DNA from: Malacoraja senta
Taxonomy: Eukaryota
Assembly (NCBI GenBank): GCA_038087875.1
Contig: CM075992.1
Span: 2,234,001-2,298,000 of the forward strand
DNA: 64,000 bases
Reading direction: 5' to 3'
Position numbers and translations under genes: made by a program. Within the stretch, counting starts at the first letter, position 1. Every line of letters begins with the position of its first letter. Below, piece by piece: positions 1 to 64,000 of this stretch. The notes under the pieces were generated by a model. It was not told the origin of the DNA, made no database searches, and was given only the letters and a program-made list of their open reading frames with translations.

Positions 1-230
1 TGTGTGGGGTGTGGTTAGTGTGCATGTGAAGCCACAGCCCCCCCCCCCCCGCAACCACACGTTGAGGGGACGGACCCAGCGGTCTCCCCTCCCTCCCCTC
101 TACCCACCCCGTCTCCCCCTCCACCCCCCCGTGTGTGTGGGGGGTGGTTAGTGTGCGTGTGAAGCCGCAGTGCCCCCCCCCGCAACCGCGTGTTGGGGGA
201 ACAGACCCAGCGGGTCTGCACTTGGTCTAG
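1..230 (+). mobile_element. 3' end of a Helitron-like non-autonomous element (5' part outside the window)
   Basis: Hairpin CAGACCC-agc-GGGTCTG at 202-218, then an 8-nt spacer and terminal CTAG (227-230) followed by T. This is the canonical Helitron 3' end. An imperfect internal duplication is present (about 1-85 vs about 135-216). Confidence 0.6.
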
Positions 231-1132
231 TATGTTATATAAACTGACCATTGACCGGAAGTGCAATCACTGCTTTGTATTCCATCCCCTTTCTTTTGAA
301 ATGATTGAGACGGCACCATTTCCAAGCCTGTGGCGACCAATTGTCCACTTGACCATCATGGCACAGTGCCATCTCTTATCCATTGCCCCAAGGTAGAAAG
401 CCCGTGTCCTCTGACAGGCTGTGTTGCTGCTTGCATGTTAGGAGTTGTGTGTAGGAAGCTGCTGTGCATACAGATTTTGTTAAATATTGCCATAACTCTG
501 AAGTAAAGGCCTCTGAACAAATTACAGGAGCCCTTTCTCCAGCAGCTCAAGGAGTCTGGCATTCTGGGGAATCTGGCTTGGAAGGACAGGGCAAGAAACT
601 GAAAATCCTTGAAATACCACTCATTAATCTGTCTTTCCTTGGTCCATTAATCATGTATTAATGAGTTGGGGGTTGGTAATGAACCTTGAGATACAGACAT
701 GCTGACTGTGATACCTGTTGTCTATCCTCTAAGTGCTGAAAAGCATTTTTAAATCGGATCCTTTTGAAAGTTGCTTCCGCTTTGCACCTGCGATCTGCTT
801 CTTGTCAGCGTAGGCTGTCTGTTTCCCTCTAAGATGAACAAAGATAACAGGGTTCATGACATCACAATTTGTTAAGACATTATCTCTCTGGATTGAAAAT
901 CACTAAATGTCAGTTTCAGTGGAAATGAAATCTTTGATCTTTTATTCCATTACACTTAAAACCTACTGAGGTCTCGTGTTATTTTGCAGTCTTTCCTCTT
1001 GCATTTTACGTCACACCTGTTAATCAGTCAACTTGGGTGTCGTATCCAGACTGAGGGGGAAGTTTCCCCAGTGGAAATATTTTCTTCAGACACAACCCAA
1101 TACCCAGTGGGCTTAAAACGACGGCACTAAAC

Positions 1133-1386
1133 TGCGTAAGAAGGAACTGCAGATGCTGGTTTAAACCGAAGATAGACACAAAATGCTGGAGTAACTCAGC
1201 GGGACAGGCAGCATCTCTGGAGAGAAGGAATGGGTGACCTTTCAGGTCGAGACCCTTCTTCAGAAGTCTGAAGAGACCCTTCTTCAGAAGTCTGAAGAAG
1301 GGTCTCAACCCTAAACATCACCCATTCCTTCTCTCCAGAGATGCTGCCTGTCCCGCTGAGTTACTCCAGCATTTTGTGTCTATCTT
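1133..1386. mobile_element. Penelope-derived palindromic (fold-back) non-autonomous element
   Basis: Inverted arms GAAGATAGACACAAAATGCTGGAGTAACTCAGCGGG...CCCGCTGAGTTACTCCAGCATTTTGTGTCTATCTTC. Flanked by direct repeat CGGCACTAAAC (1122-1132 and 1387-1397). Same motif family as the terminus of the GIY-YIG element at 43400-44172. Confidence 0.8.
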
Positions 1387-2092
1387 CGGCACTAAACACT
1401 CATTAGTTTGAAACTATTTTCATTAAAGAGCCCATAGAGATGGAGAATTTCACACACTGCTGATGTGGTTAATGGTATTTTTGCTGCTTAGGTGTCTGCG
1501 CGTGTGCGTGCGTTCTTGGGGATAGGTTTTAGACTGCATCTTAAAGCAGAGAAAGAGCTAGTGAGGGAGATGCAGGGCTTAAGGTCTCAGCATGATAAAG
1601 CAGGGCAACTAAAAGTAATTAACAGTATTAAATTCAGGGTGATCAAGGGACCAGAATTGGAATTCAGTGGTCTTAGAGAGTGGGAATCACAGGTAAAGGA
1701 AGGGATTTGAAAACAATGCCATTTTCAAAACAAGGCATTGAATAACTAAGAGCCCATGTAGGTCAGCAGGCATGTTAAGACTGGGGGAGTAGAGGTTTGG
1801 ACTGTCTCGTATTTTGGGAGAGTGCATCTGATTAATGTTTTGAGAAAATACTAAGGAGGGGAAAGGAAGTCAGTATTGAGGGTGAAGAAGATGCTGGAGA
1901 CGATGAGAAGAAAAACATTCCTATCAGAGAGCCTAAGAGGGTACACAGCCCATCAATTAATTCATTTGCCTATTACCATGGAATTATCAGTGTTACAACA
2001 TCCTGAGGACAAATTCCTCAAATAATTTCATCACACATTGCTGATAGCTAAACAAAGGATTTCATATCGCCACAATCCAGAAGGACTGTCCC

Positions 2093-2580
2093 TTGATGGT
2101 GGTGATGGTGATGATGATGGTGATGGTGATGGTGATGGTGATGGTGGTGATGGTGATGGTGATGGTGATGGTGATGGTGATGGTGATGGTGGTGATGGTG
2201 ATGGTGATGGTGATGGTGATGGTGATGGTGATGGTGATGGTGATGGTGATGATGGTGATGGTGATGGTGATGGTGATGGTGATGATGATGGTGATGATGA
2301 TGGTGATGATGATGGTGATGGTGATGGTGATGGTGATGGTGGTGATGGTGATGGTGATGGTGATGGTGATGATGGTGATGGTGGTGATGGTGATGGTGGT
2401 GATGGTGATGGTGGTGATGGTGATGGTGATGGTGGTGGTGATGATGGTGGTGATGATGGTGATGGTGATGGTGATGGTGATGGTGATGGTGGTGATGATG
2501 GTGATGGTGATGGTGATGATGGTGATGGTGATGGTGATGGTGGTGATGGTGATGGTGATGGTGATGGTGATGATGATGAT
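2093..2580. repeat. Compound (GAT/GGT)n microsatellite, about 490 bp
   Basis: Directly visible. It produces the spurious poly-His, poly-GD and poly-MV ORFs. Confidence 0.98.
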
Positions 2581-2680
2581 ACTTTATTGTCACTTGTACC
2601 TAGCTAGGTACAGTGAAATTCTTTGTTTTTGCATACAAAGTACAGAAAAGAGTCACCATAAAGGCGGCGACAAAGTTACT
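2581..2680 (-). mobile_element. 3' stub of a LINE-type element whose simple-repeat tail is the adjacent microsatellite
   Basis: Minus strand reads ...GAATTTCACTGTACCTAGCTAGGTACAAGTGACAATAAAG then (ATC/ACC)n. The same ...GTGACAATAAA terminus recurs at about 27070, 51155 (-), 52710 and 58360. Confidence 0.55.
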
Positions 2681-2971
2681 TATGTACTTATCCCTTCAGC
2701 CCACATTGAAGGAGCAATCACTGTTCCAGGAGAGGGATTTGAGTTTTGAAGCAGACTCTTGTTTGTAGAGCCAATCTCTTACCGGCTCTGGTTCACTTGC
2801 ACCATCCACTCCTCCCATGAATAAAATAGAAATAGATGGGCCACAGGGATGGAGAAACCCGGAGAGCTTGGCATTCAAAGGGACAACAGGTTCTCTTGAC
2901 ACTGCAGGGATTTATTTACAGAGTTTGCTGAGATTTCAGATAGACTGACAACGTACAACCTTTAATGATAA

Positions 2972-3222
2972 ACCCAGAGTTGTGAATCTCACCCAGAGAC
3001 TTATGAATCTGTGGAATTCTCCACCACAGACGGCAGTGGTGGTCAATTCACTGGACGTTTTCCAGAGAGATTTAGATTTAGCTCTTAGGGAATCAAGGGA
3101 TATGGGGAAAAAGCAGGAATGGGGTACTGATTTTGGATGATCAGCCATGATCATATTGAATGGTGATGCTGGCTCGAAGGGCTGAATGGCCTACTCCTGC
3201 ACCTATTTTCTATGTTTCTATG
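2972..3222 (+). mobile_element. CR1 (HER1-like) LINE 3' fragment
   Basis: GTTGTGAATCT...GGAATTC...GGATATGGGGAAAAAGCAGGAATGGGGTACTGA and a TTTCTATG tail, matching the longer copies at 44545 and 52021. Confidence 0.85.
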
Positions 3223-3439
3223 ATCAGCTCCATCCCTGCTCAGCCCATTCCATTCCCAGTCACCCAGCACCCTCTCCATCTTTCAGTTGTTCCACTGGAA
3301 ATCCCAACAGACAGTTTTCCACATGGCTGGGAGCTGGGCTCCATGTGAATGGAATCCTTGCCAGGGCTGGAGCTGCACTGCTGCCAAATGTTTTGTTTGA
3401 AGTCATGAACGAGGGGGCGCTGTCCTGTGCATGGCTGCC

Positions 3440-4260
3440 CAGTCAGCAGCTGTCTGTCTCTTCATCTTTTTATTTTTATTTTAGTTAGTTAAGTGTTTTG
3501 TTTGGAGGTCTAGACTTTTTTATGTGGGGGGGTGGGTGGGGGGGGGGGGAACTACCTTTCAGGGTCCCTATCTGGTCGGAGAGGCAGCTTTTCTCCGGGC
3601 TGCAGCTTCGACCCGTCCTCGCGGCCTACCAGCGGGGCCTGGAGCGGCGTTTCCTGTCGGGGACCGCCCAGAACCTCGGCTTCGGCGGCGGCACAGCGCT
3701 GGAGCGCTATCGCGGAGCGGGCGATGCCTTGCCCGGGTCGTCGCGCTGGAGCTCCGGTGAGCTGAGGATCGCTGGGGGAAAACATCGCGGAGCTACGGGA
3801 CTGTGGAGCGACCAGCTGCGGGCGGCGGCGCTGAACTTTACATCGGGAGCCTGGGATCTCTAGATGAGATCGCCAGTTGTGGAGCTCCAACCGGCGCGGC
3901 CTTGTTGGCTTCGGAAGCTGCGGCCTCCAGTGCGGAAGCGGCCGTTCCAGGGTTCCCAGACCGCTGGGAGGACTCTCCCGACGCTGGAGCAACATCACCC
4001 GGCAAGAACGGCCTGGAACATCGGGCCTCCGTAGAGGCCTCAATGGGCCCGACTATGGGTGAACTAGGGTTGGGGACTGGACTTTGTGCCTTCCCTCATG
4101 GTGGGAGCCATTGTGGGGGATGTTCTTTGTGTTTAAGACTCTTATTGGTGTTATGTGTGTATTCTCTTTTTTTTGTGTGCTGCAAAATGGCAAGAAGCAT
4201 TTCACTTTACTACACCTGGGTGTATGTGAATGTGACAAATAAAATACCTTTGACCTTTGA
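3440..4260 (+). mobile_element. CpG-rich non-autonomous retroelement with a LINE-type tail
   Basis: CpG-dense core at about 3560-4060 with no recognisable protein. Ends in GTGACAAATAAAA followed by CCTTTGACCTTTGA, resembling other retro-tails in the window. Confidence 0.5.
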
Positions 4261-4360
4261 ACAAGGCAATGTTACTCTGTAAATAAATCACAAAACACAG
4301 AGCTGTGGTTCCACCAAGTAAGGGGACTGTCAGGAAATTCCCAGGTTTAATTGCTGGCCT

Positions 4361-4587
4361 AAGATAAACACAAAATGCTGGAGTAACTCAGCGGGTCAGG
4401 CAGCATCTCTGGAGAAAATGAATAGGTGATGTTTCGGGTCGAGACCCTTCTTCAGTCTGAAGAAGGGTCTCGACCTGAAATGTCACATATTCATTTTCTC
4501 CAAAGATGCTGCCTGTCCCGCTGAGTTACTCCAGCATTTTGTGTTTATCTTCGGTTTAAACCAGCATCTGCAGTTCCTTTGTACACA
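4361..4587. mobile_element. Penelope-derived palindromic element
   Basis: About 95-bp inverted arms centred on CTTCAG-T-CTGAAG (about 4456). Flanking duplication TTTAATTGCTGGCCT at 4346-4360 and 4588-4602. Confidence 0.85.
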
Positions 4588-4794
4588 TTTAATTGCTGGC
4601 CTGTACTGCTGATGAGGCTGAGTCTGAAACTCACAGCCCCTGGGGGAAGAAGACCACTAAAATGTGCACCTCTGCATCCAGTAACTTGTTAGAAAATCGA
4701 CTGGGTCCATCCATTAGGGTTGAGGCACAAACTGTCTCCTATTCATGGAACCTGTCATACCAGAACCTGGATGATCTCTGGATCATCGGAGGCT

Positions 4795-5640
4795 AATGAG
4801 AGAACTGTTAGAAGTTTATAAAATTATGAGAGGCATAGATTAGTTAGGCAGTCAGAATATTTTTCTCAGGATGGAAATATCAAATACTAGAGGATCTAAT
4901 AGGGGGGGAGGTCAGAGGGAAAGTTGAAACTTGTATGGTACAAGTTTTAATTTACAGAGTGGTAGGAGCTTGGAATGTGCTGCCATTGTTAGTGGTGGAA
5001 GCAGATGTGATATTGATGTTTAAGAGGTTTTAGCTAGGCACATGAATATGCAGGGAATGGCGAAATATGGATCATATGAAGGCAGAAGGGATTAGCTTAA
5101 TTTGGCATAATGTTTGGCACCTGCATTGTGGGCTTCAGGGCCTATTCCTGGCCTGTACTGTTCTATGTTCACCTCCCCCCCCCCAATTCAGCAAGGACAT
5201 GGCTAACTGGACCGATGCCTGGGAATGAGTTGTGAGGAAAGATTGTAGAGTCCAGACCTTGCTAGATTTTGGAACAGTGAGATGTGACGTTTGAAACATC
5301 CTGCAGGGTCTTGATAGGTTGGATGTGAAGAGGATGTTTCCTCTTGGGGGACAATCTACACCCAGGGGTCAGTGATTACAAATAAGCAGTTGCTCATTTA
5401 AGGCAGGGATGCGATGGATTTTATTCTCTCTGATAATCTGAGTTTTAGGAATTCTCTTCTTCAAAAGGTGGTGGAAGTAGGGACATTGATAACCAAAAGG
5501 ATATGGGGGCAGGGGAGATGGGTAGAGAGGAATGCAGAGTCATGGTTATAGTTCAATTAGTCATAACCTCATTGTGTAGAGGAGCCAGCTTGAGGGCTGA
5601 ATAGCCTACTCCTATTCCTAAGTGGTATGTTTACATGATC
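4795..5640 (+). mobile_element. Two old, decayed CR1 LINE 3' fragments
   Basis: Degenerate versions of the CR1 C-terminal coding and 3' UTR motifs (TATAAAATTATGAGAGGCATAG..., GGGCCTATTCCTG..CTGTACTGTTCTATG; GGGCTGAATAGCCTACTCCT). Confidence 0.6.
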
Positions 5641-6220
5641 TTCTTCCTCAACCCCATTGTTTGTGCCCTATCCCAATAGCGTTTGATTTACTTAAACGCC
5701 AGAAATCCTTCAATTGCTTTTTGAACGTCTCCACAGCCCTTCGGGACAGTAACAAAGATTCACAACTTCCAAATGAAGATATGTCTTCTTAATGCTAAGA
5801 TTAATCCCGCCTAATTACGAAAATGCGATGCTTGGTTCCAGTTCTTGCAATTTTAGAGTGTATATTTTCTGTGATTCTAAACCCGACTCAACCGTACGAC
5901 TAAGTAACAAAACTAAGTGACAAGAATTTGGTGCAAACCAGTCCCCAGTGTCCTGGCCCTGTGTTCACCCAGTAGCAGTTTGTGCATCCAGCAGTATATG
6001 GTGCAGTTTCCAGCGTGCGTCGTGTTACATGTGCTATTGGTGATCCGTGTCTGCACCCTGTGTTCAGGTCTGTGTCCAGCCATGGGCCAGAATATAGGTG
6101 CAGTGAGTCCTCACTGTGTCTCCACAGTCCCCAATCCTGCCTCTATCACCAACAAGTGATCAGCATCTGGGCCCCGCCTTCACTTAGTAATCCGTGTCTG
6201 GGCCCTGAAGGTCATGAGGG

Positions 6221-6833
6221 TCATCCCAGGGACCTTAAATGGGAGGCCACCATCAACTCCACAGTCAAAAAGGCCCAACAGAGGATGTACTTCCTGTGGA
6301 AGCTGAGAAAACACAATCTGCCACAGGCAATGATGGTCCAGTTTTATACTGCCATCATAGAGCCTGTCCTCACCTTCTCCATCATGGTTTGGTTTGTCTC
6401 AGCCACCAAGCACGACATCTGAAGGCTGCAGCGAATCGTCCGATCAGCCGAGAAGGTTGTTGGCTGCAACCTTCCCGCCCCCTCCCCCCCCCAATTCACA
6501 AACTGTACACTGCAAGGGCCAGGAAGCGAGCGGGTAATATAATCTCAGACCCCTCTCACCCTGGCCACAAACTCTTTGAATCACTTCTCTGGAAGGCGAC
6601 AGCCAGACATAAAAAACAGCTTTTTTTCCCACGTGCAGTAGCTCTACTCAACAGCCAAAAGTCTGTAGCCTCCTTTTGCTCTGGTATTTTATTTCATTCT
6701 TCACGTGTTTAAATTATAATGTTTTTATTTTTAATTTGACTACTGTATATCGTGTTGTTACTTGTTAGCAAAGCACAAGGCAAATTCCTTATATGTATAC
6801 ATATTTGGCTAATACAATTTATTCAATTCAATT
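6221..6833 (+). mobile_element. Rex1/Babar LINE 3' fragment
   Basis: Translation DLKWEATINSTVKKAQQRMYFLWKLRKHNLPQAMMVQFYTAIIEPVLTFSIMVWF...ARKRAGNIISDPSHPGHKLF is typical of the Rex1 C-terminus. Ends in an ATTCAATTCA tail. Confidence 0.85.
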
Positions 6834-7404
6834 AAACTTGGCCCCTTCTCTTTGCTGGAAAGAGCTGGTAAAAAATGACACTGGGGTAAATAGGCCCTTT
6901 AAATCTATTCTGCCATTGAAGATAATGGTTGACATCAGATCAAGCAACTTATTGCTGCTTTGGGGGAGCTGATGCTTCCTGATGTTGCACCCACATATTC
7001 TCTAGGTTTTCAGCCGACACACTCTGAAAGATGTTATCAAACACAATTTGTCATGTCTTTCTTTCTCGGCTATTTCTCACTGCACTCTGAGCGACTACCT
7101 TTCATGTCCTGCATTAAACAGCTTGTCTTTTCAGAGAGACAGACACACACACACACACACGTTCACTCAGTTTGCAGGCATGTCTTATCACGCTCAACAT
7201 CACGCTGAAGAAGCAAAGGAGAAAAATGTAGTTGGAAGGCCACCTCTCACGACCAATGTTAAATCGGCCAACTTGAAGCTCATTCACCCTCCAGTTGCAC
7301 AGCAAGACTGCAAATATTCCCCTCTCTTATGATTTCTGAGTTTCTCAGTATAGCAGTTCATAGACCCCAAGCCACAAACCATGCTGGGAGATTTTTAGAA
7401 AAAG

Positions 7405-7410
7405 TTTATT
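7405..7410 (-). terminator. Candidate S1PR2 polyadenylation signal (implied 3' UTR about 2.1 kb)
   Basis: AATAAA on the minus strand, followed about 25 nt later by a GT-rich element (TGGTTTGTGGCTTGGGGT). An alternative AATAAA lies at 9289-9294. Confidence 0.5.
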
Positions 7411-7802
7411 TTTCATTCATTTAATTTTCAATGAACAGATCCGAATAGGATCTCGTACCGTTTACTATTCTATGTTTTGACATTTTATACATTGTTACAT
7501 ATACATTAAACATTCGGTATTTAATACTGCCTTCAGCTGTAGTGTTGCCACTTTAACATTGAAACTGCACAACAACCTATTGGTTCACCTTTGTCGCAAG
7601 GGACAGTCCACCCAAATGGTCATGGATGTTCCACCTAATTCATTCCTATTAATCTCCTAAAAGGAAAGCATCACCATGGGGAATACATCAGGTGGTATCC
7701 GACTTGCCACTGGGATTTTTCCTGAAGCCAAGCGACGGCAAGACTAATTAAAACACTAGACTTTGTTTCTGTTTTCACTCGAGGAAATTGAGGCCACATC
7801 TC

Positions 7803-7945
7803 GGGGTGGAAGATTGCAACCTTCACGTGGTCGGCCCTGTTTCGACTAATGCAATCAACTCGACGTGCACAAACGGAAGATCAAATAGAACAAGTTGTCC
7901 AACAACTTTAGGCTGTGCACGCCACACAAAAGAAGAAGAAGAAGA
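7803..7945 (+). mobile_element. Short 5'-truncated retroelement with (AAG)n tail and 12-bp TSD
   Basis: AGGCCACATCTC at 7791-7802 and 7946-7957 flanks 143 bp that end in AAGAAGAAGAAG. Confidence 0.8.
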
Positions 7946-9516
7946 AGGCCACATCTCTTCTTTCAGCTTTTACACTTGCACTTTAAAAAAAATACAAAGC
8001 CATTTCCAACATGTGGAAAATGTGCACGTTTCCCCAACGTTGGGGGCAGGAGGTGGGGAAGGAGGGAGACCAGGGATTGGGGCCAGGGTTTTCTCCGGGA
8101 TAGATACTTTGATTTGGGGTCTGCCTCCACAGAAACGGTTAAATGTCGAGTCGAGTACAGGCTGCACTGAGTCATGGAGCTGTGCTGAGGTTGGAAGGCT
8201 CCACAGGCCTGTTCCAGAGGCTGATCAATCAGCAAGAGCTCATGGACAATAACTACTAAATGGGCCAATATAAAATAATGGTTCAGTTGGAGAAACCTTG
8301 ACAGAGTAAGTCAGAGGGATCCTAGCAGCAGATTGAGGCTAAGCCAAAGCACTGTAAAAAAAAAAACATGTTTCTAATGGGCATGTGTCGAGTTTAAAAT
8401 AAACATCTTTGATCTTCACGTATCTCAGATCTAATTCAATGAGTCAGTCGTTCTGTTACCAAGGTGATGGGCTCAATAAGGTTCAGTGACTAACCTGTCA
8501 CAGAGGATATGGTTTAGTTCATTTATGGTCTGTGGATGTTGTTGGCATTTATGACCCATCTCCAGTTGCCTTCAGGAAGGTGGCAATGAGTCTCCCTTAA
8601 GACCTGCTGTAGTCTGTCGTAAACAAGCTGGCACGCGGCATTGAATAAGGAGTTCCCGGGCTTAGGCCTAGCAATAAAGATTGTCACCATTTATAATGAT
8701 CCGGGGTAACCATAATCCGTAAGAAACGCTACTTTTAGGATAGTCACTGGAGAGTACCATCCCACTTCTGGGATTGGAGGATGCCAATACCTGTATACCT
8801 GTTATACCTGTATCGCCCATCAGGTTCTGGGTACTGGGACTGCTGTCTCCATGAGCATTTACCATGGATCAGGAATGGGCTGGAGCTGGGGAGGGGGTAG
8901 TCTCAGAGTCAGGAACTGTGCATTAGGTTGCGAGTGCGTTTCTCTCAGAGTCTGCTTTTCTCAGAGTCAGGAACCGCGTAAGGGGACTGGGAGTTCTCTC
9001 CGGGATGATGGGTCTTGTTTGAATGGCATGTGCTTTTGTTACTGCCCCAACGCAATAACATTTACTTTCCTCTCTTCTGCAACACACCATTAATGCATGA
9101 GGCCTCCTGATGACCTCCAGCCCTTTGGTTAAGATCACAGAGCTTCGAGATGTTGAGGTCAAGCAATGCCAGTCATTAGCTGGAGAAATACGTTGGCAAC
9201 ATGCTCTCGCCAGGTTGCAGAGTCTTGGCATACTCTTGAATCCTGTTATTCCTGAAGAGGCTAAATGTCCTCTTGGCAAGGTTATTAATTTATTTTTGGC
9301 TGGTGGCAAATGGGTTCCAGGGCATCAGAAAATAAACCCCACTGGTCAGCTGATGTGGTTGGTTTGGCTGCTATCCAGCTTGTTCCCCCATGCCAGAGAG
9401 ATGGCTGGCATGGGCATTGACCAAGGCCAAGTGTGGAGAGCTAGTGGGGGGAACGCATGTGTCGATTGTGCCCATGACCTTGATCTTCACCACCTAGCCC
9501 TTGGCAACCACGGGCA

Positions 9517-10602
9517 TCACACGAAGGTTGTACATTCTGGCATTATTGGCGAGTCTAGTGCCTCGTGCTTGTGGTAAGATCGATCCAAGGTACTGGGGTG
9601 GTGAAGGGTGACGAAGCAAGTGTCCATCCGTGCCTTTTTGTCCATCAGCGAGCTGCAGCAGAGAATGTGCAGGAACGCCCTGCGCATGTCCCTGCTCCTC
9701 AGGGTGTAGATGATGGGGTTCATGGCAGAGTTGAGGATGGCCAAGCCCAGAAAATACTCGGCTTTGTACAGAATCTTGCACTCGGTCCCCTTGTAGGCAA
9801 AGTCCAGCAGCAAGATGATGAAGGTGGGCGCCCAGCACACGATGAACACTCCGAGGACGATGGTCACGGTCTTCAACAAGGCCAAGGTCTGAGGGGCCGC
9901 CGTTTCACAGTGGCTCGATCGCACAATCAGGTAAATCCGCACATACAGAATGACGATGGACAGCAGGATGATGCTCAGGAGGGTGATGCAGAATAGAATG
10001 TAGTTCTTAGAGAAGAGCGGGAGCACGGTGGAGCAGCCACTCTGGTGACACATGCAGTTCCAGCCCATGATGGGCAACCCGCCCAGCAGCACGGAGGCAA
10101 TCCAACAGCTCCCGATCAGCAGGCACATCCGACTGTTCTTGTCGCTACTGTACAGTTTGACTTTCACAATGGCGGCGTGCCTCTCGATAGCGATGGCCAG
10201 GAGACTGAGGACTGAGGCCGACAGCACGATGAACATGGTGCCCTCTCGGAAAAACCACTGCAGCGGAGTCAGAGTCATGGTCCATGCACCCGAGAAGGCA
10301 AGGTTGAAGATGTAAGTGAGGCCCGCAAACAGGTCGGACAGCGCCAAGTTGCCGATGAAGTAGAACATGGCCGAGTGGAACTTCTTGTATCTACAGATGG
10401 CCACCAGAACCAACAGGTTTTCAAGGATGATAAAGGAACACAGGATCATGAAGATGACAGACACCTCAGTCACATCGAATGAATCATACTTGGGGTCCGG
10501 ATACTTACTAGTCAGGTTATAATAATATTTGATCAACTCCTTGTCGTAATAATTGCTGATGGAGCCCACGGGCGCCATGCAGGGTGTATCGTTCTCATTC
10601 AT
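9517..10602 (-). CDS. S1PR2: Sphingosine-1-phosphate receptor 2 (class A GPCR, 361 aa, single coding exon)
   Basis: Seven hydrophobic segments and EDG-family motifs ENLLVL, KFHSAM, LTPLQWFFREG (S1P-binding R3.28/E3.29), AIAIERH, GWNC...CSTVLP, CWAP, NPIIY. S1PR2-type segments VKLYSSDK and RSSH...AAPQTLALLKTVTIVLGVF. Also an N-glycosylation sequon NLT, a palmitoylation-type CC and a PDZ-like C-terminus TTFV. Confidence 0.95.
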   Translation of the reverse strand: MNENDTPCMAPVGSISNYYDKELIKYYYNLTSKYPDPKYDSFDVTEVSVIFMILCSFIILENLLVLVAICRYKKFHSAMFYFIGNLALSDLFAGLTYIFNLAFSGAWTMTLTPLQWFFREGTMFIVLSASVLSLLAIAIERHAAIVKVKLYSSDKNSRMCLLIGSCWIASVLLGGLPIMGWNCMCHQSGCSTVLPLFSKNYILFCITLLSIILLSIVILYVRIYLIVRSSHCETAAPQTLALLKTVTIVLGVFIVCWAPTFIILLLDFAYKGTECKILYKAEYFLGLAILNSAMNPIIYTLRSRDMRRAFLHILCCSSLMDKKARMDTCFVTLHHPSTLDRSYHKHEALDSPIMPECTTFV

Positions 10603-10744
10603 TTCTACAGAAGTCTCTGACAGCTATAGGTAGTTGATTCCCTCGAGGGCATAATGGGTCCCGCGATGCAATCCCACTGTCAGCCGGAGACACAATTCCA
10701 AAGTGTAATCTTCACGTAGACATGCCATTGTCATTTCCAGTCAT

Positions 10745-10775
10745 CTGCAAGGTCAACAAAAGGCCGATCATTAAC
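10745..10775 (-). other. Candidate splice acceptor of the S1PR2 coding exon
   Basis: Minus strand reads GTTAAT (branch-like)...CCTTTTGTTGACCTTGCAG|ATGA. S1P receptor genes typically have a 5' UTR intron before the single coding exon. A weaker alternative AG lies at 10605. Confidence 0.6.
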
Positions 10776-10987
10776 AAAACCCATACTAATGTTCCACAAT
10801 TTTTTTTATTTTTATGCTATAGGAGACGACCATTCAGCTCATTAAGTAACATGATGGATTTGGAGCAATCCCATCAAAACCGTTAATTGTATTCCATTTT
10901 TCTTTTGCACGACCAATTTATTCCCCTGCCGCCCATCTACACAAAGGTCATTTACAGTGGCAGGGAGAGTGTATAAACCCTATACAC

Positions 10988-11320
10988 ATGCGGTAGAGTT
11001 GCTGCCTCACACAGCCAGAGACCCGGGTTCCATCCTCACTTTGGGTGCTGTCTGTACGGAGTTTGTACCATCTCCACTTGGAGCCCTGAAACTTCTCTGG
11101 CTTCAGGGCTCCAAGTCCCTGTGACCTGCGTGGGTTTTCTCCGGGACCTCCGGTTTCCTCCCACATTCCAAAAGATGTACAAGTTTGTTTGTTAATTGGC
11201 TTGGTTTAATTGTAAATTGTCCTTAGTGTGTGTGGTATAGTGTTAGTGTGCGGGGATCGCTGGTCACCGTGGTCTTTGTTGGTCGAAGGGCCTGTTTCTG
11301 TGCTGTATCCCTAACCTATG
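10988..11320 (+). mobile_element. tRNA-derived SINE (HE1-like) with a 41-bp hairpin insertion
   Basis: GCGGTAGAGTTGCTGCCTC...GACCCGGGTTCCATCCT (pol III A/B-box-like), core GGGTTTTCTCCGGG..CTCCGGTTTCCTCCCACA, CR1-like tail GAAGGGCCTGTTTC. Confidence 0.85.
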
Positions 11321-12554
11321 GCACTATAGGTTATGAGTGAACCTAGGTCGCTGTATCAATGAGGCAGCAGCACTAAACTGCTGCACCATTAGGGAAAGGT
11401 GGATAAGGGGAGGAATGGGTTGAGTGTGGGCATAATTTTGTGCCATTAGCTTTCATGCCTCAAGGGAAGGTGGCTCATGCCTGTGTTGTGTTGCATTGGA
11501 TACTCAGTTAGATTCAGAGCTGTATCTCTATAAAAGGCAGCTCTCCTTTCAGTCTCTTGCTTACCCAACTGCAGTGTGGAGTAAGGACAGAAGAGGGACG
11601 GGTCCCTGCTACTCCAACTGTCGTCACTGCGCCAGATTCACAGCCTCTGTTGTCCATCGCTGGCTTTGACATATCCCAAGGAGCCTGTTGTCGGCCTCCA
11701 TCCAAATACAAACTGCTATCACTATGTTTCTGAATGTTCTAAGGGAATTCACCAAGTCTCTGTGGATGATGTTTCACTTGAAACTTGACAGTCAACCAAA
11801 CATTAGTTTTACTGAGAATCAATTCCCAATTGGTTGGGCCTGCCTTGGGCTCCAACTCCCAACATCAACAGTCACGGCACAGACTTGCCCGTTAATGTCA
11901 AGAATCTCACTCACATTGAACACATGGAAAGATTTTACTGTTTGACCTCAGCACCGGGATCAAGTTAATGCTTGGGGCATAAACCTCAATCACAGGCAAC
12001 CTCCAGCTACAGAAGTCTCCTGGTCCAGTAGGTACACAGAATAGGCCCAGTGTGGGTTGTGGCGAAGGAAAGGTCAGTGAGCTGGGTGGGTAAAGGTTGG
12101 TGGTACTGATGAATGGGGTCCAAAGATGAGGCTTGTGAGGCAAGATTTTATTTAAGAAATCATTTTCAAACCCTGCTGGGCATCTTGAAAAGCAGACAGC
12201 ACTGATTAGTCACGACAGATAGCCTCGATCCAAACACACATAGCAGATTCAGCATTTCCCCACGTGACTGGGTAATTCTTCCAAAAATAACAATTCGGCC
12301 TCCATATCCTTCCTACAAAACAAAATATTTCTTCTGCCAATCCCCCGGGGTCGAGGATAACTTGCCTACTGCGGTTCTGTGGGTCGAGTGGCTTAAGCAG
12401 CTAATGCAGGGGCCCACAAGTCTGCCAATAGTAGGACAGGAGGTAGCTTAACACTGCAAGGGGGTGGAGAGAAGGGTGGGACGGGTTCCACTTTTCCTAC
12501 CGTTTTCACATCTTCCTCACACTCCCAACAAAGAGATTTAAGAGACGAGTTTAA

Positions 12555-12766
12555 AGGAACTGCAGATGCCGGAAAATCAAAGGTAGGCAAAATTGCTGGA
12601 GAAACTCAGCGGGTGCAGCAGCATCTATGGAGCGAAGGAAATAGGCAACGTTTCGGCCCGAAACATTGCCTATTTCCTTCAGGGTTTCGGCCCGAAACGT
12701 TGCCTATTTCCTTCGTTCCATAGATGCTGCTGCACCCGCTGAGTTTCTCCAGCATTTTTGTCTACC
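12555..12766. mobile_element. Penelope-derived palindromic element (second subfamily)
   Basis: Inverted arms GCTGGAGAAACTCAGCGGGTGCAGCAGCATCTATGGAGCGAAGGAAATAGGCAACGTTTCGG and its reverse complement. TTAAGAGAC occurs near both flanks. Confidence 0.8.
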
Positions 12767-14712
12767 TTAAGAGACTTGAGGATCTCATATCTTCCTAGAT
12801 GCTCCTGCTCCCTCTTGAGCAGTGATATGGACCAAGGTTTCCATCGGGCAGTGGGGATGTTATACTCTTCCTAAGGAGGCTTTGAGACTACCCTTGAATC
12901 AATTTCCACCCCATCCCCTGCCTTCACCATCATCATATCAATCTGATAATCAGTTGCTGTGGTGTAGCTTGAAATAGAGTGCTTATTTTAGGTCACAGGA
13001 ACTGCAGATGCTGGTTTACAACAAAAAGATTGCTGTAGTAACTCAGTGGGTCAGGCAGCATCTCTGGGAAAATATGGATGGGCTATGTTTTGGGTCGGGT
13101 TCCAGCTTCAGACATTATTTTGGGCGTCAGGTGTGGGCTTGTGAACAACATGTTCACTGGGTGTAATTCGGTAATTCGGTGCCATAATGAATTGATGGCC
13201 TTGGAGATCGTGACACTGGATTTGGGCAATTCTGCATAGACAGCCGTAGTGGTATGTCTCCAGTGCTTTTGAGGTGCCTATTATATGCAGTGCACATCTC
13301 AGAATGGATATGAGGTTAGGTACACTGCTGCCTAGTAGACCATGAGCTTCGTGCAGCTTTGCAGGTCTTAATCATCAAAGTATTTTTCTCAAACTCCCAA
13401 GGACAATGCTGGTGCACGGCAGTGGTGGGGGATTTCATTGTCAAAATCTAACTTTGTCAAAATCAGTGGTGTGTATTATCCAGGTTCTTTGTAGTTGGCA
13501 GCCAGCATCATTTAGCAGGGACAGACTGACTTTTGTTTTGCAAATGCTCAGATAAAGGGCCATTCGTTCTCTTCAGTGAATAACTCAATGACGCCTTGGA
13601 ATTTGGCCACCAAACGTGCAGAAATACAGACATCTTCTACGGATGGCAACCCAATGACTGAGTGGAGCCGAGGAACAGAGGTTGAACAATTTCCCGCTTG
13701 TCCGGTCGACTAGTTTCAGTCAGAAGTTTTTTTGAATGCAAAGTGCAACATTGCAGTGTAAAAGATTAAGAACAAGTCAAGATGGAGCCTTGCTAAGACC
13801 CAGTCTGCACCAAGAATTGGCCTCTGATGGTTCTACTGGTTTAAATTAATGCTGCATGCCATCATGTAGCAGTTGGAGAATGGAGATACATTTTGGGGCA
13901 CATATTTGTGAAGGACTGAATCATTTCTAACCTACAAGTTTAATTTCAATATAATGAACTAAGCCATTCACCAAGCTTTTACTTGAACTTTAAGTGGTTC
14001 CAGTGGTCTGCCACATTTGAGTGAACAATGTACAAGATCTGCTTGTCCTGTGGTTTAATTTTGGTTTGGCAGTCTGAGACGACTGTGGGACAGGGAGAAT
14101 CATACAGAATTCAGAAAGAGGCACTCCGTCCGTCTACTGCGTCTGTGCCAGTTGTGAAAGAGCTCCCAGCTTAAACCCTCCCTCCAGCACTGGCCTTTGG
14201 CCCTGCAAGTCACACTGTCCTTTCACACAAACTTCCAGCCTCCTAACTCCCTCTGGGTAAGAAAAATGTCATCTCCCCTCTTTCACCAGCTATTTTTAAA
14301 TTTGTGCACCATGACTTTTGACATCTCAATCCAGGTTCCTTAAATTATACAACTCAGTTAAATTCTCCCACACAATCCTTTGTTCCAAAGAAAGCATCCC
14401 AGGCCTAATCTCTCACAGCTACAATTTTCCAGTCCTGGCAACATTCTTATAAATCTCTTCATCTCATGTGCAATCACCTAATCCCCACAATAGTGACCAG
14501 AACTGAACACAGAACTCACCAAGATGTGGCCCAACCAGTATCATATGCATTCCTTGTACACCTCCTTACATTCTATGCTTCAAGTTAATCTCACCCCACA
14601 GAGCCCAGTCCCTCCACGCACCAGAGTCTCCAAACCCCTGCAGAGTAGTTCCACAGCAACAGATTGAGTGGCCCCCAGCCAGCAACTGGAATGAATGGCT
14701 GCAGTTTGACAA

Positions 14713-14972
14713 GGACGTGCACTCTGCAAAGTCCTCAACCAGTTGGGCATTACAGGGCTGGCCATTCAATCCGTAAGCGAAGTCGCAGAGAAAGCCACTA
14801 GGTGGCTTTGGATTAAGAGGGCTGATCCGTAGGCGGTTGCTGCTGGGATGCAAGTGAACCCAGCTGGGTCGCCTGGGCGAGGGTGTCTGATGTTGTGAGA
14901 CCCGAAACACCCGATAACCCTAGGTCACATCACTGAGGATGCGTTCCAGCGCATCTAGAAGATGTATCTTTC
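14713..14972 (+). mobile_element. 3' end of a HERO/NeSL-type (restriction-like endonuclease) non-LTR retrotransposon
   Basis: The frame from 14713 reads GRALCKVLNQLGITGLAIQSVSEVAEKATRWLWIKRADP*. I recognise AEKAxRWLWIKR from memory as the C-terminal motif of HERO-like elements. A structured 3' UTR follows. Confidence 0.7.
14866..14955 (+). ncRNA. Candidate rearranged (pseudoknotted) hammerhead ribozyme
   Basis: Stem III GGGTGT(14881-86)/ACACCC(14907-12) with GAAA 14904-07. Cleavage triplet GTC (C14887). Stem I TGATGT(14888-93)/ACATCA(14927-32), directly followed by CTGAGGA(14933-39). Confidence 0.6.
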
Positions 14973-15537
14973 ACACAAAGGAAAACAGTGTGTGTTCCTT
15001 TCTGTCCAACCATCTACCTATCAAATAACCCCCCTCACCTCTGTTGGCTTATTACTTCCCAGACATTGTCCTGCCTCTCCTCTCTTCCAGCTTTCTTCCC
15101 CATACAACCAGTCTGACAAAAGGTCTCAACCCGAAACATCACCTATGCATGTTCTTCTGAGATGCTGCCTGACCTGCTTAGCTACGCCAGCACTCAGTCT
15201 CTTCTTTTGTAAACCAGCATCTGGAGTTCCTTGTTTCTACATTGCGTTTGCTTCCTGCCAATAGCTAAATTTGGATCCCACAAGTTTTTCTGTTTGGCTG
15301 GCTAGCCATCCACCATGGTCCTTTAAAAGGTTTAGCTAAAATCCCTCAGATACATCAAATTCTCTGCCCTCATTGGTCCTCCTTGTTACCGCAAATAAAT
15401 CTTGTTAGTGAGGCATAAACTTCCCTTAAATCCAGCCTAAACGTCCTTGATTAATGTACATCTTTGTCAGTGAACATTCATATAATTTCTCAGAATGGAT
15501 TCGAATAATTGTCAACCACCAGAGTTATATCGCACAC

Positions 15538-15999
15538 ACACTCTCCCTGTGCGGTTCCAAATAAATTTCAAGATCCTTCTTTATGTCTACAAAGCCCTTA
15601 ACGGGCTTGCCCCCACCTACATCAAAAGTCTGCTTACCCACCACACCACCTCCAGGTCCCTCAGATCGGCCGACTTGGGGTTACTGAACAACCCGCGGTC
15701 TAGGCATAAGCTCAGGGGCGACCGCGCCTTTGCGGTTGCAGCTCCTAGACTGTGGAACAGCATCCCCCTTCCCATCAGAACTGCCCCCTCCATCGACTCT
15801 TTTAAGTTGAGACTTAAAACTCATCTTTACTCTCAAGCCTTTCTTGACGTCCTCTGAGGGAGGGCTATATGTATGTATTTATGTATGTACTTAATCTATC
15901 AACCACTGTTGTATAACATTAGTACCTCCACCAATGTAAAGCACTTTGGCCAACGAGAGTTGTTTTTTAAATGTGCTATAGAAATAAAAGTGACTTGAC
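15538..15999 (+). mobile_element. L2 LINE 3' fragment
   Basis: LPVRFQINFKILLYVYKALNGLAPTYI...SLRSAD...GDRAFAVAAPRLWNSIP..IRTAPSIDSFKLRLKTHLY is the typical L2 ORF2 C-terminus. The 3' UTR ends TGTAAAGCACTTTG...AAATAAAAGTGACTTGAC. Confidence 0.9.
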
Positions 16000-16519
16000 A
16001 CACACACACACACATATATATACACACACACACGTGTGTGTGGCTGTGCGCGTGCGTGTGTGTATAATATGTATATCTAAAACCAAATGAGACCATTTCT
16101 ACAAAGCACTCTCCCCTTGATATTCCTTCCTCTTGTCCAGCTTCCATCCCTACAATTACATCCAAACTTCAACCTCCACCCAACCATCCCCACCCATCAA
16201 ATTATTGGGCTTGCTACAAACTGGCAGAAAAGGTTCTGGAGATTGCCGTCTGGAAATTCTGTGCTCCCTCTGCAAAGGTACAACTAGCTTTACATTTCTC
16301 ATCAGTACAGTTTGTGTGGTAAATATAACTTCAGCCACTATCTTTATTGATTCAATGGAGAGGCCCACTGTGCCTCTAACTGTACACTGACTGCAAGCCA
16401 AATGAACTGGGGAAATTGAATCCCACACTACCACTGCTGTCATGCTTTTGCATGTTAGAAAGTTGGTTCATGCCATCAGACCACATTTCTGATCCTTCTA
16501 ACGACTCATCCTTTCTCAA

Positions 16520-16930
16520 CAGGAGTTTGGAAGTATAAGGGGAGACCTCATTGAAACTTACCTAAGAGTGACAGGCCTGGATAGATTGGTTGTGGAAAGG
16601 ATTTTTCCACTAGTGGGAGGGTTTAGCACCGACCAAGGCACAGCCTCAGAATCAAAGAAAGTACATTTAAAAAGGAGATGAGGTGGTTTTTCTTTAGTCA
16701 GAGGGTAGCAAATCTGTGGAAATCATTGCCACAAACAGCTGTGGAGGCAAAATAATTGGGTATTTTTAAAGTGAAGATTGCCAGGTTCTTGATTAGTACG
16801 GGTGTCAATGGTTATGGGGACAGGACAGGAGAATGGGGTTGAGGGGGAAAGATAGATCAGCCTGATTGAATGGTGCAGTAGAGTCAATGGGCTGAATTGC
16901 CTAATTCAGCTCCTATGACTTATGAACTTA
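16520..16930 (+). mobile_element. CR1 LINE 3' fragment (diverged)
   Basis: GGAGACCTCATTGAAAC..., CAGAGGGTAGCAAATCTGTGG, GGTTATGGGGACAGGACAGGAGAATGGGG and a CTTATG tail. Confidence 0.75.
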
Positions 16931-17704
16931 TAAGTTGGGCTGGAGGGGATGTTTTCATGCTGTTCGACTCTACGACTTTGACTGAGCAGCTGCCTCAGCA
17001 TCTCTTGGCAGCCTGGAGGTGAACACACATCGCTCCAGTGATAGTGCCCAGACACAACAGCACCGCCAGCTCTGAGAGCATGGGTAGAGGGAGTGGCAGG
17101 GGTGACCTCTTATCAATAGGAAGGCTCACCCAAAGATCTTGGTGTAGTATCTTTGGGCTCACCATTCAGGACTTGGCGTTTCCAAGGTGGCTGCAGGAAA
17201 GAGTTCTCACTTTAGGTGGTGCTACTTAATACAGTGAAAACTCTGCAGACCCTTCTCACCGACTCTGACATTTTAAATCCTTCCAGTTTGGATCACAGTT
17301 AGCTGCTGCGATACTGAAATTTCTATGTGACTGATTGGCCTGGTATAATATTTCACCAGATATGTAATTAAACTTCAACATCATTAAGCGACTTTGAGTC
17401 CTGAAAAGCGCTATATAAATAAAATCTATTATTATTATTATTATTATTCTTTTCAAATGAGAATATGACCAGCATTGGGTATTGTTAAAGACTCTTTGTA
17501 GAAGCTGGTTGTGCGCAAAATGTTGCTGTACGTACCACATTACAACAGTGATATAAGCCAGTGGCTCATCGATGACTCAAAAATATTAATTACACCAACC
17601 CTGTAAACACTGACATGCAGGTCTCAGATACGCTGCACCACAGAAGTTTTATTACTCATCACTTCACAGGATGTGGATGTCACTGATGATGCCTGGGTTT
17701 CAGC

Positions 17705-18168
17705 AACTAAGTTACAGAGAAAGGTTGAACAAGTTAGGCCTTTATTTTTTGGAGCGCAGAAGGTTAAGGGGGGGACTTGATAGAGGTCTTTCAAATGATG
17801 AGCGGGTTAGACAGAGTTGACGTGGATAAGCTTTTCCCATTGAGAGTAGGGAAGATTCAAACAAGGGGACATGACTTGAGAATTAAGGGACAGAAGTTTA
17901 GGGGTAACATGAGGGGGAACTTCTTTACTCAGAGAGTGGTAGCTGTGTGGAATGAGCTTCCAGTGGAAGTGGTGGAGGCAGGTTCGATTTTATCCTTTAA
18001 AAATAGATTGGATGGGTATATGGACGGGAAAGGAATGGAGGGTTATGGTCTGAGTGCAGGTAGATGGGACTAGGGGGAAGTTAAAATATTTTTTTTTAAA
18101 GTGTTCGGCACGGACTTGAAGGGCCGAGATGGCCTGTTTCTGTGCTGTAATTGTTATATGGGTATATG
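17705..18168 (+). mobile_element. CR1 LINE 3' fragment
   Basis: ORF 17777-18073 IEVFQMMSGLDRVDVDKLFPL...TRGHDLRIKG..FFTQRVVAVWNELP is the CR1 ORF2 C-terminus. Confidence 0.9.
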
Positions 18169-18334
18169 ATGCCCACAATTGCTCCCTATCTTTAATTGCC
18201 CCCAAATTCAGTGTTGAAAGTCTATCACATCGGGGGGGGGGGGGGCACATATATGTCCAACAAGTATAGACAGCAGATGTCCTCTCTCCTTAGGACACTA
18301 GTGAACCAGATGGGTTTAAGCAATAAAAGGGCAA

Positions 18335-18725
18335 AGTACCCGAGTAACTCAACGGGTCAGGCAGCATCTCTGGAGAAGGTAGACAAATGTGCTGGAGAAA
18401 CTCAGCGGGTGCAGCAGCATCTATGGAGCGAAAGAAATAGGCAACGTTTCGGGCCGAAACGTTGCCTATTTCCTTCGCTCCATAGATGCTGCTGCACCCG
18501 CTGAGTTTCTCCAGCACTTTTGTCTACCTTCGATTTTCCAACATCTGCAGTTCCTTCTTAAACGCATCTCTGGAGATCGTGGATAGGTGACGTTTCAGAC
18601 TGAAGAAGTGTCCCGACTTGAAACTTTGCCTATCCATGTTCTCCAGAGATGCTACCTGACCTGTGGAGTTCCTCCGGCACTTTGTGTCTTTTTTTTGTAA
18701 ACCAGCATTTGCAGTTCCTTTTTTT
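18335..18725. mobile_element. Nested Penelope-derived palindromic elements
   Basis: A second-subfamily palindrome (about 18377-18560) sits inside a first-subfamily element. GCATCTCTGGAGA occurs on both sides of the inner copy. Confidence 0.75.
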
Positions 18726-20314
18726 CTACTCCAGGGTTTATACAACAATTCAGTATGTGCTTACTGATACAACTCTTCCCATTTGAAAAAAAAAGTTGAA
18801 GTTTAATTGGTAAGGTGGAATTGGAACTTGTATCTCTGAAGCTGTGGTCCGGAACTCTGGCTGCAAGTCCAGTGATTTAACCTTCCCTGGAGTGACTCGC
18901 CTAAATCCCCAATCTTTTCCACCATAATTATTCACATTCACCACTGTCTGGGTGAATGCTGTTCCAACACATAAACTGAACAGCATCCAGAACAAAACAT
19001 TCGCGCCTTACATCCTGTACACCAGTCCCTCCACAGTTCCAGGGTGTCCCACCCACCTAGTACAAACGTAATTGTTCACCTAAGTTACTCTGACAACCCC
19101 TCCCAGAATCGCCGACTCTGAAGCCAAAATTTACAAGGGCAATAGGTTTGTGCACATGCCACCACTTGTATAGTCTCTCCCAGTTGTGCACCATTCTGCA
19201 GGATCACTGGTCATTAATTACCACTCAGACGAAAATCTGGAACTCCCTCTCCAACAGCATTGTGGAGTACCTTTAACAGATTGAGTGGCAACACAAATTT
19301 AGATTTAAATCCGATTCTGGGTTGGGCGAGGTGGGCGGGAACGAGGGGCAGGTATATCTCCACTTTCTTCTTTTTTTCTCCTTATATCTTTAGTCACTTT
19401 TTGGCCACACTACTTTGGTGGTCTAGGGGTCTTTTCTATGTGCTTTTTCGAGCTATCTTTTCACTTCTCACTTTTTCCCTCTCTTGTTCTTTCTCTCTTC
19501 TTGTCTCTCATTTTCAGGTTAAAAGGTTAAAATTGAAGCTGTACAATAATTGTGTAATTTTAGATGCCGAATGTTTTATCCTTGTACAATTGCTAGAATA
19601 ATTTTTTTTTTAAAGATTGAGTAAAGTCTCAAAGCAACAACTCACCATTAACTTTAGTGGCAATTAGTGAAGGGTAATAAACGGCAACACATACATCCCA
19701 TAGATGAGTAAACTTTAAAAAAATACTGCAAGTGCTTGCATTTCTGTGAAATGTACGGCTTTCTTCAAAGGAGCGAGGAAGACTGGATTTGATCAAGCTG
19801 GAATGCACTGGATGATGTAAACTGACAAATCTCTAGGATTTCCTTTAAAAATTAATGAACCATGTGAGCAGAGAGAGATCAGCCCATCTTGTTTAGTTAG
19901 ATTTCTGCAAAGCTTTTGATGAAATGCACTCAGGAGATGAGCCCACAAGATTTGAATACAAGGCTGTGATCCAACATGTCTGGAGTGAATTAAAAAACTC
20001 GTTGAACAAGAGGAAGCGAGGAGTGGAAGTGGAAAGAACTGGCTGTTATTCCACAGGACGTGATATGGCAAAGCAATTGCAGGCAATGCCACAAACCTCT
20101 GAGACATGAGGACTGGTGCCAGAAAATGGGACTGTTTACGGAGGAGAGCAGGTGCAAACATGACTTGGTTTTCAAGGAAATTGCTTGAGAAACCAAACAC
20201 AGGTCGACCCATAAATCTTAGGTGCGTTTATCCTGATCATAGATTCTACAGCAAACCTGATAGGGAAGTGATGTAAAGACTTTATGCAAAGGCTGAGGGA
20301 ATCTCACCAAGAAC

Positions 20315-20680
20315 GGTGGCACAACTGCTTCACCACGCCAGAGATCCTGGTTCGATCCTGACCTCGGGTGCTGTCTGTGCAGTGTTTGAACACTACATCC
20401 CAAAGACATGCGGTTTTGTAGGTTAATTGTTCTCTGTATATGGCCCCCAGCGTGCAGGGAGTGGGTGCAAAAGTGGGACAAGATAGAACTAGTGTGAACT
20501 GGTGATTGTTTCTGGAGAAAAATCTCAGTTATGCAATCGTTCATAGTTAGAACCTCAGTTCTAGTATTTATCTCCAGTATTTTGATAACCTTATCAAACT
20601 GCACATTGGAATCTCACATAGCTTCTGTTGGCGTGGATTTGGTGGGCCGAAGGATTGGTTTCTGTGCTGTATCTTTCAAT
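20315..20680 (+). mobile_element. HE1-like SINE interrupted by a 123-bp locally copied insert
   Basis: SINE head GGTTCGATCCTGACCTCGGGTGCTGTCTGT and tail GGTGGGCCGAAGG..GTTTCTGTGCTGTATCT flank the duplicated block 20506-20628. Confidence 0.7.
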
Positions 20681-21644
20681 CAAGCAATAGTCCCGCAGAT
20701 TTAAATCAGCATTTTCCAAAGAGAATTGGATCTCTTCCAGGTGAAAAGTCCTGTAGCAGGGTTTGAGAGGCAATCGGGATACAGGTTCTGAGCCATGACC
20801 CTCCCTTCCTGATGAAGATGAGTTTCGACCCGAAATGTCACCTATTCCTTCGCTCCATAGATGCTGCCTCACCCGCTGAGTTTCTCCAGCATTTTTGTCT
20901 ACCTTCGATTTTTCCAGCATCTGCAGTTCTTTCATGAACCCTCCCCTCCTTAATACTCTCTTATATACCAGCGCCTCTGGTTGCTGGCTGGATTGTCAAG
21001 GTGAATTTGCTTACTCAGTGACCATGACATGTTATGATTAAACAGACAGGCTGTTAGGCCCAGCAGGCCTGTGTCAATTTCTATGTTTCAATTAAGCATG
21101 CTCCGACCTCTCTCAGTTCAGTTTCAATTTAGTTTATTGTCACGTGTACTGAGATCTTTATCTCACAGTATGAATGCACACACATCCTACTCTTCTCTCA
21201 CGTCTATCAATACTTTTCATCTCAACCATTCCCTGTGCTACCGAGCTCCCATTCTCCCCACTTTCTGAGATAAGACATTTCTTGTGAATTCCCTATCGGA
21301 TTTATCAGTGAATGCCATTTGTTTATAGCCCCTAATTTTGGACTTCTCGGAATAATAAACATTCCACAACCATCCTCCCAAATGACTTCTTAATCTTAAA
21401 GATATCCATTAGGTAACCTTTCGGCGTTCTTGTTTCTGGAGAAAAATCTCAGCTATGCAATCGTTCATAGTTAGAACCTCAGTTCTAGTATTTATCTCCA
21501 GTATTTTGATAACCTTATCAAACTTCACATTGGAATCTCACATAGCTTCTGTACAAACTGCTCTTTGTATTTCTCAGTCACTGGATTCACAGGTTCTTCA
21601 TTGACCCCTTAGTTTCTAATGCTGCTCAAATCATTCCGTCAGCT

Positions 21645-21980
21645 AAAGGTAGACAAAAATGCTGGAGAAACTCAGCGGGTGAGGCAGCATCTATGGAGCG
21701 AAGGAAATAGGCGACGTTTCGGGTCGAGACCCTTCTTCAGACTGATGTGGGGGTGGGTGGTGGGAAGAAGAAAGGAAGAGGCGGAGACAGTGGGCTGTGG
21801 GAGAGTTGTGAAGGGGAGGGGAGGGGAAAGAAGGAGAAAGCAAGGACTACCTAAAATTGAAGGTACCGCTGGGGTGCAAACTGCCCAAGCGAAATATGAG
21901 GTGCTGCTCCTCCAATTTATGGTGGGCCCCACTCTGGCCATGGAGGAGGCCCAGGACAGAAAGGTCGGATTCAGAATGGG
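21645..21980 (-). mobile_element. Penelope-like element 3' end (GIY-YIG C-terminal remnant plus terminal repeat)
   Basis: The reverse complement matches 43830-44172 (CCATAAATTGGAGGAGCAGCACCTCATATTTCGCTTGGGCAGTTTGCACCCCAGCGGT) with a small internal deletion. Confidence 0.85.
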
Positions 21981-24900
21981 AGGGGGAGTTGAAGTGCTGA
22001 AGGAGTTGCAGATAAAAGGTCACTCTGAAATGGCGTTGCCTGTTTTACACCACTGGAAAAAGCTGGAGTAACTCAGCAGGACAGGCAGCATCTCTGGTGG
22101 GAAGGAATGGGTGACGTTTTGGGTTGAGACAATTCTTCTCGATCGAAACGTCACCCATTCCTTCTCTCCAGGGATGCTGCCTGTCCTACTGAGTTACTCC
22201 AGCTTTTTGTGTCTATCTTCGGTTTAAACCAGCAGTTCCTTCTTACACCACTGGGGATTGGTTTGCTCGCAACGTGTACAGAAACAGGACACAAAGCATT
22301 GGACACAGGCAACATCTCTGGGGAACATGGATAGATAATGTTTTGGGTTGGGACCCTTCTTCGGCCTGATTGTTTGAGGGGGGGGGGGGGAGGGAGAGTG
22401 GAAGGAAGAAAAGCTGGGAGGGAGGAGAGGCAAGATCTTACAGATAATATTTGACATTGAAGGCACAACTGCCAATGTGGAACAATTAAACAGGGATATG
22501 CTGGAGGCCAGATATGGTGAAGGCCAGAGGTCTTGTTAGATTGTCAGCCTTTAATAGATTTAAAGCCTTAGGCTCCTTTGCTGTCTAGGGCAAAGAATTC
22601 CAAAGATTCAGATGCTCAGAGATGAAATCCCTCTCCTGTGTGTCTTGTTTGTTGTCCCCTTAATCTGAAAGTCTACCCTCTCATTCGAGATTCCCCTGAT
22701 GAGGCAAAACATCCCCTCAACATTTACCCGGGGAAGCCATTCAGAATCTCGTATCTTTAAACAAGCCTGCCCATCATTTTTTATAAACATCAATGAGCAT
22801 GAGCCAAAGTGCACAACTTTTATCATGACAACCCTTTTTTCCCCCCAGGAATCAACTTTGACTTTCTCCATCATGTTTGATGCTTGAAGATGCTGCTTGA
22901 AGAAGAAAACAGGTGTGGCCTCATCATTAGCCCGTACAAATGTAGCAAGACTTGCCTATTTTCACACACCATCTTTGTCTTCATAATCCTCCTCCTTTTT
23001 CCTTTCTTCTCCCCGCCCCCTCCCACCCCCCATCAGTCTGAAGAAGGGTTTCGGCCCGAAACGTTGCCTATTTCCTTCGCTCCATAGATGCTGCTGCACC
23101 CGCTGAATTTCTCCAGCATTTTTGTCTACCTGCTGGTAACTTGTGTTTATTGTTCAGGGACACCTAGATCCCACCGTACAGCAGCATTGTGGAGCCTCTC
23201 TCGTTTATTTTGTTTTTCTAATGCACTTCCTACCAAAATGGAAAACTTCACATTTTACCCACATTTTGCTCCATTGCCAGGTTTTTGGCCACTAACTTAA
23301 CCTATCTATGTGTAAAGAGGAACTGCCGATGCTGGTTTAAACTGAAGATAGACACAAAGTGCTGGAGTAACTCAGCGGGACAGGTAGCATTGCTGGAGAG
23401 AAGGAATGGGTAACGTCACCCATTCCTTCTCTCTAGAGATGCTGCCTGTCCCGCTGAGTTACTCCAGCATTTTATGTCTATCTTCACTTAACCTATCTAT
23501 ATCCCCTTGCAGGTTCCATGTTGCTTTCCATGTTCCATCTCACAACTTGCTTTCCCACCTCTCTGCTACAGGAGCAACTTTGGCCAAGTACACCTAGTCA
23601 TTCATCTAAGATTGTAAATAGTTGAGACACAAGTAGTCAACGCCCCGTCACTGATCCCCGAGGCACTCCAATAATGATGGCTTGCCAATTTGAGACTTAT
23701 CTCTGCTCTGTTTTGTATTACTTAGCCAAACCACCAACACTACTAATAAACTATCATCCATGCCAAAAGCTCCTGTCTTCATATGGCGCCTTATCAACCA
23801 CATCAGTTAAATCTCTTTGTGTACCTTGCTTGTTACAGACTCAGATGACATAGATTTATCAAACACAATTTCTCTTTCATAAAACAATATTGACTCTGAT
23901 TTGACTCTATATTGACCCCAGTGCTGCCACCAGAACAGCAGGCCTTTATGGCCAAGCTAAGACTCCAATATTTCTTTTTTAAATGTAGACGTAGGGTTTA
24001 AGATAGCTCCTAAAATGTGGCAACTCTTGTGTATGGACTCAGTGTGCCATCTTACACTTGTGATTGTGCCTAAAGTATAGCAGGATTGTCACTACTGCAT
24101 GCAAAGAAGATTGACCATACTTAGGTGTACATGACAATAACGTACCACTGAATGATTAACTGTCATAATTAAAATGGTTTGCAACATTTTCCCAATGAGA
24201 TACTGCTCATAGTTTCCTGCTTTTAGTCCCTTCCCAGTAGCTTTACATTTGAGATTTTCTATTCCATTGGAAACCTTTCAAAATTTCTTGGATATGGGAA
24301 AGTTACAACCAATGCAACCACTTCTTGGCAAAGGCCAAGGATGCAGGCCATTAGATCCAGGGAAATAGTCAATCTTTAGTCCCATTAGTTTCCCTCTAAC
24401 AATATTGAAGTGCCTTGTCACGTTTTTTGTCATCAAAATGCTTTTTTGTCTTGCACTATTAGAACAGACAAAATATTTGTTGAAAATCTCTTTCATTTCC
24501 TTATTTACTAATAATTACACAGTTTAATCCTCCAAAGAACCAATATTTACTTTAGTTACTCTTTTCCTTTATAATATAAACTCTTAATAGTTTTTCTTGA
24601 TGGTTTATTCTCATTATCCACTTTTTTATCATTCTTTGCCGACTTCAAAAATATTCCCAAACTTCTGTATTATCACCAATTTTAACAACATTTTATATAT
24701 CGTAGTTCAAATTCAATTCACAATTAGCATCCTTGGTTAGCCGTAGATCGATTATCCTTGTGAATCTTTATTGAGTTTTTTTTTTTTTTTTTTTAACATC
24801 TGCACTATTCATCAATTGTCTTTTAATATATTATCCTAATCCATTTTGGGCAGACCTACCTTCATTCTTTTGTGATTGTGTTTATATTTTTAAATCTAGG

Positions 24901-26639
24901 TTTTTCCACTCTCAAACTGAATGTGAAATTCTATAATGTTATTATCACTCTGTCCCAGTGCATCCTACAATTATAGCACTTGATTAGATATAAAACAGCT
25001 TATTTCTCGGTTGGTTCTACAATATATTGTTTGAAGAAAATCTGTCCTCGACTACCATTGTAAATTTGATTTTAAAAAAATTATTAAAATTACCTGGGAT
25101 CATATTCATTTCTAGAAATGGACAGGAATACACACTCATTTAAAAAGGCTGAGAATGTTAAATTTATGGCATCATCAGACCAAATGGGTCTCTGTCCAAA
25201 AGGGGGATATGGGTCAAACAATGGCAGGTGGGATTGGCGTAGATGGGGCATCTTGGTTGGCATGGATAAGTTGGGCCGAACGACCGGTTTCCGTGCAGTG
25301 TGTCTATGACTATGACAAGGGTGATGGGTGCATATTGGGATAGGGGCAGCCGAGGGTTTACATCCATGTTGATCAGGAGAGCACTGGAACCATACTTGCA
25401 TTGAACAGGGACGCACTGCCTGTTTGAAAAAGTCAAAACACAGACTTAAGAACCAAAGGATTCCCTCAACAAATCATGCACATTACAGGTAGACAAAAGT
25501 GCTGGAGAAACTCAGCGGGTGCAGCAGCATCTATGGAGCGAAGGAAAAAAATGCACATTACAGATTGTGCTATGCTCTATTCAACTCAAGGGAAAAAGTC
25601 TGACATATAATCTTGCTGTTCCTGAGAATAAGACAAAATGTTGCTTTAATCTTCCCTCCTAAATGATGCATACTTATTAAATATTTCTACCTTAATCAGT
25701 GTCCGCGTACTGAACCTTCCCTTTGGCGCTGGCGTTAGTGGGCTGACATGCTTGGCATCCTAACCCATACTGTTCACTTTCTCTTTCAATCTTGACTCAC
25801 AGGTGACATCTGGTCAGCAAGTGGGGGAATTCCACTTGTAACGATTGCTTTATCACACTGCACAATGTGATAGAGCTCACTCTACTGTATATTACCAACT
25901 TGATCAACTGCCAACAAGTGGCTGACCTTCAGTGAATTTATTGACCAGGTCAGGAGTTCTCCAAGACCCACAGAATGAGCCATGAACACGTCGTCCGGGT
26001 ATCACGCAGAGTTGAGACTGGGCTGTGTTCACCCAGTGTCATCAGTGAACATATACTCTATATCACAAGGTCCTAGTGATTTCTTTATTTAGCAGCAATT
26101 AAATCATGTCCAAAGCTCAGAAAAGAGGAAAGGCAGAGCAACAATCCGAGTCACATCATGAATTGGATTCCAACACTAGAAGGGAAGTGAAATAAGGTTT
26201 CATGTCTCCTGAAATCTATTCCTTCAGCTGAAGAGGTCATGGTGACCCCTCGCAGTCTTCAAGAAAGTATAAACAGTCATATTCTCAATGCCGACACGAG
26301 ACTGTCACGTCTCTGCTTGAAATGATACATTTATTTCTGATAATAATTTAACATAAGCTACCCAGAATCAGTCAAAATGTCCAAATCTGTCTACTTCTGG
26401 AAAGGTCTCTTATAAAACTCATCTCGATGAGCAGGGAGCTGCCATTCTGAGCTACAAGGATCTAGTCAAGATTTGCTCATTCAAGTGAAACTGTCAGCAG
26501 TTACTGCACTGGCAACTGTCTTCAGGATCCTTGTCCATGTTTTGTTGAAATGGCAATGATGGAAAATTATTGGACGCAGACAATGCAAACAAGATGGTTA
26601 ATGAAACACCTGGATAAAATGATAACATCCCCACAGTAC

Positions 26640-27078
26640 TCACAGATCATCACACAACCCAGCCTCCCTTCCAGTGATTCCATCTACACTTCACGCTGTC
26701 TCAGCAGGGCTGCCAGCATAATCAAGGACCAGTTTCACCCCAGTCATTCTCTTTTCTCCCCTCTGCCTTCAGGCAAGAAGTACAGAAGTTTGAAAACACA
26801 CACCTCCAGATTTAGGAACAGTTTCTTCCCAGCTGTTATCAGGCAACTGAACAGTCCTCTCACCAGCTAGAGTGCGGTACTGACCTCCCATCTACCTCAT
26901 TGGAGACCTTTAAACTATCTTTAATCGGACTTCAACGTTGTATCTTGCACTAAATGTTGCACCCTTTATCTGTGCAGTGTGCATGGGATGATTGTATTCA
27001 TGAATTTTAGTCTTTTCTTTGACTGGACAGCACACTACAAAAGCTTTTCACTTCCTCGGTACACATGACAATAACTAG
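26640..27078 (+). mobile_element. Rex1/Babar LINE 3' fragment
   Basis: LPSSDSIYTSRCLSRAASIIKDQFHPSHSLFSPLPSGKKYRSLKTHTSRFRNSFFPAVIRQLN, followed by a GACAATAA tail. Confidence 0.85.
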
Positions 27079-28212
27079 ACTCCCCAACACTCAGGATTAC
27101 CGATCCAGCTCCTTTACACTAACATTTGATCCTGTGATGAACAAAAACAATAAAGTATCTCCAATAAAGTCTGAAGAAGGGTCTCGACCCACAATGTCAC
27201 CTGTTTCCTTCGCTCCATAGATGATGCCTCACCCGCTGATTTTCTCCAACATTTCGATTTTTCCAGCATCTGCAGTCCTTTCTTTAAAATAAAGTACCTC
27301 CACATCAGGCTGGAGTGGGACATTAAAAACTAGAGTGGTGGTGTATCCCAGCACCTTTTGCTCTTACCCTCCTAAGTGGAAAAGTTGTGGTTAAGGAATG
27401 TGTAGGAAGGTTTACACCAAAGATAGACACAAAATGCTGGGGAAACTCAGCGGGACAGGCGGCATCTCTGGAGAGAAGGAATGGGTGACCTTTTGGGTCG
27501 AGAGTCTGAAGAAGGGTCTCGACCTGAAACTTCTCTCCAGAGATGCTGCCTGTCCCACTGAGTTACTCCAACATTTTATGTCTATCTTTTGTGGCAGTAC
27601 AGATTGCGACTATGGCGTGCAGTGGTGGAGGATTCAACATTTTAGATTAGGTGGGGGGCAGATCACACAGGCTGGTTTACCCTGCTCACAGTGCTCAGGA
27701 CTAAACAGCAGTAACATCCCAGCTCCTGGTCATTTAGACTTTCACAAGTTTCCAATTGTGGGTTAAAAGGAAGGAAAAAGAACTTAAGTATAGGAAAGAT
27801 TGACACTTTGGGATTAAAGCCAAAAGGATGTCGTGGATAATAACAAAACGTCAGCACTGAGTCAGGTCACAGTCCATGCTAGTGTTTTTATTAAGTCTCC
27901 CTTGTACATGTCAAACAAGAACTGAATGCATCCATTATGGGACTCACAAGGACCCATAAATATAAAGCAGCCGAGAACAGACATAATCTCTTGTCTGTTT
28001 AACATTCCAGTTCTCTCTGTCTGTAATGAAATCCTACTGAGATCATCAACTTTCCTCACAGATGATACCAAGCAATGTGCAGGCTGTACAAATCAGAGAG
28101 CAGCTCCCACGTTTGTATCTCTCACTCAGGGTAGTTATTGGCAGTAACTGGGACTATGATTTCCATTGTGCAAACAAATGCACTGAATTATGCTCCGTTT
28201 TGTAGTTCAAGA

Positions 28213-28900
28213 GCAGCACAGTGGCAGAGTTGCTGCCTTGCAGCGCTAGAGACCCGGGTTCCATCCCGACTACGGGTGCTCTCTGTACGGAGTTTGTACC
28301 TTCTCCCCATGACCTGCGTGGGTTTTCTCCAGGTGCTCCGGTTTCCTTCCACACTCCAAAGTCGTACAGGTTTGTAGGTTAATTGGCTTGGTAAAATTGT
28401 AAATTGTCCCTCGTGTGTGTGTGTGTAGAATAATGTCAATAGACAATAAGTGCAGGAGTAGGCCATTCGGCCCTTCGAGCCAGCACCGCCATTCACTATG
28501 ATCATGGCTGATCATCCACATTCAATACCCCGTCCCTGCCTTCTCCCCATATCCCCTGACTCCGCTATCTTTAAGAACTCTACTTAACTCTCTCTTGAAA
28601 GCATCCAGAGAATCAGCCTCCACTGCCTGAGGAAGAGAATTCCACAGATTCACAACTCTGAGTGAAAAAGTTTTTCCTGATCTCCTGTCTAAATGGCTTA
28701 CTCCTTATTCTTAAACTGTGGCCCCCTAGTTCTGGACTCCCCCAACATCCCAGCAGGGACGTTAATAATAATAATAATAATAATACATTTTATTTATATA
28801 GCGCTTTTCAGGACTCAAAGTCGCTGTGCAGGGATCGCTGGTCAGCGCGGACTTGGTGGCCCGAAGAGTCTGATTCCGTGCTGTATGTGTAAATTAAACT
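28213..28900 (+). mobile_element. HE1-like SINE split by nested CR1 (28436-28752, -) and L2 stub (28763-28825, -)
   Basis: SINE head and core at 28213-28430; the SINE tail resumes at about 28826 (GGGATCGCTGGTCAGCGCGGAC...). Confidence 0.75.
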
Positions 28901-29331
28901 CAACTCACTGGGGCGAGGCTCGTCATTGCCCAACACATGGAAGCAAGGAGACACTAATCACATCTGACAGGGATCATAAATTGTACTCAAGACCTTATTG
29001 CTCAAGGTCATGCACTGAGGCAGCCTGGTCAGCAGATCACTGGATATTTTAGCTAATAGCAATGTCAACACAAGTCTTGTCTGGGATTTTACAGGGGAAA
29101 TAAAAATTGATGGGAGAGAGCTGCAGATGTGATTGATACGTTGTCACTCAGCTCAGACTGCTCAGTCATCTCCTCACTGCCACAGCCCCAACCATCCATC
29201 TCTTTAGGAGTTTGTTCCAGCTGAGAGTGAAGCTGCTCCACTGTTCAAGGAAGGGTGGTGGGACTGGTCAAAAACAGCTGGAAACTTCAGCAGGTCAGGC
29301 AGCATCTGTGGTGCTGTGGCAGTACAGTGCC

Positions 29332-29849
29332 GACAATAGGTGCAGGAGTAGGCCAGCACCGGCATTCAATGTGATCATGGCTGATCATCCCCAATCAGTA
29401 CCCCGTTCCTGCCTTCTCCCCATATCCCCTGACTCCGCTATTTTTAAGAGCCCTATCTAGCTCTCTCTTGAAAGCATCCAGAGAACCTGCCTCCACCGCC
29501 CTCTGAGGCAGAGAATTCCACACTCAGCACTCTGTGAGAAAAAGCGTTTCCTCGTCTCTGTTCTAAATGGCTTACTCCTTATTCTTAAACTGTGGCCCCT
29601 CGTTCTGGACTCCCCCAACATCGGGAACATGTTTCCTGCCTCTAGTGTGTCCAAACCCTTAACAATCTTATATGTTTCAATGAGATCCCCTCTCATCCTT
29701 CTAAACCATAGAGTGTACAAGCCCAGCTGCTCCATTCTCTCAGCATACGACAGTCCCGCCATCCCAGGAATTAACCTTGTAAACCTACGCTGCACTCCCT
29801 CAATAGCAAGTATGTCCTTCCTCAAATTAGGGGACCAAAACTGCACACA
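29332..29849 (-). mobile_element. CR1 (HER1-like) LINE 3' fragment
   Basis: QFWSPNLRKDILAIEGVQRRFTRLIPGMAGLSYAERMEQLGLYTL..RRMRGDLIETYKI..ESRTRGHSLRI. Confidence 0.92.
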
Positions 29850-31219
29850 ACTGACTCTCTAGTACATGAGAGCCCAAGGACAGGAATGAAATCTAACACA
29901 CCCAGCAAAGATCCCAAATGCCCACTAACAGTGTTTTGTTTTTCCACTCGCGCTGGAAGCTGCAGAAAGTTGTCAAAATTCCCATCAGTGAGAGAGAGCA
30001 CCCTGCTCTCCAAAGCTTGTACAAGCTTCCAGGAGTCTGGGGAAGACTCCACCACACTGACCCTACCAGGGTGAGGGGGAAAAAGCCCCATCTCTCACCC
30101 GGCCACCATGGCAGGCTGCTGGTGATTAAACCCCACTCCCACCCTCCATCCCTCCCTCCCTCCAGCCCATGGCAGGCAGGCATGCAGCTGCTAAGTTAAT
30201 TTATAATGTTTGGCAGGCTCCTGATGAGAAACAGCAGATCCGAGTCAGCTTCACATCAGGCAACCTGGTTCTGATCAGCCCACCACAGGGACTGACATCA
30301 CCAAACTCCATCTGGCCTTTCACATGGGGGGGGGGGGGGGGGAAGAGCTAGTCTCTCTGACCCACTTGATTTTAACCTCTGCACCCCTCAGTCGCAGGGC
30401 TGAGCACCGGCAGGATAGAGTTACCATTTGCACAGGAAGCTTCTGAAATCACAGCTCGGTTGAAGGAGTCAATCGCAGCTCCCAGCCTCACGCTGCCTGG
30501 CTGGGAGGCTGGATTACTGCGTGACTTGCCCTCTCCCACATTGTCTCGCTGCACAAAGACACTCTCAGTCCCACCATCTGTTCAGAGGCAAGTTCGCCTT
30601 CAGGGGCTTGTTCTCTGGTCATTCTCTCCTCTGGGAGAGTGGAGACAGAATGCTTCTTTGTGCATAATTTGCAGACAGTAGGTTGTGGGGACGTGAGCCC
30701 CCCCCCCCCCCCCCCCTCCTTCCCTCTGCCTGGTGGGCTCGCTCAAGCACTGCGGTTATTCAGCACAATCAGCCATTTGTTCTGATACGGAATCGAAAGC
30801 CAAACATTGAGTGCACTCTTGGCAAACTCATTCATGTGCATCGAGGTGCAGAGGTGAGGGTAACCATGGTCAGGCTGGGAAGTGTTTAAAATGCCTCTTT
30901 TGGCAGAAATTACAGCCAACAACAGCAAGCTCGTACTTAAAAGCATCGCTGACCAAGAATCCACTTCATTTGCACCCAATCCAACAATCAAACCAGACAT
31001 CCCATGAATCCGACCAAAGAAGCTGAAGAACTGAGGCTTTGAGATTAAGGGGACCGTAGAAATGAAGGTACTTTGATGCGGTACACCCATATTTCTTGAA
31101 ATAAGGGGTTTGATAGGAGTCACAAAGGTCAGGCATGGGACAAATAATCGCTATTTTTAAGAGCCCTATCTAGCTCTCTCTTGAAAGCATCCAGAGAACC
31201 ATGGTTACCAGGTACATGT

Positions 31220-31725
31220 GACAATTCTTGCTATTGAGGGAGTGCAGCGTAGGTTTACAAGGTTAATTCCTGGGATGGCGGGACTGTCATATGCTGAGAG
31301 AATGGAGCAGCTGGGCTTGTACACTCTGGAGTTTAGAAGGGTGAGAGGGTATCTCATTGAAACATATAAGATTGTTAAGGGCTTGGACACACTAGAGGCA
31401 GGAAACATGTTCCCGATGTTGGGGGAATCCAGAACCAGGGGCCACAGTGTAAGAATAAGGAGTAAGCCATTTAGAACGGAGACGAGGAAACACTTTTTCT
31501 CACAGAGTGGTGAGTCTGTGGAATTCTCTCAGAGGGCGGTGGAGGCAGGTTCTCTGGATGCTTTCAAGAGAGAGCTAGATAGGGCTCTTAAAAATAGCGG
31601 AGTCAGGGGATATGGGGAGAAGGCAGGAACGGGGTACTGATTGGGGATGATCAGCCCTGATCGCATTGAATGGCGGTGCTGGCTCGAAGGGCCGAATGGC
31701 CTTCTCCTGCACCCATTGTCTATTG
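31220..31725 (+). mobile_element. CR1 (HER1-like) LINE 3' fragment
   Basis: ORF 31218-31640 encodes the same peptide as 29457-29846. Ends in a TTGTCTATTG tail. Confidence 0.92.
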
Positions 31726-32526
31726 TACAGTGAAACACATTTTTGCAATTGCTCCAGTCAGTACAGTATGCACAGAACACCCCATGGAGTCCATATGCAA
31801 GAGGAGCCATTTTACAGTCCCAGCTGCAGCTGGCCAAAGGCCCATTGCAGCCACTGCCTCCATCCGATCATCCTGTGAACCATCGGCATTGACTGTGCCC
31901 TGCGAAAGGGCGACTCTCAAGGCACAAACCCAAGCTCGCCCTTCCAATTATGCCCCCTATCTCCACATGAATTGAGATGAAGACTCCTGCCTCTCTTGAG
32001 TACACAACCCTTCCCCAGTACCAAACCACTATGTACTTTGAAGATAGACACAAAATGCTGGAGTAACTCAGCGGGACAGGCAGCATCTCTGGAGAGAAGG
32101 AATGGGTGACGTTTGGGTTGAGACCTTTCTTCCCACCGGTCCCCCACTTGGACTCCCCTGGGTGGCCTACTACCCTTTTAAGACCTTTTTATTATTCCTT
32201 CCTTCACTATGTAATTTGTATTTTGCCCTATTATGGTAAGGTTTACCTAGAAAGACTGATATTGTATATTTATTATCGTTGTTGTTGCAGGTAAATATGC
32301 TTGTAAAAACTGCAGCAAGATCGGTGCAGATGACAAAATAGATCCTCTTGATCATATCTTGATTATTAATGTCACATTTGGTAAAGGAATGATTTTTGCT
32401 GTGTTCAGACACATTGCTACATCTGGGGTGCATTAGACCCGGTATTCCACACAATGGAGGACTGTTCCTTGTGTTGCCAAGGCAAGTTTCGAATTTGGCT
32501 TCCACATTCTGTCCATTTAATAAGGG

Positions 32527-32812
32527 CAGCACCAGAGACCCAGGTTTGATCCCAATCTTGGGTGCCGAATGTAGAGTTTGCACGTTCTTCTTGTGACCAC
32601 GTGGGTTTCATCCAGGTGGTCCAGTTCTTCCCCAAAATCCCACAGTCGCAACGACGTGTGGGTTTGTGGCGTTATTGGCCTCTGTAAAAGAGCCCATAAT
32701 GTGGAAGGATGCAGAAGTGGAATAATGTAGAACTGGTGCGAGCACGTGATCGATGGCCAGCATGGACTCGGTGGGCCCATGCTGGCTGTATCTCCAACTT
32801 AAACTAAACTAA
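32527..32812 (+). mobile_element. HE1-like SINE (diverged)
   Basis: CAGCACCAGAGACCCAGGTTTGATCC head and (CTAAA)n tail. Confidence 0.7.
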
Positions 32813-33239
32813 CATTTGAGATACCCCACTTCATTGATGCAGCTTCCTGCCGAACCCAGGCAGACTGGTATCTGAGCACGTCTACCACTCTGTGGGTTTT
32901 ACAAGCACGTGTTGTGTGTTATATGGAGCCAGACTCTCAGCCTTCATACAACTTCCACTTTCACATCAACTTGGAATCAGATGCGTCAATGGGTGCAAAA
33001 CACTATCAGCAAGTGACTCATGCTCTCCGGTAAAACAAAACTAACAATATCATGAGATTCCCCCTAAAATTATTTATAGATATATCTATCAGACTTCTCT
33101 AAATGAAAGGCCAGTGCATTCCTGACGTCATAATTGCATCTTGCAATCATGTGATAGACAGAGCCCCATCAGAAGGCTAGAAGGTTGGAGTAATATCTTG
33201 GGGGTGGGGACTTTGTGGAGGGGGGCGGGGGGCGGTAGT

Positions 33240-33303
33240 GGCCACCAAGGGAAAAACTCGGGAGAATTCGTGAGTAACTCGGGAAAGTGGGACAGGGCCT
33301 TAT
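33240..33303. mobile_element. Possible end of a PIF/Harbinger-type MITE
   Basis: AAGTGGGACAGGGCCT-TAT terminus preceded by short ACTCG(G/T)GA subterminal repeats. The partner end was not found. Confidence 0.35.
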
Positions 33304-34789
33304 AAGTTTCAACTACCTTCCTTGTACAGCACACCCCTCCACCCATTCCTGATAGCCTTTCTCTCGTTTGAACAGCAGCATGTCTATCACCCTCAGGCCA
33401 TCATCTTTTTGTGCTCCCCCCCTCCCCCATAGTTACCGTGAAGGACAAAAGAATCCAATGGGATTCATCTCTTGGTTTGTACATGATTTCAGTGAATGTG
33501 AATCAGAAGTAGACCTTCCACGCAGCAATAGGTGATGTTTTGGGTCTGCCTTCTGTCTATTATTGAGGGTTTAGAGCAAAATTAAATATTCTTCTGAGCA
33601 GTGTGGCTTATATTGTAGCATTATGCTGGATGGGTGCAAGAGACTGGAAGTAACTCAGCGGGACATGGAACATTTTTGGAGAGAAGGAATGGGGGACGTT
33701 TCAGGGCGAGACCCTTCATCAGTCTCGACCCGAAACATCACCCACTTCTTCTCTCCAGAGATGCTGCCTGTCCTGCTTAGTTACTCCAGTATTTTGTGTT
33801 TATCTTCAGTGTAAACCAGCATCTGCAGTTCCTTCCTGCGCAAAATAAAGAAAATCTTGTGCTTCAAAGCAGGCGTCTATTTTTGTAACATGACTTGGTG
33901 ATAGTGTGTAAAATAGTAATACTTTGTATACCTGATAAAAGAATCCCTTTGAAGATGCAAGAATGTGCGATTGAACAAAATGTGTGATTCATGCATGCTT
34001 TAAGTTGAGGAATTCGACTTATCAGACAGGACAGATTGCATTCAAATGCTCAGAAGAGCCTGACTTGTCGGGCAGATGAACGCGAGTCATGAAACAGCAC
34101 ATGGGATTGTGTTTGTTTTGGCCGTACAAGATGTTGGTGAGGCTGCACTTGGAATATTTTGTCCCCATTTTGGGAGCCCTTCAATAGGAAGGCCGTGATT
34201 AAGCTAGAGAGGGTGGAGAAAAGATTCACAAGGATGATACCAGCACTGGAGCAATTGAGTTGTAAGGAGTGATTGAAATGTTTCTCTGGAGTGAAGGAGG
34301 CTGAGGGTGTCCTTCTAGAGGTGTATAAAATCATGAAGGGCGTAGGTAAGGTAGGTAGTCACAGTCTTTTTCCATGGGTAAGGGTGTCGAAAACTGGAGG
34401 GGATCAGCCACGTGGGTGATCCATCCGCTTCCTCCCAAGTCTCATCATGGAATTCCAGCTTCAGCCAATTCACTTTGCTCCATGCAACGTCAAGCAATAA
34501 CTGAGACCATAGTTGTACTTAGTAGACCTGCTACCTCAGCCCTTAGTGTGTCGTGAATGGGAGAATCTGGGAGGAGTTGTTGGTGATGCAGGGAGAATTT
34601 TTTAAAATAGGATTAGGGTCAATGGATATTTGATTACTAATGTGGACTCAGTGCGCCAAAGGCTCCCCCCCCCCCCCCCCCATGTTGTATTGTTGTCTGA
34701 ACACAGGATACAGCAAATAATAGGAAACCAAACTAAATCCTAGCTACAGTCCTGAAGACCTGTAGTCTAGATGTAGCTGTCTCTCTGAC

Positions 34790-36140
34790 CAGGTTGCTCC
34801 TATATATATTACAACAAAATGTGAAAAATCAGGCATGTCCTATTTACAAAAAGGACAATTCCTGACCCAACTATTTACCACAAAGTGCACCTATGCTAAT
34901 TCATCAGCAGAGTGATGAAAGTTATTGACAGTGCTGCAAATTGGCACTTACTCACCAATAACAAGCTCAATCTTGCCAAATGTTGGGTTTCCCCCAGAAC
35001 TAATTGGCCTCAGGCTTAATCATAGCCCTGGTCAAAACATATGACTGTTGTTGATATCAAGGCAGCATTTAACCAAATCTGGCATTAAAAGAGCTCTGGT
35101 AACACTGAAGTCAATAAACATACTGCACAAAGGTAGATGGTTGTGTTTATTGGATGTCAACCATCCCAGTCCCAGGACCACACTGGAGTAATTTCTCAGG
35201 ACAGTGCCCTAATCTAAACCATCTTCAGTTGGTTTACTAATGTTCTGGAAAAGGGTCTTTGGTCTGAAATCTTAGCTGTGTTTCTCGACCCACAGATGCA
35301 ACCTGGTTCCTGAGTACTTCCAGGATTTTCTGCTTTTAGTTTAGACCTTGCTTCCATCAAAACATCATTAATGCACAGTATTCGTCAATTCACAACCCCT
35401 TAGAAAATGAAATAGTCTATACTGGCATGTAGCAGGACCTAGACAACATCCAGATACTGACTGATAACTGGCAAGTAGCATACTCACGACAAATAGGTCA
35501 GGAAATAACCAAACATAGTCTAACCGCGCATCCTTGACATCACCACTGCCAAGTTCCCTATTACCTACATCCTGGAGGTCAGCATTGACCACAAACTCAA
35601 GAGGAACAGCAACACAAGTACTGTTCCAACAATGGAGGTGATAAGAGGAAACAAGGTGCTGGAGTAACTCAGCGGGCCAGGCAGCATCTCTGGAGAAGAT
35701 GGATAAGTGACATTTCAGGTTGGGACCCTTCTTCAGACTACAATGGAGGTCATAGGCTGGGTATCCTGCAGCAAGCAACTCACCTCCTAACTCCACAGCA
35801 TTTCCACCATCACCACATATACAACACAAGTATTGGGATAGTCTCCACTTACCTGGATAAGTGCAACATCAACAATGTTTAAGGAGAACAAAGCTGTCTG
35901 CTTGGGGTCATCCCAAGCACCACATTGAACATTCTTCCCCTCTACTACGCGTGTAGCATGGTTGAAATGCATACTGCAAAGCTGTTATTCACATAGACTG
36001 GCAATACTAGCCAAGCTTACAACTTCTGTGAAGGGCAAGGATGACAAGTACCTTGCAGCACCATTGACTGCGGGTAGTCCTCTTAGTCTACAATGTCTTG
36101 GAAATATATCAGTGCCCTGGGTCTAAATTCCAGTAATCTC
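34790..36140 (+). mobile_element. Highly decayed LINE reverse-transcriptase remnant with nested inserts
   Basis: GATATCAAGGCAGCATTTAACCAAATCTGGCAT (about 35053) translates to DIKAAFNQIWH, an RT domain motif. The reading frame is broken. Confidence 0.5.
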
Positions 36141-36219
36141 TACACCAGATATTATGGGAACATAGAAATAGAATAAATCAAAACCATTTTTCCCCAATAA
36201 ACAATAAACTAAACTAAAA

Positions 36220-37250
36220 ACTCTTTCAAATATTTATCCATTCTTTTTATATATCTAATGATCTGGCTTCTGCCATCCTCTGGGGCAGAAAATTCCAGAC
36301 ATTTAATGGTTTAACTGATAGCAATTCAAGTTTTCACCTAGTTTTCAACGACTGACTCCTTATTTTACAGCCTTGTTGTGAAAACATCTAAACATCCACT
36401 ATGAAGCTCCCTGAGAACATGTATGTTTGACCAAGGCCACACCTTAGTCTTCTAAATGCTAAGGAATACAGTCCCAAACTATCAAGGCTCTCTTAATAGG
36501 ACAACCTGGTGAATCTCCTTTGGATTGCCTCTAATGCCATGATATCCTTTTTTTTCTTCTTTTATTTTAATAAATGGGACCCAAACTGTGGACAATATTC
36601 CAAGTATGATCTCATCTCTACGTATAACTGTAACAAAACCCATTCTTAAACTCTAACCACTTTTTGAAATAATGGCTTTTTTTTTTTTAAACTACACGTT
36701 GCACCTGCCTGCTAACCTTTTGAGATTCATGGACTAGAATACTATGTGCAGTTCTGGTCACCCCATTACAGGAAGGATGGGGAGTTATTGGAGAGGGTGC
36801 AGAGGAGGTTTACCAGAATGCTGCCTGGGTTAGAGCACTTCAACTGCAAGGAGAGAATGTTTTTTCTGCAATGGAGTTGAGGGGAGACTTGGGAGAAGTA
36901 GATATGATTATATTGAGAGACATAAACAGGGTTGACTGTCAATATTTTAGCCAGGGTGGAAATGTTCAACACTAGAGGGCATAGCTATAAGGTGAGAGGG
37001 GGGGGGGGGGTAGGGGGGGGAGTTAAATGGAGATGTGCAGGGCATGTTTTGTTTTTAATGCAGTGGTGAAGGCCTGGAAAGAATTGTAAGCGGTGGCGGT
37101 GGAGGCAGATACAAGGCGTTTAAGAGGCTTTTAGATAGGCACATGGAATTGCTTAGAACAGAGGGATATGGATCATGTACCGACAGATGAGATCAGTCTA
37201 ACATCTCATTTAACAGTGTCAAGGGGCCCATTCCTGTGCTGTACTGTTCC
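36220..37250. mobile_element. Two old CR1 fragments in opposite orientations (36220-36735 -, 36740-37250 +)
   Basis: The + copy has GTGCAGTTCTGGTCACCCCATTACAGGAAGGATG...GAGAGGGTGCAGAGGAGGTTTACCAG. Decayed reverse-complement motifs lie to its left. Confidence 0.65.
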
Positions 37251-39954
37251 ACATGTTCCAACACTTAAATTCCTCTAAACTTCAATCATATCCATTCCAT
37301 TTCATAATTCATAAGTGGTAGGAGAAGAATTAGGCCATTCGGCCCATCAAGTCTACTCTGCCATTCAACCATGGCTGATCTATCTCTCCCTCCTAACCGC
37401 ATTCTCCCGCCTTCTCCCTATAACCCCTGACACCCGTATTATCCATTTAGATAATAAGCCACCTCTTGATTCCTTACTTGAAGTGCATGACCTCAATCTT
37501 CCTCACATTCAACTCCATTTGCCAGGTTCTCAGCCAATCAATCTATCAATATCCTACTGCAGAATCACAATGAGTCCTAACATGCTTTGTGGTTAACAAG
37601 AATTTTAAACCATGTGTAAGGTCTTGCTGAAACCCATTTCTGTTCTGTTGGAGCTGCTCTTTTCTACAGATAAGAAATGAGACACAGCTAGCAGGCTTTA
37701 GGAATTTCTTGCCTGAACAAACAAAATAGAACTGCACTCGCTTGGTGCAGATATTACAGACATTAAGGATTGCGATAAACTACACACAAGGACAGATAAT
37801 ATGGCCATTTGGAGCTCAATAGTGTGGACCATCAAGCAAGTGACTGATAAACCGTCCCAAGAAGTTAACACCTACTGATCAATTATACTGAGAACCTGAA
37901 ATCTTGCTAATGGCTCCACCTACACATGGGTATGCATGCAGACTGCAATTGCGTTGCCATGCAGAAGTATCTCGTATACAATTGATGGGGAACATGAAGA
38001 AAACTAGATACAAGCATGCAATAAGGCACACAGAATGCCTTTACATTTTCTTAGCCAAACACTGCTCATGATCATTTGCTCTTCCATGGTTCATAGATAG
38101 TTTGCCACCAATATTTCCTGCAAATCAAGTAAATATTAGGATTGAGCTGAACTGTGAAAGTTTAATCTGCTCTCAATCAACTTCCACACAGGCGTTTCTG
38201 AAGGATCGGTAGGTCAATTGGCTCCAGTAAATCACTCTTGAATAAGTGGTGGGAGAATCAGGAAAGAATTGATGCGTGTGTAAAAAAATAAGGTGAAAGG
38301 AAATGAGTGGGGGATTGGGATTATTCCAAGTACCAGCATAGACTTAATCTGCTGAAATGATGAACTAGCTAAATATTAAATTAAATGTAGAAGCAGGGTC
38401 TAATTACCAGTTCAGTCTAACGTTCATAAATACCCCTCATTGAAAATGTTCTGATGCACCCCACTTTCACCACCACATTTCACACTCCTCACTGTTATAC
38501 TTCAGTCATGAGGGTTTCTGTAGGTGGATCACCTGTTCATTCTCTCTAGACACTGTCATGGGAAAAACTTTCTCAGGCAGTATAGAGGCATGACACTTCA
38601 TGGGCTGCAGAACTTTTTCCATGAAATTAAATGGGTTTCAGTCAAATAGAAGAGGCAGGTTTTGAAGTGTTAAAAGGGCAGATCAAAGTTAGATATTAAG
38701 AGGTGGCTGTTCCACGCTGAGTATTTGAACGCTGGAATAAGCCTCCATCTCATGGAGTGAACACTGATCACAGTATACTGGGTAGCTTCAAGTGTGACCT
38801 GTGCCTCTGGTCACCTTGGGCAAAAGGACATCAGTTCGAGGGGGCTGGATGAGGGCCATCAAGTCATGGCTTCTCTCACGATTACAAGGCTCTTTCTGAA
38901 ACCAACTGGTATCTATAATTACTAGTATCAATCTGCTAACGCATCAGAGTTAGTAATTACATATAATCGACACATCTTTGTACATAAACCACATCTAGGA
39001 CATGGAAATTCCCCCCTTTAAGTCTTCAAATTACTGCTAATTTTACACATTACATTCAGTGCACCTGGGTAGCTGAATTCTGCCACCAATCTCCATTCTC
39101 ACGCGTGACACACTTACCCCAAAACACTCAGCTTTAGGTCGACCTCGAGGGAGGAGTTTCAGGGTGTCCATGGGAACAGCGGGGTAATTCCTCCCACCAC
39201 CTTGCCTCCTCCCTGACCCCAGTTCTCAGCCTCGGCCTTTAATCTCCTGGCACCTTCCACTATCTCCCCTGGCACCTTCCACTCTGAATGGGGACCTTCA
39301 GGAAACATTCCACCCCCACCTTATCTGGAACAATCTTCCTGGTATAACACTGCCCCCCCCCCCCCCCCATTTCCCAAACTTAAACCTCCCCCCTGCTATG
39401 CTGTCCCCATCACCCAAGGCTCTGCATATGCAGCTGTTGTAATATTCAACGGCAATTTGTAACTCTTTCAGACTCTATTTAGCAAAATAAGATCACACGA
39501 CAGATGAGCAGAATTAGGCCATTCGGCCCATCGAGTCTACTCCACCATTTGATCATGAATGATCTATTTATCCCTCACAACCCCATTCTCTTGCCTTCTC
39601 TCCATAACCTTTGACGAGTTCTTGATTTGTAAGAACGTCAATCTCCGCTTTAAAATACCCAATGACGGCCTCCACAGCCGCCTGTGGCAATGAATTCCAC
39701 AGATTCACCACCCTCTGGCTAAAGAAATTCCTCCTCATCTCCATTCTAAAAGATACGTCCTTTTATTGGGAAGCTTTGCTCCCTGGATCTAGACTCCCCA
39801 CATTCATTCTATCTAGGCCCCTCCATATTCAGTAGAAAAATGCCCTAGTGTATATCCAGACAAGGTGGTGGGTTTAAAAGGAGCATCTGAAGGGATGAGA
39901 GGTCGAGAGTTGGGGGAATGGAAGTCCGGAGTTCAAGGCCTGGGTTCATACTTC

Positions 39955-40200
39955 ACTAACTTCAGATAGCCCTTGCCTTCCCTCTCTCCATCCCCTTCCC
40001 AGTTCTCCCACCAGTCTTACTGTCTCCGACTACATTCTATCTCTGTCCCACCCACTCCCCTGACATCAGACTGAAGAAGGGTCTCGACCCGAAACGTCAC
40101 CCATTCCTTCTCTCGAGATGCTGCCTGTCCCGCTGAGTTACTCCAGCATTTTGTGTCCATCTTTGGTTTAAACCTGCATCTGCAGTTCCTCCCTGCACAT
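39955..40200 (+). mobile_element. Penelope-like 3' terminal repeat with an intact minimal hammerhead core
   Basis: CTGAAGAAGGGTCTCGACCCGAAACGTC at 40071-40098, preceded by a pyrimidine-rich 3' UTR like that at 43987-44075. Confidence 0.75.
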
Positions 40201-40209
40201 AACGTTATA

Positions 40210-40443
40210 GACAATAGATAATAGGCGCAGTAGGCCATTCGGCCCTTCGAGCCAGCACCGCCATTCAATGTGATCATGGCTGATCATCCCCAATCAGTAC
40301 CCCGATCCTGCCTTCTCTCCATATCCCCTGACTCCACTATCTTTAAGAGCCCTATCTAGCTCTCTCTTGAAAGCATCCAGAGAACCTGCCTCCACCTCCC
40401 TCCGAGGCAGAGAATTCCACAGACTCACCACTCTCTGTGAGAA
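40210..40443 (-). mobile_element. CR1 LINE 3' end truncated by the assembly gap
   Basis: Reverse complement of the 44795-45028 sequence. Confidence 0.9.
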
Positions 40444-40643
40444 NNNNNNNNNNNNNNNNNNNNNNNNNNNNNNNNNNNNNNNNNNNNNNNNNNNNNNNNN
40501 NNNNNNNNNNNNNNNNNNNNNNNNNNNNNNNNNNNNNNNNNNNNNNNNNNNNNNNNNNNNNNNNNNNNNNNNNNNNNNNNNNNNNNNNNNNNNNNNNNNN
40601 NNNNNNNNNNNNNNNNNNNNNNNNNNNNNNNNNNNNNNNNNNN
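40444..40643. other. Assembly gap (200 N)
   Basis: Run of N. Different LINE families lie on each side, so the true gap size is unknown. Confidence 0.99.
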
Positions 40644-41593
40644 ATGGGACCTCCTGAAGTCAATAATCAGCTCCTTGGTCTTGGAGGTGTTTAGTGACAA
40701 GTTGTTATGAGCGCACCAGTCCGCCAGGTTCTGCACCTCCGCTCTGTATTTTGTTTCATCACCGTTGGTGATCAGCCCAATCACTGTTGTGTCGTCTGCA
40801 AACTTCACGATGGTGTTGGTGTCGAATGCAGGGACACAGTCGTGAGTGAAGAGGGAGTAGAGCATGGGGCTTAGTACACAGTCCTGTGGTGTGCCGGTGC
40901 TCAGGGTGATAGTGGAGGACAGGTGCGGGCCCAGTCTCACTGCCTGCGGTCGCTCCGTCAGAAAGTTCAGGATCCAATCGCATATCGGCTAGCTGAGGCC
41001 TAGCTGGTGGAGTTTGGTGGTGAGCTTGGTGGGGATGACCGTATTGAATGCAGAGCTATAGTCAATGAAGAGCATCCTCACATACGTGCCCTGTCTGTCC
41101 AGGTGAGTCAGGACAGTGTGAAGAGTCAGAGAGATGGCATCCTCTGTTGATCTATTTGCCCTGTATGCAAATTGATGGGAGTCCAGTGAGGCAGGGATGC
41201 TGGATTTGATATGGGAGAGGACCAGCCTTTCGAAGCACTTCATTGGGATTGGAGTTAGAGCAACCGGGCGGTAGTCGTTCAGGTTGGTGACTTTGGACTT
41301 TTTCGGCACCGGCACTATGGTGGCTGTTTTCAGGCACTTGGGGACCATTGCCAGAGATAGAGACAGATTGAAGATTCTCGTGAATACCTCCGCCAGCTGT
41401 ACAGCACAGTCCTTTAGTACCCTTCCCTGGACTCCATCCGAGCCTGCAGCCTTGCGTGGATTGATCCTACGCAGAGCGCACTGTACCTCCTGGGTGCTCA
41501 GTGTTAAGGCCTGTCCCTCCGCCATGGCCGGGGTTATTCCACTCCTGGTGGTGTTGCCAGTTTCGAACCGGGCAAAGAAGGTGTTTAGTTCGA
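40644..41593 (-). mobile_element. Rex1/Babar LINE reverse transcriptase fragment (disrupted)
   Basis: [81 protein letters not shown]; after a stop, [32 protein letters not shown]. Confidence 0.93.
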
Positions 41594-43069
41594 AAGATTA
41601 ACTAAACTATTTATAAGATGAATCCACCCCATTCCCATGCCTCGGTCTCTGTAGCTTTCCCATTATAGGCCCCACCAGTGAATGGTTGACTCGTAATTAC
41701 CCCTCCCAGCTCCCAACCTTCCGCTCTGTTTCTTTCTCTCCCCTCCTTGCTCGCTCTTAAAGGGACAGCCCGCTGTTAATGTGACAGACAGACACACAAA
41801 AAGCCGGAGTAACTCAGCGGGTCAGGCAGCATCTGTGGAGGGTAGGGACAGGCAATGTTTGGGGTCGGGACCCTTCTTCAGACAATCTGAAGAAGGGTGC
41901 CTATCCATCCGAGATGGTACACAAAAATGCTGGAGAAACTCAGCGGGTGCAGCAGCATCTATGGAGCGAAGGAAATAGGCAACGTTTCGGGCCGAAACCC
42001 TTCTTCAGACATACCTCATGCCTATCCGAGATGTCTTCCCTCCCCAGATGCTGCCTGGCCCGCTGAGTTCCTCCTGCACTTTGTGTTATGATATAAGATG
42101 TGTCTGTCTATTGCAGTGTCCACATTAATATCACCTTCCCATTATTGAACTAATCGGGAAAATGATTACTCCAGTAGAATATTCACTACCTACTCCATTT
42201 TTCACTCTCCCGCAAGTCAAGATAAAATATTCAAGAAGGAACTGCAGATGCTGGAAAATCGAAGGTAGACAAAATTGCTGGAGAATTGCTGGAGAAACTC
42301 AGCAGGTGAGGCAGCATCTATGGAGCGAAGGAAATAGGCAACGTTTCGGGCTTCTTCAGTCTGACAAGATAAAATATTCTTCCATTCCATTCCAGACCAT
42401 CTTTCCCACCCTGCTGGACCACAGGGGCACGGACAGCGAAACATTGAATCAGCCTTTTCAATACCGCGTGTTATTGAATTCATAGGTTGGAGGAGGTGCA
42501 GGTGAACCTCTGCCGCACCTGGAAAGACTGCTGAAAGACCGCGTGTTATTGAATTAATTGTCCCTCTATGCTGCACTGAAAGAGTCTTTCTCACACGTGA
42601 ACTACTCGTAACCCCGAACCAAATTAGGTCAGCTTCACGTGCTAATACACATATAGGTCTCAAAACCACAGAGCCTCAACTTTTTAATTGCACAGACAAC
42701 AGAAACCAACCGGGGCAAAAGTAAATAGACCACATCACTACCAATGATAACAACATCAACCTGAATCTTAAATATCCCACTGCCATTCATACAGATTTTG
42801 AATTCTCTGAAATATTAATAAAGGAACATTGAATTTGGAAAGTATTACACAGAGGATGCATTATACACAAAGGAGAACACAGGCTGGAGTGTGTTACACA
42901 TTGGACAATGCAGCCTAGAGTCCTTAAATAGAAGGTGAACACTCAATGCTTGTGGCCTTGGGGGAAGGGAAGAGATAATCAGCTCCCCTTGATGAAGCCA
43001 GGGAAAGCCCAGCATCATGAGCCTGCCCTGTGGGGAAAACAGACACTTTGGGACTTTAAACTTTAGATT

Positions 43070-43375
43070 TTAGAGATGCATTGTGGAAACAGGCCCTTCG
43101 GCCCACCGAGTCCGTGCCGACCAGCGACCCCCCCCCCCCCCCCCCGTACACAAACGCTATCCTACACACTAGGGACAATTTAACAATTTTACCGGCCAAT
43201 TAACCTGCAAACCTGTACACCTTTGGAGTGTGGGAGAAAACCGGAGCTCCCGGGGAAAACCCACGCAGGTCACGGGGAGAAGGTACAAACTCCGTACAGA
43301 CAACACCCGTAGTCAGGATCGAACCTGGGTCTCTGGCGCTGGAAGGAAGCAACTCTACCGCTGTGTCACTGTGTT
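43070..43375 (-). mobile_element. HE1-like tRNA-derived SINE
   Basis: Reverse complement of the 49548-49849 consensus-like copy. Confidence 0.85.
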
Positions 43376-43399
43376 GCCCAAACTGCACAGAGATAATTA

Positions 43400-44172
43400 C
43401 CAGCCGTCACATACAACAAATAATCCTCCGTCATTTTCGCCACCTCCAACGTGATCCCACCACTTGCCACATCTTCCCATCTCCTCCCCTGTCTGCTTTC
43501 CGCAGAGACCGCTCCCTCCGGAACTCCCTGGTCAATTCGTCCCTTCCCACCCGAACCAACCCCTCTCCGGGCACTTTCCCTTGCAACCGCAAGAAATGCT
43601 ACACTTGTCGCTTTACCTCCCCCCTTGACTCCATTCAAGGACCCAAGCAGTCTTTCCAGGTGCGGCAGAGGTTCACCTGCACCTCCTCCAACCTCATCTA
43701 TTGCATCCGCTACTCTCGATGTCAGCTGCTCTACATCGGTGAGACCAAGCGTGGGCTTGGCATTCTCTTCGCCCAACACCTCCGCTCGGTTCGCATTAAC
43801 CTACCTGATCTCCCGGTGGCCCAGCACTTCAACTCCCCCTCCCATTCCGAATCTGACCTTTCTCTCCTGGGACTCCACCATGGCCAGACTGAGGACCACC
43901 ATAAATTGGAGGAGCAGCACCTCATATTTCGCTTGGGCAGTTTGCACCCCAGCGGTATGTACATTGACTTCTCTAATTTCAGGTAGTCCCTGCTTTCTCC
44001 TCCCCTTCTCAGCTCTCCCTCAGCCCACTGGCTCCACCTCTTCCTTTCTTCTTCCCCCCCCCCCCACCCTCACATCAGTTTGAAGAAGGGTCTCAACCCG
44101 AAACGTTGCCTATTTCCTTCGCTCCATAGATGCTGCCTCACCCGCTGAGTTTCTCCAGCATTTTTGTCTACC
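43400..44172 (+). mobile_element. Penelope-like element, 5'-truncated: GIY-YIG endonuclease domain plus 3' terminal repeat
   Basis: PLSAFRRDRSLRNSLV..PCNRKKCYTC..FTCTSSNLIYCIRYSRCQLLYIGETKR..QH..PVAQHFN..EQHLIFRLGSLHPSGM shows a Cys-rich linker and GIY-YIG domain (Neptune-like). It is followed by TTGAAGAAGGGTCTCAACCCGAAACGTTGCC. Confidence 0.92.
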
Positions 44173-44544
44173 AGAGATAACTTTCCCCTGACTCTCAGAC
44201 TGGAAAAGGGTCTCAACCCAGAAATGCTGCCTGACCCACTGAGTCACTCCAGTTTTTTCTGTCTATCTTTAGTTTAAACCAGTCTATGCAGGTCCTTCCT
44301 ACACGGAGATTATTAGGCCACGAGGCTTTGTGTGAGACACATTCGGCTCTCTTGCTCACCCTTTGCCCCATTTGATCCCTGCAATTCTGAATGCATCTCT
44401 GGGCACAAACCACGTGGGTGCCCTCGATCTTAGTCCATGTAGCTCCATGTCCAGCAAATCATTCACCTGCATGTCAGGGGACATACACATGATGCACCTC
44501 CAACCAGTGGACACGCCTCTCAACTCTACCCATTATGATACAAT

Positions 44545-45030
44545 TCTAATTTACAAGGTTAATTCCCGGGATGGCGGGACTGTCATATGCTGAGAGAATG
44601 GAGCAGCTGTGCTTGTACACTCTGGAGTTTAGAAGGATGAGAGGATATCTCATTGAAACATATAAGATTGTTAAGGGCTTGGACACGCTAGAGGCAGGAA
44701 ACATGTTCCCGATGTTGGGGGAGTCCAGAACCAGGGGCCACAGTTTAAGAATAAGGAGTAAGCCATTTAGAACGGAGACGAGGAAACACTTTTTCTCACA
44801 GAGAGTGGTGAGTCTGTGGAATTCTCTGCCTCAGAGGGCGGTGGAGGCAGGTTCTCTGGATGCTTTCAAGAGAGAGCTAGATAGGGCTCTTAAAAATAGT
44901 GGAGTCAGGGGATATGGGGAGAAGGCAGGAACGGGGTACTGATTGGGGATGATTAGCCATGATCACATTGAATGGCGGTGCTGGCTCGAAGGGCTGAATG
45001 GCCTACTCCTGAACCTATTGTCTATTGTCT
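44545..45030 (+). mobile_element. CR1 (HER1-like) LINE 3' fragment
   Basis: ORF 44571-44942 ...FFSQRVVSLWNSLPQRAVEAGSLDAFKRELDRAL, with a CTATTGT tail. Confidence 0.92.
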
Positions 45031-45789
45031 AGGGGTGTCAAATGGAAAATGTGGTTGAGAGGGAAAGATAGATCAGCTATGTTAATGGCAGTGTTGACCC
45101 GATGGGCTGAATGGCCTAATTCTGCTCCTATGACTTGTATAATTAATCAGGTCTTCTGTAAACCATGTTTATTAAGTGTTCTCAGTTTGCATATGATATC
45201 AGTGCGATAAGGAAAGGCCCTAACTGTACAGAGATAACTAAACCATGAGGCTGACTGTGAAATAATACTGAAAGTGGACTCTATCACACAGGTACACAAA
45301 AATGCTGGAGAAACTCAGCGGGTGCAGCAGCATCTATGGAGCGAAGGAAATAGGCAACGTTTCGGGCCGAAACCCTTCTTCAGACCCTCTATCACACAGT
45401 CTCTCTTTGAGTTCGCTTCTGCACACAGCTGGCAACTCGTCTGATGAAAAGCAAGACACATTTTTTGCTTTTAAGATTGGTAGCAAAGGTGATGTCAGTT
45501 CCTGCCAACCATCTATGCGCACAGTTAAATAGAAATGTGCTCTTAACGTGAGACGCACTAGCCACAGTCTTTGTCAGATGCTGGTTTACACCGAAGATAG
45601 CCACAAATTGCTGGAGTAACTCAGCAGGACAGGCAGCATCTCTGGAAAGAAGGAATGGCTGACGTTTCGGGTCGAGACCCTTCGAATACCTACCTATTGG
45701 ACTTTATAACTCCAGTCTATCTTTTGTCTGTCCTACGCCTCCAAGCTGCTGACCCTCAACCGGGTATATGTCCCAAAGAGAATGATTCT

Positions 45790-46130
45790 GGACAGGATAG
45801 CAGTCCCACAGAGACTGACCCTCACTGCAGTACGGGCCAACAGTCACCAACCATCCTTGGGGAACAGTAGCCCAGTCAGAGACCCCTCCGATCATGCATC
45901 AGTCCCACAGACCCTGACTCACCTTGAGGTGCCATCACACTGATACCAACCCTTGCTGAGCAGAGGTCCCAGAAACACTGACTTTCTCTTGGGCCACTGT
46001 TCCATTGACACTGACACTCTCAGGGGTACAATTACTTAGACACTGCCCCACAGATACCAACCCTCACTTGGGTACTAGTCCCACGGACACCGACCCTAAT
46101 GGGATACAATCTCACGGGCACTGCGCCTCT
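45790..46130. repeat. Degenerate minisatellite (about 35-40 bp unit; resumes about 46710-46800)
   Basis: Recurring AGTCCCACAGA(G/C/T)ACTGACCCTC(A/T)C-like units. Confidence 0.55.
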
Positions 46131-47229
46131 CTGAAGATACCTTTACAACAGATGCCAACAATCTCTGGGACATACCAACAATCTCTGGGAGTCTGAAGAA
46201 GGGTTTCGGCCCGAAACGTTGCCTATTTCCTTCGCTCCATAGATGCTGCCGCACTCGCTGAGTTTCTCCAGCATTTTTGTCTACCTTCGATTCTCCAGCA
46301 TCTGCAGTTCCATCTTGAACAATCTCTGGGACATACTTCATTATTATTAATGTTTAATGTTTTATGTGTCATTCCTAACTGTCACTGTATGTCGTTGTCA
46401 CTTGCGGGCGGAGCACCAAGGCAAATTCCTTGTATGTGAATACTTGGCCAATAAACTTATTCATTCATTCATTCATTCATTCATTCATTCATTCAAACAC
46501 TACCCTTCTCTGACGATGGACACAAGTTGCTGGAGTAACTCAGCAGGTCAGACAGCATCTCTGGAGAAAAGGAATAGGTGATGTTACGTTTAAGAAGGAA
46601 CTGCAGATGCTGGAAAAATCGAAGGTAGACAAAAATGCTGGAGAAACTCAGCGGGTGATGCAGCATCTGTGGAGTGAAGGAATAGGTGACGTTACAGGTC
46701 GAGATAGCCTCTCTGATGGTACCGGTCACACAGATCCCACTCTCTGGCATACAGTCAGTTGGATTCTACCCCACAGATACCATTCCTCACTTGGATACAA
46801 GTCCGTGGCCAACAGCCCACTGTAGCATAATTACTTAAGAGTTGCTCCAGCATTTTGTGTCTTTTAAAGGGGTCTATCGTTCTTTTTAATTGTGTTGTGT
46901 TCTTTTAATTGTATGGCTGCATGGTAACTCAAATATCACCGTACCTAATGGGGCATGTGACAATAAATGTGAATCTGAATCTGAATCTGAACAGTTAAAA
47001 TAGTTAAAAAACAGACGGATGAAAATGGCAATGTTGATCACAAGGTTCAGTTCTAGAGCCGCCTTTATTCACTGTTAAAACCAAGGCTCAGATCAAAATT
47101 AGTAACTAAGGCCAGAACAAGAAACATAATTAGTTATCTAGAAGATGTTCACAAGACATAAATCAGGTTAGTATCAGAGGATGTAATTCAGCATCAGTGT
47201 GAGGTGATGCAGTTTGCTCAAACAAGATG

Positions 47230-49539
47230 CAGGGCTGCCAACTCTCACGCATTGAGCGTGAGACTAACGCATTTGAGGAAATTCTCACGCTCTCACGCTG
47301 ATGACAGAAGTTCTCACGCTCAAAAAAATATTTTTTTAAATGTATGAATAAATAAATAAAGTCACACTCCTCCACACTCACTAATGAGAATAGTTTTTGT
47401 CGGCGGGTTTCCTGTAGATAAGGTGCAATTTAATTGGCTTCAGCTCATCGCACACTATTTAAAATGGCAAGGTACACAAAAATGCTGGAGAAACTCAGCG
47501 GGTGCAGCAGCATCTATGGAGCGAAGGAAATAGGCAACGTTTCGGGCCGAAACCCTTTCTTCAGAATTCTTTAAAATGGCAATGCTGGAGAAACTCAGCG
47601 GGTGAGACATCATCCATGTCTGAGTTTGACCCGTCTTCAGACTCAAGCATTTCTCCAGCATTTTTGTCCACCGCTCTATAGATGCTGCCTCACCCGCATT
47701 TACATTCCCGTGCAGATGGTGTGGAAGGTGAGACACGGCCATGGTCCCAGCACTGACACCCTGAGGAACCGCTCACACCTCCCACCCTCACCTCCGGCCG
47801 CTCTGTCCACACCGCATGGAGTTTTACCACCGGCCTGGAGCCGGGAGCGGACCGGGTGAGTGGGGGCATCGGTGCCGCCTCCGGAGCCGCGGGGATGAAT
47901 CTCGGGCTATAGCTCCGCTCCGATGCCCGATCCCCGGGTCAATGACCCTCACCTCCCCCCCCCCCCCCGGGTCACTGACCCTCATCTCCCCCGGACCCCA
48001 GCTGGACACAGAGCACCTGGACCGGCCCGCATTCCTGGGGAGAGGGGGGGGGGGGGGAGAGGGAAATGCTCCCTGGGCATCGCCAAGTCTTCGCTCACTC
48101 CAGGTGTTGTCGCCACTTCACTGACACACGCTCTCACACACAACCTAACACACACTGACACACACAAGGTTTAAAGGGATATGGGCCAAATGCTGATAAA
48201 TGGGACTAGTTTAGATGCGGCATCTTGATCTGCATGAACAAGATGGGACGAAGGGCCTGTTTCCATACTGTAAGACTATGACACACTGTAGAAAGGATGC
48301 AATTGCTCTGGAGAGGACCCAGTGGTGATTTATGAACATATTGGCAGGGCTGGAATTTTTGTTTCACTTTGAAGAAAGATTTGATAACTGGAATTGTATT
48401 CTCTGCAGCAACGGAGGTGAAGAAGAGACTTTGTTGAGGTGAATAATATTATGAGAATAGGACCTGTTTCGCTTAATAAAGAGTGTAAGAAGGAACTGCA
48501 GATGGTGGTTTAAACTGAAGATAGATACTAAATGCTGGAATAACTCAGCAGGACAGGCAGCATTTCTGGAGAGAAAGAATAGGTGATGTTTCGGGTCGAG
48601 ACCTTCAGACTGAAGAGGTTGCAAACCAGCAATAAAACACAATGACTGGAGACGTGTGTTATCCAACTAAGGGCAGTAATCAGAATCATGTGTTCATCTT
48701 TATTGACGTGTCACCATAATAAATATTACAGAAAACAATTAATGGGGTGACACGGTGCCGCAGCGGTAGAATTGCTGCCTTGCAGCACTACAGACCCAGA
48801 TTTGATCCTGACTACGGGTGCTGGCTGTACAGTATTTGTACATTCTCCTTATGACCACATGGTTTCCTGTGGAAATTCCGGTTTCTCACACATCTGAAAG
48901 AAGTGCAGGTTTGTAGGTTAATTGACTTCTGTAAATTGTCCCTGGCATGTAGGATACAACTGGTGTATGACAGATTGTGGTCGGTGTCGACTTGGTGGGC
49001 TTTCCATATATATGTTTTACATATATGTTTTACATATATATCTTAATTTCATTGAACCATATACGGTTGAATATGTGGCATTATTTTCATCTTGTTTCTA
49101 TAGTCAAAGGGTAAGGTTAATTGATTTATTTGTGCAAATCAGTGATGGAAGTCTGACTCCTCTTGCCTTGTTTCTATGTTTTTGTTTCTCTATATATATG
49201 CATAATAGCTACATATGAATTATAATCTGATTTCCATAAATGAATATACTAAGATCATTCATGTGCTGCACCTGTTGATCAGAGCCTGGGCTCTACTGTG
49301 GAATGTATTTAGGAATGTAATTCAGCCTAACCTTATTCACACCTAATCCAATTTGAAGCATAAATGTTGCATTCAAGTGTAAGTTAAAAGTATGCACCAG
49401 ATTCCACAATTTCAAACTGAAAAATGCAAAAGCTTCCTACCATGGGAGGGGGGTACCCCCCTCCCACACCCTCCCCCCCGGTCGCTGCACTCCCTCGCAA
49501 TTTCTCACTCTCACCTCTCACCCAATGTTGGCAGCCCTG
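47230..49539. mobile_element. Putative hAT-type DNA transposon with 13-bp TIRs and nested inserts
   Basis: CAGGGCTGCCAAC (47230-47242) and GTTGGCAGCCCTG (49527-49539). AGATG on both flanks. TCTCAC subterminal repeats at both ends. Confidence 0.6.
47735..48120. promoter_or_regulatory. CpG/GC-rich island; possible promoter or first exon
   Basis: High CpG density. Donor-like GAG|GTGAGG on the minus strand (exon end 47792) and CGG|GTGAGT on the plus strand (intron start 47856). Confidence 0.35.
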
Positions 49540-49547
49540 AGATGGCA

Positions 49548-49849
49548 TGGCACGGTGGCTCAGCGGTAGAGTTGCTGCCTTACAGCGCCAGAGACCCGGG
49601 TTCCATCCTGACTACAGGCACTGTCTTTATGGAGTTTGTACGTTCTCCCCATGACCACATGGGTTTTCTCCAAGCTCTTCAGTTTCCTCCCACACTCCAA
49701 AGACGTACAGGTTTGTAGGTTAATTGGCTTGGTATAAGTGTAAATTGTCCCGATTGCGTGTTGGATGGTGTTAGTGTGCGGGGATCGCTGGTCAGTGTGG
49801 ACTCGGTGGGCCGAAGGGCCTGTTCCTGCACTGTATCTCTAAACTAAAC
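49548..49849 (+). mobile_element. Near full-length HE1-like tRNA-derived SINE
   Basis: GGCACGGTGGCTCAGCGGTAGAG (A box), GGGTTCCATCC (B box), central core, CR1-shared tail GGGCCGAAGGGCCTGTT..CTGTATCTCTAAACTAAA. Confidence 0.9.
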
Positions 49850-52020
49850 CCCTTGGGGGTACTCGTCTTCCAGCGCCCCTTTATTGCAGTGTCCATTCAG
49901 TCAGTAGCAGCGCTCTCATGTAACTGGAAGAGAGTTGCTTGCGCCAGGATGTGCAATTGCAAAGATCACACCTGTGGTGTTGCATGCAAGAATCTGCAAC
50001 ACTTCAATATGGGTGACTGTGCTGAAAGCAACTACGTCCGCTTCAGCCAAACAGTTTCATGCTTGACGTTCAGAGAGATGTTGAGCCCAGACTCTGACCC
50101 ATCTAGTCTGCACCAACTGTCAAGCACCAATGTACACCAATCCAACACTAATTCCATTGACTGTTCACTCAATTCCTCCCAGATTCCACAACCCACTCAC
50201 ACACCAAATGCCCCCCTGGTGTGTAGGTGAGTGGTGGAATGTGGAGGGGCGGGGGAAAGTTGGTGGGGATGTGAAGAGAATAAGATGGGATTTTGTGTGG
50301 AACATGGAACACACAACAAGGAACAGCAGGCCCCTTCAGGCCATGGTGTTTGTGCCAAACGTGATGTCAAGGTGAACTAATTTCTGCTGCCTGCACATCA
50401 TCCATATCCCTCCATTCCCTGCATATCCATGTGCCTAACTAAAAACCTCGTAAATGCCACTATCATATCTGCCTCCACCACCACTGCTGGCAGTACATTC
50501 TAGACACCGACCACTCTCTGTGTAACAAAGTTATCCCGCACATCTCCTTTGAACTTTGACCCTCTCACCTTAAAGCTTTCCCGTCTGCTCTTTGATATTT
50601 CCAGCCTGGGTAAATGGTTCCAGCCAAATATAGAAGGGTTTCCTCCTGAATTAGTTAGTTTAGTTAATGGTTCTGACTGTCTACTCTATCTATTCCAAAG
50701 GTGTTGGCAGACAGTCTGTCTCTGTGTTTTCTGTGAGATTGGATCACACAATTAGCTAATCACTGCTATTTATAATGCAGAGGAGGCCATTTGACCCACC
50801 ATTTTGTGCTATGTGACTAATTCCGGAATGGCCTATAGCCTTGTACGCTGTGGCATATCAGGAGCTCAGCCAAATATAGAAGGGTTTCCTCCTGAATTAG
50901 TTAGTTTAGTTAAGTTTAGTTTAGTTAAATTTATTGGTAGATAAAAGTGCTGGAGAAACTCAGCAGGTGCAGCAGCATCTAGGATATCCCCCCCCCCCCA
51001 ACCCTACATCAGTCTAAAGAAGGGTTTCAGCCCGAAACGTTGCCTATTTCCTTCGCTCCATAGATGCTGCTGCACCCGCTGAGTTTCTCCTGCACTTTTA
51101 TCTACCTTCGATTTTCCAGCATCTGCAGTTCCTTCTTAAACAAATAGTTACATTTATTGTCGTGTACCGAGGTACAGTGAAAAGCTTTTTGTTGCGTGCT
51201 AACCAGTCAGCGGAAAGACAATACATGATTACAATCGATCCATTTACAGTGTACAGATACATGATAAGGGAATAACGTTTAGTGCAAGGTAAAGCCAGCA
51301 AAGTCCGATCAAGGATAGTCCGAGGGTTATCAATGAGGTAGATAGTAGTTCAGGACAGCTGGGAAGAAACTGTCCCAAAAACCGGTGGTGTGCGTTTTCA
51401 CACTTCTAAACCTTTTGCCCGATGGGAGAGGGGAGGAGGGAGTGGCCAGGGTGTGACTTGTCCTTTATTATGCTGCCGGCTTTGCCGAGGCAGCGTGAGG
51501 TGTAGATGGTGTCAACAGAAGAGAGTCATAGAATGGAGCCTTAGAGTCATACAGCATGGAAACAGGCCCTTCGGCCCAAATTGCTCATGCCGACCAAGAT
51601 GCCCCATCTACACTAGTCCTACCTGCTCGCTTTTGGCCCACATCCCGCGAAACCTTTCCTATCCATGGACCAAGTCTTAGTGAGTTCAAGACCCCCACCA
51701 GCCTCTGGGTGAAAACATTTTCACCTCCCCTTTAATCCTTTACACTTTTATTTCTTTATTCCCCAATTAAGCACCGCAGTGATATTTTCTGTCCCCTCTC
51801 CAGTACTTTCACATCCCTCCAGTGGTGTGGTCACCAGAACCCTGCAATGTGACCCAACCACCATTTTTATGATGTTCCAGCAAAACCTATTGGGCGTAAG
51901 TAGAAATCAGAGAAACTGCAGATGTTTCAGACTGGTCTGTTGAAGGATCCCAACCCAAAACGTCACTGACCCATGTTCTCCGGAGATGCTGCCTGACCTG
52001 CTGGGTTACTCCAGCTTTTT

Positions 52021-52563
52021 GTGCCTCCTAATTTGAGGAAGGACATCCTTGTGATTGAGGCAGTGCAGCGTAGGTTCACGAGATTGATCCCTGGGATGGC
52101 GGGATTGTCATATGAGGAAAGATTGAAAAGACTAGGCTTGTATTCACTGGAGTTTAGAAGGATGAGGGGGTTTCTTATAGAAACATATAAAATTTTAAAA
52201 GGACTGGACAAGCTAGATGCAGGAAAAATGTTCCCAATGTTGGGTGAGTCCAGAACCAGGGGCCACAGTCTTAGAATAAAGGGGAGGCCACTTAAGACTG
52301 AGGTGAGAAAAAACTTTTTCACCCAGAGAGTTGTGAATTTGTGGAATTCCCTGCCACAGAGGGCAGTGGAGGCCAAATCACTGGATGGATTTAAGAGAGA
52401 GTTAGATAGAGTTCTAGGGGCTAGTGGAATCAAGGGATATGGGGAGAAGGCAGGCACGGGTTATTGATTGGGGACGATCAGCCATGATCACAATGAATGG
52501 CGGTGCTGGCTCGAAGGGCCGAATGGCCTCCTCCTGCACCTATTTTCTATGTTTCTATGTTTC
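52021..52563 (+). mobile_element. CR1 LINE 3' fragment inserted within a Penelope-derived element
   Basis: ORF 52021-52467 is CR1 ORF2 C-terminus with a TTTCTATG tail. The Penelope-derived sequence stops at 52022 and resumes at about 52565. Confidence 0.9.
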
Positions 52564-52973
52564 AATCTTCGGTTTAAACCAACATCTACAGTTCCTTCCT
52601 ACACATTCCCTTATCGTGTATCTATATACTGTAAATGGATCGATTGTAATCATGTATTGTCTTTCTGCTGACTAGTTAACATGCAACAATAGCTTTTCAC
52701 TGTACACGTGACAATAAACTGAACTAAACAGAAGTGAATAAAGAGTTCTCCTTCATAAAGTCGGATAATTCTGGGGAGGAAGAGCTGGTTTTTGTGCTTC
52801 CTCCACTGGCCTCCCAGCTGTGCCTGTGTGAAACGAGGCCCAGCATTTGCGTGCCGGTTCACAAAAAAATCTACATCCACTGAATTGAGACAAACGCAGA
52901 GGCAGTTGCGGTTGCTTCCTAAATCTACTGATCCCACAGACCAATCCCTGGGTAGATAGAGGAAGAAATAAAT

Positions 52974-52996
52974 CACGTGGAATTTTGGAAAGTCCC
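52974..52996. promoter_or_regulatory. E-box plus canonical NF-kB site in unique sequence
   Basis: CACGTG at 52974-52979. GGAAAGTCCC at 52987-52996 equals GGGACTTTCC on the minus strand. Confidence 0.35.
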
Positions 52997-53371
52997 TCAG
53001 AAGAATTTCATTCCTTTTGCTTGCAGCTGAATTATTTTCATTCATAATACTAACATGAAATCTTCTCAATCTGGGTTTTTCCAATCAATTTATTTTTCTT
53101 TTACCAGATTGGGAATGCGAGTGTGTTTCTTAGAGCTCTCTGCCAGTGCATTCCTGGTGTGGTCGGGGGATAACTTTCCTGCACCTTTTCCAACACGTAG
53201 GAAAGTACCCTGGCATCGTCTAAACTGGTGCTGTCAGTGTGGAGTTTGCATGGTGATCGCATATGGTTCCTCCCCAATCCCAAAGATGCACGGATTGGTA
53301 AATTAATTGGCTACAAGTGTGCAGGTAAATTGCCTCAAGTGTCTAGGTAGGAGTTAGAATCTGGATTAAAC

Positions 53372-53950
53372 AAGGAACCGCAGATGCTGATTCACGGAAA
53401 AGAGACACAGAGTGCTGGAGTAACTCAGCGGGTCAGGCAGCATCTGTGGAGAACATGGATAGGTGACGTTTCACAGAGTGCTGGAGTAACTCAGCGGGTC
53501 AGGCAGCATCTGTGGAGAACATGGATAGGTGACGTTTCACCGAGTGCTGGAGTAACTCAGCGGGTCAGGCAGCATCTGTGGAGAACATGGATAGGTGACC
53601 TTTCACAGAGTGCTGGAGTAACTCAGCGGGTCAGGCAGCATCTCTGGAGAACATGGATAGGTGACGTTTCACAGAGTGCTGAAGTAACTCAGCGGGTCAG
53701 TCAGCATCTCTGGAGAACATGGATAGGTGAAGAATGGTCACGACCCGAAACTACACCTATCCATGTCCTCCAGAGATGCTGCCTGACCCGCTGAGTTACT
53801 CCAGCACTCGGTGAAACGTCACCTATCCATGTTCCCCACAGATGCTGCCTGACCCGCTGAGTTACTCCAGCACTCGGTGAAACGTCACCTATCCATGTTC
53901 TCCACAGATGCTGCCTGACCTGCTGAGTTACTCCAGCACTCTATGTCTTT
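53372..53950. repeat. Penelope-derived element expanded into 66-bp tandem units (about 5 direct plus 3 inverted)
   Basis: Unit ACAGAGTGCTGGAGTAACTCAGCGGGTCAGGCAGCATCTGTGGAGAACATGGATAGGTGACGTTTC; period 66 (53410 to 53476). Confidence 0.9.
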
Positions 53951-54131
53951 GTTAGAACCTGGAGATACTTGATAGAAATGTAGGGAATCTAAGTGGAGGA
54001 ATGTGATTGGGAGCTGGCATGGACTCAAGTGGGCCAAATGGCCTCCTTCTCTGTCATAAGGAATTATGGAAACACTTCACATGCCACCAGGGCTCTCAGG
54101 ATCTGACTGTGGACAACCTGGAAGGTGAAGG

Positions 54132-54620
54132 GATACGATACGATACGATAGAACTTTATTTATCCCAGGAGGGAAATTGATCTGCCAACAGTCATAAATA
54201 CACAACAACACAAAATTCAAGAAATATGAAATTAAAGTGGAGTGTAAAGGATTAGGGATGTGTAAAGATTGGGGAGGGGGGGGGGTAAGTCAGTCTCAGT
54301 CTACCCCAGGACAGAAGGGGGAGGGGTTGTGCAGATTGATAGCCACAGGGAAGAAAGATCTCCTGTGGCGTTCTGTGCTGCATCTTGGTGGGACCAGTCT
54401 GTTGCTGAAGGTGCTCCTCAGGTTGACCAGTGTGTCATGGAGGGGGTGAGCTGTATTGTCCAGGATGCTCCGCAGTTTGAGGAGCATCCTCCCCTCCAAG
54501 ACCAACTCCCGTGAATCCAACTCCAACTCCGCCCCCAGGACGGAGCCAGCCTTCCCGGTGAGCTTGTTGATTCTATTGGTGTCCGCAGCCTTTGCCCTGC
54601 TGCCCCAGCACACGGCAGCG
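54132..54620 (-). mobile_element. Rex1/Babar LINE 3' fragment
   Basis: CWGSRAKAADTNRINKL..KAGSVLG..RMLLKLRSILDNTAHPLH..STFSNRL..RCSTERHRRSFFPVAINL, with a (TATCG)n tail. Confidence 0.85.
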
Positions 54621-54939
54621 AAGGAGATGACTGGCTACTGGCTGATGTTTCATTCCACATCCCAACGGGTTTGCCCTTCAGTTGTTAGAATCCATAGAAA
54701 TGAAGCAAAAACTGCTCAGCTAACAGCTGTCCCAGACATGACCTCCGAGCTGCAGAGAGATTCGAGTGGGACAACTGCAGAGGTCAAAAGCTCATCCTGT
54801 TTATAGTCCCCGTTCCAGCCTGCTTGAGATGCAGTGACAGAGCGACAGAAAGGACAAATACTGCACGCATCCCACTCCCATCCAGGATATTAAACAGCAC
54901 AAGAACCAAATAACCAAAGAACCCTGTAAGCATGGAGGC

Positions 54940-55285
54940 ACAAGGAACTGCAGAAAGACACAAAATGCTGGAGTAACTCAGCGGGTCAGGCAGCATCTCC
55001 GGAGAGAAAGAATAGGTGACGGTTCGGGTTGGAACCCTTCTTCAAACTGAGAGTAGAGGTGGGGGAGGAGGAGGAAATAAACTGGAGGCGAGGAAAGGCC
55101 AGAACAAATCAGGACCAGCAACAGATGACCTCAGGAAGGGTGGAGCCAATAATGGCGCATTGTTGGCTGGGGATAATGTGATGACAAGAGGGATACAAGG
55201 ATGTGAACAGCGGAACTGGTAGGATGACAAGGGAGGGGAGGGAATGCGGCAATTACTTGAAATTAGAGAAATCAATGTTCATACC
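54940..55285 (-). mobile_element. Penelope-like element 3' end (variant subfamily)
   Basis: Minus strand GTATGAACATTGATTTCTCTAATTTCAAGTAA matches the end of the GIY-YIG ORF at about 43955-43986. The terminal repeat follows. Confidence 0.75.
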
Positions 55286-56039
55286 TGTTATACTTAGCCC
55301 AATCTAGTCCTTCTTTAGTCTGTAGCCTCCTTTTGCTCTGGTATTTTATTTCATTCACATGTTTAAACTATAATGTTTTATTCTTAATGTTTTAATGTTT
55401 TATGCTTCATTCTTAATGGTTTGTCGTGTTGTTACTTGCGAGTGGAGCACCAAGGCAAATTCCTTGTATGTGTACATACTTGGCCAGTAAACTTATTCAT
55501 TCATTCTCCCCACATTCTTCCCAATTCCCCCATATACAGTTTTATAGGATTTTGGTTAAGCTGTATTTGACGGTTTTTCCCCCCAGTTTTTAGAGATGCA
55601 GCATGGAAACAGGCCCTTTGATTCACCAAGTCCACGCCAACCATCGATCACCTATCCACACTGGTTCTATGTTATCCCACTTTCCCATGCCCTACACACT
55701 AGGGGAAGTTTACAGACAATAGACAATAGACAATAGACAATAGGTGCAGGAGTAGGCCATTCGGCCCTTCGAGCCAGCACCGCCATTCAATGTGATCATG
55801 GGTGATCATCCCCAATCAGTACCCAGTTCCTGCCTTCTCCCCATATCCCCTGACACTGCTATTTTTAAGAGGCCAATTAACCTACAAACCTACAAACCCT
55901 ATTTAACCAAAAGGAACTGTGGATGCTGGTTTATACCAAAGATAGACATAAAATGCTGTAGTAACTCAGTGGGTTAGGCAACATGTCTGGAGAAAAAGAA
56001 AAGGTGATGTTTTGGGTCGGACCCCTTCTTCAGACCCCT

Positions 56040-56352
56040 TAGTTTAGAGGTACAGCATGGAAACAGGCCCTTCGGTCCATTGGGTCCACGCCGACAAGCG
56101 ATCCCCGCACACTAACACTATCCTCCACACACTGGGGACAATTTTTACATTTACACCAAGCCAATTAACCTACATACCTGTACGTCTTTGGAGTGTGGGA
56201 GGAAACCGAAGATCTCGGAGAAAACTCACCCAGGTCACGGGGAGAACGTACAAACTTCATACAGTCAGCACCCGTAGTCGGGATCAAACCGGGTCTCCGG
56301 CGTTGTATTCGCTGTAAGGCAGCAACTCTACCGCTGCGCCACCGTGACCGCC
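56040..56352 (-). mobile_element. HE1-like SINE
   Basis: Reverse complement of the SINE consensus, ending ...CAACTCTACCGCTGCGCCACCGTGACCGCCC. Confidence 0.88.
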
Positions 56353-57539
56353 CTTCTTCTTTATCCTTGAAGACTTGTTTAATATTTTTCTCTTTGCCTC
56401 TCTCTGCCTCAGAGGGCGGTGGAGGTCGGTTCTCTGGATGCTTTCAAGAGAGAGCTAGATAGGGCTCTTAAAGATAGTGGAGTCAGGGGATATGGGGAGA
56501 AGGCAGGAACGGGGTACTGATTGGGGGTGATCAGCCATGATCACATTGAATTGTCTCTTGTCTATTGTGTGGGTTTTGTGTGTGTCCATTGAAACTACTA
56601 GTCCACATGTCTTTGATATGAGCAAGGGGCCCCAAGAAACTGCAGAAAGCTCACATGGCCACAGGGAGAACGTGCACGCTCCACACAGACAGCATTAAGG
56701 TCAGGGTTGAACCCGGGTCGCTGGGGATATGCGACAGCAGCTCCGTTAGCTGTGCTTTTATGCGTGCCCCTCAAACAATGACTCCTATGCCTCTGCAACG
56801 TTAGACTGCAACTTCCATGAGCAGCAAATGTCTTCAATTTAACACTGGGAACAACTAATTTGGCTGTGAGATGATGCCAGCTCTTGGGTCTTGTTAGACC
56901 CCAAGATAAGTTGCTGACCTTTTATCAACAGCTACAGTAAAAACCAATGCAGCATAAACATAAATAAGCAGGAGCAGGACTGGACTGTAGGCCTCTCCAC
57001 ACCGCTCTACCATTTAATAAGAACATGATCTTTGCCTATTCACCACTTTTGCTCTCTCCATATACTCCTTCATTCCTTGTGCAGTTTATGCTGGTTTACA
57101 CCGAAGATGAAGGTTCAAAGGTTCAAAGTGCTGGAGTAACTCAGCGGGACAGGCAGCATCTCTGGAGAGAAGGAATGGGTGACGTTTCGTGTCGAGACCC
57201 TTCCTTTGTGCTTCAAGCATGTGGCAACCTTCATCTGTGATACACTGCTGGTCCTGTTAAATTTTGATGTGTCACAGTTCTCTGGGGCAGAGAATGTAAA
57301 AGTCACAGCTCTCCGAAAGTAGAAATTCTTCCCCTTTTTCATCTTAAATGGGCAAACCCTTAATCTGAAACAATGTCCCCAGCAGTGGGCAGCCCTGTCA
57401 GGGGAAACCTCTTTGCCCCATCCACTCTCTCATTCCCACTCAGGGTCTACACTGCTTCAATGAGATCCCTTGAACCCCTGCGTTTCAGCCCAACCTTTCC
57501 TCAATGCCCACCTCACTATCTCAGGAAGTAACCCAGGGC

Positions 57540-57780
57540 ATGTGGGAAGGAACTGCAGATGCTGGTTTACACTGAAGATAGACACAAAATGCTGGAGTAA
57601 CTCAGCGGGGCCCGGCAGCATTTCTGGGTAGAAGGAATGGGTGACGTTTTGGGTCTGAAGAAGGGTCTCGACCCGAAACTGGTCACCCGTTCCTTCTCTC
57701 CAGAGATGTTGCCTGACCCGCTGAGTTACTCCAGCATTTTGTGTCTATCTTCGGTTTAAACCAGCAGTTCCTTCTTACAC
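57540..57780. mobile_element. Penelope-derived palindromic element
   Basis: Inverted arms around GGGTCTGAAGAAGGGTCTCGACCCGAAAC. Confidence 0.8.
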
Positions 57781-59081
57781 CACTGGGGATTGGTTTGCTC
57801 ACACCTTTGTCTATCTTTGAAACAACTCAGTGCATGTTCTCTGCAATGCTTCCAGTGCATCACCCCTACCCTCTCTGCACTGCCATTCACATGAGAATAT
57901 CTTTCCATGCATTGCATTCTGATTTTCGTCACGCCAACATTATCTAAGCCTAGCTGCTGCTACAACCCACAACCATAGCAAAGTCACCTACAGACCTACA
58001 GAGTCTGAAGAAGGGTTTCGGCCCGAAACGTTGCCTATTTCCTTCGCTCAATAGATGCTGCTGCACCCGCTGAGTTTCTCCAGCATTTTTGTGTACCTTC
58101 ACCTACAGACTTGATCCATAAGACTCCCTCATCTTATAAACTTCATTCAAAACTGTCCGCCTGGGCCCTACACACCTGGCACCGCGATCAATGCCTTTGA
58201 TCGGAATTTACTGGACTTTATCTTACACTAAACGATATTGACGTTACTTCCTTTATCATGTATCTGTACACTGTGGACGGCTCGATTGTAATCATGCTTA
58301 GTCTTTCTGCTGACGGGTTAGCACGCAACCCAAGATTTTCACTGTTCCTCGGTACACGTGACAATAAAACTAAACTCAATAAACTCAAATAGTAACGATA
58401 CTAGCCCGAGACCAATATCACAGGTCTAAACGGAGCCACATGCTACCTTTGATTTGACTTGATGGTCCTCACAAGTATATGTCCTCACTGTAATCTTTCT
58501 CAGCCCTTCCCTCTGCCCAATCATTCCATTCCCCAGAGCCTGGCCTCATCTGGATTCCACTGGCCCTTCATTCATCCATTAATTCCACTTCCAGCCACCA
58601 ATTTCCCTCCCATTTTGCAAACCCACCTCTGACCAAGCGTTTGGTCGGTGTTGCTCGCGGCTCCTTCCTTGGCCCAGAGTTCATCTTCTGATTGTACTCT
58701 TCCGAACAATGCACAAATCCACAACTGGCTTGTTATCACTGAATTACTTCTGATGAAAATGGACAGGCTTGGTCCGCTCGCTGACTCTCTTGCCGAGCTG
58801 GAGCAGAGTGAACAGACCGTAGACTTACACAATCTGATCTCACCACAACTTATCCTAACATCACTGCTGAAGCAATATCTAACTACCGCGTGACTATAAC
58901 TGGGACAAATTCCCAGGCAACCAGACTTCCTGTGTGCATATATTACTAGATTTTCTCCACTTTCACCCGCCATTGTTTGTACCTGTGATCCATGCACGCC
59001 TTTCTCGTGCTGCTCAAGTGCTGTTTAAGGTGCAAATGTGTATATTTTGTATGCAACCTGCCTTCCTATTCAAACGCAAAA

Positions 59082-59500
59082 TGTGTGTGTGTATGTGTTT
59101 GTATATTTATTTGCCTGTGTGTGTGTGCGTGTCTGTGTGTGTGTGTACGTGTGCGTCTGTGTGTGCGTGTGCGTGTGTACGTGTGCGTCTGTGTGTGTGT
59201 ATGTGTGTGTCTGTGTGCATGTGCGTGTGTACATGTGCGTCTGTGTGTATGTGTTTGTGTGTGTGTTTGTATATTTATTTGTGTGTGTGTGCGTGTGTAC
59301 ATGTGCATATGTGTGTATGTGTATGTGTGTGTGTGTATGTGTGTGTCTGTGTGCATGTGCGTGTGTACGTGTGCATCTGTGTGTGTGTGTGCGTGTGTGT
59401 GTATGTGTGCATGTGTGTGTGTATGTGTGTGCATGTGTGTGTGTGCATGTGTTTGCGTGTAGGTGAAAGTGCGTGTGCGTGTGTGCGTGCATGCACACAT
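59082..59500. repeat. Imperfect (TG)n microsatellite
   Basis: Directly visible. It produces the spurious CV- and HT-rich ORFs. Confidence 0.97.
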
Positions 59501-60126
59501 GTGTTGGAGTGCTTATGTCTGTATAAGTGTCTCTCTGTGTGTACATGCTAAGTGTCTGCCTCAGTCTGTCTTTCTGCACCTTAGCGTGATTCAATATCAC
59601 ATGTCTCCTCCTCTGGTGTATAAGATCATTTGAGGTTAGGTTGCATAAAATTTGACAAGTATTTCCCTTTTTCTTTCTGTTTACACAAATTAGGTGTATG
59701 GACAATAATGTCCCAGATCACAAGAATATTTTAAACCGGTTCAAAATTGAACGTTTGGTGTTATATTATCCAGGTGTTTATTATGCTACAAATGGATGTC
59801 GCGAACACAGAGACAAACTCCTTGGATAAGAGTCACATATCCAATGCAACTTTGGCAACTTCGATCAGTAGCTCCTTTCTCCTAACGGCTTGACGATAAT
59901 GCATGCTGCAAAGTAGATTAACAATAGGGTGAATAGTTCTCTTTTACAAATGGGTAATGCACAGTTAAAGTCTGCTATCTGAATGAGATGGGCAACCGCA
60001 TTTGTTCAAATCTTTCTTAACAAGACACCCGTGTTGATGTCAATGTGCTTTGTCTCGCTAACAGGAACTCTGGGGCCTCTGGGCCAACATTTCACAATTA
60101 GGTGGATGTATTCAGCTCTGTCTGTC

Positions 60127-60184
60127 TGTGTGTGCAACAGGGACTGTGTGTGTAACAGGGACTGTGTGTGTAACAGGGACTGTG
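60127..60184. repeat. 18-bp tandem repeat, three copies
   Basis: Units of TGTGTGTG(C/T)AACAGGGAC. Confidence 0.85.
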
Positions 60185-60520
60185 AGGAACAGTGAGTGTC
60201 AGCACAGACTGATGTCTGGAAATTAGATTGCATCTGTCTACAGGTGTTTCATGCTAAAACCCAATATGATCGCTGATGAAACAAAGCATTGGTTAAAATC
60301 CAGTTTGAAATGTTATCAGCATGGATTACATCCTAGAGCAGGGCCTGCTTGGTTCCCGATGAGACTTGGCTCTATTTAGCACCTCACTCAATATTTTGCC
60401 ATGTACAGTATAAACCAGTGAAAGCCCTCAGCCCTTAAAGGCACAGCTCGTACTGCGGCAGTGCGTGTGGTGGCTGTTACAGCAGTGCTGGCAGTGCTGG
60501 GCAGATGGAAGTGTATAACA

Positions 60521-60568
60521 CCAGTTGCCAACTGTCCCGTATTAGTCGGGACATCCTGTATATTGGGG
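60521..60568 (+). mobile_element. Isolated end of a hAT (Blackjack-like) DNA transposon
   Basis: CCAGTTGCCAACTGTCCCGTATTAGTCGGGACATCC: TIR-like start with a TGTCCCG/CGGGACA subterminal palindrome. The partner end was not seen. Confidence 0.4.
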
Positions 60569-61159
60569 TTAAGAGGGGAAGATAGATCAGCCATGATTGA
60601 ACAATGTAGACTAGACGGGCCAAATGGCCTAATTCTGCTGCTATCACAAGAACTTATGAATAACTTCGTAGATCCGGCCAGTTGGATGCAAACACAGAAA
60701 GCACCTGAAATTGTTGATACTGACGACTAGAAAGCTTCAGTAGTCTGAAGAAGGGTTCAGACCCGAAACGTCACCGATCCATTTCTCCAGAGATGTTGCC
60801 TGACCCGTTGAGTTACTCCGGCACTCTGTGTGTAAACCATGCCGTACGACTCCATGACTCAATGACCATGTGAAGGTGAAAGCAGGGCGGAGGTTTTGCA
60901 GAACAAGTACACACATGTTTGAGCTGTGTGTGGGTGTAGGGTGTAGGCTGTCGTTGTGCTGGAGAAAGTGGTGGCAAGGAGCATGAGCACGAATGCTTGC
61001 TCGGGTGAATGAGTGTGTGCGTGCAGGAAGGCACAAAGTGCTGGAGTAACTCGGTGGGACGGGCAGCATGTTTGGAGAGATGGAATAGGTGATGTTTCAG
61101 AGTCTAAAGAAGGGTCTCAACTTGAAACGTCACCTTTTCCTTTTCTCCATGACATGTTG

Positions 61160-61792
61160 CGAATGGCATGTTGGCCTTTTTAACAAGAGGAATATAGGAG
61201 CAAAGAGGTCCTTCTGCAGTTGTACAGAGCCCTAGTGAGACCACACCTGGAGTATTGTGTGCAGTTTTGGTCCCCTGATTTGAGGAAGGACATTCTTGCT
61301 ATTGTGGGAGTGCAGCGTAGGTTCACGAGGTTAATTCCCGGGATGGGGGGGGTGTCATATGTTGAAAGAATGGAGCGGCTGGCCTTGTATACACTGAAAT
61401 TTAGAAGGATGAGAGGGGATCTTATTGAAACATATAAGATTATTAAGGGCTTGGACACGCTAGAGGCAGGAAAAACGTTCCCGATGTTGGGGGGAGTGCA
61501 GAACCAGGGGCCACAGTTTAAGAATAAGGGGTAGGCCATTTAGAACAGAGATAAGGCAAACTTTTTCACCCAGAGTTGTGAATCTGTGGAATTCTCTGCC
61601 TCAGAAGGCAGTGGAGACCAATTCTCTGGATGTTTTCAAGAGAGTGTTACAGTAGATAGAGCTCTTAAAGATAGCAGAGTCAAGGGGTATGGGGAGAAGG
61701 CAGGAACGGGGTACAGATTGTGGATGATCAGCCATGATCACAGTGCTGGCTCGAAGGGCCGAAGGGCCTACTCCTGCATCTATTGTCTATTG
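61160..61792 (+). mobile_element. CR1 (HER1-like) LINE 3' fragment
   Basis: LYRALVRPHLEYCVQFWSPDLRKDILAIVGVQRRFTRLIPGM..., with a CTATTGT tail. Confidence 0.92.
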
Positions 61793-64000
61793 TTTCCACG
61801 CTGTATCTTTAAACTAAACTAAAGATGACATTTAGCCTCTGTGAGATAGAGTTTTGTCAAAGCACAGCAGAACTGCTCCTGTTGATGTGTTTTGATGACA
61901 ATGTCTGGGATGGATCTTAGACTGAGTTAGACTGAGTACCTGGAGGGGAAAGGTTGAGGCGCTCACCGTCAAGTTAGCAGTTAGTGAAGAGCAGGTCTGG
62001 AATGTGTAAGAGGCCACAATGAGGGGGGCAGAGGAGAGAATTCTGTTGAAAACTTTCTCAGTGTTATAGAAATGCCAAGAAGTCCAAGGTATTGGAAAAG
62101 ATTCCAGGCGTTCTGCACCACTAGCATCCTCCACACACGGGATACCAGGCCATATACGCTGCTCCAGCCACACTCAGTGAGGTACTGGGTAAGCACAGCT
62201 CCCATGTAGTAGGAGCTATTAGCTTTGGACAGGTTCTGCTTTGAGTCATCCATGAGGGACTAATTGAAGAAGGAACATTTCAAACACACACCATATCTTC
62301 CATCCAGACACCCACGAGAGAGAGGGAAAATTCAGGAGCAGGATGTGGGCGATATGGGGAAAGTGCCATTGAAATGATGATGACTTTGTTGACTATTTTA
62401 ATCCCATTTTGTACATACATAAGGACACCAAGTGCTGGAGCAACTCAGCGGGTCAGGCAGCAACTCTGGAGAATGTGTACTGTATAGGAGACATTTTGGG
62501 TTGAAACCCTTGTTCCCTTTTGTACTTTCAAACTGTACTCATTTGATCAGTTGCAAGTGGTCTATTTAAAGAGAGAATGTGAGTTTGGCTTATATTTACT
62601 GGTAGAGTCTTGTAGTTTAGAGATACAGCGAGGAAACAGGCCCTTCAGCCCACCGAGTCTGCAAAAAACAGCGATCCCCGCACGCTTACACTATCCTACA
62701 CACACTAATGACAATTTACAATGATATCAAGCCAATTAACCTACAAATCTGCATGCCTTTGGAATCTATGACAAGGCTGAGTGTTGATGGGATGGGGGAG
62801 GAATTTGCCTGAGAGGCTGAGTATTTTTTTTCTCATTCTAAATGGCGCAAATGCAATTGCAGCCTTTAACTGAACCCTGGCCTTTGTCCTGGTCTGGTCT
62901 GGTTTGGTTTAAGAAGTCAAGTCATGCTCTGTGCTGCTCTGATTCTCATTTAACCTGAGGCTGTGAACTGTGTCCAAGGTGGAACACACTGACGGCCTTT
63001 GTCACAGGCCCAGTGGGGGTAAATGTTGGCAGAGCAAAGCCTCCTTTACTCTCTGGTTCCAGCCCAAATATGCTTGCTATTACCGAACCCGAACTCTGAA
63101 GTTGAGAGCAGACAGTGTGGGAAGAGCTCTCTGCATCTTTGTCATAGACACTCACTATGAGAGTCTGGTGTGTGTTCACTTGGGACGGGGAATTTTATTC
63201 AGCATAACCCACATTTCCTGACAGACTATACATCTATAAGCTTACAGTATTCTGGAAGGGTCTTTAAGAATACACCTGGCAATTTTTCAACCACTGTTTC
63301 CGAAGTGCAGTGAGCTCATGACTCACAGCTGAGTCTGTGAAAGGTCTTTCGTTGCCACATGAAGCCTCAATTCCTGCTCACAGCAAGCTCACAATATGCA
63401 CCAGTTTCACACCAGCACCTGGCATTGTCTTATCACCAACAGTACAGAGAGTTTTGCTGATGGGTTGGTGACGTGAAACCTCACCTCTCTTTCTCCCTGG
63501 AAGACAGACACAAAATGCTGGAGTAACTCAGCGGGGCAGGCAGCATCTGTGGAGAGAAGGAACGGGTGACGTTTCGGGTCGAGACCCTTCTTCAGTATGA
63601 AGGAAGGCTGGGCAGAGGGAAAGGCAAGGATCCAAGGGATGTGAGGACAGTGGAGGAAATATTCCTGAGGTTCATCGGCTGACTTGAATTTACATTTATT
63701 CCAGGCCAATTAACCTACAATCCTGTACGTCTTTGGAGTGTGGGAGGAAACCGGAGCACCCGGAGAAAACCCACGCAGGTCACAGGGAGAACGAACAAAC
63801 TCTGTACAGGCAGGTCAAGTCAAGTCAAGTCAAGACAAGTTTTATTCGTCATGAATTTGCCAGCAGTGGTACCATAAAAAAAGAACACACAAAAACACAA
63901 TAAAACATTTAACACAAACATCCACCACAGCATTCATCACTGGGGTGGAAGGCACAAAAATTGGCCAGTCCTCCTCCATTTTCCCCCGTGGTCGGGACCA

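Follow-up and report, generated by a model that had tools for sequence, protein, structure and literature searches.

The window analyzed here (i.e., 64,000 nt of the forward strand of Malacoraja senta contig CM075992.1, positions 2,234,001 to 2,298,000) contains a truncated copy of a HERO-like non-LTR retrotransposon (LINE), the 3' untranslated region (UTR) of which carries a whole hammerhead ribozyme core in S-G-C order (14881 to 14939; Table 1). The nearest gene is an S1PR2-like GPCR frame on the minus strand (9517 to 10620; uninterrupted for 367 codons from stop to stop; best PDB match, S1PR2). The motif is therefore off the strand of this gene, i.e., antisense to S1PR2 as originally described, and it lies inside a decayed repeat copy, upstream of the coding frame by approximately 4.2 kb. 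Two other open frames on the plus strand (15486 to 15857 and 17768 to 18073) resemble 3' fragments of other LINEs, presumably of the L2 and CR1 types.

The repeat is present in many copies in the M. senta genome (40 scored among 1222 candidates) and forms two families, F1 (that of the window) and F2, with approximately 62% amino acid identity. Longer copies encode a reverse transcriptase (RT; Pfam RVT_1, E value of 3.7e-13; zf-RVT weak, below the cutoff), a zinc knuckle, and a restriction-like endonuclease. The open reading frame (ORF) architecture, as pieced together from broken copies plus intact relatives such as P0048, has the features of a HERO-type single ORF, namely, a CCHH finger (seen in tandem neighbors), the RT, a CCHC knuckle, and a C-terminal endonuclease (RPD..ELTVPWE..K), and it resembles that of HERO clade LINEs such as the Tetraodon element (single ORF, N-terminal CCHH finger, RT, CCHC-type knuckle, and C-terminal PD..E..K nuclease). 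At the protein level, its relatives are elements of fish and lancelets, among them Tetraodon AAN12398.1/BAC82599.1, which we take to be Zebulon/HEROTn of the HERO clade. In an endonuclease-domain tree built without R2, R4, NeSL, and CRE, F1 and F2 join Tetraodon and Danio proteins at 95/88, and the Tetraodon protein P0048 nests in the F1/F2 clade. The assignment of the motif to a HERO-like 3' UTR in the original prediction holds.

The window copy consists of a 5' piece of the ORF joined to the last 265 nt of the element: positions 14590 to 14719 align to the 5' part of the ORF in longer copies (L031:2717-2842, 95%; L192, 94%), and positions 14711 to 14976 align to the element 3' end (86%). Twenty-nine aligned copies, including this one, stop at about the same terminal sequence. 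The core had been placed approximately 50 nt past the ORF stop; this is true of the window copy, but the TAG in question (14830 to 14832) is a mutation private to it. Most family copies read on to ...WAVAAGTQVGA-stop, ending in an arm of hairpin P2 that is absent from the window copy. In addition to the private stop, the window copy shows a 12-nt deletion in P2 and a G-to-A change at 14916, and its P2 remnant has a folding energy of 0 kcal/mol (L005, -7.7; L037, -12.0). The window copy is a decayed passenger, and the finding concerns the family. The deletion junction of the window copy (14590-14719/14711) differs from those of L002, L016, L017/L018, and a 535-nt unit described below; several independent deletion derivatives therefore exist.

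Table 1. Features of the HERO-like copy and its 3' UTR motif (window positions)
Feature	Position	Strand	Basis
Truncated, internally deleted HERO-like non-LTR retrotransposon copy, family F1	14590..14976	+	
Last codons of the RT/restriction-like endonuclease ORF (AEKATRWLWIKR...)	14711..14852	+	
P1 5' strand (11-bp clamp helix; two G.U in the window copy); overlaps the ORF end in F1	14842..14852	+	
Hairpin P2 remnant (12 of the 25 nt of intact F1 copies lost here)	14853..14865	+	
Stem II 5' strand, GGGTC (G14866 = G10.1)	14866..14870	+	Covariation, structure-blind alignment
P4 5' strand (CCTGGG); P4 connects stems II and I at their far ends	14872..14877	+	89.6% paired
k-turn-like internal loop, short side (N-GA)	14878..14880	+	
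Block S, GGGTGT-C-TGATGT: stem III 3' strand, U16.1, C17, stem I 5' strand	14881..14893	+	Window letters
Block G, GACCC-GAA-ACACCC: stem II 3' strand, G12-A13-A14, stem III 5' strand	14899..14912	+	
k-turn-like loop, long side (family, 3-nt bulge plus GA; window, G to A at 14916)	14913..14918	+	
P4 3' strand (CCTAGG)	14919..14924	+	
ACATCA-CTGAGGA: stem I 3' strand, then CUGAnGA (14933-39; N7 = G)	14927..14939	+	
P1 3' strand, immediately after A9	14940..14950	+	
Terminal hairpin P5	14951..14965	+	Predicted fold
Element 3' end, TTTCACAC, 89 nt past the predicted cut	14969..14976	+	

The hammerhead strands reported earlier were all recovered when the window letters were read again, with every core letter (C3 U4 G5 A6 N7 G8 A9; G12 A13 A14 A15.1) present and with stems I and III forming perfect 6-bp helices in hammerhead register. 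In hammerhead numbering, U16.1 corresponds to 14886, C17 to 14887, N1.1 to 14888, C11.1 to 14903, G12 to A14 to 14904-06, A15.1 to 14907, and C3 to A9 to 14933-39, so the scissile bond is predicted to lie between 14887 and 14888. The helix that had been suggested to staple the linker (P4; one G.U) is genuine and is conserved across the family. Four further parts were identified here: helix P1, hairpin P2, a loop resembling a k-turn, and a hairpin at the terminus.

A strict S-G-C descriptor matched the window once, at this site (chance level, 0.02 matches per two-strand 64-kb Markov resample; 100 resamples). No Rfam match was obtained at the window motif (E value of ≤10) or in 12 loci (E value of ≤1), as expected because the strand order is permuted. 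The single-sequence minimum-energy fold of the window (z = -1.41) yields only P1, P4, and stem III, without stems I and II; nested-fold programs cannot represent pseudoknots. These two results are what would speak for a chance resemblance in a dead repeat, an explanation to which we give almost no credence: it is refuted by covariation across families with endonuclease domains that are 36 to 67% identical to the query, and the controls for both the relaxed parse (see below) and the strict descriptor are near zero.

Relatives were gathered by protein similarity alone (80 metagenome loci; 36 to 75% identity) and thus were not chosen for RNA structure. Eight loci with too little 3' flank were left out; among the 72 scorable loci, 51 scored at least 22/24 in a relaxed parse, as opposed to 0/75 reverse complements and 0/75 shuffles. 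Of the other rows, 7 had no parse and 14 scored 17 to 21; they include truncated, deleted, and mutated copies and a subclade without the motif. The 51 loci and three M. senta regions (i.e., the window, L005, and L037) make up 54 passing regions, which fall into 32 clusters at 86% identity. Each cluster was given one representative, with five partly misparsed representatives (L089, L099, L110, L112, and L123) kept in the counts.

In a structure-blind MAFFT alignment of the 32 representatives, 86.6% of the cells of P1, II, P4, III, and I taken together were paired (slid controls, 33 to 43%), and changes on both sides were found in 30 of the 33 pairs over these five helices. Every tested helix covaries: double-sided changes occur at all 10 tested pairs of P1 and at 5 of the 6 pairs of P4, and pairing reaches 93.4%, 86.9%, and 93.1% in stems I, II, and III, respectively. 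Each core letter is retained in 50 to 54 of the 54 passing regions as scored by the parse; pair counts that are based on the parse come from a fit to the structure, and the related families are not independent. The noncircular, pseudoknotted order proposed earlier is thus that of a real and conserved core, and the hammerhead-type fold is almost certainly conserved.

Some relatives depart from the pattern. The G10.1-C11.1 pair is found in 22 of the 32 rows (plus 2 with G.U), and one family (L093, L116, L121, and L130) has G.A fixed at this position, which we count against our preferred explanation. A protein subclade nested among motif-bearing families (L103, L111, and L113) has no motif and counts against it as well; these three loci carry GGGATTA-like words downstream. 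Just 3' of P1, 28 of the 32 representatives have a hairpin with a folding energy of -3 kcal/mol or lower, a count made without a shuffle control. No relative was found in the viral contig set. Three loci from the genome-contig set were excluded from the counts, i.e., two short fragments without a UTR and L137, which has a long branch and in which the motif was not seen. Two short contigs in marine bacterial assemblies (L135 and L136; endonuclease 84 to 87% identical to the query) are probably animal DNA contamination.

Stem II had been left ambiguous in the original prediction, with GACCC pairing either to the upstream GGGTC or to the downstream GCGTT. Across the family the question is settled in favor of the upstream strand (86.9% paired; covariation, 0.61), since the downstream pairing reaches only 58.8%, with a covariation of 0.25 versus 0.27 in its slid control. 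An ordinary type-SGC hammerhead, in which GACCC pairs with the strand after CUGAnGA and one extra nucleotide sits at 9.1, is therefore very improbable. Four of its five stem II pairs are possible in the window and in close relatives, and Penelope hammerheads often have a nucleotide between 9 and 10.1; nevertheless, its second pair is broken in 24 of the 32 representatives, and the strand that it needs is occupied by the covarying P1.

Because stem II uses the upstream GGGTC rather than the strand after CUGAnGA, A9 and G10.1 are not linked. The strand that follows CUGAnGA pairs with the end of the ORF as P1, and P2 lies between P1a and the stem II strand; A9 runs into P1 and G10.1 comes after P2, with no direct or 1- to 2-nt joining of the two. 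Sequence comparison gives the strand order as P1a-P2-IIa-P4a-S-G-P4b-stem I 3' strand-CUGAnGA-P1b-P5. There is no unpaired nucleotide at the A9-P1, P1-P2, and P2-G10.1 joints in 26 of the 32 representatives (in a fit that penalized gaps), and P1, P2, and stem II therefore appear to meet the core, at its G12.A9 end, in a perfect four-way junction. We propose that the G12.A9 end would stack on stem II across this junction and that P1 would stack on P2, an arrangement that would preserve the usual geometry of a hammerhead even with A9 and G10.1 on separate strands. A precedent for a two-helix break of the backbone between these nucleotides was not found (the documented insert between positions 9 and 10.1 is one nucleotide only), and this, too, is counted against our explanation. 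The metal site of the hammerhead is formed by the phosphate 5' of A9 and by N7 of G10.1; thus, a break 3' of A9 need not destroy this site.

The k-turn consensus places a 3-nt bulge and then tandem G.A/A.G pairs between two helices. In 23 of the 32 representatives, although not in the window copy, the joint between stem III and P4 has such a bulge of 3 nt together with tandem GA/GA, and on this consensus match the loop appears to be k-turn-like. Such a turn would bend stem III back toward P4. In the P2 loop, a self-complementary hexamer (mostly TGATCA; also TCATGA, TGGCCA, and GACGTC) is found at or near the loop in 20 of the 32 representatives, as counted without a chance control; kissing-loop dimerization or a tertiary contact is possible.

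The hairpin GATGCG/CGCATC, which had been suggested to sequester the core as an on/off switch, can form in the window copy and would break P1. A 6/6 partner was found in just 10 of the 32 representatives, even with G.U allowed and the best of many registers taken (without a chance control); L037 of F2 can form one with wobble pairs. A conserved switch is therefore not supported as a family feature.

The cut site provides evidence that is independent of the score, since the parse leaves U16.1, H17, and N7 unscored. Among the 54 passing regions, U16.1 is U in 52, H17 is C in 30, A in 19, U in 5, and G in none, and all four letters occur at N7. The cleavage triplets are GUC (27), AUA (11), GUA (8), and GUU (5); three others occur once each, and AUC is absent. 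In natural hammerheads, GUC, GUA, and AUA are the triplets in use, and AUC is hardly ever seen (PMC1636495). The A and U states of H17 are spread over several distinct branches of the endonuclease tree, although changes were not formally counted. As judged from the sequences, the triplets follow hammerhead chemistry, and self-cleavage in at least some of the families is likely.

This signature bears on two other explanations. In one, the motif is a silent or negligibly active hammerhead derivative that is kept as a handle for the RT; in the other, it is an active ribozyme that serves RNA turnover or release, cutting element RNA that the element protein does not protect or freeing the unit, at the upstream repeat, from host read-through RNA, with insertion proceeding from uncut, linear, longer-than-unit RNA. 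The absence of G at H17, the free N7, and the triplet spectrum are hard to explain through protein binding alone, as a silent handle would require, while they are what an active turnover ribozyme would show. The broken A9-G10.1 link, for its part, could abolish catalysis and would then favor the silent handle.

Among known ribozymes, the HERO motif is closest to the type-SGC RNAs (HRIMA-1 and variants) of Eckert et al. 2023 (PMC10085705). That study, in its available parts, describes six orders of three unbreakable blocks, reports type-SGC cleavage at 0.007 to 0.19 per min, assumes that block C cannot be interrupted, and refers to retrotransposons or eukaryotes only in reference titles of the text and supplement. 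Both RNAs have the S-G-C order, crossing stems I, II, and III, all core nucleotides, a short linker leading from stem I into stem II, and a helix that joins the far sides of these two stems (P4 in HERO). Unlike type-SGC, HERO has the stem II 5' strand upstream of S rather than attached to CUGAnGA (i.e., block C is not intact), has the P1/P2 four-way junction between A9 and G10.1, joins the I-II helix and stem III on both strands by the k-turn-like loop, and sits in an animal LINE 3' UTR. The HERO motif can thus be viewed, on present alignments, as a type-SGC ring that is closed at the type-SGC ends and opened inside block C.

The carrier also resembles elements with hammerheads of other types. 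According to the available portions of PMC4209133, PMC11167929, and bioRxiv 10.64898/2026.07.22.740005, Penelope elements and retrozymes share with HERO a hammerhead placed in a terminal direct repeat, head-to-tail longer-than-unit copies, a proposed circular RNA template, and small nonautonomous derivatives, and an internal RT start was shown for the Penelope element PAc (PMC11167929). Their hammerheads, in contrast, are classic type I/III or minimal dimer-acting ones that are accompanied by GIY-YIG Penelope proteins or by none, whereas HERO has a restriction-like endonuclease LINE as its host, a variable repeat length, and a ribozyme that is not circularly permuted. R2 elements likewise combine a restriction-like endonuclease LINE with a class of self-cleaving RNA (self-cleavage being predicted in HERO). 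The R2 ribozyme, in the sources available in part, is HDV-like, is located at the 5' end, and sets the RNA 5' end, while the cut site is not where HERO copies start.

The arrangement of genomic copies provides clues about the template. In longer-than-unit copies, the 3' end is fused straight to the element 5' start; 85 near-exact junction matches were found for F1 and 9 for F2, and 59 of the 64 copies with an F1 5' start are directly preceded by 3'-end sequence (tallied by eye). Tandem neighbors also occur in 7 of the 40 scorable metagenome loci, representing six families. In the mapped F1 junction loci (L182 was left out), the upstream pieces measure 10 to 377 nt and cross the predicted cut site in 14 of 29 cases; in 7 of the 29 they measure at least 146 nt, and two motifs flank one unit. 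Full-length F2 units span 3633 to 3946 nt between two motifs, with terminal repeats of approximately 280 to 1175 nt, and L204 is a 2.x-mer. A circular template would explain why full copies sit as one unit plus extra sequence. A tandem structure is said to have been described for Zebulon by Bouneau in 2003.

In 22 of the 30 F1 junction loci, the unit measures approximately 500 to 540 nt and represents a nonautonomous HERO derivative of approximately 535 nt (M. senta loci L165 to L194). This retrozyme-like unit contains the 5' UTR, the ORF start, a short internal piece, and the last 178 nt with the ribozyme motif, and it was inserted as 1.x- and 2.x-mers. Its second-round pieces are at most 168 nt in 27 of 28 cases, which is compatible both with a small circle under strain and with a start site inside the upstream repeat. 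These short pieces also fit a turnover ribozyme with linear templates.

Private variants common to both ends of one insertion numbered 8, compared with 1.95 ± 1.17 after permutation (0/2000; 23 loci). One-sided variants numbered 46 and 44, as later mutation would give; by eye, L206 has a 2-nt deletion common to both ends and L209 has a shared substitution. Both ends were therefore likely copied from the same RNA nucleotides. Copies running in register across the predicted cut site numbered 578, and there were 13 out-of-register matches, none of which has its 5' end at U1.1 and 2 of which start at C17. An RNA cut and left nicked would start copies at U1.1, so these data give no support to a nicked template. 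The missing pileup fits a sealed circle and, equally, an RNA that was never cut. Three 5' ends lie at C17 (L149, L150, and L204) among approximately 10 mapped in a 16-nt span, a number short of significance (binomial, about 0.12). L139, L154, L157, L158, and L164 show small duplications, a fold-back, or a deletion break at C17 or beside it, as noted without a control; these marks could be traces of a nick or of an unusual ligation bond and are suggestive only.

R2-type proteins recognize structured 3' UTRs and jump between templates. For the silent handle, the longer copies would accordingly be products of precise end-to-end jumps along one linear RNA or of linear transcripts from 1.x-mer masters. 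The 578 copies across the cut site without a pileup agree with this explanation, jumping onto the same molecule would produce shared variants as well, and the abstract of PMC12222951 mentions a pseudoknotted RNA. The junctions, however, are near exact, only 5 of the 64 copies with a 5' start have no upstream 3' end where jumping should leave many, and a purely linear master would be expected only to lose its upstream repeat with each generation. Taking these points together with the cut-site signature, we consider the silent handle unlikely.

We rate the turnover ribozyme as equally unlikely. The F1 ORF ends inside P1a/P2, which means that translation or protein binding could toggle folding, and the PAc hammerhead is protein dependent and dispensable for insertion in vitro (PMC11167929). 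Against this, an upstream ribozyme that makes the RNA 5' end predicts stops at U1.1, which were not seen, and the regeneration of a terminal repeat with shared private variants is left unexplained. The exact junctions, the shared private variants, and the read-through of the cut site would point most simply to circularization by cutting and religation, and we put the chances of a circular template at about even.

Under the cycle that we propose, a genomic copy with two complete ribozymes would give a read-through transcript, which two cuts would convert into unit-length RNA. The two RNA ends would be held together by approximately 28 bp (P1, II, P4, and III), so that ligation should be favored, and would be sealed by the ribozyme or by a host ligase. 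The element protein would then bind the folded UTR and start cDNA internally, approximately 90 nt downstream of the seal; cDNA synthesis would round the circle and stop at variable points in the second round, thereby regenerating the terminal direct repeat. This account is taken over from the proposal of Cervera and de la Peña for Penelope elements, i.e., two ribozyme cuts, a circle, and more-than-unit reverse transcription (PMC4209133, available in part), and it is the simplest single account here. PAc provides a precedent for internal priming; its hammerhead is protein assisted, PAc elements with a mutant hammerhead retain insertion in vitro, and the main template is RNA that has not been cut (PMC11167929), so that this dispensability supports the rivals of the circle. 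That the HERO-like 3' UTR motif cleaves and religates itself to give a circular RNA copied for more than one round is, in our judgment, a balanced proposition. The comprehensive statement, which we offer tentatively and hold at slightly below even odds, is that an animal LINE clade, from invertebrate-type families to fish, replicates via circular RNA produced by a seventh hammerhead wiring, the core of which is split at A9/G10.1 and held by a four-way junction and a k-turn, and that it has given rise to 535-nt retrozyme-like minicircle parasites. If true, HERO would be a ribozyme-driven LINE that forms pseudo-LTRs, convergent with Penelope.

No hammerhead in HERO or any LINE 3' UTR was found in a search of full-text literature; a prior account of the tandem structure or the UTR fold may be contained in Repbase reports, in subscription journals, or in Bouneau 2003 and Kojima and Fujiwara 2004, which lay outside its scope. 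For the HERO clade, the same literature likewise yielded no account of a ribozyme, of a 3' UTR structure, or of a circular intermediate. HERO appears without mention of a hammerhead in the available parts of PMC4640811, PMC9004415, PMC13580325, and PMC7650587, Zebulon is only named in that of PMC2684134, and bioRxiv 10.64898/2026.07.22.740005, as available, ties animal retrozymes to Penelope without naming Hero. We therefore found no earlier description of the wiring order of the HERO 3' UTR, which constitutes a hammerhead variant in a new host clade.

The motif breaks a working rule, in that CUGAnGA and stem II need not be contiguous; descriptor searches have thus probably missed a hammerhead class that is multicopy in fish genomes. 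A noncircular permutation, so far reported from metatranscriptome RNAs, is now placed in animal chromosomes, and the k-turn may be a structural answer to the puzzle of Eckert et al. as to how stem III is joined to the I-II helix. For transposon biology, the motif offers an explanation that can be tested for the head-to-tail copies of a LINE clade, and it suggests that insertion could proceed by way of circular RNA. It also bears on R2-family gene-writing tools, in which template RNA ends and stability count.

The start of the 5' UTR is conserved and internally repetitive, with TGAC..CC.GGAA.AG units (CTGGAGAGACAG) that are common to distant families. The same repetitive motif was seen just past the 3' end in L035:-, L057, L076, L077, L078, and L110.
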